Shown here piece by piece: positions 1 to 64,000 of a stretch of DNA of 64,000 nucleotides (its first letter is position 1; every line of letters starts with the position of its first letter). The notes below the pieces were generated by a model, which searched no databases, was not told the DNA's origin, and was given only the letters and a program-made list of their open reading frames with translations. Both the position numbers and the translations under genes were made by a program. This DNA is from Antedon mediterranea (taxonomy: Eukaryota; Animalia; Echinodermata). The stretch is from positions 15,782,948 to 15,846,947 of the forward strand of contig NC_092673.1 in assembly GCF_964355755.1 (NCBI RefSeq), given 5' to 3'.

Positions 1-460
1 AACATAAATAGTATTGCAATGCTGTACAATACTGTTAAGGTATTAACCACTTTTGATCGCAATTTGAATCGCAAATTTCTTACTGTGAGTGTTGGTACTG
101 TTAGATGTAATATAAAAATATATACAAATAAACTTTATTACTGTGAGTGTGGGTAGGCCCTACTGTTAGATTATAAACATATAATATACAAATAAACATT
201 CCAAATTATTTGGTTTAACCATAGAGGTATAGATTTAGATTTATGGGCCCCCTTGGAGAATAAACATAAATAGTATTGCAATGCTGTACAATACTGTTAA
301 GGTATTAACCACTTTTGATCGCAATTTGAATCGCAAATTTCTTACTGTGAGTGTTGGTACTGTTAGATGTAATATAAAAATATATACAAATACACTTTAT
401 TACTGTGAGTGTGGGTAGGCCCTACTGTTAGATTTTAAACATATAATATACAAATAAATA
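1..460. repeat. Tandem duplication, period 262 bp (truncated by window start), probably internal to a Helitron-like element
   Basis: 1-~198 is repeated almost exactly at 263-~460. Confidence 0.85.
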
Positions 461-986
461 AACGTTATTACTGACAGTTGCTTCTCAACGTTTGTATTAA
501 TTAATAATTAAAAAATATATAAACGTCGTAGTGGTGTATCGTTACATGTACTTTACTATTTCAATCGACTATGACAGTGAGAGTTTTAACAAAGTACCGT
601 ATTAAATCGTAAATATTTTACTGTATTTAGTGGTATATTATTTATAGGCTTATAACACATTAAAAACAATATTTCGTTACTGAGTGGATAAGAATATATT
701 TTAAAATGTTTCCTCTTTGTACCTATCTTCTTCCCCCATCCCTCAACCCTTAATGTTACATACAAAACACAAATTGGGTTTGTTTAAATGAGTCCAAATA
801 AAAAATGTTGACTCATTTTGTTTCTCTCTCGGAAGTAATTCCCAGGGTGCTAATTTTGGTTGACTACATAAATCATTGTGTATATTTATTCGTTTCTGTA
901 AACGACAATGTATTATAGTCCTGCGGTACGTACATTTTTTTCTCGCTGGAAATACTGTGTATTCGAGAACCATCTGTGGGCACGAC

Positions 987-1023
987 CTAGATGGTACGCG
1001 AGCGAAGCGAGCGTGCCATCTAG
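987..1023 (+). mobile_element. Helitron/Helentron-like 3' terminus (hairpin ending CTAG|T)
   Basis: CTAGATGGTACGC-gagcgaagcga-GCGTGCCATCTAG forms a 13-bp stem with one G-T pair, ends in CTAG and is followed by T. Confidence 0.5.
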
Positions 1024-2729
1024 TTATTAAAATGTTTTATAGGTCATATTTAAGGTGAAGTACCTGTTAGCTAGGGTTAATGTAATGATCATGTATCTAA
1101 ATAATTAACCCAATCAAACATCTGTAATAAAAATTAAATGGTAATCCTAGATTATGAAGATAAATTCCAACCTTTAGTACATGAAAACATGCTCATATGT
1201 AACATCTTAATTGAACTGTTTCTTACATGATATTAGATCCACTAGAAAAATCCTCCTTTCAATAATTTGTGAATTGCCATGGACATTCGGTTACTGAACC
1301 AAGTGAGTATTGAACTTACGTATAATATGTACGCATACTGTACAAGTAACGGTTCTGAAATTGCCGAATGCATACGTTGTAATAATTTTATGACGTTTTT
1401 TATTTCCTCTTTATACTGAGTGACCTTCACTTACAAGACTGTTCTCCCAGAGGGCACACCAGGAGATGATCCCTACTTTTTTTGAATAATGTGCCAAAGT
1501 TGCAATGTATGTACATGGGACGAACTGCTTTACATCCCATCTAAAGGACGAGACAATGAAATTAATGTATACTAGCAGGTATTGAACCCAGACCTCTCGC
1601 ATGCTGTCCGATTTCCCTTGCCATTTATGCCGTACCACTCCTTTTTGTCATCAAAGCATAATTATGGTTTTCAACAAAGCATTGACATGCACATTAGCAT
1701 TGTTAGTGAACTTTCGATCTGCAACGAGTGATGATCAAGTTCGGTTAATTTATTGTGCACATGTGGGGAAGTTGGGAAATCCTTCCTTACTCTTTGACAC
1801 AGTGTTGTTAGTTTCTAGGCCCATAAGATGACTGAAGACACATTATGCATAGGTTCTAGGTCGTTGATCATCTCAAATTGAAAGCATTCTATTATTATAA
1901 GCTTAACACCTTAGATTATGACGCACCAAGTTAATCTTTCTACCCCATGAGGTTGAAGATGTTTTGAAACTAGATGAAGGTATAATCAACTGGCGGTAAC
2001 GAGTTATCGTCCTTTGTTTTCTTATTCACATCTTATTAATTATTGTTAATAAAGCTGGGATTTAAAACTAATGTTCAATTTGATGAAATCATCTCCACAC
2101 CCTCCGGGATACTGTCTTTGTTTACAAAATCTGTAATGATAGAGTATTCTTATGGATTTTATATATTTATTCATTCCTTTGATTAAAACTTCATTGTCTA
2201 ATCAATAACAATACAGTACATCCAATTTGCAGGTTTCAATATTTGCTAAATTTAGTCTAATGCAATTGGTGAGGTTTTAAACTTAGATTTAAGTAACTAT
2301 AACTAGAAAAAGTTTAGTTTGAACTAAAAACAATCATTTACCTCAGAATTACCATCGTGGCAAACATTATTTAGAGTATAAACAACTTAATTAATTACTT
2401 CACTTAGTTTACTGCATAAATGAACTACAATATCTATAATCATCTCATCACACATACAGCACATCAAATATTAACAGTAAGTATAGATTCTTTTGCACTA
2501 TTCAACTTGGAGATAAGACAAGAAATATCTCATAAGCTATTTAGTAGTGTAATTTATCATGTTAATTCACTTTAAGTCTAACATATTGTAAAATTTAAAA
2601 TAGGAGATTGTCGGTGTCATTTGCATGCCTCCTTATTAATTCTACATTTTACATAGTGTAGAAGAAACACTTTTTTCAGAGCTATACAACATGTTTCTGA
2701 TTTGTGATGAGTTTATGGAAGTTTGTTCA

Positions 2730-3335
2730 ATGAGGAGTTGCCAGCTTAGTGAGATGTTGTATGCTGAGAGTTTGCCAGCTTAGTGACATGTTGTATGGTC
2801 CATGAGCAGTTGCCAGCTTTGTGAGATGTTGTATGCTGAGAGTTTGCCAGCTTAGTGAGATGTTGTATGGTCCATGAGCAGTTGCCAGCTTTGTGAGATG
2901 TTGTATGCTGAGAGTTTGCCAGCTTAGTGACATGTTGTATGGTCCATGAGCAGTTGCCAGCTTTAGTGACATGTTGTATGGTCCATGAGCAGTTGCCAGC
3001 TTTGTGAGATGTTGTATGCTGAGAGTTTGCCAGCTTAGTGACATGTTGTATGGTCCATGAGCAGTTACCAATTTTGGGAGATGTTGTATGCTGAGAGTTT
3101 TTCATCTTCGTGAGAGGTTGTATTATCCATGAGAGGTTGGCTGCTTTGTGTGATGTTGTATGCTGAGATTTTGTCATCTTCGTGAGAGGTTGTATTATCC
3201 ATGAGAGGTTGGCTGCTTTGTGTGAGGTTGTATTATCCATGAGAGTTTGCCTGCTTTGTGAGAGCTTGTATTGTATTATCCATGAGAGTTTGCCAGCTTT
3301 GTGAGAGCTTGTATATTTGTGAGACCTTGTATGGT
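2730..3335. repeat. Dimeric minisatellite, 72-bp unit (34+38 bp subunits)
   Basis: Alternating ccagctt(a/t)gtgagatgttgtatgctgagagtttg and ccagcttagtgacatgttgtatggtccatgagcagttg; explains the 24-aa periodicity of ORFs 2727-3071 and 2746-3354. Confidence 0.9.
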
Positions 3336-4311
3336 TCATGATAAGCTGTTTCAAAAAGAAATATTACATTGTTGTTTCCTTTTTAATGAACTGAGTGTTT
3401 TCAACAAACTCTGCAATATGCCTAATTTGTTTTTCAATGCATGTTCATTCCTTTGATATTTCTTGTTCTTTAGCAAATTGATGTGGAATACATTATAGCT
3501 ATTCTTGACTACAAAAATATCTGATTTCTGCGAATAAATATCAGTTGATTGTAATTTATAGATAGTGTTAATCAAAATGATTGTCTATAGCATTTTGTTT
3601 CTTTCAGTTAAATGTCAATCTTCTACTAGATTAAAAGAGGATGTATCTATTGAAACCTGACACCCGTAACTTTAAGACAATGTTTAAACTATAGTAAATC
3701 TTTTGAAATGTCAGTGTTTGTTTAACTTTAAATCTAAGTTTAGGTTTTTAAACCGTTTTAAATTAAACGTGAACGTTCGCTTTGAGTTACAAACCCATAT
3801 GCTGATTAAATTTAATTTATAAATTCTGTATATCTGAACAGTAATTAATTAGCAAACCATTATTAGTCACTATATTTAGTTAGTAGTCGGTAAGTTGAAA
3901 GCTACCGATCTCTTTGTTTCTTTCGATTTGTTTGTATGACTGATTACATCTTAATTTCACATTAGTAATAAAATGGTAATATTTAAGGATACAACTGGCT
4001 CATAGACTTCAAATTTGATCGGCCACTAATCCTTTAACCCATAATATTCATAAGCGGTGAGAAGTTGGACGCATGGCCACCTAAGTTTGATCCACTCATT
4101 GCACAGTGTTTAGCACATAATATTCATAAGCGGTGAGAAGTGGGATACATGACCACCGAATTTTGCCAAAAATTCAATTTGCTCATAAACAAACATTGTC
4201 TAACAGTTAAAACACAATTAAAGGCCTGCACAAACCACATACTACTGTATTTTAGAAATAGTTGCAAGAGAAAGTAAAAATTAAATGTTTTTGTGGTTTT
4301 TTTTTTTTCAG

Positions 4312-4433
4312 ATTTGGTATATAGTGTTTATCTAATAGACAATTATCATGGAAATCCATACCATAATTGGACAACATTTGGAAAACCTGTGTTTCCATCT
4401 TTTGAACAACTTGAAACAATGAGAAATAATCAG
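4312..4433 (+). CDS. IDUA: Alpha-L-iduronidase, internal coding exon (122 bp)
   Basis: ttttttcag|...cag|gtaata; encodes (D)LVYSVYLIDNYHGNPYHNWTTFGKPVFPSFEQLETMRNNQ, matching the remembered human IDUA segment GLVYVTRYLDN...WRRLGRPVFPTAEQFRRMR. Upstream exons were not found in the window. Confidence 0.9.
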
Positions 4434-5382
4434 GTAATAATAATAAAACCAATGCTCAAGATGAGTGCCTGATTCATAGAATCATATTCAAACTTCAAAT
4501 TAATTGAAAAGTAAAATGTGTCCTGGTTTGTATCTCATTATGGAGATGACTGGACTATGTTGAATTATGTCATTTTGACCAAATTGAAAGAATAAATGAG
4601 TAAAGTTGTGAGAAAGCAATGAAGATGCTTTATTGTCTTTCATTCCAAAAAAAAAATATCCCCTTGAAGTATGATCAAATGTATTTAAACTGCTCCTTTG
4701 TTATAGTGTACTTCTAAAATAAATTTATATAACAAATTATTCTTAATGGTGACCTTAAAATCACCCCAATGATTGAGTGAATTCAACATTTTGTTTGCGT
4801 ACACAACAAATGTAGACTTACAGAGGAGGTGTTATTACTAGCATCTTGATGTTACCCAAGAGTATTACTTACGTCAAGACAAAAATTAATAAAGTCCTAT
4901 TCATGTAAACCATAATGCGCTGACCAGACTTCACACCTCATTAACAAATGTACATAAATGTTGCAGGCTTGGTTACCATTGAATATCATCATGATGTAAT
5001 TAATGTGATTACGACATCTTATTAAAGGTGTTACTATTTTATATCTTTATTGCTTTTTCCTTGTGTAAATTTGTCTTATTTCTTACCTCATATTATGGTT
5101 ATTTTATACACAAAAAATTAATACTTGTTTCCCTTCTGATATTAAAGAATATTGGTTGTATTATTATTACTTAATAAAGTAATTGATTGGTCCCTAAAAG
5201 CAATGCTTATAAGGATGGAATATACCTACATGGATGCAATAAGCATTTTTAAAAACCAAGAATGTATTTGTTATGAAGAGGCAAGTAAAAATAAAAGATG
5301 TTAATTAACCATGACATGAATATTTAAGTTACAAATTTACATTCGCTTTTATTTATCAAATGTTATTTTCTCACATTCATAG

Positions 5383-5508
5383 GAACCGGTCAGAATTGAA
5401 GGGCCAAAATTAGTTAAATCTAATCAAGCCATTTACAACTTTGTTCTCCAAAAACCAGGTGTTCTTTTACTTCATATGTGCAATAAAACAACGTCATCTC
5501 CTGACCAG
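5383..5508 (+). CDS. IDUA: Alpha-L-iduronidase, internal coding exon (126 bp)
   Basis: cattcatag|GAA...CAG|gtaaat; EPVRIEGPKLVKSNQAIYNFVLQKPGVLLLHMCNKTTSSPDQ resembles human ...[21 protein letters not shown]; phase 0/0 fits both neighbouring exons. Confidence 0.9.
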
Positions 5509-5569
5509 GTAAATAATAAAAGTAAGGTCTCTTGCTACTCTATCAAGAACCTTCCTCTCTTTGAAACAA

Positions 5570-6670
5570 GTATTCTGCTTCTCCAAAAGTTTTGCCTCTC
5601 CAAAGTTTTTTCTTATCCAATGGTACAGCTTCTCCAATGATTCTTTTTCTCCAATGGTTCTGTGTTTTTAATGGTTCTGCTTCTACAATAGTTTTGCTTC
5701 TTCAAAAGTTCTGCTTCTTCGAAAGTTCTGCTTCTCCAATAGTTCTGCTTCTCCGATAGTTTTGCTTCTTCAATGGTTTTGCTTCTCCAATGGTTTAGCT
5801 TCTCCGAAAGTTCTGTTTCTCCTAAAGTTCTGCTTCTCCAATAGTTCTATTTCTCCAATGGTTCTGTTTCACCAATCAGTCTGCTTCTCCAATAGTTTTG
5901 CTTCTCCAATGGTTCTGCTTCTCCAATGTTTCTGCTTCTCCAGTGGTTCTGTTTCTCCAATGGTTCTGTTTCAAGAAATGGTTCTGCTTCTTCAATATTA
6001 CTGCTTCTCCAATAGTTTAGCTTCTCCAAAAGTTCTGCTTCTCCAATAGTTCTGTTTCTCCAATGGTTCTGTTTTACCAATCAGTCTGCTTCTCCAATAG
6101 GTCTGCTTCTCCAATGGTTCTGCTTCTCCAGTGGTTCTGTTTCTCCAATGGTTCTGTTTCAAGAAATGGTTCTGCTTCTCCAATATTACTGCTTCTCCAA
6201 TAGTTTTGCTTCTCCAATAATTCTGCTTCTCCAATAGGTCTGCTTCTCCAATAGTTCTGTTTCTTCAATAGTTCTGTTTCACCAATCAGTCTGCTTCTCC
6301 AATAGTTATGTTTCTCCAATAGTTCTGTTTCACCAATCAGTCTGCTTCTCCAATATTTCTGCTTCTCCAATAGTTCTGTTTCTCTGAAGGTTCTGTTTCT
6401 CCAATATTACTACCTCTCCAATAGTTTAGCTTCTCCAATGTTTCTGTGTCTCCAATGGTTCTGTTTCTTTAAAAGTTCTGTTTTCTCCAATGGTTATGTT
6501 TCTTCAAAAGTTCTGTTTTCTCCAATGGTTATGTTTCTTCAAAAGTTCTGTTTTCTCCAATGGTTATGTTTTTTTAAAACATCTGTTTTCTCCAATGGTT
6601 TTGTGTCTCCAATGGTTATGTTCTGCTTATCCAATGATCCTGCTTCTCCAATTGTTCTGCTTCTCCATTT
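5570..6670. repeat. 17-bp minisatellite (agttctgcttctccaat)n, degenerate
   Basis: About 60+ diverged units; source of the repetitive ORFs at 5762-6702. Confidence 0.9.
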
Positions 6671-8401
6671 CAAGCTATCTTCGCTTCTTAAGCCCTAGTT
6701 AAAAGAATGTTATGATACTTTTATAGATATGAATAATGTTAATTTTTTCTGCAACACGTTTATATTTTATTCCACAATATTTTACACAATTAAAAAAGTA
6801 CTTCTCATTCTGTATATTATTTTCACCCTTTTGGTTTGAAATACAATTAAAAATAGATCAACAACAAAATTAAACACTCGTTTGGCTACTTTATTCTTCT
6901 AAGTGTCGGACAATAGCTTCTATAGATGTAGATTAGGTGAGGTAAGTGTATCATTATCTGTAACAATTACACATGGAAGTGGAGCAGAGATAAATAATGT
7001 GTAAATAAGAGTAGTTGTGCCTTCAGGGCCAAGTGCACTTGCCATAATAACAATTTATAGACTTGCTTACTTTGACATATTGCGAACAAGCGGTTGGATA
7101 CGTTAGAAAAGCTACCGTACTGTACAACTTTGATCTTCATTGTATAAGATAGGATAACAAATGCTTGTTCTCTTTAATTTAACACACTCAAGTATTTTAT
7201 TGAATACCATCATAAGTTCCTTTCTTTTTCTCTATTTTTTATTCTATGCTTTGAATTTTATTTTTATGGATTATTTTTTACTTTCTATATCAATTATTCT
7301 AATGAATGTTTACAATTGCCATTTTGCTGTTGTAAGGTAAATATTGACATGCATGTAGTAAACTATGAAATGATTTAAACTTAATGTTTATAATTAATGT
7401 TTTATGCCCACTTAGGATATTAAGATGGTTTACTAATTCATCATTTTAGTTTCTGAAATTTCATATTATTTTTAAATTATTTTAATTTGAAATCTAGTCA
7501 TGGCTACATCTTTCCAACTATAAATTCATTCTTTTGTCGTGCATGACGTTATCCCATCCGAAGGACGAGGAAATATAAATTATCTTCCCTAAGGACATGC
7601 TTACATATACGCAGGTCTCAATTAATGTCTGCCTTTCATTCATTTATTCATTCATTTATTCGGTCATAATCAACATACAATACATGTTTACATAACAATG
7701 TTACAATACAGAAAGTTAAAACTTGAGACTCACAATTAAAAGGAGGAAAAAATGTTATAAACAATCTAAAACAATGCAAATGTCTAAAATGATGGTTAAA
7801 AATGGTTTTAAAAAGGTTTAAAAATAGCATAAAAAACAGCATTAAAACAGAAAACCGTTCAGAACCATAGTTAAAAAGTCATTAATGTTATTCTGTATAT
7901 AGCGCCATCTATCTCTCAACAAAATTATAATGTGAAATTAAAATGATTTAGTAGCTTATTTATAATTAAAATATGAACAACTGAAAACATTCACCTTCAT
8001 GTTCAACTACACAAGAATAACATTATAATTACTTGTAACATTTAATGATATATTATATACAGTATACCCAATCTAATGGCATAATTAATCTTTATTAGAC
8101 AATATCCTGTGGGCTAAACTCATAAATTATATTGTTTAAATTTATAAGTTAATCCTACTATGATAAGCCTTCAAAATCCCTTCCAAATCCTTACTAATTC
8201 CCTAAATCAATTTTTACCAAATGATATATAGACTTTAAAAAACATAGAAAAAAATATCTTATGTTAAGTCTTATAGGAATCTTTTAATCCATAGAGGATG
8301 AATATATGTCATAAATAACAATGTCATTGTCAAGTTGAGTAGATTTAATTAATGAAATAAATCTAATAATATAATTTAGATGTAAATGTAATCATTGTAG
8401 T

Positions 8402-8575
8402 AGAGCTGTAGCTTGGTGGTTAACATGTTTGCCTTCCAATCCCAAGGTCCAGGCTTCAATCCTGACCTAGTGTCAGGGGTGTAACTCACGACTCTTTCAA
8501 CTCCACTTCCAAAGCCTCAAATGAGACTTTGTTTATAAGTATGATAAATTGGTTGTAAGTTGGATGGATGCGTAT
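8402..8575 (+). mobile_element. tRNA-derived SINE, degenerate
   Basis: A-box-like TAGCTTGGTGG and B-box-like GGCTTCAATCC at tRNA-like spacing, followed by a non-tRNA body. Confidence 0.5.
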
Positions 8576-9304
8576 GAAAGGAAAAAAGTGGAAAAAATAC
8601 CATAGAATATAACAATATATGATAATACAAGTAAAATTAGAATGTGAAAATTTAAAGTGAAAACATTAAAATAATGTTTTATTTATATGGTTTATATGAT
8701 TATAAATTCAACTTACAAGCTTTGTTGTTAAATTTCCCATTATTTAAAACCAATTTTTCACAAATTAATAAATTACATTTACATCAGAATTCGTATGTGT
8801 TGCAGTATGTTATTACAGATAGATTAACAGTTTCAGCAACATCAATTTGTAGCAATTTGCCTGACCAATCAGAATCTTTCTATCCGTTTTACAAATTGAT
8901 ACAGTTTTTTTATATACATATTTTGCTTTTTTTTATATAACTCATGTCTACGAATAAGCAACAACTAATTATAAAAAATGGGAATTTTTTGTGAATTTCT
9001 CTTTTTATGTGGCAATAACTTTAATTTATACAGCACACTTTATACTGTTTATGTTATTATGTACATACCAGTTATTATGACAACCTGTAAAGTTAAATCT
9101 ACTGTAGTAACAGTACTATTGTATTGAAACATTTATCAAATCTTATTAGGAAGATGACTTTAAAGTTGTTTTCAGTGACTTAGAACAAGAACAAAAAAGT
9201 TGAGTTCCACTTGCACTTGCAGCTACATGTATAAATTCAAACAATATAATTTGAGTAGTTTACACTTTTTTTAAATTTTTCAAGTATTATTAAAATATAG
9301 ATTT

Positions 9305-9505
9305 AATAATAATATGCCGGTCTTACATAGTGCTTAATGCACAAAGCCTCTAAAGCGCTCCACATTTTACTACCCCAGTAATGTTTTGGATCAAACACGT
9401 CTGGAAACATACTCCTATAATGTTTCAGCTAGTAATCAGCGCAGTTGTGTTTTTACCTATACCAGGTACCCATTTGTACACCTGGATAGAGAGAGGCAAA
9501 TGCTA
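9305..9505 (-). mobile_element. SINE 3' fragment with CORE-like domain
   Basis: ccaggtacccatttgtacacctggatagagagaggca is the reverse complement of a CORE-type motif; (taa)n tail at the left end. Confidence 0.5.
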
Positions 9506-10024
9506 CAACATGCATGTTAAAGAACGCAGTACATTCTTCGAAAAGTAGTAGTTCTATTTTCCTTTGTCATAGGCAGATGGTTTTGTCTGTATGATTTTCA
9601 ATTTCCTTGATGATCCATGTGGATTTTGGTTGTCCTCTTGGTCTTCTTACCTTTCTGTTTAATTCATTTCACAGGAGCCTCTTTGGGGAGGTATACATAC
9701 CATTGTAATCTTACTTTTTTTATATTGTATAGTATAGCTCCAGTCTGTTTGATATATAGCTTGATATAAGTCCATGTTTTTTATTTTGTCAATCCATTTA
9801 ATGTGTATAACATGTTGCTTATGATTGTTACCTACTAATCAATTCTGTTAGACATTGCATTATCCTATAATGATATTTTCAAAAGTATAACGTTTTGAAT
9901 TAGTATATAATATTGATGCAGATGTGAACACACTATAACAACCATTTTAAATGTAGGCCTACAGTCGACATCATTTAGTGTTCTGCCTTTTTATCAGTCA
10001 GCTTATCTCTCATATTGCTTTTCT

Positions 10025-10170
10025 AAAGATCTGTCTTCACTATCAAAACTAGTTTGACAAGAAAAGTGTGTGATGTGTCCAAATAGGGTAGTGATATGCC
10101 CAAATGTAGTAGTGATATAACATTATCATGTCTATACTGTATGGTCACATCACATTGTTTTATCACATAA
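10025..10170. mobile_element. MITE family A copy (inverted relative to the others, one end degraded)
   Basis: Shares ctgtcttcactatcaaaactagtttgac...gtagtgatat...cacatcacatt with copies at 31225, 34274 and 58506. Confidence 0.65.
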
Positions 10171-10459
10171 TAAGTCTACTCTTTTCTTGTTTTCAATTAT
10201 CAAAAATCATATTTAGTCTTTCATTCTCATTCACAATTTCCTCTTTCATCCATTCCATCTTCTCCTTCGATTAATTTTCATTGTTTAACTAAGTTTGTTT
10301 ATTTTGATTTGCTTTCACTCTATTTTTTTGTAATACTAATTAAATCATGTTGATCCAAAATTTTGTTTTCGAAGATATTTATTCTGTTATGAACTTAAAG
10401 TAGTCAATCCTTGGAGCAGATAGGTTTAAATGATGTACTAACCAAATGCTATCATTTAG

Positions 10460-10643
10460 GTAACTGGTCTTAGAGCCTTGGTCATTGGTCCAGATGATGT
10501 TCTGCTGGTATGGAAAGATTCTTGTGTTCATTCCCGATGTTTAAAGACATATCAAGTTGAGAAGTCTGATTCCTCGGAAGGACCCTTTATGCAAGTTAAC
10601 CAGTTTGATTTGATCTTCACAACTTTTGTCTTTTCAAAAAAAG
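10460..10643 (+). CDS. IDUA: Alpha-L-iduronidase, penultimate coding exon (FnIII-like C-terminal domain)
   Basis: catttag|GTA...AAG|gtaaat; VTGLRALVIGPDDVLLVWKDSCVHSRCLKTYQVEKSDSSEGPFMQVNQFDLIFTTFVFSKK resembles human [33 protein letters not shown]...FNLFVFSP. Confidence 0.92.
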
Positions 10644-13600
10644 GTAAATTCAGTTGTTTTGTTTTTTTCAGTCTAAACACAATACTACTCATATCATTTG
10701 TCCACAAATATATTTTATTAATATTTATTACTGTTAAGTGTTACATTTTTTTTTATTTGATGTTTCCTTACTCATAATTGGTATAAATGTGCAAACATTT
10801 TCAAAAAACTGTTGAATGAAAGTAGAAATCATAGCAAACATGTATATTACATTTGAAATGATGTCATGGCTAAACAACATTCAGCAATTGTCAAATTATT
10901 ATTATTATTATTGGACTTAGAAAATGAAAATAGATTGCAAGGATATATATATCAGTTATTATTCACCTTAATAAAAGTTTCCTTGATATCTTTACTTTTC
11001 ATTGAATTATTTTAAACATTGTTTTACTGCATTTTGAGTAATACACTTTTCACATCTGCAAAACTAAACAAGTTGTAACCAGGTTTGCATAGTGTGAATA
11101 CAATTTGGTGGAAAATCACACTGATGATTCAGATTCATACTTTATTCTTATCCATTTCTTGAAATTCCATTGCTTGCATTAAAAATTACATGCCTATTTT
11201 TGTTCAGAGATGTTCCGAGTCCTTACTGCGCACGTGTATTGCCCAGGTATCAAACTGACCAAGCATAGTAATCAAATAGCGCACAACTACAAGATTTCTC
11301 AGGTGTATGAAAATGTGTAATAAATCAGGAAATCAAACCTGGTTACCTCAAGTTGTTAAAAGTTAACATGTGAAAACACTACCCAGAACGTAAAAACATG
11401 AGATAGAGCTTCTGTACCTCACAACATTTTCCAGTCAAATCTTGTTTTCGGCCAACCTCTACTACTATACAAAGAAATTATATGAAGGAAAAATATAGAA
11501 TATATATATAGAATAATGTAAGCTTAATTTCTTATCCATCCTGTAATTAGTGAGTTGCTCGCTGCTGGATGAGCATGCAATAATAACAAAAATTAGTAAA
11601 TAAAATTGTATAGCTGTCATTTTACTGTTAATTAAAGTAAAGATGAGTATATTCATTCTAAACATAATATGAGTTGTTTGAAGTGTCTTAACCACCCTCT
11701 TAATACTCCAATAACATAGTACTGTATATAAATACCAACTTAAACAACAAGTTTCTTGTCTGCATTTGCATCCTTTTTCAATGCTGCTTCTTAGTTTTTG
11801 GTACTTTTTTCAATTTTTTGGAAAAACATTCTAAAAATAAAACACAAAATAATTGTTTCATAGTATAACAATATTAATTAGAAAGCCACTCCGAGAGTGC
11901 ATACCTCCGCCTACTGTAAAATTCTCCTACATAAGATTTCTCCGGTAAAAAAAAAATATATATATATTTGTGTGTGTCTTAATGCTGTTTGTGATTGAGG
12001 CTAATTTCACTACAAGCATGTGTATGCGAGTTTGGTGTAATGGTTATGTAACAAGCCTTTCAATTAACAATAGCTTCAATTGACTAACAATAGAACAGCA
12101 ACCCGAAAATCAAACGAGTGAATTTGAAAAGAAATAGGTTTTTTAAACTACTCGCATCAAAAAACGTGCACATTAAATCAAATTATGTTTTAAAATTACA
12201 AATCACAAATTATAACTCTTAATTGCCTCTTGTACAAAAATGAAGTTTTTTGGACAAGTAGTTCTCGAGAAAATGCAATTTCAGTTTACTTGTTACTTTA
12301 AGACTGCTCGCCGGCTTTTGAAAAATTCTGTCCTATCTTTTAACACTAGCAGGTCTGAAAAGTATACTCAAAAAGTGGTCCAGAATTGGGACCATGGTCC
12401 CAAATGGTCCCAAAATTTAATGGAATGGTCCTTGACCACATATCTATCTGTATATTCATTTTGGTAAAGATCTTGTAATTGCTTTTTGAGTAATCCTGCT
12501 AACAAACAAATGAAAGCACTCAGAAACTGAGTGAAGTACTTGGCAAAATATATCCACTGACTGGGAGCATGTTGAAAGATACAATTTTTGCTTTAGGTAT
12601 TATCTTTACATGGTTAAAATACTGATAAGGTTAATAATTTGTTTAAATAATTTTTAATGCAAACAATTCCGGCATTGCAACAATGACCTTTCTAAAATCA
12701 AGTTTGACCAGAATAATGGTCGAGGAGTGTCTTGAAACTGTACAGATTTGCGGCGCCTCTGCCTTAACCCATGTAGTAATATATCAATTTACCTGAAAAT
12801 CAATAGGCATGTTCTGTAAGTATATACCTGATGAAATAAGGAAGGACACACGCTGGTTCTAACAAAACTACTTATCAACTTACAATAGTTTAATTTGAAT
12901 AACAATAGAACAGCAACGCCAAAAACAAACGGGTGAATTTGAAAAGAAATAGGTTTTTTTAAACTACTCGTATAAAAAAGCTGGTACACTGAATCACATT
13001 AGGCGCAGGAGCCCCGGATAGCGTTACGAAGTCGTTAACTCTGTCAGCCCATGGTCAACCCAACTAATGTGTTTTTCCCAAGGACAACTTATCAATAACT
13101 AAACTTTGTCACCACCCATAAGTGTGCTGTTCATTTCCTATTGACCAATGAACACCAATGTAACTGGACCTGAGTTTCTTGCTATTCGACCTTGGGTGCA
13201 AATTATACAATTAATTGATGTTAAGGCCACTGACTACTCTTTTCTGTATAGAAACACTGAATTGACTGAATAATAAGAAAACCCTACAATAATTTCTACT
13301 ACTACTTGATATGGTGTTATACAAGAACTATATTAAAAGAATTGAATGTATGGAGAATGAAAAGTTAAACGTTATAACTTATGTAAAACATCACTTAGAT
13401 GATATCTATCAGATATATCATTTTCTAAAAATTGTTTCATTAGTTAGAATAGATCACGGAAAACCAATACCAATACTGATCTGGACTCGGAAATTCAAAA
13501 TGTAGCAGGCAACGTTTCACCAATGAAAACTTTCAAGACAAACAAAGTATCATAATTATCATGATATCCATTTTTATTTAATAACGATAAATGGATATAA

Positions 13601-13799
13601 ATATTTCGTCTTTTTTGTTATTTTGTGATGGAAAATATATTGAGTGAATATTGGCACTGAGCTTAAATGTTCCCCGTCCCCTTAATGTCCGCTTTATAGG
13701 AGTGTTCCCTCAGTAAAGATTTGCTGTTTTTCCCCTTAATAATAAATTATGATGTCCATCTTATCTCAATTTTAATGTGCTACACTCGATAATAGAATA

Positions 13800-13971
13800 C
13801 ACATCTAGCTCGTGTGTACTTTAAAGAACCTAGTACATCTTTCGAGACGAGTGGAGGGTTACCCCGGGTGTATTAGTACATCACAGCCACTGATCACCAA
13901 CTGGGCCCTCTGGGAGACCAGTCTTTGACTGAAGAGGTTACCCAGTATAAATATATATTTCAATTCAATTC
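13800..13971 (+). mobile_element. 5'-truncated SINE (Deu-domain-like) with target duplication
   Basis: aaagaacctagtacatctttcgagacgagtggagggttaccccgggtgt motif, (caatt)n tail, flanking aatagaata repeats; second copy on - at 59540-59660. Confidence 0.55.
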
Positions 13972-16015
13972 AATAGAATAACTGTACAGTAGGCTCCCAT
14001 TTGATGCAATGTGTTACCCAATGTGCTCAATTTGATTGTGCTACCCAAATCCATGCTATCCATTTGAAATAATTTGCTATCCATTTGAAAGAATGTGCTA
14101 CCCGATAATCCGTATAGAATAATGTACAGTACAATTATATCCATTTGATTGTGCTACCTAATGTGCTATCCATTTGAAAGAATGTGCTATCCATTTGAAA
14201 GAATGTGTTACCCGATAATCCGTATAAAATAATGTACAGTACTATATCCATTTGATTGTGCTACCTAATGTGCTATCCATTTGAAAGAATGTGCTACCCG
14301 ATAATCCTTATAGAATAATGTACAGTACTATATCCATTTGGCTGTGCTACCTAATGTGCTATCCATTTGAAAGAATGTGCTATCCATTTGAAAGAATGTG
14401 CTATCCATTTGAAAGAATGTGCTACCCGATAATCCGTAGGCTATAGAATAATGTACAGTACAATTATATCCATTTGATTGTGCCAAATAATGTGCTATCC
14501 ATTTGAAATAATGTGCTACCCGATAATCCTTATAGAATAATGTACAGTACTATATTCATTTGATTGTGCTACCCAATGTGCTATCCATTTGAAATAATGT
14601 GCTATCCATTTGAAATAATATGCTATTTGAAAGAATGTGCTACCCGATAATCCGTATAGAATAATGTACAGTACAATTACATCCATTTGATTGTGCTACC
14701 TAATGTGCTATCCATTTGAAATAATGTGCTATCCATTTGAAATAATGTGCTATCCATTTGAAAGAATGTGCTATCCATTTGAAAGAATGTGCTACCCAAT
14801 AATCCGTATAGAATAATGTACAGTACAGTACTATATCCATTTGATTGTGCTACCCAATGTGCTATCCATTTGAAAGAATGTGCTATCCATTTGAAAGAAT
14901 GTGCTACCCGATAATCCGTATAAAATAATGTACAGTACTATATCCATTTGATTGTGCTACCTAATGTGCTATCCATTTGAAAGAATGTGCTACCCAATAA
15001 TCCTTATAGAATAATGTACAGTACTATATCCATTTGGCTGTGCTACCTAATGTGCTATCCATTTGAAAGAATGTGCTACCCGATAATCCGTAGGCTATAG
15101 AATAATGTACAGTACAATTATATCCATTTGATTGTGCTACCTAATGTGCTATCCATTTGAAGTAATGTGCTACCCGATAATCCTTATAGAATAATGTACA
15201 GTACTATATCGATTTGATTGTGCTACCCAATGTGCTATCCATTTGAAATAATGTGCTATCCATTTGAAATAATGTGCTATTTGAAAGAATGTGCTACCCG
15301 ATAATCCGTATAGAATAATGTACAGTACAATTACATCCATTTGATTGTGCTACCTAATGTGCTATCCATTTGAAATAATGTGCTATCCATTTGAAATAAT
15401 GTGCTATCCATTTGAAAGAATGTGCTATCCATTTGAAATAATTTTCTATCCATTTGAAAGAATGTGCTACCCGATAATCCGTATAGAACAATGTACAGTA
15501 GGCCTACTATATCCATTTGACTGTGCTACCTAATGTGCTATCCATTTGAAATAATGTGCTACCCGATAATCCTTATAGAATAATGTACAGTACTATATCT
15601 ATTTGATTGTGCTACCCAATGTGCTATCCATTTGAAATAATGTGCTATCCATTTTGAAATAATGTGCTATCCATTTGAAAGAATGTGCTATCCATTTGAA
15701 ATAGGCCTAATGTGCTATCCATTTGAAAGAATGTGCTACCCGATAATCATAGAATAATGTACAGTACTATATCCATTTGATTGTGCTACCTAATGTGCTA
15801 TCCATTTGAAAGAATGTGCTATCCATTTGAAAGAATGTGCTATCCATTTGAAAGAATGTGCTACCCGATAATCCGTATAGAATGCACAGTACAGTTATAT
15901 CATAGTTATATCCATTTGATTGAACTATCTATTGTGCTATCCGTTTGAACTAATGTGCTGTCTGTTTGAAATAATTCAGGTTTTTTTTTTAATATGTTTT
16001 GCTATCCATTTTAAC
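13972..16015. repeat. Composite satellite: 21-bp unit (tgtgctatccatttgaaa[g/t]aa) x1-5 alternating with a ~65-bp unit
   Basis: Directly visible; variant markers recur at ~650-700 bp (e.g. ccgtaggcta at 14437 and 15091). Confidence 0.92.
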
Positions 16016-18224
16016 GTGCTAAACAAGTTACATATTTGTTGATATAAATTTGCGGTACACCACGTAGGCCTATATTAGTTCTGAAAAGAACTGTTGAGTT
16101 GCTTGACGTTTCGATTTAGGCCTACTCCAAAGTCAAAGTCTCCAAAGCTATTCCATCATGTCGTATTCGGGGAATCGCCCACAAGTGTTTTCTCAGAGAA
16201 GGGTATGTTCTGTATGGGGTTCTGTATGCTATTTGTTAATAATGTACAAAAAATGAAATAAAAAATCCTATAATTATCGGTATGTACGGAGGAAGCTCGA
16301 ACAAGACGAAGCGCGAAACAAATAAAAGCGCAGCGCGAAACATCTGAAATGATATACAATTTCTCAAAACATGAAAACACAGAATATATTATATTAATAT
16401 AACTTTTTAATATTTCCAAAGGCTCGGACAAGGAAGAAGGGCCTTAAAAAACTGAATTGCTATATGTTAGACCACATTTCCATAACTTTTCAAAACTCAT
16501 CGAACCCTCTGCTAGTAGGCCTAATTAATATAGGAGCGTATCGCCAAATCATTAGAGAAAAAAAAACATGGCATGAAGATGTAATTAATCAAACAACGGC
16601 CAAAGAATACCAACAATTTTAATTTAGGTTTCGATTCGTAATTACTAATGTGGTGGACTAAGCCTAGTTTGAAACTATAGTGACCATTTATTTTAGAAAG
16701 AAAGATAGACAAATTTGTTTCCATCTCCATGTTATTGTTAATACCAAGGCACTTTTCAATTAAAAATTCTGGCCTAGTATTCTTGCAAGGTCGTCACAGC
16801 TCCAGTTACAAAGGTCGTCACAGCTCCAGTTACAAACGGTGATACAAAGTGTCAATCATTTGACCATTGAACAGCCCACTGGTAGGATAGTCCTTGAAAC
16901 CGTCCGTAAAACACATTAATCACTCACATCAGTCATGCCGCTAATGGTTGAAAACCTCACTTTTTGGGGTTTTCAAACGTAACGCTATCCGGGGCTCCTG
17001 CGCCTAATGAACTTTTGTTTTAAAATTAAAAATCACAATTTATAACTCTTGCCTCTTGTACAAACATGATGTTTTTTGGACAAGTAGTTCTCGAGAAAAT
17101 GCAATTTCAGTACACTTGTTACTTTAAAACTGCTCGCCGGCTTTTGAAAATTGTCTCCTATCTTTTAACACTAGCCGGACTGACAATAATATCATTTTTA
17201 TTATTTGTGAAGTTATTAATAAACCAATTTTGTTGATTTTCAATAGGCATGGTCTGAAGGTATATACCTATCTACACCCAAAAATTTAGAACGATAACTT
17301 GAAAACTGTAGGCGCCATCGTGCTAACAAACAAACATACAAACATACAAACAAAGTGAATACTATACTTGGCAAAATTCTTTTTTGCCAAGTAACAAACA
17401 AACAAACATGCTACCAATTACATATACCTCATTGGCGGAGGTAAATAATGCTACGTCAGTAAAAGTTGTAAAAAGCTAGTAAATGATCATAAAAAAAACT
17501 CATTATAACATGATTTAAAATGATAATATTCAGTATTTTTATATGATTTCAAATACCCATTTTGGTTATACTAGCGCACATTGATAATGGATTGGATACT
17601 ATTAAAAAATCAGTGAGAAGTTTACCACTGTGCGCTAATATACTATTTTGCAATGAAATTATTACATTATTTTCTGCATAAACTGACGAAATACTCTTTA
17701 AAGATATTTTGAATGTGTTTTACAATACAGAAGATTACATTGAAATGACCTTCTGTGATAGTATTGACATTTATCATTTTTCAATTAATTGTTTAAAAAA
17801 TACTGAATAATAACACGCTATTAAAATATTTTATTGACTGTGAAGCAAATTCAATTTATAGAAATTAATAGGCAGATGAAAAATATTTCATTGAAATACA
17901 ATGATACTTTAAAATATCAACATACATAATATGTATGTTGTCTAAAAAATGAATAACGAACTTGAAAAAAATTTAAGTTTGACAAATAATTATTTGGTAA
18001 TCATTAAAAATAGAGATACAGTCAGACCTAAGAGACAAGTTATTATTATTAATATTATTATATCTGATATTGTATGTTTCTTAATAGAGCGACATGTCAG
18101 TTTTCAGAATTTTACACATTTCTGAAAACTAAAAAAAAATTTAAAAGTAACGTAAAGTCATTTGCTACAACAACAAGTAGATATTAGTATGATGCGGTTT
18201 TGAAACTGCATTATTGGAAAAGTC

Positions 18225-18745
18225 TGGTATTATCAACAGTAACTGATTTTCCAATTACAGACCTATATCAAACCTACCTTTTCTCTCAAAGTCTCTTGAA
18301 AGAATTGTTTCATTCAAGTTTTCTAATCATATCTTTGAACACAAACTTTTTCCAGTTTCACTGTCAGAATACTGTATGGGTCACAGTGTTGAAACTGCAC
18401 TTATTCGATTGCACAATGGCATCATACAAGCGCTTGATAATGCTGGCATCTCCTTGATTTTTCAAGTGCATTTGATAATGTTAAGCACAGCATACTTTTG
18501 ACCTTGCTATCATCTCTTTTCGGAGTTAGTGGCACGGTCTTAATATATTGGTTTGGATCGTACCTATGTGATCGTCAGGTCTCTGTAATTATTCGGGAAA
18601 CATCATCTCAGTATAAGCACTGTTTGGGGTGTTCCCATGTAGCGTTCCGTCTGCTTCCTCTAAACATCTATTAACAGTGCCATCTCTTCAGCACAAAACC
18701 AAACCATACGGTCAACGTTCCTTTTCCTTTCAAGCACACAATGCC
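18225..18745 (+). pseudogene. Degenerate L2/CR1-group LINE ORF2 (reverse transcriptase) fragment
   Basis: Frame-broken motifs NYRPISNLPFLSKSLERIV, GHSVETAL, DFSSAFD, WFGSYLCDRQ, GVP, then C-terminal LLTVP...YGQRSFSFQA. Confidence 0.8.
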
Positions 18746-21700
18746 TTTGATAAATTTTTTAATTGGTTGTATATCAATTTCTGTTTGTTATCATTATTAA
18801 TGAGGTATATCACAGGATGTCTTTTATGTAGACAACTATGCAATACCTCAACAAACTTTTAAATAACAACTACAAAATAATGTATCATTCCTATTTTACT
18901 TTATTCAAAAGTACCTGAGGATATTGGTATATTGATTAATCTTTATGACTTGTTATTTTATAGAGAAAAAAACCAACGTAGATTGTGGCTAATTTGTCTG
19001 TCTTTTTGTATTACACTCTACATACAGTATTGTTCAAATGTTTTTGAAAAACATTCATTATAGCTTAGCAACATTCTACATGATGTATAAATGCTACCCT
19101 TGGGGAAAAGGTTAATTTAATGTGAAGCTATTATTAACTGTGAGTAGATCCATATGCTGTATACATATAATATTACACCTGTCTAACTAACAATGTTGCA
19201 CCTGCATTTTGTTACCAGTACAGTATAATGTTGGTTTAGAAAACAAGGAGTTTTTAGTATCGGAGCACGGTATGATACACTACTGTATCACCAGTTCATA
19301 TTGTAATGATAAATGTAAATTAATTTTATGATTGATCTGGCTGTTGACATGAATGTTCGATAATCTAGTGGAGGAATCCGGCTCCTTTTATTCTATTATA
19401 ATATGTTAATCCTGCATTTAATGTCTATGAATATCATGATTATAAACATGATATAATACAGTACTTGCTAAAAATGTTTTGCTTGTCTGCTTTCTAATAA
19501 AATTGTGAATCATGACGTGATCAACAGCAATAATTAATGATATATTCAAAATACAATAGAACCAAGCAAAATGTCCCCTTTAAATTAGGTGTTGGTCTTG
19601 GAATATATATTGATTGTTTGACAGGAAAGTGTCCCCTTAATAGGAGTCTCTTCTGAATAGAGGTTCTACTCAGCTATAAAGTTGTATTTACACTTTTCAT
19701 TTGATTGAAAGATTATGGGTCATATGGCATGCAATAGTATACAAATAATGAATGTTTATGAGTGTAATGATACAAATAATAGCATTGAGTTGATATATAA
19801 CCTTGAATCATTTACCAAATGCCATTATTTGTACCCTTACACGAATATAAAACATTCATTATTTGTTTTTTAACATCTAAATAGATTCCTGTCATTTGAA
19901 TAAAAAAAAAAGGGTAGGCCTAGCAAAGGCCTACATTTGATTCACATTGATTAAAACAGTAACATTTGGTTTTTAATAATATATTCAATTTTATATTAAT
20001 AAACACACCTACTGTAGCTAAAATGCTTAGGCCTAGCCTAATACTAACAGGCCTAGGCCTACTACTGTACGAGAGGCTGAAAGCTGAAAGGCAGCACCAA
20101 ATACGAAACTTTGACAGGCAACTGAAACTCATCTAGGCTAATTATGTTATTTCCAACGATTCCACGTCTTGTAGAGATGTTCCCATTAATGAATGGGATT
20201 GATTTAATTAATTAAATCCTAAAAATGATCTAAAGCTAATTTAAATGCTTTATTGATCTAAATTAGTACATATATCTCTCCAAATATGTACTTCCATCGT
20301 GAAACCAGTCATGACATTCAATATTCACGGCGAAAGTACAAAATAGGTGGTGCTGTTGTATTTCAAAAGCATAGTATAAAAAAAAATATTTTCCTATTAT
20401 TATTATTATTATATTATCCTACATATTCCTATTTTCCCGCCTATTTTTAAACAAACATCTTTTACTACACCAAAGAGTTTTGATTGTTAGAATGTGTTGT
20501 CACGGTTGTTACCCAAATGGTGATTGGTTTCCATGTGCTCGAGTTCGTAACATTTTAAAGTGCTTATGGCACCCTTGACTTTATTATTGATAACTGTTGT
20601 TTGTACATATTGTAATGTAGCCTGACAGCTTTAGTGAATTCTTGATATTTGGTATGAAGCTACTGTAGTCTGGGTTCCAGACGGAGTTTTGTCTTAATAT
20701 TAGTTAAAAGATAAATATTTTGGCACAGATGGCGTTTCATACGTATACTACTTGATTTTGGATACTCCGTCTGGGGAAACACGCACAAGTCACGTGGTTT
20801 GACACCAAGAATTCTTGGTGCATACGATTATCCGGTTGACTAGTTTCAGCTGCATGCGATTGGCTACTCACTCGTACACCGTGTAAATATTCATATTTCA
20901 GAATTTCAAAGACTAACAACTAAGATGATGCGCATGCGCTATGTTACGTTTAGACAATGTGTACTTGGGTACATTTATGAAAGTTCTGAAGGCTAGAAAT
21001 TATTTTATATGCCTAGTAGTAGTCTGGTAAACATTTGATGGGATCTTTGAAACATGAAAACTCGTCTTGATATATGATAAGCTAGCTTCTCCGCAAATCA
21101 AACATTGAATGGATCATTTAATTATTACGCGGAGATAATTTTGATTTAATTCCCACCGAGACCCTGTCCTGTTCAGTGTGGTGGTGTAGCCCTGTTGTGT
21201 GCCGGTGGTATGTAGGCCTACTTCATTGGCGTTTTATTTGGCAGGTCATACGTGCGAGTTGAGTAGGACCTACGAAAGAGGCCTAGGCCAAGGACTAAAC
21301 AATTAATAAACAAAACAACTTGGCATTACTATTTTATATTTCAACAGTCTCGATCGTACATAAGCACTGGTAGGCCTACGTACTCGATCTCTTTCATTTT
21401 GAAACAAAATGATCATTGGTTGATTCGAAATCCATATTTACATACCGCCCGCCCCATATAGCCAAATACGGTATGATAACCTACGTCATTCTTATCGTAT
21501 GTTTGCGGTCTGCAAATCGATTTCTATACGTGTTTCACAAGTCTGTATTTTCAGACAAAAATCGCGGTCGAAATAAAAACAAATAAATTAAAAAAAAAGA
21601 TAATACAGACTTGGGGCAAGTCTAGTATGAAGCATACATCTTGATTAAATGTCCTAGGTTAATTTATAATCTATTTTCATCAACTTTTCTGAATTCTAAA

Positions 21701-24700
21701 ATGGAAAAAGATAGATAGTACTCATGAACTTATTATTAAATGCCTCCTAACCACAATTTGTGAATGTTATTAGAAATGTAACAGAAACTGTAACAGTGAA
21801 TTTTTTAGATACTACGGCAACGTCTTGTGTAATTTTAAATGAATATTGAATGCATACCCTACAGGAAAGCCTCATAATCATAGCATAATTGGAGATATCT
21901 CTAGAGGTGGTCGGTATGAAGCAATTGATGCGCTGTCATGACACGCATTACGCTAAAATGCGGTCACGCATCTTGGATAATAAATGTTCCAGTGGCATGT
22001 CGGGCATTGGTAAAGAGTTTATTTTATTTTAAATTGCAGTTTTATGTGTTATGGGTTATCAGTAAAGAAAAATGGTTGATAATTGATCATGCTTGTAACT
22101 ATCCTACTATTCCCTGGAGTGTATTCTCGTAGGACTTTTGATTATAAACTGTAACTATGATTTAGTAAAACACTACATTCAACCTTTCAAACACGGAAAT
22201 TAATATCGTAAAATTTGTCTACAGGATTTTCGTTTTTCCGTTATCGTCATTATCATCCATCTATGTACAATACAAATAATATTTGCAAAGGTTGAAAGGT
22301 GAACTGGTCAATTCAACTTTTAATATTATTCAACTCTATCTATGTTCAATAGATCAGTTCAAAAGCATTCTCTACATTTAAAAAAAAACAAAAGATGTAT
22401 TCATTATGTGGATTGTAACCCTTCGATTGTGGTCATATTTTAGACAAATAACATTTCCTATTAGCACTTCAACAAAAACATTGATTTAAATTACAGTTCG
22501 TTAATTGTAAGTTCTTTTACCTGGAGGATGTTAAAATGAGAATCAGAGACTGCAAATAGGGTGTTTAAATGGATATTTCTCTTAATGATATTCACATTTT
22601 GGTTGTAGCCTTTGCTACTTTAATAGATGCAAACTATAGATATATGAACTTAGAACAATTATCAGAGCTTAATATAATTTAACATTAAACTGTTTTGTTG
22701 GTCGTCCTTTATGTCTCTTGCTTTGGGCATACAAAAACAAACCATCTTAACTTGTGTTTATATCTTCTGTAGGATATAATAGTCTGTTCACCTCGTTCAA
22801 TGTAGTTCAAACAGGATATGCTGAAATAGAGTTCATATAATGAAATGAGATATGGTTAATAAGAAATGAAAAAAAAATATGAACATGTGTATCAAATTTG
22901 TTAATTTATTTATGTATTCACCCTCTTGAATATTTAAGAAAGGTAAAAATTCACTTTGATAACCTTAAAATCAAATACAAAAGAATATTGCATGATAATC
23001 AAAGTTAGGAATGTAATGATATTGATTTTTATGATTCAGCTCTGCACAATTGAATAGAACAATCAGGTTTCCAACGATAAAAATATTCTCCTCATTCAAC
23101 AAATACAAATTATTTATTTATTTAAAAAAACATTCACTATTCTACATAAATAAATAAATCTGATTAACCTGCCACGTTTTGAATCAAATGTTGAATGCTA
23201 GGCCATGCAAAAGTTAGACAACATGAGCAGAGAAGGTGGCGTACTCTACAGGTGGCGTGTAATATTCAAACCTACTCAATATTGAAAATAAAAATCTGTT
23301 GATGCATAATACATTTTTGAAATGGGAGAAAACAATACAAAATCAACTTACCAAATGGTTATATTGTAAATGTCAATATTCAAAACTTGTCAACAACAAA
23401 AATAATATCTGCAATCACAAACTTTTTTTTTATTTTAAGATTTGAATATTTAATACTCTAGAGTTCTGAAACTTTAGTAAAAGTAGTTTTGTAGTTTTCT
23501 TTAAAATAGCAAATGCGTTTAAGTGCTTTGCTTAACAGATGTTTTAGCATCATAATAAATAGCCGAAAATAGATTTTTCTGCCTTCTATTTCAGTCGATA
23601 CTGACACTGACAGTATTTTGTCATCAGTCGTACTAATGTCATTTGTTTTCTTTCTCCACCTCTCTTTATTTCTATTTTTTCCTCACTTTTCTAGAATTTA
23701 TGTTGCCTTTTTTTAAATTCTTTCCATATTAGTATTTAAAGTCATTTTGTTATCCCATATGGATGCGTGCAACAATGTTGTGTAACTAACAAACATAACA
23801 CACTGCCTAAGTGGGGGAAATCGGGGAATTTTGGATCCAAGGAGGCAGATGGATGGAATGCAATATTCAATTTTTTCCAGTACAATTCCAGTCATTCATA
23901 TTTAATGTATGGAAGTGTGTTGTATCAACAATTTGTATACCGTAACCAACTAATGTACAAACTCTCTATCTTGTAAAATATCTTGCTAGAAGCTAAGATT
24001 GTCTTGAAGACCCCAAAAATACATACAGTACAAAACAAACTGAATGATTTGACAGTTATATATGTCTTTATTTACATGTTAAATGTTTTTTTTAGTCTTT
24101 TCTAGGTTAAATAACCATTGATATTAAATTTCTTTCCTTTTTTTCAAAACTCTTTACTATAACTAAATGATATCTATCCATGATATTATAATACTTGTGT
24201 ACTAGTTTAAATAAGGTATGGCGGACACTTTAAGTCCAATGAGAATGTAATAAGGCTGTTGATATACACAACAATTGTTTACAACTGCGAATTCCATCAA
24301 TCATGGATTAAATAAAGCACAAACATTGCCGGCTCCTTTCTACAATTGGTTTATAACAAATGTATTTTACGATTACAGACTCTCATTCTGTTGATATAAA
24401 TCATAAACTAGAAGCATTGTGCTGCGTACTCTCATGTAAACAATGTTTTGATTATCTTCTCTTCGTGTTTTGTATATTGAAGGCTTAAAATACACTTAAT
24501 CAAATTGTAATATTAACTTGCAATAGATATTAATAATGTATTAATTCTGTTTGATCACATGGTTTTAAATATATTCTATTTACATATGAATAGAATATAT
24601 CTATATATTTGTCATATGGAATATTAGTATTGAGATAAAGATTAAATTGCTTTTAAAAACAGTATTGTTTGTGTAGTTTTGTGGTAACTAAACACTAAAC

Positions 24701-26055
24701 AAACAGAGTGTTAGGTTCAATCTTTAACAGTATCAAGTTGGTTTTAAAAAATGTGGGTTTATTCCACTCCTTATCGATCCTGTAATTAAAGAGGTGAAGA
24801 AGTGGAAAAAATAATAGATTACATCAGAATTAAGAAAGATAAGAAAGAGTGGAACCAATAATATATAATTCAAAAACTTTCACGCCATAAATGAGTTTTT
24901 GATTGGATCCGTTATACACATCTTAACAATGGAAATCTACAAATTACTTTTGTTATGTTTTCATTATATCTACTATAATGTAGTCTTAATTACATTTGGT
25001 ATACATTGTGGGATTTGCTTCTCATAATTAAAGGCATTAATCAATATATCTTGAATATGACATAAAATATGAAAGATATCATATTACTTACAATAATTTA
25101 ATGATATAATTAAAGCGTGCATATTCCCTCTATTCATGTTATTTTTCATTAAAAGTACAAACATTCCTCATCTATCTCAATCTCGTGTAATATCCTGTAT
25201 AAGTTTAATCACTGTAGACATCCGTAAATAGCAAATACATAACTTTAGTCTCATGGTCTAATAAGGGATTATGTCAAAATGTTTTTACTATAGTTACTGC
25301 AGTAGAAACTTTTTAATACTTAAATTTTATTTTCCACACCTCCCACCTGGGATGTGGATTTACTGCAATAAACAATGTGTATTATTATCTTTATTTGCAT
25401 TAACTTTAACATAAATTGACATTATCCCTAAATAAACGTGTAGCAGATTAAATGATAAATTATATAAAGATGAAATGTTGTTTTTCCATTATTTTGCCAT
25501 CCTCCTACTCCTCCCTATTCCACATGCTGCACATTGCCAGATCCCGGTGATACATCCTAGACACCTTTGGTAAATTATTTAAAACAACAATAACACCTTC
25601 AGATTGTTGCCATGGATATAACGTGTTTGATAATGAAGCATTCTAATTACTGCACCTCATTGTTATTTATAAGCTACTGTACAGCGCAGTTTTTTGTCCA
25701 ACCCGTAGACAATGCCTCAGTGTATCACATACATATTATTATGTTGCGTGACAGATATATTTGATATACACTCCACCCTTTCCTTTTCTAACACTAATTT
25801 TGTTATGCTCTATAAATACAGTACAGTCTTGATAATGACCAAAATGGAATACTGGACTTATATGCCTACACAGAGTAATCTTAATATATTCAATTAATGT
25901 CTACACTTCCTCATCACTTTACTCCTACCACTTCCTAGAATGTAGTTTCTCGCATTGTAAATCCTCCCCCCATCCCCCCCCCCCCCCAATTTCCAGAACT
26001 CTTACCTATATGCACAATTTTTTTTAATAACAATCAAATATTCATGTTCTTTCAG

Positions 26056-26162
26056 AATACATCCATGGCTACTACCGTGTTAGAGCTGTGGACTACTGGT
26101 CTAGAGCTGGTGAGTTCTCACTTCCAATCGAGGTTAAACAACAAAAGATTACAAGTTACTGA
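26056..26162 (+). CDS. IDUA: Alpha-L-iduronidase, terminal coding exon
   Basis: ttctttcag|AA TAC...TAC TGA; (E)YIHGYYRVRAVDYWSRAGEFSLPIEVKQQKITSY* resembles human GSYRVRALDYWARPGPFS; phase 1 fits the previous exon across a 15.4-kb intron. Confidence 0.9.
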
Positions 26163-26395
26163 GCTATAGACCAATCGGCTGTGGACTTCTGGTATAGAGC
26201 TGGTGAGTTCTCACTTCCAATCGAGGTTAAACAACAAAAGACTACAAGTCCCTGAGCTATAAATGAATCGGCTGTGGACTACTGGTATAGATCGGATGAG
26301 TTCTCACTGGCAATTGAGGTTAAACAACAGAAGTCCCTGAGCTATTATAGACCAATCAGCTGTGGATTTCTGGTATAGAAGTTAACAACAGAAAC
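26085..26395 (+). repeat. 93-bp tandem repeat spanning the IDUA stop codon (about 3.4 copies)
   Basis: gctgtgga starts at 26085, 26178, 26271 and 26359. Confidence 0.9.
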
Positions 26396-28929
26396 AAACT
26401 GCGCTGAAGTTGCATGGTAAATCAATTCTTCATTAACTATTTATTTGAGGTAATTGTTGAATTTTTAGTTAAAATGGTGACGAAGTATTTCACAGCAAGC
26501 AAATCAATATTTGGCAGCATTACCAAGTACATGGTATATGCTGGGGAAAAAAAGCAATACTGTAATTATCATTTATTTCATTGTTTTTTCTTTTAATGCA
26601 ACAGAATATGATTTCTATTCAAATGTAAGTGCTGCCTTCTTTGTTTCTCTTTGACTATATAAAATATAGCCAATTTATTAGAAATCACTAATACATAATT
26701 CATGATCATTTAAATAATAGTTGATATAATTAATGCAATCAATACACTAAAGCTTTTTAAACGACGCAAAAACAACATATTGAATATTCCTAATTGTATT
26801 AATTCAAACAATAAATTTCAATTGTTGCCAGTTGTTCCATTATGCTATGATCTCCTCACTGATTTAAAGCATGTACATATACATTACTACAAGAAATAAA
26901 ATACATCATATATTTCAACAATAACTATGTCATCATCAAGAATGACTTAAATGTGAACACTAAAAATATGTGAATGTAAATAATTCGCGTGTATATAATT
27001 ACAACTAGACATAAGCGTGGCTCACCGGTTAATAACTTAAACATAATTTGATTGCGAGCTGGAGTGAAGATTAGATATTGCAGATTACGATATTGGTATT
27101 GGAGATGATTGTTACTGTAGGATGGCGAAGATGATCACTATAGCTTCTACAACACGTAACAGTGGATCTAAGATTTCACATTGATTATTCCATATTAAAC
27201 AAGAAATATATTTTTTACAAAAAACGCTGCTTGACTTTTTGACGTAACAGTTTTAATAATTGTTCTTCCTCCATTAAATGATGCTTTTATATTGATATAT
27301 TTTTTAAATAAATTAAGAAACAAGGTCTTACAAACCACTTGTCTGCATACATCTCAATATTATCAGCAGATATGTTTTCATAGACCAGACGTGCTTTAAA
27401 GTGTGTGCATGCCCAGTTCAAGTTTACAAATTCCCATTTTTCAGCCTTCAAAATATAGCTTCAGTGTGATACTGATTTGTAATACTTCTGTTATCTGGAC
27501 TATAGCTGCCTAAAGAATTTAGTGTGGGAATTGTACTGAAAGAGTGATAACCAGGAGACACATTACTGGTTCAAAAGATTATTTGAATCTCTTGCCCTCT
27601 AAATGCTACTCTATATATACCAAGTCTCCTGATAATTGCAAACATTTAAAAAAATTCAATTTCAAGTCAGCTATACTGCTGAGATTTGCCTTGCCTTTAT
27701 ATCTACCAAAGTGTCCGAATCCATTATGTATTCTTTCGAACACAAAAAACTTGTTCTTTTTGCAATCATTTATTAAATTTGTCATTAAAAACCTTTTTAC
27801 ATACGTTCTGTTTCTTCCTGCGATTTATTTGTACTTTAATTCAAGATTACATTGCATGATGCATTTCTTTTATTTTTCATTATCAAAATCCAGACAGATT
27901 TATTAGTTTTTATAGGTTATATTTTACAGTTGACTTTCAAACAATACCATAAATAACAAATACAATGCAATCACTGTACACTACACTAAGGCAGATTTCT
28001 TTCTTCAAGACACTTCAGGATTTTTTTTCATTTTCAAACCAAAAAGGATGAACGAGACATTACAACGACCTAAATTTTGTGACTAGCTGCGTTCGATATA
28101 TTAGTATTATTATTTGAAAACATGATGGATGATCTTACACGTGTATATTGCATTTACACTGAGTTTACGATCAAATTAAAATATTTTATTTACATGTCTG
28201 ATCTAACAATAAAACAACAACTGTTCGTTTTACTTAATGTAATGACACAGTAGCTTGGTACTACTCAACTGGGTTCACATCTAACCAAATAAATGATGCA
28301 AATGGCTGGAAGTTGCCCTGATGGGATGCAGTTATGTGCATACAGATGTTTTTTTTAAAAGGGAATGACATTTTACCAAAGTACATTGAATTGACTTGAT
28401 TTGGCAACTTTAATATAAAGAATACAAATAAACATCCATAACATTGTTTTCAAAATACAAACAGAATACATTTCTTATATTAATATTTATAAAGTATACA
28501 CAATACATTTGAATATTTTCAAAATCAGTAATCAGATTTTGTCTTCAAGTCCCATCATCATCAATCAAGTATTTTGACATGTCAATGGTCACTTCAAAGC
28601 GGTATCTATTCAGAATACACTCACTGCTGTATTTTAATGTATTACTTTTTACTCAAATTGCAGATACGAAACGAAAGATTACTGTTGGTTTAGATAAACT
28701 TAATTCTCTCTCTTTTTATTTATTTCCACCTTATACCCTTTACATATCTGCATAAATAACAAGTTTTAACCAGGTTTGATGTGATATGTTACACGTTTTC
28801 AAAAACACAACGCGAACCTCTCTACAGTATTATGATTGGTCAGTTTAATTCCAGAGTAACGCGCGCAGTAACAACTGTGGAACAAAAACAGGCCTCTCAT
28901 TGTTGTGTTGTTCTCCCCTGTGAAATCTC

Positions 28930-29340
28930 TGGAGATTGTCCACAAAATATTGTATTCACACTGCCAACCTGGTTGCCACTTTGTTACAAGTTGTTGCATT
29001 CTGCTCCTTTTGTAAAATTAGAAGAGAAACAGTTTATCATTTATTCTGTAAATGTAATATCAGTAGATGGATATTAGCAATTTCTTTTTTCAAGGGTGTT
29101 CTCAAAATCTTGATATTTGCATATGTGTATCGGAAAGTGAACTGCTTTTTAGTAATACACCATCCAATAGCATTAATTTACTTTTGTCAATACTATAGTT
29201 TTATACAGGTCAGGAGTAAGTTTTCGGGCCTCCTCTCACCCACCGGCCTCATAAGCTTTGTAAAATATTACTTTTAAATTAAAAAGTTTAGATGTTTGAT
29301 TAATAAAAGAGCCAAAGAATGGGAAGAGTGGAGTGTTACT
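28930..29340 (+). pseudogene. Degenerate 3' end of an L1/Tx1-type LINE ORF2 (zf-RVT region)
   Basis: CSFCKIRRETVYHLFCKC matches the CxxC-x7-HLFxxC zinc motif; a downstream ...KEWEEW tail follows; frameshifted. Confidence 0.6.
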
Positions 29341-29565
29341 TCTGTAACATAGAATTGTATCACTCTATATTCTGACTTGACGTGCACAACTGTATTTCCA
29401 TAAGTTTATAAGAGGGTGTTTATATAGGAGAATTGATTACGTATAATTTTTACTCTGTGTGGTGTAATGTCTGCTTTTTTTTGTATTCCAAAATGTATTA
29501 AAGAAAGATTAAAAATTTTAAAAAATACAATAAAAAAAAATTTGTTACATTTTGCAGATGTGAAA

Positions 29566-29838
29566 AGGTATAAGATACCCTCTTTCAGGTATAAGATACC
29601 CTCTTTCAGGTATAAGATACCCTCTTTCAGTTATGAGATACCCTCTTTCAGGTATAAGATACCCTCTTTCAGGTATAAGATACCCTCTTTCAGGTATAAG
29701 ATACCCTCTTTCAGGTATAAGATACCCTCTTTCAGGTATAAGATACCCTCTTTCAGGTATAAGATACCCTCTTTCAGGTATAAGATACCCTCTTTCAGGT
29801 ATAAGATACCCTCTTTCAGGTATAAGATACCCTCTTTC
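29566..29838. repeat. 21-bp minisatellite (aggtataagataccctctttc) x13, nearly perfect
   Basis: 273 bp = 13 x 21, one variant unit. Confidence 0.97.
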
Positions 29839-30163
29839 CCCTCTATTTGTCAAGATGCATTATTCATTTGTCTTTGTGAAATATACTATAATAATTATTA
29901 CTGTCTTTGAAGTAGGTGAAAGTACTTTGTTTTGGACCTATGAAATAGAAACTTCTTTTGAGTACCAATGCATGTCATGCTGATGTATATCGTTTTAGAT
30001 TAAATGTTTAAAGATGTATTTTTTTTTTTTTTTTTTTGAATATGCCATTTTAATTTTACATAATAGTTATCCACAGTAATTTAAAGTAAAAAATAGTCAG
30101 ATGGCTGCCAGCCAATGGGGTTTTAGTTCAATTTGACCATTTAATTTGTAATTTTATATGAGA

Positions 30164-30213
30164 AAACCCAACAGCGATGTAAACACTATAGTGTTTACAT
30201 CGCTGTTGGGTTT
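30164..30213. repeat. Perfect 50-bp palindrome with no spacer
   Basis: aaacccaacagcgatgtaaacacta|tagtgtttacatcgctgttgggttt. Confidence 0.95.
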
Positions 30214-30925
30214 GAATGAATAAAATAAAATACTTTAGTATTTGTCAAGGAATACTGTAAGTTCCTCTCAACTAACTAATTGAAATACAAGTCGAGAATT
30301 ATCACACTGAATTCAACCCATATTTATTTGATCTCAAAGTACATTCAACAAGAAAATTGATCTTTCATCTTTATTGCTAGACTTGATTTCTTTTTCACTT
30401 TCCTGTGAAAGTTCATAGTTTATATAGCATACTGTCCACTATCAAGTCTGCTCATTTCTGCAACCATTAATATTTTCTGTCTGCTTCATCTTAACGGTAA
30501 ATAAATTAGATGAATATTTAATTGTCAAAATCATGAATACTGTTTATTGCACAACAATCCTAATGATGAATACTAAACGTAATTAGACCATTTACATTCA
30601 ATCATATTCCCAAAGGAGCACAACATTGAACATTCCTTACAGCATTTAGACGGCAAATAGGTACGCCAATTAAAATTGTTATTACCTGACAAGTTTATTT
30701 TTCTGTCAGACGATCAATAGATTCCTAAACAATGTTTTGCTTGATTAGTGTCGGCTTTGGTTGCATTCATGTGTAACTTGTAGAAAACTATCGCATTTAA
30801 TATTGTCTGCTGTCCTGCATTACAGTCTGTATCCGATCACATCATTAAAGAAAATCCAGCACACATACCATTAACACAGTTACGTAGCAGGATCTCATCC
30901 TTATTGTACAAAAGCAGGTCTCTTA

Positions 30926-31104
30926 AGCGTGGTTCCCACTAGCGACGCAACGCAAGGACGTAACGCAACGCAAATTAATTGACCAATCACAAGCGATGGC
31001 TTATTCGCTTGTGATTGCTAACTGTCTATAACTTCGCTTGTCATTGGTTAAAACGCTTGCGTTGCGTTTACGTCCTTGCGTTACGTTCTAGTGGGAACCA
31101 AGCT
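30926..31104. mobile_element. MITE family B (PIF/Harbinger, Tourist-like), TTA target duplication
   Basis: TTA|AGCGTGGTTCCCACTAG...CTAGTGGGAACCAAGCT|TTA, almost wholly palindromic; degenerate relatives near 57290-57350 and 59315-59455. Confidence 0.8.
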
Positions 31105-31224
31105 TTACTCTCCTGATAGTTTCTTGCCACAGTCTGCCGTCTTTGCTATGCTATTTTAGATTGTTTATTTAGTACATTCAATAATTATGTTGATGATTTC
31201 ATAGGATTTTCCACTATAAACTTA

Positions 31225-31350
31225 AGCTATACACTATCAACTTATGTGACAAAAAAATGTGTTTTGCCCATATATGGACATGATGTCATATTACTACCAT
31301 ATTTGGGCACACTTTGTTGGCAAACTAGTTTGATAATGTAGACAGAGCTT
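31225..31350. mobile_element. MITE family A copy
   Basis: agct..acactatcaa ... tttgataatgtagacagagct with TTA/TAA flanks. Confidence 0.7.
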
Positions 31351-34273
31351 AATTAAAATAAGAATTGATGGATTTAAAAGGAAGAAGGCATTGGGGGCGG
31401 ATGCAGAGGGTTTTGCTCTGCTTTGTTACAGCTAAAATAACAATTATGAACTACTTTTTTATATCTATTTTTTACAGACTATTAATATTATATGTTAGCG
31501 TTCCCCTATTTGAAAGTTATGGGTCCACTGCACTCCTGGGCATATACCCAAACATGATTGGCGAGTTACTGTTGAATTTGCAGTACAATTAGTGAGAAGA
31601 AAAAACAAAGAAAACATCACAACTGTGGGTACCTATCTGATTTCAATAAACGTGTACAATTAAAAACTAAATATAAAACTAGGCCACCACTCTAAAAGTC
31701 AGGCTAGATTATTTACATTGACTATGATTATTTTAAAAATGAAATTTAATCTAAATTTGTATTGTATATGAAGATATCTAAAAACTGAAATGTAATCTAA
31801 ATGTTAAAACAACATGAAAAGTAGAATGATAATAGTAACCCAGTTTTAGTAAGTGTGTCAGAGATTCTGTATAACAGTCTGGTTAGAATGCATGCTTTTT
31901 TATCATCTGCAGTACCATTTTGTTCTCTTTTTTAATGGTAGAATGTTTTGTTAAGACTGTATGATGTAACGGTTTTCTTTAACATTTAAAAGATCCCGCA
32001 AGATTTACTGGAATAAGTTTCTTCTAATCCGCATTAAAATGGCGTAAGAAACTATAATCCAAACTGCCTAGTAGTCACAAGTCCAAACCATTAACAATAT
32101 TGCACAAGAGCTATCAAAGGCTAACATGTTCGAATGATACAGTACAGTAAAATAAGTACAATATATCTGGCCTTTTTGTATTCAGATTGTTAGGCCTACA
32201 GTATCACTTGGGATTCTACCTTGCTTAATTGTCCGGAATAGATTGCTTAGATGGGAGAACACTATCTATAGTATTATCTGCGAAACTTTCTACTTGGTAA
32301 TATATACAATGTCACTATTCATGTTGAAATCCAAGAGAAGCTTCTGAAATCATTAATCGTTGTTTTTTATATTTGACTGGTGTTGCAATTATTCACTTGT
32401 TTGACTACACGCCATAGATTTTTTTTTCAATGTTCCTCCCACGCAGGTATATGATTCCATGTCGTTTGCGGATTGGTGTGAAATATCGTAGGTTTTAGTA
32501 ACTAGGTATACTTTTTAATAGCTAAATCCTTAATTGGCCAGTGCTATCGATATGTAATATTTGTTAAGGTTATCTAGTATATTAGCATTCTTCTTTAGGA
32601 TTGTAATTGTTTACTACTGTGGAGTAGCTTTGCGTCATGATGTTGGGTAGACCTAATTGGTCAGATGTTTTGCCCTACTATCAGGCTATTGATCTGGAGG
32701 TCGTGGGTTCGTGTCTCACCCTAGAATTACTTGCGTATTCTCAATGTACTTAGTATACAGTACAAATTACGTCAGAGTAGAGCAAAAATCTGACCAAACA
32801 TCCTTCTTTACTTTATAATAGTTCTCAAAAGTGTGAAGTATTCAAACCTGATCCATTTTATGTTGAAGACAAACTTCTCTGGAATTTTAAGGAGCAAGCT
32901 GCCAGAAAATAAACTGTAAACCCAACATAAAACGTGTACACCTGTTGCTGATACGTACTACATTCTCAAATAAACATACTTTAGATTGATATTTGAAGAA
33001 TATAATAATTTATTATTTGTTGGCAATTACCCAAATGAAATTGTATGCGACATAACTTTAGAAGCATGTCTATGGACTTCGAGCATCTATTGCTAACGTT
33101 TAGAAGTATCTCTGTTTATATATGATGTTTTTTATGCTAATTTAAAATAACTTCTTAACTGGCTACCCGTCACAAATTTTTTTGGAGGGAAACCTCCAAA
33201 TGTTATTACTTTCTGGGTTTTTGCCTCTTAATTTGTAACATTTAAATTGTTATTTTGTATACCTTAAAAGATAAGAAATAAATGTTATTATGAATGAATG
33301 AATATGATTTGAAATAGTTATTTGTATCTTGTATGTAAACATAATTGCATTTTTGTTCATGTATATTAGTAAAGAGGAACCATTGTAATCAAGGAAGTAG
33401 TAGGTACGTAATTTGTACGTAATATGTGCGTTTGTTATATCGAGTATGATGATTTCTTTTTTTATGAAATACTGTTTCAGGCTGTTGTTTGATTTTTTAT
33501 TTTTTTGATTGCATAACAGGAGTATTTTGTTTCGGTGAATTGCAGTAGTCGGCTTAACTGTACAAAAGAACCTGATATCACCACCATTACTTCTTTTAAC
33601 ATGTCCATTTTTGAACATTTTAATTACTTTTCCTAATCTAAGCAACGTAACATACGCATGTTGTTATCCTTTTTATGCTGTTCTATATTTTGTGCATGGT
33701 ATTATTTTAAATTGCTCTTTTCGTCCAAATCCCGTTCCACTCATTTTGCTTAACAATCTCCTCCGGAGAACAATTTCAGAGTTTGAATCAAGTTTAAATT
33801 TTCATCTCGTAAAAGTGCTAAGTCTCCTATGGTTTAATGCGCTTTACTTTACATTTACGTGTCTGTGAAATGTCATTACGCCGTGAAATAAATTGTGTAC
33901 ATTTTATATAAAAGGAGAACATTGTTAAATTTTCGGATTGAGTCGTCTTGCACAAATATACATAAACCCATTGTGCTGTTTAATAATTACATAGGCCTAT
34001 AATATAATCATTGAAATAGCTTTCAGCCATTAAGTATAATTATCACCATTCAGTAAAAGCATACTGTACAATTTATCATGTAATGTAACAGTAGAAAGTA
34101 GTATGTTGAAGCATGAATTCAACTACTGTATACTTTCAAGTGATTGAGTAAGGAGACCTTATTCCACTTATCTTGCTAATCAACAGCCAATTGTTAGAGG
34201 CCGTAATCTACAGCCAAGTGCATTGCCTTAATAGAAGTGATGACGCTTCTCTGTATTTATCCGTATCATCTTA

Positions 34274-34430
34274 AGCTCTCTCTACACTATCAAACTTTAC
34301 GTGACAACAAAATGTGACGTGCCCATGTATAGACATGATGATGTCATATCACTACCATATTTTTAAGCATATCACTACCATTTGGGCACATCACAATTTT
34401 TTGTCAAACTAGTTTGATAGTGTAGCTTTA
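34274..34430. mobile_element. MITE family A copy
   Basis: agctctctctacactatcaaact ... agtttgatagtgtagct terminal inverted repeats. Confidence 0.75.
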
Positions 34431-37400
34431 CTTCTGTTGACTACCGGTATACGTCTTTGCTGCTCGACTATTGATCTCTTCCGGTGGACGGATGGTCTGC
34501 TTTTAACTTTTTCAATAGTTTTTTTAGTTATTTGTTTATCTGAATTTTCTTAATCAATTTTTAAAGCATGAATCATACCATTTGGTGTTGCTAATCAACA
34601 ACCAATTGTAGGCCTATGCCTAATTGTAGGCCTATGCCTAATCGTAGGTCTATGCCTAATCTACAGCCAAGTGCATTGCGTTAATCATCCGAATAACCAA
34701 TTGTTAAAAACATGAGACAGACAATATTTTTTTTGGAAATTCATACAAATTTCAACTTTTGTTGCATGAGTATGAGTATAATATACCGATTAAAAAATAT
34801 ATACATATGGATCTGTACTGCGATGATTCATTTCTTTTTACTAAAGCTAAAACTAACGTTGTCTTGAACCGTCATTAGTTGGTTAGAATAAATATATTAT
34901 CATGAATTAGATTACTTAAACTAATACTTAATGTTGTATATCTGTATTGCACCTGTTTTTCATAGAGTACATTGAATTATATCGGTGTCTTTGATTTATT
35001 TCCAAAGTTTTATTAAAATTCAAAATTTCTTCTCTATATCTGCCGACATATCATTCGTATTTACGAGTTTTGTTACTTTCATTCATTTTCTCCCATTTTT
35101 ATTTTCATGTTTGCTTATAAAAACGATTTCTGTTTTCCAATAAGTTGCATTTCGTATGTAGCCTTTCTAACGTTGTGTTGTGAACTAGACTGCTAGATAA
35201 TACAACTTTTTCGTGTTTAACTAGTTTTCTGTTTCAATGCATCTCATTTGATCTCCAATTTCTCTATTAGTATTAATATCATATACTGGTCGTAAACATT
35301 CTACGGAGCCATTATTTCAAAATCTAGTTCAATATGCAATTTAAGTTTAAATTTAATTTCCAAGTTTTATAACATCAATAAACCAATCACCAATATATCG
35401 AAATATCTTAAAACACTCATAAGGAAACTGATTAAATGGGCTAGTCGGTCAATGTTATTTATTGATGGTGTTCTGATACATCGAAATAATCAAAGTTTAA
35501 ACCTTTTTTGTGAAGATTGAGTAGGCCTACATTTAATATTATGACGTCATAAGTAGGCCATCAAGTTGGCATAACCATGCACAGTTCTTCGTTTTTCTTC
35601 TTAAATAAAGAGTACAAGTTGTCGTAAAGACCAAATGTCTGTTTAAATTCTCAATTCTGTTTATTAAGTGACTGCATATTATTATGTTCGAGATTTTCTT
35701 CCCTTTTTGTCGTTAAAAGCTTGCATTCACATCTTCATTATTAAGAAAGTGCAATGACTATTAGCAAATTACATAATGTTGTTTTATGACAACAGGCCAT
35801 TATATTTACATTTTAATGACATTATGACCCATAAATATAGATCATGTTAATCAAAACACTATGAATTGGTTTTAGCCCACTTCTCATATTCTGTGAATAT
35901 TGAGATTGATATGTTATGAAGGAAGACATTCTGCACAAGATTATAGAAGTATTATGTTGGTTGAAAGTAAGCCACACGATCATTAAGCGCTGTTTGTTAT
36001 TTTATGGAATGTTATATGCAAATACATACTCTTATGTATGTTGGTGTAAACATGTCATCAACAGAACATTGTTTATCTTATTTCATTTCACTTTTCTTCC
36101 TAATCCATTCATTATTAGGCATACAACAAAATTGATACCTGATTGAACTGCGTAGTTTTTTGTTTTTCACCAAAGTCACTTCTAACTATAGAGCGCCATC
36201 ACAGTAAACTTTTAGCCAATAAGGAAAAAGACTATATCCAATGGCCATGCGCATAGGCGGTTGATTACTTTGTGACAACACGGGCTTGCATTTTCCTTAG
36301 TTATAATGTGAAAAGGAATATCAGTTATATATACATATTATTTTCATTTCATTGAAACTTTTACTTTAGAAAATCCTTCAAAGAGAGATTTAACGTATCG
36401 TGTTGTATTCTAACAGGTATTAGCCTTTGTTACTAAGAATGTTCATAGCAAAATAGTTTCTTAACTACGTCTCCTTCTCGATGCTTTAAAAATATCTTAA
36501 CAAATGTTTGTTTAAATAAGAACTCTACGGAATCTTACTATAAATGACTTTACATTTATTATAACGGAAAGCTGTCACTTAAAGAATTATTTTAATCTAT
36601 ATAAACACATGTTTCTAAAAGGCCATTTCCAAGTTTTACCCTTCGGCTAAAAATCGATCTATAGTAAAATGTCTTGTGTCATAAACAATAAATATAAATT
36701 TTCAACTTATATCCAATTCATGATTTCAGGCCATTTGAAACGCACATTCTTTAGCATTGTTAGGCACTAATACATTATATTGTAAGGGAACCTTTTACTA
36801 CATTTTCTAAATGATAATAATGCCTGTAGATTAATATCAGTACTGTCGTCGGCAGTGTATTTTTAATGAATACATCCGATCTATTATCTTTGATCCGATG
36901 TAACACAATATTTTTTTCTCACTTGCATGAAAAAGTATCAACAACGTTCTTACGTGCGCGTCTACTTCGTGTACTGGCGTCACTGACTGTTTTTTATTTA
37001 TAGTGAATGCAATACGGATTTATTTGAATAATCTTATAGATAATTATGTTATTGTCCTAATCACGTTAATACAACAATATTAAAATACTGTTTCCAATAT
37101 AATGATAATGTATTAAAGTGAAACCCAACCACTATAGCTAAGCCAGTACTCAATCGTGTAGCCATTGATATATCACTCTATTCTCTGCAATGATCTCAAC
37201 ATACACCATTATATATCCAGTGTCATAGGAAAATTCTGCAAAATAGGCTTATTTCAGGATATACCTATGATACAGGCGTCACGTGTGATACAGTAGCGAA
37301 AATCGTCTTCATGTATTGTAGGTTCATGTATATGCTATTCTGATCACGTGATTGTAAATTGATTTGTTTAATAGAATTATTGTTACCTATACGAGTTTTG

Positions 37401-40400
37401 TTTTTATCCTGTAATGTAACGAGAATATTTTCATGTCTTAAATTTCAGTTTTTCAAGAAGGCTGACAAACCTGATACATCAGGTTTTTATGTTCAACGTC
37501 GCTTTTTAAACCCATATCGATTGCATTTGATAGATTATATATATATTCATTGTCAAATAATAGTGTTGTCCACTTAAATAACATTGCATACAAGTAAACC
37601 GCTACTCCAATTGATCGTTTTGCAAATAAATAACTAGGTTGGCAATCACATTCTTTTCAATATTTAAAATCTCTTATGGACAGCAATGAAGTTTTATCAA
37701 CATAATAAATTAGCTAATTATATAATATTGTACAACGAAACGTTCTCATTAGTGAGGTTTGTTTTAAAGTGTTCCAGCCAATAGGCCTAATAGTTAGGAA
37801 TCACGCTTGAAGCTAATGCACATCTGTATACATTCACATATATATTATGTGATTATTAACATACACATGAAAAAAGTTCAAATAAATACGATAATGTTGT
37901 TCTTAATGTTCTCTATTATTAATCGTGTTTAGTGTTTATTTGGCTATTCGTAAAGCTAGGTTTAATCGTTCAAATTTTGATAAAAATTATACGTGCTTCT
38001 TTACGCGCGTTAACAAAATGATGTATCGGTATCATCTTATGGTTATACAGATGATATCGGAGCCTCAGCTGCAAGTTTCGTCCTTCTTAAAGAACAAAAC
38101 CTATTAAACATGAGTTCATCCACCGCTGTAACTTGCTTCAAAAATTGTAAAAAAAAAAAGATCTCGATATGGATTTCTGGAAGTGATCTCCCTAAAAACG
38201 AAGATTTCAAATAACATTGATTTTTCTTTGAGTATAAAATTGGATATGGGTGACATTTCCGAGATGAATGTTCTTAGAAAAAGGTTCACTTTCAGTTTTT
38301 AAAATCCAATGATACAGCAGATTACTTGTAATCTTATATGCACCTGTTTCCAAAGCAACACATTGGACTTTTGGGGAAATATATTGAGGGTATTCAATTT
38401 ATTGGCATGGGTTCGAAGTCGACTCGATAAAAGTATAATTTCCATTGGTCTGAAAGTGCTTTCTTTGAAGATTGGTGGCAGTATAACACGAGGGTTTTAG
38501 GGGCAGGTCACTTGACCGATTTCAACGTTGCAGACCACTTCACAATATAACAACAATAACGGTGATTTATATAATACTTTAATTGTTGCGTTTATGTAGT
38601 TTTGTATGTGTAGTTCTTTTCAGGTTATAAGGTTGGCTGATTTTGGAAGATAAATTATTTATTTACATGTTCACCAATATGAAATAAGGAGATTACTGTA
38701 GGTCCAGTGTAGCCTATAGTACAGTTTATCCATAGTGATTAATTTACTATTGGTAATCCTTGCCCTAAATACATAAAATAAAAAAAAACGTTCAAAATAT
38801 TGTATATAATATAAAAATCTTTAACGGTGGATATTTGTATCTCAAATCTCTCAATAAGTATAAGTATTATATAATGATTGAAATGTCTGTAATGCCGTCT
38901 TAGGATTTATAACAAATTTAGATCGTAGGTTTAAAATTATGTATCTAACCTTTTGACTGGATGAACGCGGCGATTTTCATGGGTTTAAAAAAAATTTAAA
39001 TGTCATATATTTTGTGCGCTTGGCTTGTAATAATTGGACATAAGTGACTACGCCACCATGATCACGATGATCATGGCATACATTTGTACAATTAGGCCTA
39101 CGTTATATATCCGTAGAAATTGCTATAGATGCGTGCAATCAATACTGTACGTAATCGCGCTACGCATATACGTATCACGCTATATTCATATGAACAATTA
39201 CGCTGCATAAAACCACGCTATGTATACGTAGCCTACAATCACCCTCATAACGCGTAATACGTAATCGAGCTACGCATACGTGCGTTGTGTGTCTTCGTGA
39301 TGCATGCCGATTAATTGTCTTACTACTTTGAAACTGTCTACGAAGTAAATAGTTAAACTGAGATTATAGACAACACACTAAAGAGATTTCAAGCAAACTA
39401 TTAAAAGGTTAGATTTAAGTGGTAAATCGAGATATTCATTTCCAAATTATCGCTGTAAACGTACATTGGTTAGTGTTATTGTTGATTAGCAATCACGAAT
39501 CATTCTAAAAATGCCACAGATCATTGTCCGTTAGTAAGCAATACTTCTATGAATATATATGTATATATTAATGCATGTATTTAATTTGAAACTAATAGGT
39601 AATAGTATGTTTTTCAAATAAACTGCGGTGACATCAAAGAACCGAGATGCTGAACTCGCTCGTTGTACAAATATCGTTAGCAGACGACACAAGATTTCTT
39701 TGCACTTATTTGATGAATAGATACTGAATGTTTATAATGATAAGTTACTATGATTTTAATTTTAAAAGTGTGGTATTAAACATTAATCTGCGACATGTGT
39801 TAATTTAATACCAGATAAGTTTCAATCGCTAATATGAACTATTTACTCATCTGCCTGACGTCATGGCCGTTCATTGCAATCAAACAGTTAATGTAACCAA
39901 AATCAAAAGTTATGTAAACTTCGTAAATATCATTACTAAGTACGCCTACAATATCTAAACGATACATTTATGAATTTTAAAATTTAAACACGCCAAAGTA
40001 CATCGTTTATTTCACCACCATGGAATCTCTGTAAACAATAATAATACATGTACGATACCGTACGCCAGCTTTAGGCCTAGGCCTACGTGTCAACAAAAGC
40101 CCTTGCAAATCATTAAGTATGTAAATTTATTAACCGAAAATGATCATCATAGAACTGTGTAAGATTGCACAGGTGATCGTGAATCTAACGGCTATTTGGC
40201 GTGACGTTTATGTGTCGTGCAGACGCGCTATCTTGATGATGTTCTCGAGTACATTCCCGCCAACCATTTGTACGTCATATAACCAGCACGTAAAAGAGTG
40301 CACCGCTGGTTTCGATGAAAGACATCTCTTAAAGTTTCTGATTAGCCGCGGATGATCAAGCTTTATTTGGTGTATGAATTAATTCATACGCACGATTCAA

Positions 40401-40753
40401 ACATCACATTGTTTGAAATCTATTCGTATACTGTTTAATGACTGTAAGTTCTTCATGTTGGTTATGCGTACTGAAATTCAATGTATTTTGACTCGACGGT
40501 TTTAAAAGCATTTTCTATTAAAAATCGTTGTATGAGCTCAGACGCACAACGTCATTTAACCGTATAAAACAAAACCACACCAGTGACAAAAAGGTAAATA
40601 ACAGTAATGTATTCCATTTATGATTTGGACTATTTAGTCAATATTAAAAACTACAAAGTTGAAAACGATTTTTCTAAAACTATTAAAAAAATTGTATGTA
40701 TAATAATTAATTTTGTAAGTGAGAAACAAAATCCGAATACTGACAGTTCAATG

Positions 40754-41745
40754 GGTTCTAGGACACCTACCCCCTAGACAGTTACCCCCCGGATGTTTAC
40801 CCCCTTATGACAACTACCCCCCGGACAACTACCCCCTTAGGACAACTACCCCCTTAGGATAACAACCCCCCGGACAACCACCCCCTTAGGATAACTACCC
40901 CCCGGATAACTACCCCCCGGGTAACTACCCCCGGTCAACTACCCCCTGGTCAACTACCACCCCCCCCCCCCCCCCCCAATCCAAAAGTAGACAAATATAT
41001 AGGACCGGTTTCTGTAAAAATGAAATCATCTGTTTTTAACGGGTGTTTCGAAACTAGAGACCCGAGACCAGAGACCTGACACGAGACCCAATACGAAAAG
41101 GGAGACCTATATTTGGGTCTCCCTTTTCGTATATTAGGGTCTCCCTTTCGGTATAGTGTGGTCTCTCTTTTCGTATAGTGAGTCTCCCTTTTCTTATAGT
41201 GGGTCTCCCTTTTCGTATATTTGGATCTCCCATTTTGTATATTTGGGTCTCCCTTTTCGTATATTTGGGTCTCCCTTTTCGTATACAGTATTTAGGTCTC
41301 CCTTTTCGTATAGTGGGGTCTCCCTTTTCGTATAGTGGGGTCTCCCTTTTCGTACGTGGGTCTCCCTTTTCGTATATTTAGGTCTCTCTTTTCGTATTGG
41401 GTCTCGGGTCTCTGACTCCAAGTAGTTGTCCTACGGGGAGTATTGTGTCAGAGGTAGTTGTCCGCGGGGTAATTACCCGGGGGGGGGGGGTAATTGTCCG
41501 TGGGGTTGTTGTCCGGAGGGGGGGGTAATTGTTCCTAGGGGTAATTGTCCGGGGGGTAGTTTTCCAGGGGGTAGTTGTCCTAAGGGGGTTGTTGTCCTAA
41601 GGGGGTAGTTGTCCGGGGGGTATTTGTCCGGGGGGTAGTTGTCCTAAAGGGGTAGTTGTCCTAAGGGGGTAGTGGTCCAGGTGGTGGTTGTCCGGGGGGT
41701 AGTTTTCCGGGGGGTAAATGTCCAGGGGGTGAATATCCGGATACG
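40754..41745. mobile_element. Foldback-type non-autonomous DNA transposon, 8-bp target duplication
   Basis: GTTCAATG at 40746-40753 and 41746-41753; left arm is ~17-bp ggacaactacccc repeats and right arm is their inverse, ggggtagttgtcc. Confidence 0.8.
41057..41415. repeat. Internal ~21-bp array (gggtctcccttttcgtata..) with inverted ends, probably a second nested element
   Basis: gagacccgagacc...aatacgaaaagggagacct on the left versus aggtctctcttttcgtattgggtctcgggtctc on the right; about 14 units. Confidence 0.7.
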
Positions 41746-41867
41746 GTTCAATGACACAACTGAATAAAACAAAATCACAATTCACACGGGAAAAGGTTAC
41801 ATGTAATTTGTACTGTATTGTATTAACAGTAATTAAAAAGCAGATGACTTATAATTAAATTGTTAAC

Positions 41868-43020
41868 AGTGCACTATTTCCTTGACTTATATCACAGACA
41901 AATATTAGTATTAACATCACTTAAAGGTGCACTATTACCATGTCTTACATACAAATAAGTATTAACATCACTGGAAGGTGCACTATTACCATGTCTTACA
42001 TCATAGACAAATAAGTATTAACATCACTTAAAGGCGCACTATTACCATGTCTTATCATCACAGACAAATAAGTATTAACATTACTTAAAGGTGCACTATT
42101 ACCATGTCTTACATCACAGACAAATAAGTATTAACATCACTTAAAGGCGCACTATTACCATGTCTTATCATCACAGACAAATAAGTATTAACATCACTTA
42201 AAGGTGCACTATTACCATGTCTTACATCATAGATAAATAAGTATTAACATTACTTAAAGGTGCACTATTACCATGTCTTACATAGTCAAATAAGTATTAA
42301 CATCACTTAAAGGTGCACTATTACCATGTCTTACATCATAGACAAATAAGTATTAACATCACTTAAAGGCGCACTATTACCATGTCTTATCATCACAGAC
42401 AAATAAGTATTAACATCACTTAAAGGTGCACTATTACCATGTCTTACATCATAGACAAATAAGTATTAACATCACTTAAAGGTGCACTATTACCTTGTCT
42501 TACATAGACAAATAAGTATTAACATCACTTAAAGGTGCACTATTACCATGTCTTACATCATAGACAAATAAGTATTAACATCACTTAAAGGCGCACTATT
42601 ACCATGTCTTACATCACAGACAAATAAGTATTAACATCACTTAAAGGTGCACTATTACCATGTCTTACATCATAGACAAATAAGTATTAACATCACTTAA
42701 AGGTGCACTATTACCATGTCTTATCATCACAGACAAATAAGTATTAACATCACTTAAAGGTGCACTATTACCATGTCTTACATCATAGACAAATAAGTAT
42801 TAACATCACTTAAAGGTGCACTATTACCTTGTCTTACATAGACAAATAAGTATTAACATCACTTAAAGGTGCACTATTACCATGTCTTACATCATAGACA
42901 AATAAGTATTAACATCACTTAAAGGTGCACTATTACCTTGTCTTACATCATAGACAAATAAGTATTAACATCACTTAAAGGTGCACTATTACCATGTGCA
43001 CTATTACCACATATTAACAT
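41868..43020. repeat. 56-bp satellite (aaataagtattaacatcacttaaaggtgcactattaccatgtcttacatcatagac), about 20 copies
   Basis: Directly visible, with ~50-57 bp variants; degenerate continuation to 43179 and after 53983. Confidence 0.95.
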
Positions 43021-43180
43021 CAGAAATAACTTATCGGTTAAAATGACTATATTACTTGCTGTAAAAACAGTAAATGACTTATAAATTCATTTAGTTCTCT
43101 TTTATTTATTTCCAACTTCATATTCATTAGAAACATGAATTAGGCCCTACACATTTTAAGTATTAAAGTCACTTACTAGT

Positions 43181-44760
43181 GTAACCCAGGCTACAAAAGT
43201 AGGCCAGTCAAAGAAGATGAAGGGTAACCCAGGCCACAAAAGTGTGCCAGTCAAAGAAGATGAAGGGTAACCCAGGCCACAAAAGTGTGCCAGTCTAAGA
43301 AGATGAAGGGTAACCCAGGCCACAAAAGTGTGCCAGTCTAAGAAGATGAAGGGTAACCCAGGCCACAAAAGTGTGCCAGTCTAAGAAGATGAAGGGTAAC
43401 CCAGGCCACAAAAGTGTGCCAGTCAAAGAAGATGAAGGGTAACCCAGGCCACAAAAGTGTGCCAGTCAAAGAAGATGAAGGGTAACCCAGGCCACAAAAG
43501 TGTGCCAGTCTAAGAAGATGAAGGGTAACCCAGGCCACAAAAGTGTGCCAGTCCAAGAAGATGAAGGGTAACCCAGGCCACAAAAGTGTGCCAGTCTAAG
43601 AAGATGAAGGGTAACCCAGGCCACAAAAGTGTGCCAGTCTAAGAAGATGAAGGGTAACCCAGGCCACAAAAGTGTGCCAGTCTAAGAAGATGAAGGGTAA
43701 CCCAGGCCACAAAAGTGTGCCAGTCAAAGAAGATGAAGGGTAACCCAGGCCACAAAAGTGTGCCAGTCAAAGAAGATGAAGGGTAACCCAGGCCACAAAA
43801 GTGTGCCAGTCTAAGAAGATGAAGGGTAACCCAGGCCACAAAAGTGTGCCAGTCTAAGAAGATGAAGGGTAACCCAGGCCACAAAAGTGTGCCAGTCTAA
43901 GAAGATGAAGGGTAACCCAGGCCACAAAAGTGTGCCAGTCTAAGAAGATGAAGGGTAACCCAGGCCACAAAAGTGTGCCAGTCTAAGAAGATGAAGGGTA
44001 ACCCAGGCCACAAAAGTGTGCCAGTCTAAGAAGATGAAGGGTAACCCAGGCCACAAAAGTGTGCCAGTCAAAGAAGATGAAGGGTAACCCAGGCTACAAA
44101 AGTGTGCCAGTCCAAGAAGATGAAGGGTAACCCAGGCCACAAAAGTGTGCCAGTCTAAGAAGATGAAGGGTAACCCAGGCCACAAAAGTGTGCCAGTCTA
44201 AGAAGATGAAGGGTAACCCAGGCCACAAAAGTGTGCCAGTCTAAGAAGATGAAGGGTAACCCAGGCCACAAAAGTGTGCCAGTCTAAGAAGATGAAGGGT
44301 AACCCAGGCCACAAAAGTGTGCCAGTCTAAGAAGATGAAGGGTAACCCAGGCCACAAAAGTGTGCCAGTCAAAGAAGATGAAGGGTAACCCAGGCTACAA
44401 AAGTGTGCCAGTCCAAGAAGATGAAGGGTAACCCAGGCCACAAAAGTGTGCCAGTCTAAGAAGATGAAGGGTAACCCAGGCCACAAAAGTGTGCCAGTCT
44501 AAGAAGATGAAGGGTAACCCAGGCCACAAAAGTGTGCCAGTCTAAGAAGATGAAGGGTAACCCAGGCCACAAAAGTGTGCCAGTCTAAGAAGATGAAGGG
44601 TAACCCAGGCCACAAAAGTGTGCCAGTCTAAGAAGATGAAGGGTAACCCAGGCCACAAAAGTGTGCCAGTCAAAGAAGATGAAGGGTAACCCAGGCTACA
44701 AAAGTGTGCCAGTCTAAGAAGATGAAGGGTAACCCAGGCCACAAAAGTGTGCCAGTCCAA
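43181..44760 (+). repeat. 43-bp tandem array in 5' LTR U3 (37 units, last partial)
   Basis: Unit gtaacccaggccacaaaagtgtgccagtc(t/a/c)aagaagatgaagg; 1580 bp. Confidence 0.97.
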
Positions 44761-44957
44761 GGAAATTGCAACATTTACACATTCCTACTTCCTTACAAAC
44801 AAACAAAGTACTGACCAACATACTTTAAGTATGAGCTAATTATTTTAAGGATAAACTATTAGCTGATCAAACTCCAAATAAGGAAATAGGGCCACCATCA
44901 TCTACCATTAGATAATGGTCCAGGAATGTATTTCGGAACAACAGGGTGGGGCCAAGA

Positions 44958-44995
44958 TATATAAAAAAGACTGCAGAGTTGGGAAAAATCACAAC
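44958..44995 (+). promoter_or_regulatory. LTR TATA box and predicted initiator/TSS
   Basis: TATATAAAA at 44958-44966, with TCACA about 32 nt downstream (44989-44993). Confidence 0.65.
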
Positions 44996-45565
44996 TCAAC
45001 TCTAAATCTATTGAGAGCAGTCAGGTCCTCCCTGATACTTTTTGTACGTTCTGAAAGAAGTTGTATTTACACTTATTCCTTGCTCAACAAATTCAGGTAA
45101 GATAACCAACATAAACTTATTATTTTGTAGCGTAAGTAACATAGCTAAGTCCTTTAGTTGTACTTGTTAACTACATATAGGATACTACTTTTATGTTTAT
45201 CATTGCTCGTTGTCCAGCAATGAATTTATTATCTTAGATACAACTTGATATATTGTAAATATGTACTATATGTTTGACCACCTTATATCGTATTGATTGT
45301 ATGTTTATATGTAAGTTAGAGTGTAGTAATAAGACCCTGTCATTATATACTCACTAGGCTATGATTTATTAGCTAATCCTAAATTATCCTTGAATGAAGC
45401 CTCCTGTATAGAGAATTCTGTAGTTATAGGAATTAAATACAAAAAGGCTACCGTAGTACACAACTCAACTCTAAATCTATTGAGAGCAGTCAGGTCCTCC
45501 CTGATACTTTTTGTACGTTCTGAAAGAAGTTTTATTTACACTTATTCCTTGTTCAACAAATTCAG
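44990..45565 (+). other. Duplicated 107-bp segment (44990-45096, 45459-45565) bracketing a predicted 469-nt GT-AG intron (45097-45565) in the 5' LTR
   Basis: Copy 1 ends ttcAG|GTAAGA and copy 2 ends ttcAG|GTTGAG. The duplication is directly visible; splicing is inferred. Confidence 0.7.
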
Positions 45566-45947
45566 GTTGAGGGAAGATTGCCCAAGTTGGATTCTGTGTG
45601 TAAAGTCCACAGCCAGACGAGGGAATCGGTGGAGTGTATAAGCATCAAACTTCGAACGGGTTTACCACACCAAAAAGGGGACAAGCTCGACCACTGCCAG
45701 TTGTCAACAAACTTAAGTTTGACTTGTTATCTAAATCTTTAAGCATACTTAATTATAAGTCGCATATTGTATAATTTGTATTACGATTTAGAATAATAAC
45801 ACATCTACTATAAGCCAACTATTGTGTACTCTTTTATTTATTATCTATGTGTGTCTAGTGCCGCTGCCCCAATCAACTCGAACCCCGCTCACCTCAACCC
45901 TAAGTCGATAATCGTTTGTGTTGTGTGTAGAGCGGTTACATAAAAAC

Positions 45948-45965
45948 TGGCGCCCAATGTGGGGC
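45948..45965 (+). promoter_or_regulatory. Primer binding site, tRNA-Lys(CUU)
   Basis: TGGCGCCCAATGTGGGGC versus canonical Lys1,2 PBS TGGCGCCCAACGTGGGGC (17/18; the mismatch gives a G-U pair). Confidence 0.92.
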
Positions 45966-46174
45966 TTGAAAAGGCACTAGTCAGATAATAAATTTATAAT
46001 TATATACCTACTATATTGCATATTTTTATCATTGTATTATATTTCATGCTTTTCAATTTTACTTTATAATATTTTTGTACCCTTATATATCTAATTATTG
46101 TTTTATAATTTGTAATATTTGATCGTAATTTCACTTATTTTAATTTACAATTGTAACTTCTTATTTTGTATACC

Positions 46175-47494
46175 ATGGATATATATGACTGGTGTATTAA
46201 ACATAAGGTCGATCCTAATCATGCTATTGCATTAAGGGGTGTATTGAAGGCCAATTATAGTCACGATAGAATACCTAATGCATTCAAAGAAATAGATCGA
46301 TCCCAGGTTGTTGAAGTTATAGATGAAACAGATATCACTTTTCAATTACTACTTTCGTTTTCCAAACCTGTAGTAGATCTAAATATCCCCACAACCATTG
46401 ACCACACAGATAACGAAACCTGGACTATTATAACATGGGATGGGAAAACCCCAGAAAAGGACACCCATATCCTACCCACAGATTTCCAGGGACAACTACA
46501 AAAATTTCTCTTAGAACATGGGAAAACCCTGAACGATCTTAGGCTAGACTCCATCCCCTCCGACACCAAAGAAGTAGTAGTAAAACACCTAATAGGCAAC
46601 AACGTGCCCCGTACGGCCGGTGTTCGTCGGTTACGACAGTTTTCGGGACGGGTGCCAATCCCTTCAAATGAGGTAGACTTTGAGACTTGGTCTCAACTAG
46701 TCCAACAACTTTTAAGGGATGATAGCTTATCACAGGCTGAACAAAAGAGCATCTTAAGTCAAAGTCTCTTTCCTCCAGCACTTAATATCCTAAATAAAGT
46801 GACTGATAAATCAACTGCTAGGGAATGCCATGATGTACTTAATGAGGTCTATGGTTTGGCAGTGGATGCAGATGACCTCTATACTCTATTTAGGGAGACA
46901 TATCAGTCGGAAGGGGAACTGCCCTCTAAATTTTTAATGCGCCTAGATGAAAATCTAACTAGGGCAACAAAGGCTGGGGCAGTTGGGGTAGCAAAGGCTG
47001 ACCATATGAGACTAGCTCAATTTGTCCGTGGGCTAGTATATGACGAGATGCTATCATCTACATTAAACCTGAAACAACGCAAATCAAATCCCCCTACTTA
47101 TTTAACACTGATTAAAGAAGTTAGAAGTGAGGAAATTAATAGTAGGGCTAGGGCAGAAAAGCGAACACCTAAGGCAGTTAGTGCCAAGGCTGCGTTATGT
47201 AGCTATGAAGCCCTTAGTCATGAGGTAGAAGTTCTTAGAACTGAGCTACATCACCTCAAATCAACACCAAGCCCACCAGAGTCCACTCCTAACCCAAAAA
47301 CGCGTTCTTCACCTGCGCCAAACACTAGGCCTAAAATATGTTATAATTGTGGCGAGGATGGGCACCACATGAGGGGTTGTCCCAACCCAACTAATGCCAC
47401 ATTAGTACAGCAGAAATTGGTCAAACGGTTTAATCAGGCGGGAAACGGCAGAGGGCATCCGGGAAGAAGGGACAACGGTCTGCCCCATCAGTAA
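46175..47494 (+). CDS. gag: Gag, PNMA-like, with CCHC zinc knuckle (439 aa)
   Basis: accATGg Kozak context; DWC...AIALRGV N-terminus and RRLRQFSG...FETW motif recall PNMA/Gypsy gag; CYNCGEDGHHMRGC knuckle. Confidence 0.93.
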   Translation: MDIYDWCIKHKVDPNHAIALRGVLKANYSHDRIPNAFKEIDRSQVVEVIDETDITFQLLLSFSKPVVDLNIPTTIDHTDNETWTIITWDGKTPEKDTHILPTDFQGQLQKFLLEHGKTLNDLRLDSIPSDTKEVVVKHLIGNNVPRTAGVRRLRQFSGRVPIPSNEVDFETWSQLVQQLLRDDSLSQAEQKSILSQSLFPPALNILNKVTDKSTARECHDVLNEVYGLAVDADDLYTLFRETYQSEGELPSKFLMRLDENLTRATKAGAVGVAKADHMRLAQFVRGLVYDEMLSSTLNLKQRKSNPPTYLTLIKEVRSEEINSRARAEKRTPKAVSAKAALCSYEALSHEVEVLRTELHHLKSTPSPPESTPNPKTRSSPAPNTRPKICYNCGEDGHHMRGCPNPTNATLVQQKLVKRFNQAGNGRGHPGRRDNGLPHQ

Positions 47495-50400
47495 AAAGGT
47501 CCCAACAAAAGAGAAAGGGAAACACTGGAACAAAAACATCCAATAATTTACTCCATAGTGCAATATCACAAACTAATAATCTTATAGGCGACCCTAGTGT
47601 CGTAACAATAATTGTTGACGGTCATATATGTAATGCAATGTTAGATACAGGCTCGCAGGTTACATGTATCAGTGAAGATTTTTATAAAGATAAATTAAGG
47701 GATAAGCCTATATACCCATTAACCGATTTAATAGTAACTGGTGCTGGCGGTCAGAACGTACCTTATCTAGGTTATATAGAGGTCAATTTAACGTTTCCTA
47801 AAGTCCAGACGGGCTATACTAAACAATTCCCAACATTAGCTTTAGTGTGCCCCAAATTAGGGAAGGGACTGTCTATGTTAATGGGCACCAACACCAGTAT
47901 AGTTCGGGATCTGGCCACTGGCTGGACAAATACTAAGAAAAAGGGAAGGAAAGTAGGCCCCATACACTCTGCTTGGGCTGAAGTGTATAAAGAGGATAAG
48001 GCTAAGAAAGATAAACTAGGCCCCGTTAAAATATGTTCTCCTATGACAATACCTAGAGGAAAAATAGTAGAGGTAGAATGTGTTATAAAGAACACAGTAC
48101 ACCCTAACTTAGATGTGTTAATTGAAGCATCCCCGGATACCCCACTTCCTGGAGGGCTTTTAATCACACCCTTAATAGTCAAGTTAGAACATATGGGCCC
48201 AGTTAAACTTAGAGTTCCTTTGTCAAATTCTAGTAAAGAAATTAGGCTAAATAGAAACTTTAAGATTGCCACTGCTTTCATCCCCCAGTCTATAACGCAT
48301 CACAGTCCGGAAGTTCACTGTAACTCAAGTACGGCCTCAAACAATTTTAATTTTGATAGCTCGCCAATTTCACATATAGATAAGGCGAAATTTATTAATT
48401 TACTTAATAATCATCCGAATGTTTTTTCAAAGAATGATTTAGATATAGGGAGAACTTCGGCTGTAAAACATAAAATACACCTAACTAATGACACCCCATT
48501 CCGTCAACCTTGTAGGAGGATACCCCCATCTGATTTCAATGATGCTAGGGACCACATTCAAGATTTATTAAGGAAGAACATCATTAGAGAGTCCGAAAGC
48601 CAGTATAGTTCTCCTATAGTATTAGTCAGGAAAAAGAAGACTAACGAAATTCGATTATGTATAGATTACAGACTTCTAAATTCTAGGACGGTTAGGGACC
48701 AATACAACGTCCCCAACATTGAAGATGCCCTTACAACCTTACGTGGTGCCAAATGGTTCTCATGTCTTGACCTCAAATCAGGCTATTACAAAATTGAAAT
48801 GGCTGAGGAGGATAAAGCAAAAACTGCATTTTGGTGCCCATTGGGATTCTATGAATTTAACCGAATGCCCCAAGGGATCACTAATGCCCCCGCCACCTTC
48901 CAGCGACTAATGGAGAAGTGCATGGGGGAGTTAACATTCTCCGACGTTCTAGTTTATTTAGATGACTTACTAGTTTTTTCAACCACACTAGACGAACACC
49001 TAGCTAAGTTAGACAAAGTATTATCTAGGCTTGAAGAGTATGGCTTGAAACTAAATCCAGACAAGTGCAATTTTGCCCAAACTTCCATTAAGTGCTTGGG
49101 CCATGTCATTTCAGAGGATGGGGTAAGCACTGACCCAGATAAGGTAGAGGCTGTCAAATCTTGGCCCCGCCCCTCAAATGTAAAAGAATTGAAATCATTT
49201 CTAGGTTTTGCTGGTTATTATCGACGATTTATACAGCATTATAGCCATATTGCCAAACCATTAAACCAACTTATGACTAAGTATGACCCAATACGTAAAC
49301 GAGGTAAAACGTTCAAAAAACCTAAATCCAATACTCCCTCAGAAAGGCGCCCTAGTCCTAATACCCCATTTGGTACTAACTGGTCCGAATCATGTCAGGT
49401 GGCATTTGATGTACTAATAGATAAATTGTCTTCAGCCCCTATATTAGGATTCGCAGACTACAATTCACCATTTATTCTACATACCGACGCTAGCACAAGC
49501 GGGTTAGGTGCAGCCCTATATCAAGAGATAAATGGGATAAAGAGGGTAATTGCCTATGCTAGTCGTGGGTTATCCAAAAGTGAAGCCAATTATCCTGCTC
49601 ATAAATTAGAGTTTCTTGCCCTAAAATGGGCGGTGACTGAGACATTTACTGACTATCTTTATGGTCAACGATTTGTAATTTACACCGATAATAACCCCTT
49701 AACGTACGTGTTGACGACAGCTAAGCTTGACGCTACAGGACAAAGGTGGCTTGCCGCCCTGGTCAATTACAACTTTGATATTAAATACAAAGCAGGTAGA
49801 AACAATCAAGATGCAGACGGTCTTAGTCGTCGCCCACATGACCCCCCTTCCAATGACTTTGAATACGAACAATATCAAGAGAAAGCTGACGAAGTGTTAG
49901 GTAGAGTAAAATTTTCATCCTGTTCGTTCACAGCAGTCTGTAATGCTAAAATAGTTAAAAAGTCTACTATACCTAATGATACAACACCCTTAGTTGAGTC
50001 AGTTAGTGATTCTCCTGATGCAATCCCCGCCATCTATGATAACCCTATTAGGCCTATAGATGGGCAGTCAACCTTGCCTAATGTTACTGCAGCGGAGTGG
50101 GTAGAGCATCAACAACAAGACCCTAATATAAAACCTATTTTTAAATTTGTATATAACAAACGGAAACCTACACAAGATGAACTCACAAAATTACCCGAGG
50201 AAACTAGGCTACTCCTGAGACAGTTTGATAAATTATTGGTAAAAGATAATATTCTATACCGCCAATTTGTAAATAATATCGGAGCTATGCAATTGCAATT
50301 AGTACTTCCAACCGCTTATAGAGATAAAGCATTTACTGGCTTACATGATGACATTGGTCACCCTGGGATGGAACGGACCTTGGATCTTGCCCGATCCAGA

Positions 50401-51984
50401 TTTTATTGGCCTCGTATGTCCTCCCAAATTGAAGATAAATGTAGGTGTTGTGAACGATGTGTCCGAAGAAAGGCCCGTGCTACCAAAGCAGCCCCCCTAG
50501 TTAGTGTCAGAACCACCATGCCTATGGAATTAATGTGTATTGACTTTCTGTCTATAGAACCTGATTCTAAGGATACTAGAAATGTATTAGTTGTGACTGA
50601 CCATTTCACTAGATATGCTATTGCTATCCCAACTAAGGACCAAAAAGCCCCCACAGTAGCAAAAGCTCTGTGGAATAATGTCTTTCAACATTATGGCTTT
50701 CCAAAACAATTACATTCAGATCAAGGCAGAGATTTCGAATCAAAACTTATCCAAGATTTATGTAAATATTTAGGAGTAAGAAAATCTCGTACAACCCCAT
50801 ACCATCCCCAGGGTAATGGTCAGGTAGAACGGTTTAACCAAACCCTGCTTAAAATGCTAGGCACTCTAGAAAACCAAAAGAAAGAACATTGGCGAGACCA
50901 TGTTGCACCCTTAGTGCATGCATACAATTGTACTAAGAATGATGCTACGGGAATGTCCCCATATTATTTAATGTTTGGTAGAGAAGCCCGCCTCCCAATT
51001 GACATCCAACTAGGTATTGACCCAAATCAAAATGGTTCATTTTCTCCAAGGGGATATGCCGACAAATTACGACATCGCCTAGAAACAGCACACAAATTAG
51101 CCCAGGAAATGGCAACCAAGAAAGCTAATGCCAATAAAGCCCGATATGATAGTAAAGTGCGTGAATGCACTATTTGCAAGGGTGATAGGGTACTAGTAAA
51201 AAATGTGCGCTTAAGGGGTAAACATAAACTTGCTGATAGGTGGGAAGAAACTATTTATGTGGTTTTGGAACAAATAGGGGACAACCCTGTGTACAAGATA
51301 GAGCCTGAAGATAGTGATGGTCCTACTAGAACATTGCATAGAAATATGCTACTCCCATGTAGGTTTGCTACAGCAAAGGAAACTCCCCCTAAAAGTGGTA
51401 CTAAAGAAAAACAAAGACAGAGAAAGCCTGTCACTCGACAAGGGCACAAAACGCCTAAGTCAACTGTCCCACAGCCAGAACTATCTGGACATGAAACAAG
51501 TGATAGTGATTTAGATTATTACATTCCAAATTCAGTTCGCACACTTCAACAACCAACAGATCCATCTATACCTCCTAATCTGGGTAATGACCAAAACGTG
51601 GCTCAAACTATTATAGAAACCCCAATTGTTAACGAAATAGAACCTCAGATCAATGAGGAAGATGTAATAGTTAACCATGATATTAATGATTTCGAAGATG
51701 CTGTTATTCATAATTTAGACAACAATGATAATGTTAATATTGATAATGCTAATAATGAGCCTGATATTCAACCTGATGTCCACGAACCACAGGCTAATAC
51801 AGATGATACCTTACGTCCTAAACGGCTAAGAACACAGCCAGAAAGGTTAGGTTATTTTGCTCCCGGCCAACAAGTTACATCAACTTCTAATATGGTGGTC
51901 CAAGTCATTGGGATGCAAAACCAAATGTTTGCTGATATGATGCAATCTCAATTATCACTTTTAAGAGGCTCTAAGCCGAATTAA
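47434..51984 (+). CDS. pol: Pol polyprotein (protease, RT, RNase H, integrase), expressed as a Gag-Pol fusion
   Basis: The frame is open upstream of the listed ATG (LIGDPSVVTIIVDGHICNAM-LDTGS); RT YLDD; RNase H TDAS/LEFLA/TDN; integrase HDDIGH..CERC and IDF/SDQG/ERFN. Confidence 0.96.
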   Translation, partial: SGGKRQRASGKKGQRSAPSVKRSQQKRKGNTGTKTSNNLLHSAISQTNNLIGDPSVVTIIVDGHICNAMLDTGSQVTCISEDFYKDKLRDKPIYPLTDLIVTGAGGQNVPYLGYIEVNLTFPKVQTGYTKQFPTLALVCPKLGKGLSMLMGTNTSIVRDLATGWTNTKKKGRKVGPIHSAWAEVYKEDKAKKDKLGPVKICSPMTIPRGKIVEVECVIKNTVHPNLDVLIEASPDTPLPGGLLITPLIVKLEHMGPVKLRVPLSNSSKEIRLNRNFKIATAFIPQSITHHSPEVHCNSSTASNNFNFDSSPISHIDKAKFINLLNNHPNVFSKNDLDIGRTSAVKHKIHLTNDTPFRQPCRRIPPSDFNDARDHIQDLLRKNIIRESESQYSSPIVLVRKKKTNEIRLCIDYRLLNSRTVRDQYNVPNIEDALTTLRGAKWFSCLDLKSGYYKIEMAEEDKAKTAFWCPLGFYEFNRMPQGITNAPATFQRLMEKCMGELTFSDVLVYLDDLLVFSTTLDEHLAKLDKVLSRLEEYGLKLNPDKCNFAQTSIKCLGHVISEDGVSTDPDKVEAVKSWPRPSNVKELKSFLGFAGYYRRFIQHYSHIAKPLNQLMTKYDPIRKRGKTFKKPKSNTPSERRPSPNTPFGTNWSESCQVAFDVLIDKLSSAPILGFADYNSPFILHTDASTSGLGAALYQEINGIKRVIAYASRGLSKSEANYPAHKLEFLALKWAVTETFTDYLYGQRFVIYTDNNPLTYVLTTAKLDATGQRWLAALVNYNFDIKYKAGRNNQDADGLSRRPHDPPSNDFEYEQYQEKADEVLGRVKFSSCSFTAVCNAKIVKKSTIPNDTTPLVESVSDSPDAIPAIYDNPIRPIDGQSTLPNVTAAEWVEHQQQDPNIKPIFKFVYNKRKPTQDELTKLPEETRLLLRQFDKLLVKDNILYRQFVNNIGAMQLQLVLPTAYRDKAFTGLHDDIGHPGMERTLDLARSRFYWPRMSSQIEDKCRCCERCVRRKARATKAAPLVSVRTTMPMELMCIDFLSIEPDSKDTRNVLVVTDHFTRYAIAIPTKDQKAPTVAKALWNNVFQHYGFPKQLHSDQGRDFESKLIQDLCKYLGVRKSRTTPYHPQGNGQVERFNQTLLKMLGTLENQKKEHWRDHVAPLVHAYNCTKNDATGMSPYYLMFGREARLPIDIQLGIDPNQNGSFSPRGYADKLRHRLETAHKLAQEMATKKANANKARYDSKVRECTICKGDRVLVKNVRLRGKHKLADRWEETIYVVLEQIGDNPVYKIEPEDSDGPTRTLHRNMLLPCRFATAKETPPKSGTKEKQRQRKPVTRQGHKTPKSTVPQPELSGHETSDSDLDYYIPNSVRTLQQPTDPSIPPNLGNDQNVAQTIIETPIVNEIEPQINEEDVIVNHDINDFEDAVIHNLDNNDNVNIDNANNEPDIQPDVHEPQANTDDTLRPKRLRTQPERLGYFAPGQQVTSTSNMVVQVIGMQNQMFADMMQSQLSLLRGSKPN
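47440..47503 (+). promoter_or_regulatory. -1 ribosomal frameshift signal (G GGA AAC) with predicted pseudoknot
   Basis: Heptamer 47440-47446 is in the gag frame; the pol frame is -1 and open from 47434; stems GGGCA/TGCCC and GGGAC/GTCCC start 6 nt downstream. Confidence 0.85.
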
Positions 51985-52198
51985 TTTTATAATGTTATTT
52001 TTACTATATGTTTATATATACACGCCAATTTTGATTCCTTTTCAATGTAATATTTTTTTTTCACTGTATATTTTATGTATTAAGACAGGTGAATTACGAT
52101 CAAAAACTAAATGGTGACGTAGTTAAGCACTACTTTTAATGTAAATGTTGGTTACCATTGAGTTTGTTGAGCGTCGTCCGGGGACGGACGAATATTTT

Positions 52199-52209
52199 GG
52201 CAGGGTGAG
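52199..52209 (+). promoter_or_regulatory. Polypurine tract
   Basis: ggcagggtgag immediately precedes the TG of the 3' LTR. Confidence 0.7.
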
Positions 52210-53982
52210 TGTAACCCAGGCTACAAAAGTAGGCCAGTCAAAGAAGATGAAGGGTAACCCAGGCCACAAAAGTGTGCCAGTCAAAGAAGATGAAGGGTAA
52301 CCCAGGCTACAAAAGTGTGCCAGTCAAAGAAGATGAAGGGTAACCCAGGCCACAAAAGTGTGCCAGTCTAAGAAGATGAAGGGTAACCCAGGCCACAAAA
52401 GTGTGCCAGTCAAAGAAGATGAAGGGTAACCCAGGCCACAAAAGTGTGCCAGTCTAAGAAGATGAAGGGTAACCCAGGCCACAAAAGTGTGCCAGTCTAA
52501 GAAGATGAAGGGTAACCCAGGCCACAAAAGTGTGCCAGTCTAAGAAGATGAAGGGTAACCCAGGCCACAAAAGTGTGCCAGTCTAAGAAGATGAAGGGTA
52601 ACCCAGGCCACAAAAGTGTGCCAGTCTAAGAAGATGAAGGGTAACCCAGGCCACAAAAGTGTGCCAGTCTAAGAAGATGAAGGGTAACCCAGGCCACAAA
52701 AGTGTGCCAGTCAAAGAAGATGAAGGGTAACCCAGGCTACAAAAGTGTGCCAGTCTAAGAAGATGAAGGGTAACCCAGGCCACAAAAGTGTGCCAGTCCA
52801 AGGAAATTGCAACATTTACACATTCCTACTTCCTTACAAACAAACAAAGTACTGACCAACATACTTTAAGTATGAGCTAATTATTTTAAGCAATAAACTA
52901 TTAGCTGATCAAACTCCAAATAAGGAAATAGGGCCACCATCATCTACCATTAGATAATGGTCCAGGAATGTATTTCGGAACAACAGGGTGGGGCCAAGAT
53001 ATATAAAAAAGACTGCAGAGTTGGGAAAAATCACAACTCAACTCTAAATCTATTGAGAGCAGTCAGGTCCTCCCTGATACTTTTTGTACGTTCTGAAAGA
53101 AGTTGTATTTACACTTATTCCTTGCTCAACAAATTCAGGTAAGATAACCAACATAAACTTATTATTTTGTAGCGTAAGTAACATAGCTAAGTCCTTTAGT
53201 TGTACTTGTTAACTACATATAGGATACTACTTTTATGTTTATCATTGCTCGTTGTCCAGCAATGAATTTATTATCTTAGATACAACTTGATATATTGTAA
53301 ATATGTACTATATGTTTGACCACCTTATATCGTATTGATTGTATGTTTATATGTAAGTTAGAGTGTAGTAATAAGACCCTGTCATTATATACTCACTAGG
53401 CTATGATTTATTAGCTAATCCTAAATTATCCTTGAATGAAGCCTCCTGTATAGAGAATTCTGTAGTTATAGGAATTAAATACAAAAAGGCTACCGTAGTA
53501 CACAACTCAACTCTAAATCTATTGAGAGCAGTCAGGTCCTCCCTGATACTTTTTGTACGTTCTGAAAGAAGTTGTATTTACACTTATTCCTTGCTCAACA
53601 AATTCAGGTTGAGGGAAGATTGCCCAAGTTGGATTCTGTGTGTAAAGTCCACAGCCAGACGAGGGAATCGGTGGAGTGTATAAGCATCAAACTTCGAACG
53701 GGTTTACCACACCAAAAAGGGGACAAGCTCGACCACTGCCAGTTGTCAACAAACTTAAGTTTGACTTGTTATCTAAATCTTTAAGCATACTTAATTATAA
53801 GTCGCATATTGTATAATTTGTATTACGATTTAGAATAATAACACATCTACTATAAGCCAACTATTGTGTACTCTTTTATTTATTATCTATGTGTGTCTAG
53901 TGCCGCTGCCCCAATCAACTCGAACCCCGCTCACCTCAACCCTAAGTCGATAATATTTTGTGTTGTGTGTAGAGCGGTTACA
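52210..53982 (+). repeat. 3' LTR (1773 bp), with a 14-unit 43-bp array (52211-52801) and the same 107-bp duplication (53032-53138, 53501-53607)
   Basis: Collinear with the 5' LTR apart from 23 fewer units (989 bp) and a 1-bp indel. Confidence 0.95.
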
Positions 53983-54522
53983 CTTAGAAAAGTGTATCAC
54001 TTGATAATGCACTATTAATCGCTGTAAAAACAGATAACATAGACAGATAAGTATACTACCATTACTCAAAGTGCCCTTTCACTCGCAATAAACTCAATAA
54101 AATAAGAATATCAAAAATAAAAAAATCAATTGAAAGGAAATATCGTTGCCATTATTAAAGATAAATTCTAACCCGAGAAGTACATTCCACCGTAGGAAAT
54201 ACAATAATAGTGTTCGGTTGAGAAAAGAACAAATATTAGTTTATCTAGGTAAGTATGCACAAAATAAATTTATTAATTTAATTTAGCACTTAAATTTACC
54301 AATTATCAATGTTTGCATTCAGTGCGTGCAGTAGCGTCTACCAGTAAAAACGCAAAGATAATAAACGCTGATCATAGGTGAATGGTGTTGTTTGTTCATA
54401 AGAAATTCTTATTTGTTTGATATTAATTAAAATAGTAACAAATTACTAAATCAATAGTCAAAACTAGTGAGAGAGATAATGCACCTGTTTGCTATGTTGA
54501 AATTGAGTAGAATAAGTATTAA

Positions 54523-54950
54523 AACTAGAAGGGTACTCCAAGAGTGCAACCTCTGTCTAAAGTATAATTCCCCTATATAGGCCTATTCCTCTGACATTAT
54601 TGTTTTTGTCTTAGTGCTGAGCGTGATTAGGGTAATTGTACTAAACCTTGTGAATGTGAGTTTGGTATAATGGTAATCTATACAGCCTTTCAATTTTTAT
54701 TATTAATAATATTTTATATTTAATTTTATTTATTAAGACTGCTCAGTATCAGATCGCCCACTTTTGAAAATTGCATCCTAGTTTTTAACCTTAGCAGGTC
54801 TGAAAATAATAATAAAAAGTGGTCCAGAATTGGAATCCTGGTTCAGATTTCACCCAAAATGTAATGAAGTAATATTCCTGATAACATATCTATCTGTGAT
54901 TTCAATTTAGTAAAGATTTGACAATAACTTTTAGAGTAATCCTGCCATGT
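54523..54950 (-). mobile_element. HINE-like element related to element A
   Basis: actagaagggtactccaagagtgcaacctc...ctgaaa...aaaagtggtccagaattgg...gagtaatcctgc aligns by eye with 11878-12500. Confidence 0.65.
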
Positions 54951-57900
54951 TTGCACAAATGTTGTTGTTCGCACATTTGATGACAAAATGTTTGCACAAA
55001 TGTGTTTATTTGCAAAAATGTGATTTTTGCACATTTTTTACGGCTCAACAAGGGAAGAGTTGAACGTGCAAAAACAACAAGAAAAGACGGATGGTGAAAA
55101 AGAGGGAACAGAGTTGGAATAGAAATGATGTAACTAAGCCAACCCTGTGGCCAGTAACCGAGTGCGGCCTTATTTTCCAAAGGACCAAAAGAGGATAGAC
55201 ATAGACAGATAAGAGATTACTGTTGTACTGTATATAAAAATATCCAACGTAATTGCATATCGGACCGAAGTGGAAATAAGAAAACGAAATTGATTTTTGA
55301 TATTTATAAATGTACAGCATTGGTTGATCTTCATTTATAAATAAAGAAACTTAAATCTCAAAAGCAAATCTATATTCTACATGACCGCCTGGTTGGCCTA
55401 TACCGTACTTCTTATCCGCCCTTAAAACCATCTAGTTCCTTTCACTCTTGGTGAAATTATAAATTATATTTCAAGTTTAGAAAGATTGAGGTTAAATGCA
55501 CTGATGATAGGAACATGTTAGTAAGTAAAATACAGCTGAATTATTCAAAACCCATCATGTGGGGCCTACTTTTCAGTGATTTTCTAATTACAACTCGAAA
55601 ACTACTAAATAATACTAAAACCCGGTTCCAAACTTAATTGAAAAAGATCTTTCGTATTGATTGCTGCACTTAGCAGAGATGTTGGGATACGAGAATGAAG
55701 CAAGAGATAAATGGAATTAATAAACATTATTTCTATAGTCAAAGGGACAAGGACATGGATGTGTATGTATCTAAATTTAGAACTGCATGGGAGTCAGAAC
55801 AACATGGATTTATACCTGATGACATATGTTTATAAAATGAGTTTAATATTATATTCTTAAAATGATTGTAATGCATCTCTTTCTATGGAAATTGAATGTT
55901 ATTGTAAACGATTTATTTACCTTGATGAAATAAAAGGGAACTTAACGAAATAAATAACTTTAAACGTCATTCGTAAATGTGATTTAACAGCAACTCACGT
56001 CTTACTTAAAATTAAATTTTATCCGTGAAATGCTACCAGAGACTCGGGTTTCCCGAAGCATGAATGAGAACCTTTCGTGTAAAACACTCATTAGAGGTTT
56101 TTATTTATTTATTTAAAAGATAAGCTGATCATTAGGGACCCTCAATCAATGCAAAGAGTAAATACAAAATAAACTATAAAAATACAAAATTAATAAATAT
56201 ATAAAAAAATAAATATAATAAATATAAATATACGATGAGTGAAAGAAGCGGCCACACCCTTTAGTTCTATTGATTTAGACTGTAAGTAATGACATTCTTG
56301 TCAACACTTGACAACTAAAGAGGGAGTTTACTCTTGTGAACTTAGCTTTATTTTGAAGTATGCTTCTTGAATAATAACTTTCTGTTTTATTTAAATTGTT
56401 TAGGATGATCTGTTACAATTGTGAATATATTAACCAGCATCGTGGTAATACGACCCGGGAATACGACGAGGTAACGACAGGACTGAAAGACAAATGAAGA
56501 ATTGTAATTCCTGCAAGCTATTCAACTCAATATGTACTATAACTCGCTAATATTGAACTTTTAAAGTGTATACTTTGGATTGATTACTTATGAATTAGCA
56601 TTAAAAGATTGATAACTTGATATGTGTAATAAAAGTTTAGACAAAATGATATTTGATGGTGACTAAGTGCAATTATGATTAGTATAATATGCCAATCTCG
56701 GGCCGGCTCAATCGACACCCCCCACCCCCCAACCTCCCTCCCTCCCTCCCTATGCAAGAATTACTTCTAACAAATTATTACTACTATTTTTACCATCTGT
56801 TTTGTTTGTGTTTTTTTTTTTATGGAAAAGGACTCTGTATTTGTTAGATACAAAACAAATGTATCGCCGTCACGGCTAGCATTATTATTTGTATATGTTA
56901 CCAGCACATAATTATACGGTTAGTTAAATGGTCCGTTGCAGGAAATGTGTTTTCAATTCCAATTATAGTGTAGCTTTTATATTAAATATGTACTGTATAT
57001 CAGGATTAAAATTTCCTTTAGGTAATAAATAAAGTGTTATCAATTTAATTGATAGGCGAGACGCGTTCCGTCATCAACATTGATTTAGAATTTCAATCAT
57101 GGATCAGATGTATTTCATATCAAATTATTTTATGAAGCATACGATTATTGAGAGAGAAAAACGGTACTTTAACCGAGCGTGATGATGGATCACCATAGAA
57201 CTTGTATCCAATGTGTGACGACGATAGTGAATGACGTCACAAAGTTGATGGAGTACTGTGGAATACCCATCTTTTTCTAGTAAGTAATCGTTGGACGCAA
57301 AGGACATCAGCGCAACGCAAGTAATTCAACCAATCACAGGCGATGGATTATTTGGGCTTTGTTATTAGCTTTACCATATTTTGACAACGTATTAGGATTA
57401 CATTGCGAGATTTACGATATCGCCGCGCGCGCTCGCCGTGCAGCCGTCGCAATAAATTGATGTGACGTCAAGTGTGCTTAGCAAAATTTACCTAACGTTT
57501 TCACTGTTGTTAAGAGATAGGTACCTGTCATTTCAATTGATGTTGTTTGAAGAAACACTTCAATATCCATAGGCAAAAGAAACAATGACAATATTAAACA
57601 TTAAGATTTGTTACGATTTATTTAAAAAGTGTGTTTACTAAAAATTGTACTTGTCTATTGACCCCCGAGGTAGCTAGAACTATGACGTATGATATTTATA
57701 TCAAATTGCACCGGTAACTAGAGAAATTCCATTTCTCTCTTTGTGGTGACACTTGCACTTGAATGAAAGCAATAGATTACGTAATGAGGTGTATGTGATT
57801 GTAGTCTATTTTTGAAAGACAGCCACCTGCTGCAGCTGCAATCAAAATAAAATTAGAAACATTAAACATGTCTCCTTTCTGTCTATATAGAATTATATTT

Positions 57901-58505
57901 ATACAAAAAAAATATTATTTCATTGTATACATTATTTTGTAGTCTATAATAATTTGTAATTTTTCCATTGAAAATCTCTAAGGTCTCTTGTGACTTGAGA
58001 AAACATTATTTACGGCACCAATGCATCTTATCTTATGCGTTATTGATGTCATGGGTAATTAAAGTTTTATGACAATTACAATCTTTTGATACTAGATCAG
58101 CGTTTCATAAGCGTTTTTGGTTTATATTTCTTTAAAACGTGTTAAACCAATAAGAGAGGTCAGGGGTCAATGAGTTATAACAAGATTCAAGACAAGAAGG
58201 AGCGAAACCAATTTGTGAGAAAGTTTGCAGTACCAGGTAGATATACATTTCTATTTAATTTAATGTCAGTTCTGAGTATATAGATTAGTTGCATATTTAT
58301 ACTTATATTAGCAGAAATTAGTTAAAGAATGTACTTATATTCTTATAAATGACCCCACTATCACACTAACGTAAACGAGCGTTTCTTAAACGCCATTAAT
58401 TACGTAACGCATCATTTAAATATAAGGTTGAGGTATGTGACGTATGTAAATATAAATGACGTAACAAGGATACGGGGGGGGGGGATCTTTTATTACACTA
58501 TTCCT

Positions 58506-58648
58506 AAGCTCTGTCTACACTAAAAAAAAACGTGATGTGCTCAAATATGGTAGTGATATGACACCATCATATATATCAGTATGTCGTCAATATATAGGAA
58601 CATCACATTGTTTTTGTCATATCAAATTTGAGAGTGCAGACAGAGCTT
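58506..58648. mobile_element. MITE family A copy
   Basis: agctctgtctacact ... agtgcagacagagct terminal inverted repeats. Confidence 0.75.
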
Positions 58649-59539
58649 TAAAGAAAATTTAAAGTTCATGATTGTTTTATTCATACTTTTTTTTTATCTG
58701 TAATGTTTAATAAAGGCAATGCATTTACAAATGTTATATACAGTGACATTTTATGCAAATTTTGAACGGAATCCTAAACATAAATTGAACCGACCTATTA
58801 ATGTCAATGTTTGAAAAGATAAATGAAGAATTTATTAATTATTGGTTGATGTTCTTTCAATATTCTTTACATTACACAAAACCAGGTCATGTGTAAATGG
58901 ATCAAATAATTATCTCGTGGGTATAAACCAAATATTTAGACACTACGGTATAAAATATAGTAGTTTTGTCAGACTTGATAATCTCACATACTAGAAGTTC
59001 AGTATGATTCAATATTTTAATCTCGGTCATTGTATCTAATCTATATCGTGATTGATTGATTAATGTATTCAATTCAAACAGATTTAATATCGGACTAATG
59101 GAATAAGAAAACGACTGTTGGAATTTGTTTTAATGTGTTTTATGCAGACGTTTAAAGTTCTAAAGAGGTGCGTAATGTTGAAAGCCAAATTGTGTTTTTT
59201 TTTCCATTTTACTTTGTTCCGGTTACGTCACATCATTTTACATTAAACGAATGATTTATAAAGTAGTAGAAAATAAGAAATGATGACTGTATTGTTTGAA
59301 ATACGCATACTCTGAAGTTTGGTTTAAACTTGAACGCAACGCGATAATGAGACGTAAGCGCATCGCGGTGGAACAGATCATGCAAACTATGGCTTGTGAT
59401 TGGTCATCAACTCACTTGCGTTGTGCCTCTCACATTGGGGCCGGGGATCAAGCTTAATGTTTTAGAGCTTTTAATGAGTGAAATTTCGATAAATAGGTTT
59501 ATTTTATTTATTTATTAAATATTCCCATGTATTTCTTTA

Positions 59540-59660
59540 GTCAAACACTGATCTTCCAGAGGGCCCAGTTTTGATGAGTGGCTGTATGTGACGGGGGATG
59601 TGTGTGTACTAGTACACCGGGGGAGTAACCCCTTACATAAGATGTGCTAGTTTCTTTAAA
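59540..59660 (-). mobile_element. SINE fragment, same family as 13800-13971
   Basis: ccagagggcccagtt...gtggctgt...gtactagtacaccggggagtaaccc...tctttaaa is the reverse complement of the other copy. Confidence 0.6.
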
Positions 59661-62600
59661 CGCTGCTGAAGATGTTGAAGAATTACATACATTTATATTT
59701 GAATTCAACTGAATATCACAAGCTATTAATAAGTTCAAGTTGATCAGTTATAAATATTTAGCTGGCATTATCTTTTTATTATATCAAGGATATTGAAATG
59801 TGTACCTAATGGCCTAGTTTGAATTTATAGACAAGTCAGCTGATTCGTGTTAACATTTCTGTAGCCGCCGATAATGCTTGTTTTACAGTACCTTCAGGGA
59901 ACAGTGGTGGAAATTGACTGTTATAACTGTCATTTATATAGAACCGGCCTTCAGGCTCTTCATTATTATATACTATAATCGATTATATTACCTCGTTTAA
60001 CCCTTTTCCTTGCCTGTGACTTGGCGTCGTTAGAACTTGCCATATTCGCAAAGTAACGCGTTAGTAATAATATTACAGCGATAGCGTCATTGTGCTTGGT
60101 TTTACATTAACTTAATTAGAAGAAAAAATTCCTTTGTGACATAATGTATGTATTTTTTTGCTGTGGAAGTATTAAAATTATTAGCATTTATAAACACGCA
60201 TGTAGTTTCCTTATTTAATAAAAATGAGGGTATTGAAATTTTCAATATGAATTGAAAAATAAAACTAAAGATTAAAGATGTATTTTTCCAGTGAAAAAAT
60301 ATTTTTTGTTTTAATGGTTTTTTTAATATGCCATTTTAATGTCACATAATAGGTATTATTATTTGACCAAAAATGGATCACAAAAAAAATTATTTACTTG
60401 AAAACTATAATCGAAGGCAAAAATTGACTTGAATTCAATAGGTGTTTGGTTGAATTTAACCGTTTATTTTGAAAACATCATTTTTTTTCCTATGGAAATG
60501 ATTAACTTTGTTAAAACGACAAAATGGCCTATTCAAAGTCTGATTTATTAATTTTCATTTTTTTATCTTTTTTGGGGGACAATACATCTTTAACTTTGAA
60601 AGAGATATTGTCGTTGAATATAATGTTGGATATAACATTAAAATGTTATATCCAACATTATATTAAAATACGTATAAATACGTATAGCCTAGGTAAAACG
60701 TTTACATTTAGGTATACAGAGGCTATCATACATAAATGATAAAAATTGAGTGGCGTTTACGAGCATCACCATAAAGTCACGTGGGATTATTTATGTGTCA
60801 AGCTACTTGACATTGTTCTTCAGACGTAGGTCATAAATGATGTGTGACATAATGATACCATACTATTATCTAGTCTAGATATGAATCGATACTTAAGAAA
60901 TATCTCATCCTAAACATATTAGCAGTAACACATCGACGAAGAGCGTATGCATTGAGTATTAATTAATATTTTATTACCCAGTGTCCGTCATAAATAACAA
61001 GCAGATGAATTAAACACTGTATGGCATTTAAATGTTTTTGTCACAATGTTGCTTGGGGGATTTCTCCTGTAATTTCTATATTTGGCGTGTCATATGAAAG
61101 TTATCGCGACAGCAATGTGAGCATGCGCAGTTCTGTAAAGTTTGGCTAACTGAAGAAAATAAGGAGATACAGTAATTACAAAAAAGAAGAGTAGCTAAAA
61201 CGCCATTAAAAATAAAAAAGTAGACCTAGGTTTACTCTAACGATTATAGTCATACAAATCAATGAATGAAACAAGTTTGATTTTAATAATGTTGTTTAAT
61301 ATTCACAATGCACCAAACTCTTACATTAGGCCTATTTGCTGAACTAAAATAGCACTGTATAACCGTCAGTTTACATATTTATATGGGAATATATCAGCTG
61401 TGACAGACATTAACAATAAACAATAAAACGTTTATTTCGCCCATTTTAAATTGAACCCAAAAAGTACATATTATAAATATATTATATTTACAGATACAAT
61501 TAGGTCAGACTTTATCTGGCTATGATCGCCGATGCGTTATAGTTATGTTAATTAATAAGCATACAAGCTGTAAAGTGTTGTAGTGTATGTTAACATTACT
61601 TATGAATTGTTATGTCTATATACATAATGCATTTCATAAATATCAATACCAAACAATTACACTTACTCTTCTCTTCAATTACTGATAGTAGTCATAGTTC
61701 ATAACACATTTGATTATTTTAGTAGATTTGCTGATACAGAAGAAGAATTGACAATTACGTCAAAAAAGTAACATCTGTAACGTTACTTTCACATATATCT
61801 TTTAGAGAAGTTTTGTTTTACAATTTATAAATTAATGCCGATTAACCATGCTCAAATGTGTACCCCGAGTTTTTTCTTAAGGTTAATCCACCCAAATAAG
61901 AATATGTTTTTATGTTTCCCCTCTCAACAGCCCGTCCGCTTTGGGTTTTGGAAATGGTCATAAGAAATAACAAATTCTATATTTTGTTACTGCTTACGGT
62001 TACCGCTCGTCTGAGCAAGGCAATCTAACAACAGGGCAGTGAGCCTTGTCAAAATACGAACTCGTTACAGTCATTTGATCTTAATGTCTGGCTCCGACAA
62101 ATACTAACAGTAATGTACTGTACATATTATTCCACGGTGCGCAGTATCAGTAAGGGGTGTGGAACTGATCGTGTCGCAGCCACAAATAAACCCTTTGGTC
62201 TCCGGAGATCAGCATCCTGTTGTTAAATTGCCTTGGTCTGACTAAGGCTGTTCTGCCGAACCGTACAGTTGTCAAATGCGTCGCTCTGGATTGCCAAATG
62301 CGTTGTTCCTGTGTTGAACAGGTTAAACACCGCACAATATCAACAAAAGATCATTATTAATTCGATGCGTGTGATGTCTGATTAAAACATACCTAACCGT
62401 TATTATTCATCATCGCGTGTTATGTTCGCTTGATCTGTCAGTAATAAAACAAGTATTACAATATTATATTAATATTCTCATATAGTTCTCAATAGTGAAA
62501 ATATTTTATTCCATCCTTCGGTGGCTAATTACTTTTTATGCAATCGCTTGAATAGCCTGCCTCTCTGAATATTTGAATTTATAATGTTTATACATAGACT

Positions 62601-64000
62601 TTTGTACACAAATACATTACAATTTCTTATTTATACATAAATATACTCTATTGTTATAGACAGCTATAGTTATTAATAAACGGTTTATGTATATCGTTAT
62701 TCATTCAAAAACTTTATGGTTTTGAAATGATCATACATAATACATCAATATGCACAAACTAAACATACATTATACAGCCTTGTTATTACATACACGTTTT
62801 ACACGTTGAGGCCCACACGTCGCGTGCGTTGAAACGACGTTGAAATGGTACGACCAAATACATGATGTCGAAACGCTTGCCTTATATATACATATGAAAA
62901 ATATATAATGTTATAAGTCATATTATTAATATCATAATTTACTTAATAAACTACATTATGCTAATACTTTTAAAGATGTATTGTTCGCCAAAAAAATGAA
63001 AAATGAAGATAAATAAAATAAGAATTGTATAGTTAATAATTACTTCCTTTAAAAAAAAATAAAAATATAATTTCATTTAAAAAAGAAAAATTTACTTTAA
63101 ATTAAGGTATAAATTATTTTTTTCAGCTAGTAATTCATTTTTTAAAGTGAATTATGTTTCATTAAAATGGCATATTATAAAAACATATTTTGTGGACAAT
63201 ATAGCTCCATGTATACCAATTCTGTATGTACTTAATATTAACATGAAAAACAAGAATAGCAGCACTGCTCCTTGAATAATTATCTGTTAATAGCATTGAA
63301 TTAGTAGTAAATATTAATTATTAAATTGAATAATTATTAATATCCAAAACAAACGACTTTACAAAGTGAATGGATCTTAATTGAGATTTCGACGGGATGC
63401 TAAATAAATAAAAAATAAATAAATAAATAAATCCGTCAGAAAAATGCTACTTTTGGAAAAGAAAACTCCTTTTTTCGGATATAGATATATAATTATTATA
63501 AATATAGATTTATTGTTTAACATTTGTGACTAGATCACTTTTGAAAACTGGCCAAAGCACAAGGTGAATTTATTTCTTTTTATTTTACGTTTGATTGATA
63601 ATACAAACACGTACAAATCACTACAATTAATACTTCAAAGTTCAATACAGCACATTATAAATATCCACCAATCACCAATCACCAATCACACACAATGATA
63701 GTAATTAGTCTCTTATACTCAAGAAAGTTCTTTGATTTAAAATACACACAGACACATAAATTGCTTTTCAACTTATACACAACTCGATGCAATAAATACT
63801 TATTGCATAAACACATTGTCCATGTGATAACCCCACTCCTATTTAGAATACGTTTACACATAAAACAAATCCTTATTTATATAATAAATATAAGCTTAAT
63901 TTAAACCGACGCCAACTCAAAGAACATAGACGATATATCTCACGCGAGTTATAAACATACCGAGCGGCGATTGATTTACATCGTCGGTAACTTGTGGTTT

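Follow-up and report, generated by a model that had tools for sequence, protein, structure and literature searches.

By the textbook rule, the R region of an LTR retrotransposon is a single contiguous segment. Pairs of repeats that are kept alike by reverse transcription are known from the Drosophila element TART, whose perfect non-terminal repeats are maintained by a template jump, but TART is a non-LTR telomeric element with no intron involved and in this it differs from the Antedon element described here. A review of plant elements states that LTR elements are generally intronless and treats intron loss as the defining mark of retrotransposition (PMC12786077). In maize, LTR retrotransposons were found to give spliced transcripts contained within the LTR, with introns downstream of the start site, which the authors claim as first evidence; unlike for the Antedon element, the accessible text of that paper neither mentions a duplicated first exon nor explains what lets the intron persist, and the term 'strand transfer' is absent from it (PMC13192763). 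Penelope-like elements, according to the accessible part of the report on them, keep a 5'-UTR intron in their terminal repeat after retrotransposition by a mechanism that is stated there to be unknown, but they are a different class without integrase and no exon copy is described in that part (PMC8557442). Foamy viruses have their major splice donor within R in both LTRs, upstream of their poly(A) signal, and handle it differently at each end; in the accessible text, however, their genomic RNA is unspliced and their LTR has neither acceptor nor exon copy, unlike the Antedon design (PMC3694450). The accessible part of work on human cells shows that HUSH silences intronless elements and that the intron is the cue by which genes are told from retroelements (PMC8770142). 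Our literature search, which covered papers from outside most subscription journals, found no description of an LTR with a duplicated first exon; such journals, or entries in Repbase and Dfam, may mention the repeat. The LTR design reported here is real, recurrent and apparently undescribed in animal Gypsy elements. If it is spliced and yet restores its intron, it would be a clean exception to intron loss on reverse transcription with a concrete mechanism, and the usual U3-R-U5 scheme would have to be altered for a broad range of Gypsy elements in animals.

The Antedon mediterranea element and its duplicated segment

The window, that is the whole stretch of 64,000 nt that was analysed, holds at 43180-53982 an intact, env-less Gypsy retrotransposon whose LTRs carry the design under study (Table 1). 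It has LTRs, a putative primer-binding site, a gag, a frameshifted protease-RT-RNase H-integrase pol and no env, like the Ty3/Gypsy elements with a PNMA-type gag in crinoid, sea cucumber, fish and frog records; the difference from the Ty3/Gypsy rule is that an intron likely interrupts R, the first part of which is present twice. The gag product is identical to a database protein labelled Antedon mediterranea, a feather star, and the pol relatives at 55-69% identity are labelled sea cucumber, fish and frogs. In pol the protease was recognised by a DTG motif in the translation and is followed by Pfam matches to RT (400-559), RNase H (650-779) and integrase (959-1165). The 225 nt from the pol stop to the 3' LTR contain no plus-strand ORF of 60 aa, and hence no env was found. 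With an integrase and true LTRs the element is distinct from Penelope-like elements, which have a GIY-YIG endonuclease or none, lack integrase and have pseudo-LTRs. DIRS and Ngaro elements have split repeats and a tyrosine recombinase in place of integrase; the domains of this pol include an integrase and no tyrosine recombinase. The putative primer-binding site is presumably of the tRNA-Lys type.

Over the unique 1181 nt, the 5' and 3' LTRs differ in 6 alignment columns. The 43-bp array in U3 is of very different length in these otherwise nearly identical LTRs (36.8 vs 13.8 units), which may be due to slippage at plus-strand transfer, to later expansion or to assembly. The element is flanked by putative target-site copies, CTAG on the left (43176-43179) and CTTAG on the right (53983-53987), one base apart. 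In the DNA run X1, which matches the flank almost letter for letter, one contig begins at the last base of the LTR without continuing into the LTR. This contig is likely the empty allele, and the insertion is therefore probably recent and heterozygous. Just left of the retrotransposon, a 56-bp array (41869-42997) adjoins a foldback-like element with inverted arms of 15-17-bp repeats (40761-41730).

Table 1. Features of the Antedon element in the window, and copy identities and donors of the related elements that carry the design
Feature	Position	Strand	Remarks
5' LTR	43180..45940	+	TG...CA ends
43-bp tandem array, U3 of 5' LTR	43181..44761	+	36.8 units
TATA box (predicted), TATATAAA	44958..44965	+	32 nt from its first base to copy 1
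Copy 1, predicted first exon	44990..45096	+	ends CAG; start predicted from TATA spacing and relatives
Predicted 469-nt intron	45097..45565	+	donor GTAAGA, 362-nt spacer (29% GC), copy 2 as acceptor; putative splicing
Copy 2, 3' end of predicted intron	45459..45565	+	predicted landing site of strong-stop cDNA
Predicted exon 2 (rest of R and U5)	45566..45940	+	375 nt, without AATAAA
Primer-binding site (putative)	45948..45965	+	TGG-starting 18-mer, 8 nt past 5' LTR
gag	46175..47494	+	439 aa, PNMA domain (E 4e-26), CCHC knuckle
pol	47434..51984	+	1516 aa stop to stop, fully open, -1 frame
Slippery heptamer G GGA AAC, gag frame	47440..47446	+	predicted -1 frameshift into pol
3' LTR	52210..53982	+	second of two direct LTRs, TG...CA
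43-bp array, 3' LTR	52211-52802	+	13.8 units
Copy 1 of 3' LTR	53032-53138	+	followed by GTAAGA
Copy 2 of 3' LTR	53501-53607	+	identical to copy 1 of 3' LTR
Relative L041			copies 88/88; donor GTAATT
Relative L046			copies 76/76; donor GTATGT
Relative L065			copies 66/68; donor GTATGA
Relative L072			copies 97/101; donor GTAAGC
Relative L081			copies 104/104; donor GTATGT
Relatives L013, L026			partial carriers; design seen, one copy cut by contig end

The sequence-only reading had reported a 107-nt segment present twice in each LTR, and self-comparison recovered all four copies at the same coordinates. Its further observations also held, namely that the pair in the 3' LTR is identical whereas that in the 5' LTR differs at 45532 and 45552, that about 32 nt separate the TATA box from copy 1, that the donor GTAAGA stands at 45097, and that 469 nt lie between this donor and the second AG. 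Since copy 1 is followed by GTAAGA and copy 2 by GTTGAG, the match is 109 nt when the shared GT is counted. The RNA start is likely the A of 44991, judging from the promoter spacing. The flanks of the copies had been called unrelated, and this was borne out only in part: over the 24 nt upstream 18/24 positions match, a TATA-like word among them, which is a score that 85-125 of 1000 shuffles also reach. What failed was the proposal to use 45532 and 45552 for telling spliced RNA from RNA that starts at copy 2. All four runs compared read the copy-1 letters at these sites, so the variants are private to this one LTR copy and are poor markers for that purpose.

In an independent DNA run, a 417-nt contig contains the spacer with the end of the repeat on one side and the start of the repeat on the other, which shows that the arrangement is not an assembly artefact; the repeat itself was collapsed to one 109-nt contig in the run assemblies. 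The family, including the spacer, is also present in a second species (runs X6 and X7), and family-level contigs have the intron bordered by the repeat in both species examined, although the families of the two species are too close to reveal concerted substitutions. Rough contig depths, which are not a copy number, suggest some 7 internal regions against 17-19 LTRs, of which nearly all would contain the spacer. Nor was there support for an older, longer duplication enclosing the repeat; the best match between the sides, spacer against exon 2 (4/500 shuffles), was out of register. A contig of single-copy depth in X1 comes from a diverged related LTR. Its match to 45476-45910 takes in part of the spacer as well as the repeat and exon 2 and continues unbroken through the repeat; this contig may represent an old copy with two drifted repeats.

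Related elements and the boundaries of the repeat

Relatives were fetched with an alignment of 20 pol proteins. The best 80 of 494 metagenome-contig loci were taken together with 13 loci from prokaryote genome records, presumably host DNA, which gave 93 loci in total; viral contigs yielded no relatives. The 13 contigs filed as bacterial genome records (L081-L093) hold animal-type Gypsy elements and are likely host contamination. LTRs were scored by self-comparison with purine tracts and primer sites marked, and 18 loci were readable up to the primer site, including L046, L053 and L065, whose LTR start was not pinned; 71/93 loci fell outside the scorable set. The design was seen in 5 of these 18 complete LTRs and in the two partial carriers, the RT-RNase H of the relatives being 52-58% identical to that of the Antedon element. 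In the five complete carriers the length from donor to AG ranges from 178 to 479 nt and the spacers are AT-rich. Two other candidates, L044 and L076, were dropped as uncertain because of a repeat cut by the contig end and a purine-rich end with a weak donor, respectively. The remaining 13/18 complete LTRs had no exon copy, and some of these negatives may be false because short-read assembly may hide the design.

The recurrence in related Gypsy families that the sequence-only reading had predicted was thus found, in the form of repeats of unrelated sequence with the same two boundaries. The repeats are unlike one another and unlike the Antedon repeat except for those of L041 and L046, which are homologous; these two loci stem from a single assembly, which leaves them less than fully independent. 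When all dispersed repeats of at least 40 nt and at least 88% identity were collected from the 18 complete LTRs, 5/5 ended at CAG|GT[AG], an end for which the chance is about 0.008 each at the given base composition with 5 nt of slack. Copy 2 of the carriers ends in CAG. At the other boundary, copy 1 starts at a pyrimidine|purine pair in 6/7 elements (P=0.002 if independent), the Antedon copy being one base off. In L065 and L081 copy 1 begins at the A of TCAGTT and TCATTC, respectively, which by consensus we take to be initiator-like words, and a clear TATA-like box is present only in the Antedon element and L081. With ends matched to a donor and starts matched to a start-site pair, the repeat runs from start site to donor and is by its sequence a first exon. 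In 8/9 elements the last 20 nt before CAG are pyrimidine-richer than the rest of the copy, as expected if this exon end has to double as an acceptor. AATAAA follows copy 2 after 18 nt in L072 and 38 nt in L065, and none follows it in L041, L046, L081 or Antedon. An AG just before copy 2 in L041 and L065 is a possible competing acceptor. A G before copy 2, a possible signature of a copied cap, is present in 3/7 elements (P=0.15, not significant), and part of the family in the second species has a G variant at 45459 (depth 68 of 176); this G could be a copied cap or an old acceptor and is a lead only. Strong donors in the 19 complete LTRs number 20 in sense and 10 in antisense (15 vs 8 of 19 LTRs), which is only a mild excess.

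Within families the two copies are 96-100% identical, while between the sister families of L041 and L046 only 52/88 positions match, so that the predicted near-identity within elements and divergence between families was observed. These two families are 79% identical in RT-RNase H and their repeats are clearly homologous (0/300 shuffles); despite this divergence the pairs inside each family are perfect. L081 is 73% identical to both, its own pair is perfect as well, and the three form a clade (89/85). Independent divergence of the copies had been named as a sign against the proposal; among the 20 strong sense donors of the 19 complete LTRs including Antedon, 6 had local matches of 92-100%, 14 had nothing beyond shuffles, and no half-diverged pair was seen. 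Pairs that are either near-perfect or absent, together with identity within families, are what overwriting in each cycle predicts. On the tree the carrier label needs 5 changes over 21 scorable rows, the carriers formed one clade in 0% of 200 bootstrap trees, and a single clade was rejected (p-AU 4e-10). On this tree, which has no firm root, repeated gain and repeated loss of the copy fit alike.

Five loci (L023, L033, L035, L053 and L084) have an LTR donor and acceptor-like and AATAAA signals without an exon copy. LTR introns may be common in animal Gypsy elements, going by these signals, and since relatives keep predicted LTR introns without the copy, the copy would be one route of persistence and not the sole one. 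Three of the five (L023, L035 and L053) make up the sister group of the L081 clade, which suggests that the intron came before the exon copy. Strong LTR donors without an exon copy were also seen at L003:5105 and L012:5915. Very short matches of 9, 7 and 6 nt between the bases upstream of a strong donor and those at a downstream AG were seen at L085:7150-7290, L053:4796-4990 and L015:5700-6200, respectively; these matches, some of which start from an initiator-like word, are possibly miniature versions of the design or just splice consensus.

A possible rebuilding of the intron and its alternatives

The reading that we favour, with a probability of roughly 70%, is that strong-stop cDNA made at a spliced 5' end finds copy 2 at a 3' end left unspliced and in doing so rebuilds the intron and overwrites copy 2 in each cycle. 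This proposal of the sequence-only reading gains indirect support from the comparison, in which relatives share the boundaries, copies are identical within families and the intron is flanked by the repeat in both species. RNA would start at copy 1, and the donor near the cap would be joined to the AG that ends copy 2, which would give a 5' end made of exon 1 and exon 2. At the 3' end the same donor would lie about 7.5 kb past the last acceptor and would be poorly used. Selective splicing of the 5' end could follow from the nearness of the donor to the cap. The RNA would end in exon 2 and leave U3, copy 1, the intron and copy 2 intact. Because copy 2 plus exon 2 is the same string as the spliced 5' end, minus-strand strong-stop cDNA would pair with it in one piece near the RNA end, this being its sole unbroken match, and following the usual strand-transfer scheme it would be extended through the spacer, copy 1 and U3, by which both daughter LTRs would gain the full design. 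The near-identity of the copies would result from copy 2 being rewritten from copy 1 every cycle. An intronless daughter would arise if the cDNA landed on copy 1 or if the 3' end were spliced. Several origins of the design are likely, in LTRs with a pre-existing intron onto whose end a spliced strong-stop cDNA was extended. Its benefit might be an RNA marked by an intron and thereby better exported or less silenced, which is a guess. The Antedon element has ATTAAA 25 nt before copy 2; use of this signal would put the RNA end where copy 2 begins, and for the Antedon family the model would then fail. The exon-copy design would offer a testable answer to how LTR introns persist, and it would allow the start site and the first exon of these elements to be recognised from sequence alone.

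The wider claim, to which we give somewhat better than even odds, is that a split-R LTR has evolved repeatedly, in many lineages of animal Gypsy elements. In such an LTR a spliceosomal intron in R would be removed from the 5' end of the packaged RNA, and each replication would restore it through strand transfer to the exon 1 copy. This would be an undescribed route by which a retroelement is spliced and nevertheless passes on its intron, possibly one that mimics a host gene to intron-sensing silencing and export.

The alternative that survives best, though we hold it to be unlikely, is that copy 2 is a frozen scar made once from spliced RNA, that replication proceeds mostly from unspliced RNA, and that the copies are alike because they are recent. 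Several relatives that keep predicted LTR introns without a copy would fit this, and so would the 5 changes and the rejected single clade, by which the copy has come or gone more than once; in maize, according to the accessible part of that report, LTR transcripts are often spliced within the LTR (PMC13192763). Old scars, however, should leave half-diverged pairs, and there were 0 in 19 complete LTRs. Moreover, the L041/L046/L081 clade consists entirely of carriers with 100% identity within each family, and the repeats of L041 and L046 are homologous and yet diverged, which speaks against a scar, although three recent origins are possible in so small a sample.

It is less probable still that copy 2 serves as a second promoter that gives unspliced RNA, the donor of copy 1 then acting in U1-dependent control of poly(A) in the manner of foamy viruses, which use a donor inside R this way (the accessible text of PMC3694450). 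The TATA-like word 25 nt before the Antedon copy 2 and the 18/24 match to the copy-1 promoter speak for it, and contigs cannot separate a start at copy 2 from a spliced start at copy 1, but the upstream match is not beyond chance by the shuffles given above and copy 2 is without the pyrimidine|purine start in 5/6 relatives. Copy 1 would also be plain U3 and free to drift, yet it stays matched. In folding, the donor was not consistently hidden at the 3' end: its accessibility was lower with upstream sequence in 2/7 elements and about equal in the others.

An ordinary duplication inside the LTR, homogenised by gene conversion or template switching and with no role in splicing, is very improbable. 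LTRs are prone to internal repeats and the Antedon LTR has its 43-bp array, but such an origin is largely refuted, as it leaves unexplained that 5/5 repeats end at a donor and 6/7 begin at a start-site pair, and direct repeats that exchange sequence would tend to lose the spacer between them. Assembly artefact or chance is hardly credible even though the relative loci are mostly from short-read assemblies, since independent contigs of separate runs with the repeat on both sides of the spacer refute it for the window and an artefact would not respect splice signals across several assemblies.

Contigs of RNA-like runs

The runs were compared as assembled contigs only. X5 and X9 were judged to be RNA solely from their cover, which includes 61.3-64 kb but not much of the unique DNA at 54-61 kb, a part evenly covered by X1 and X7. 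A 147-nt contig of X9 begins with 98 nt of U3 and extends into the repeat, with two 67-nt variants overlapping it, and a 499-nt contig leads from the repeat via exon 2 into a flank; neither end of the repeat branches among the X9 contigs, and no single contig bridges U3 to exon 2. This tiling from U3 through the copy to exon 2 fits spliced RNA or a transcribed intronless LTR and is a weak hint. As the X9 path enters from U3, either the intron can also be lost from read-through RNA or an intronless LTR is present in that genome; read-through RNA lacking the intron would yield intronless daughters. No joint from copy end to copy start was present among the contigs of X5 or X9. Neither the spacer nor the internal region is covered in X9, a gap that proves nothing and was given no weight. 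Relative to the spacer, the X5 depth is 2.7-fold for exon 2 and 5.0-fold for the repeat, compared to 1.1 and 2.6 in the DNA run X1. The ratio of spacer to internal region in X5 is that of DNA (2.41 vs 2.37), so that the X5 spacer signal may be background DNA, and because contig depth cannot rank parts these depth ratios were not counted as evidence. Both RNA-like runs, which are from two species, have long contigs over 61300-64000, a region without a long ORF that is likely part of a host transcript.
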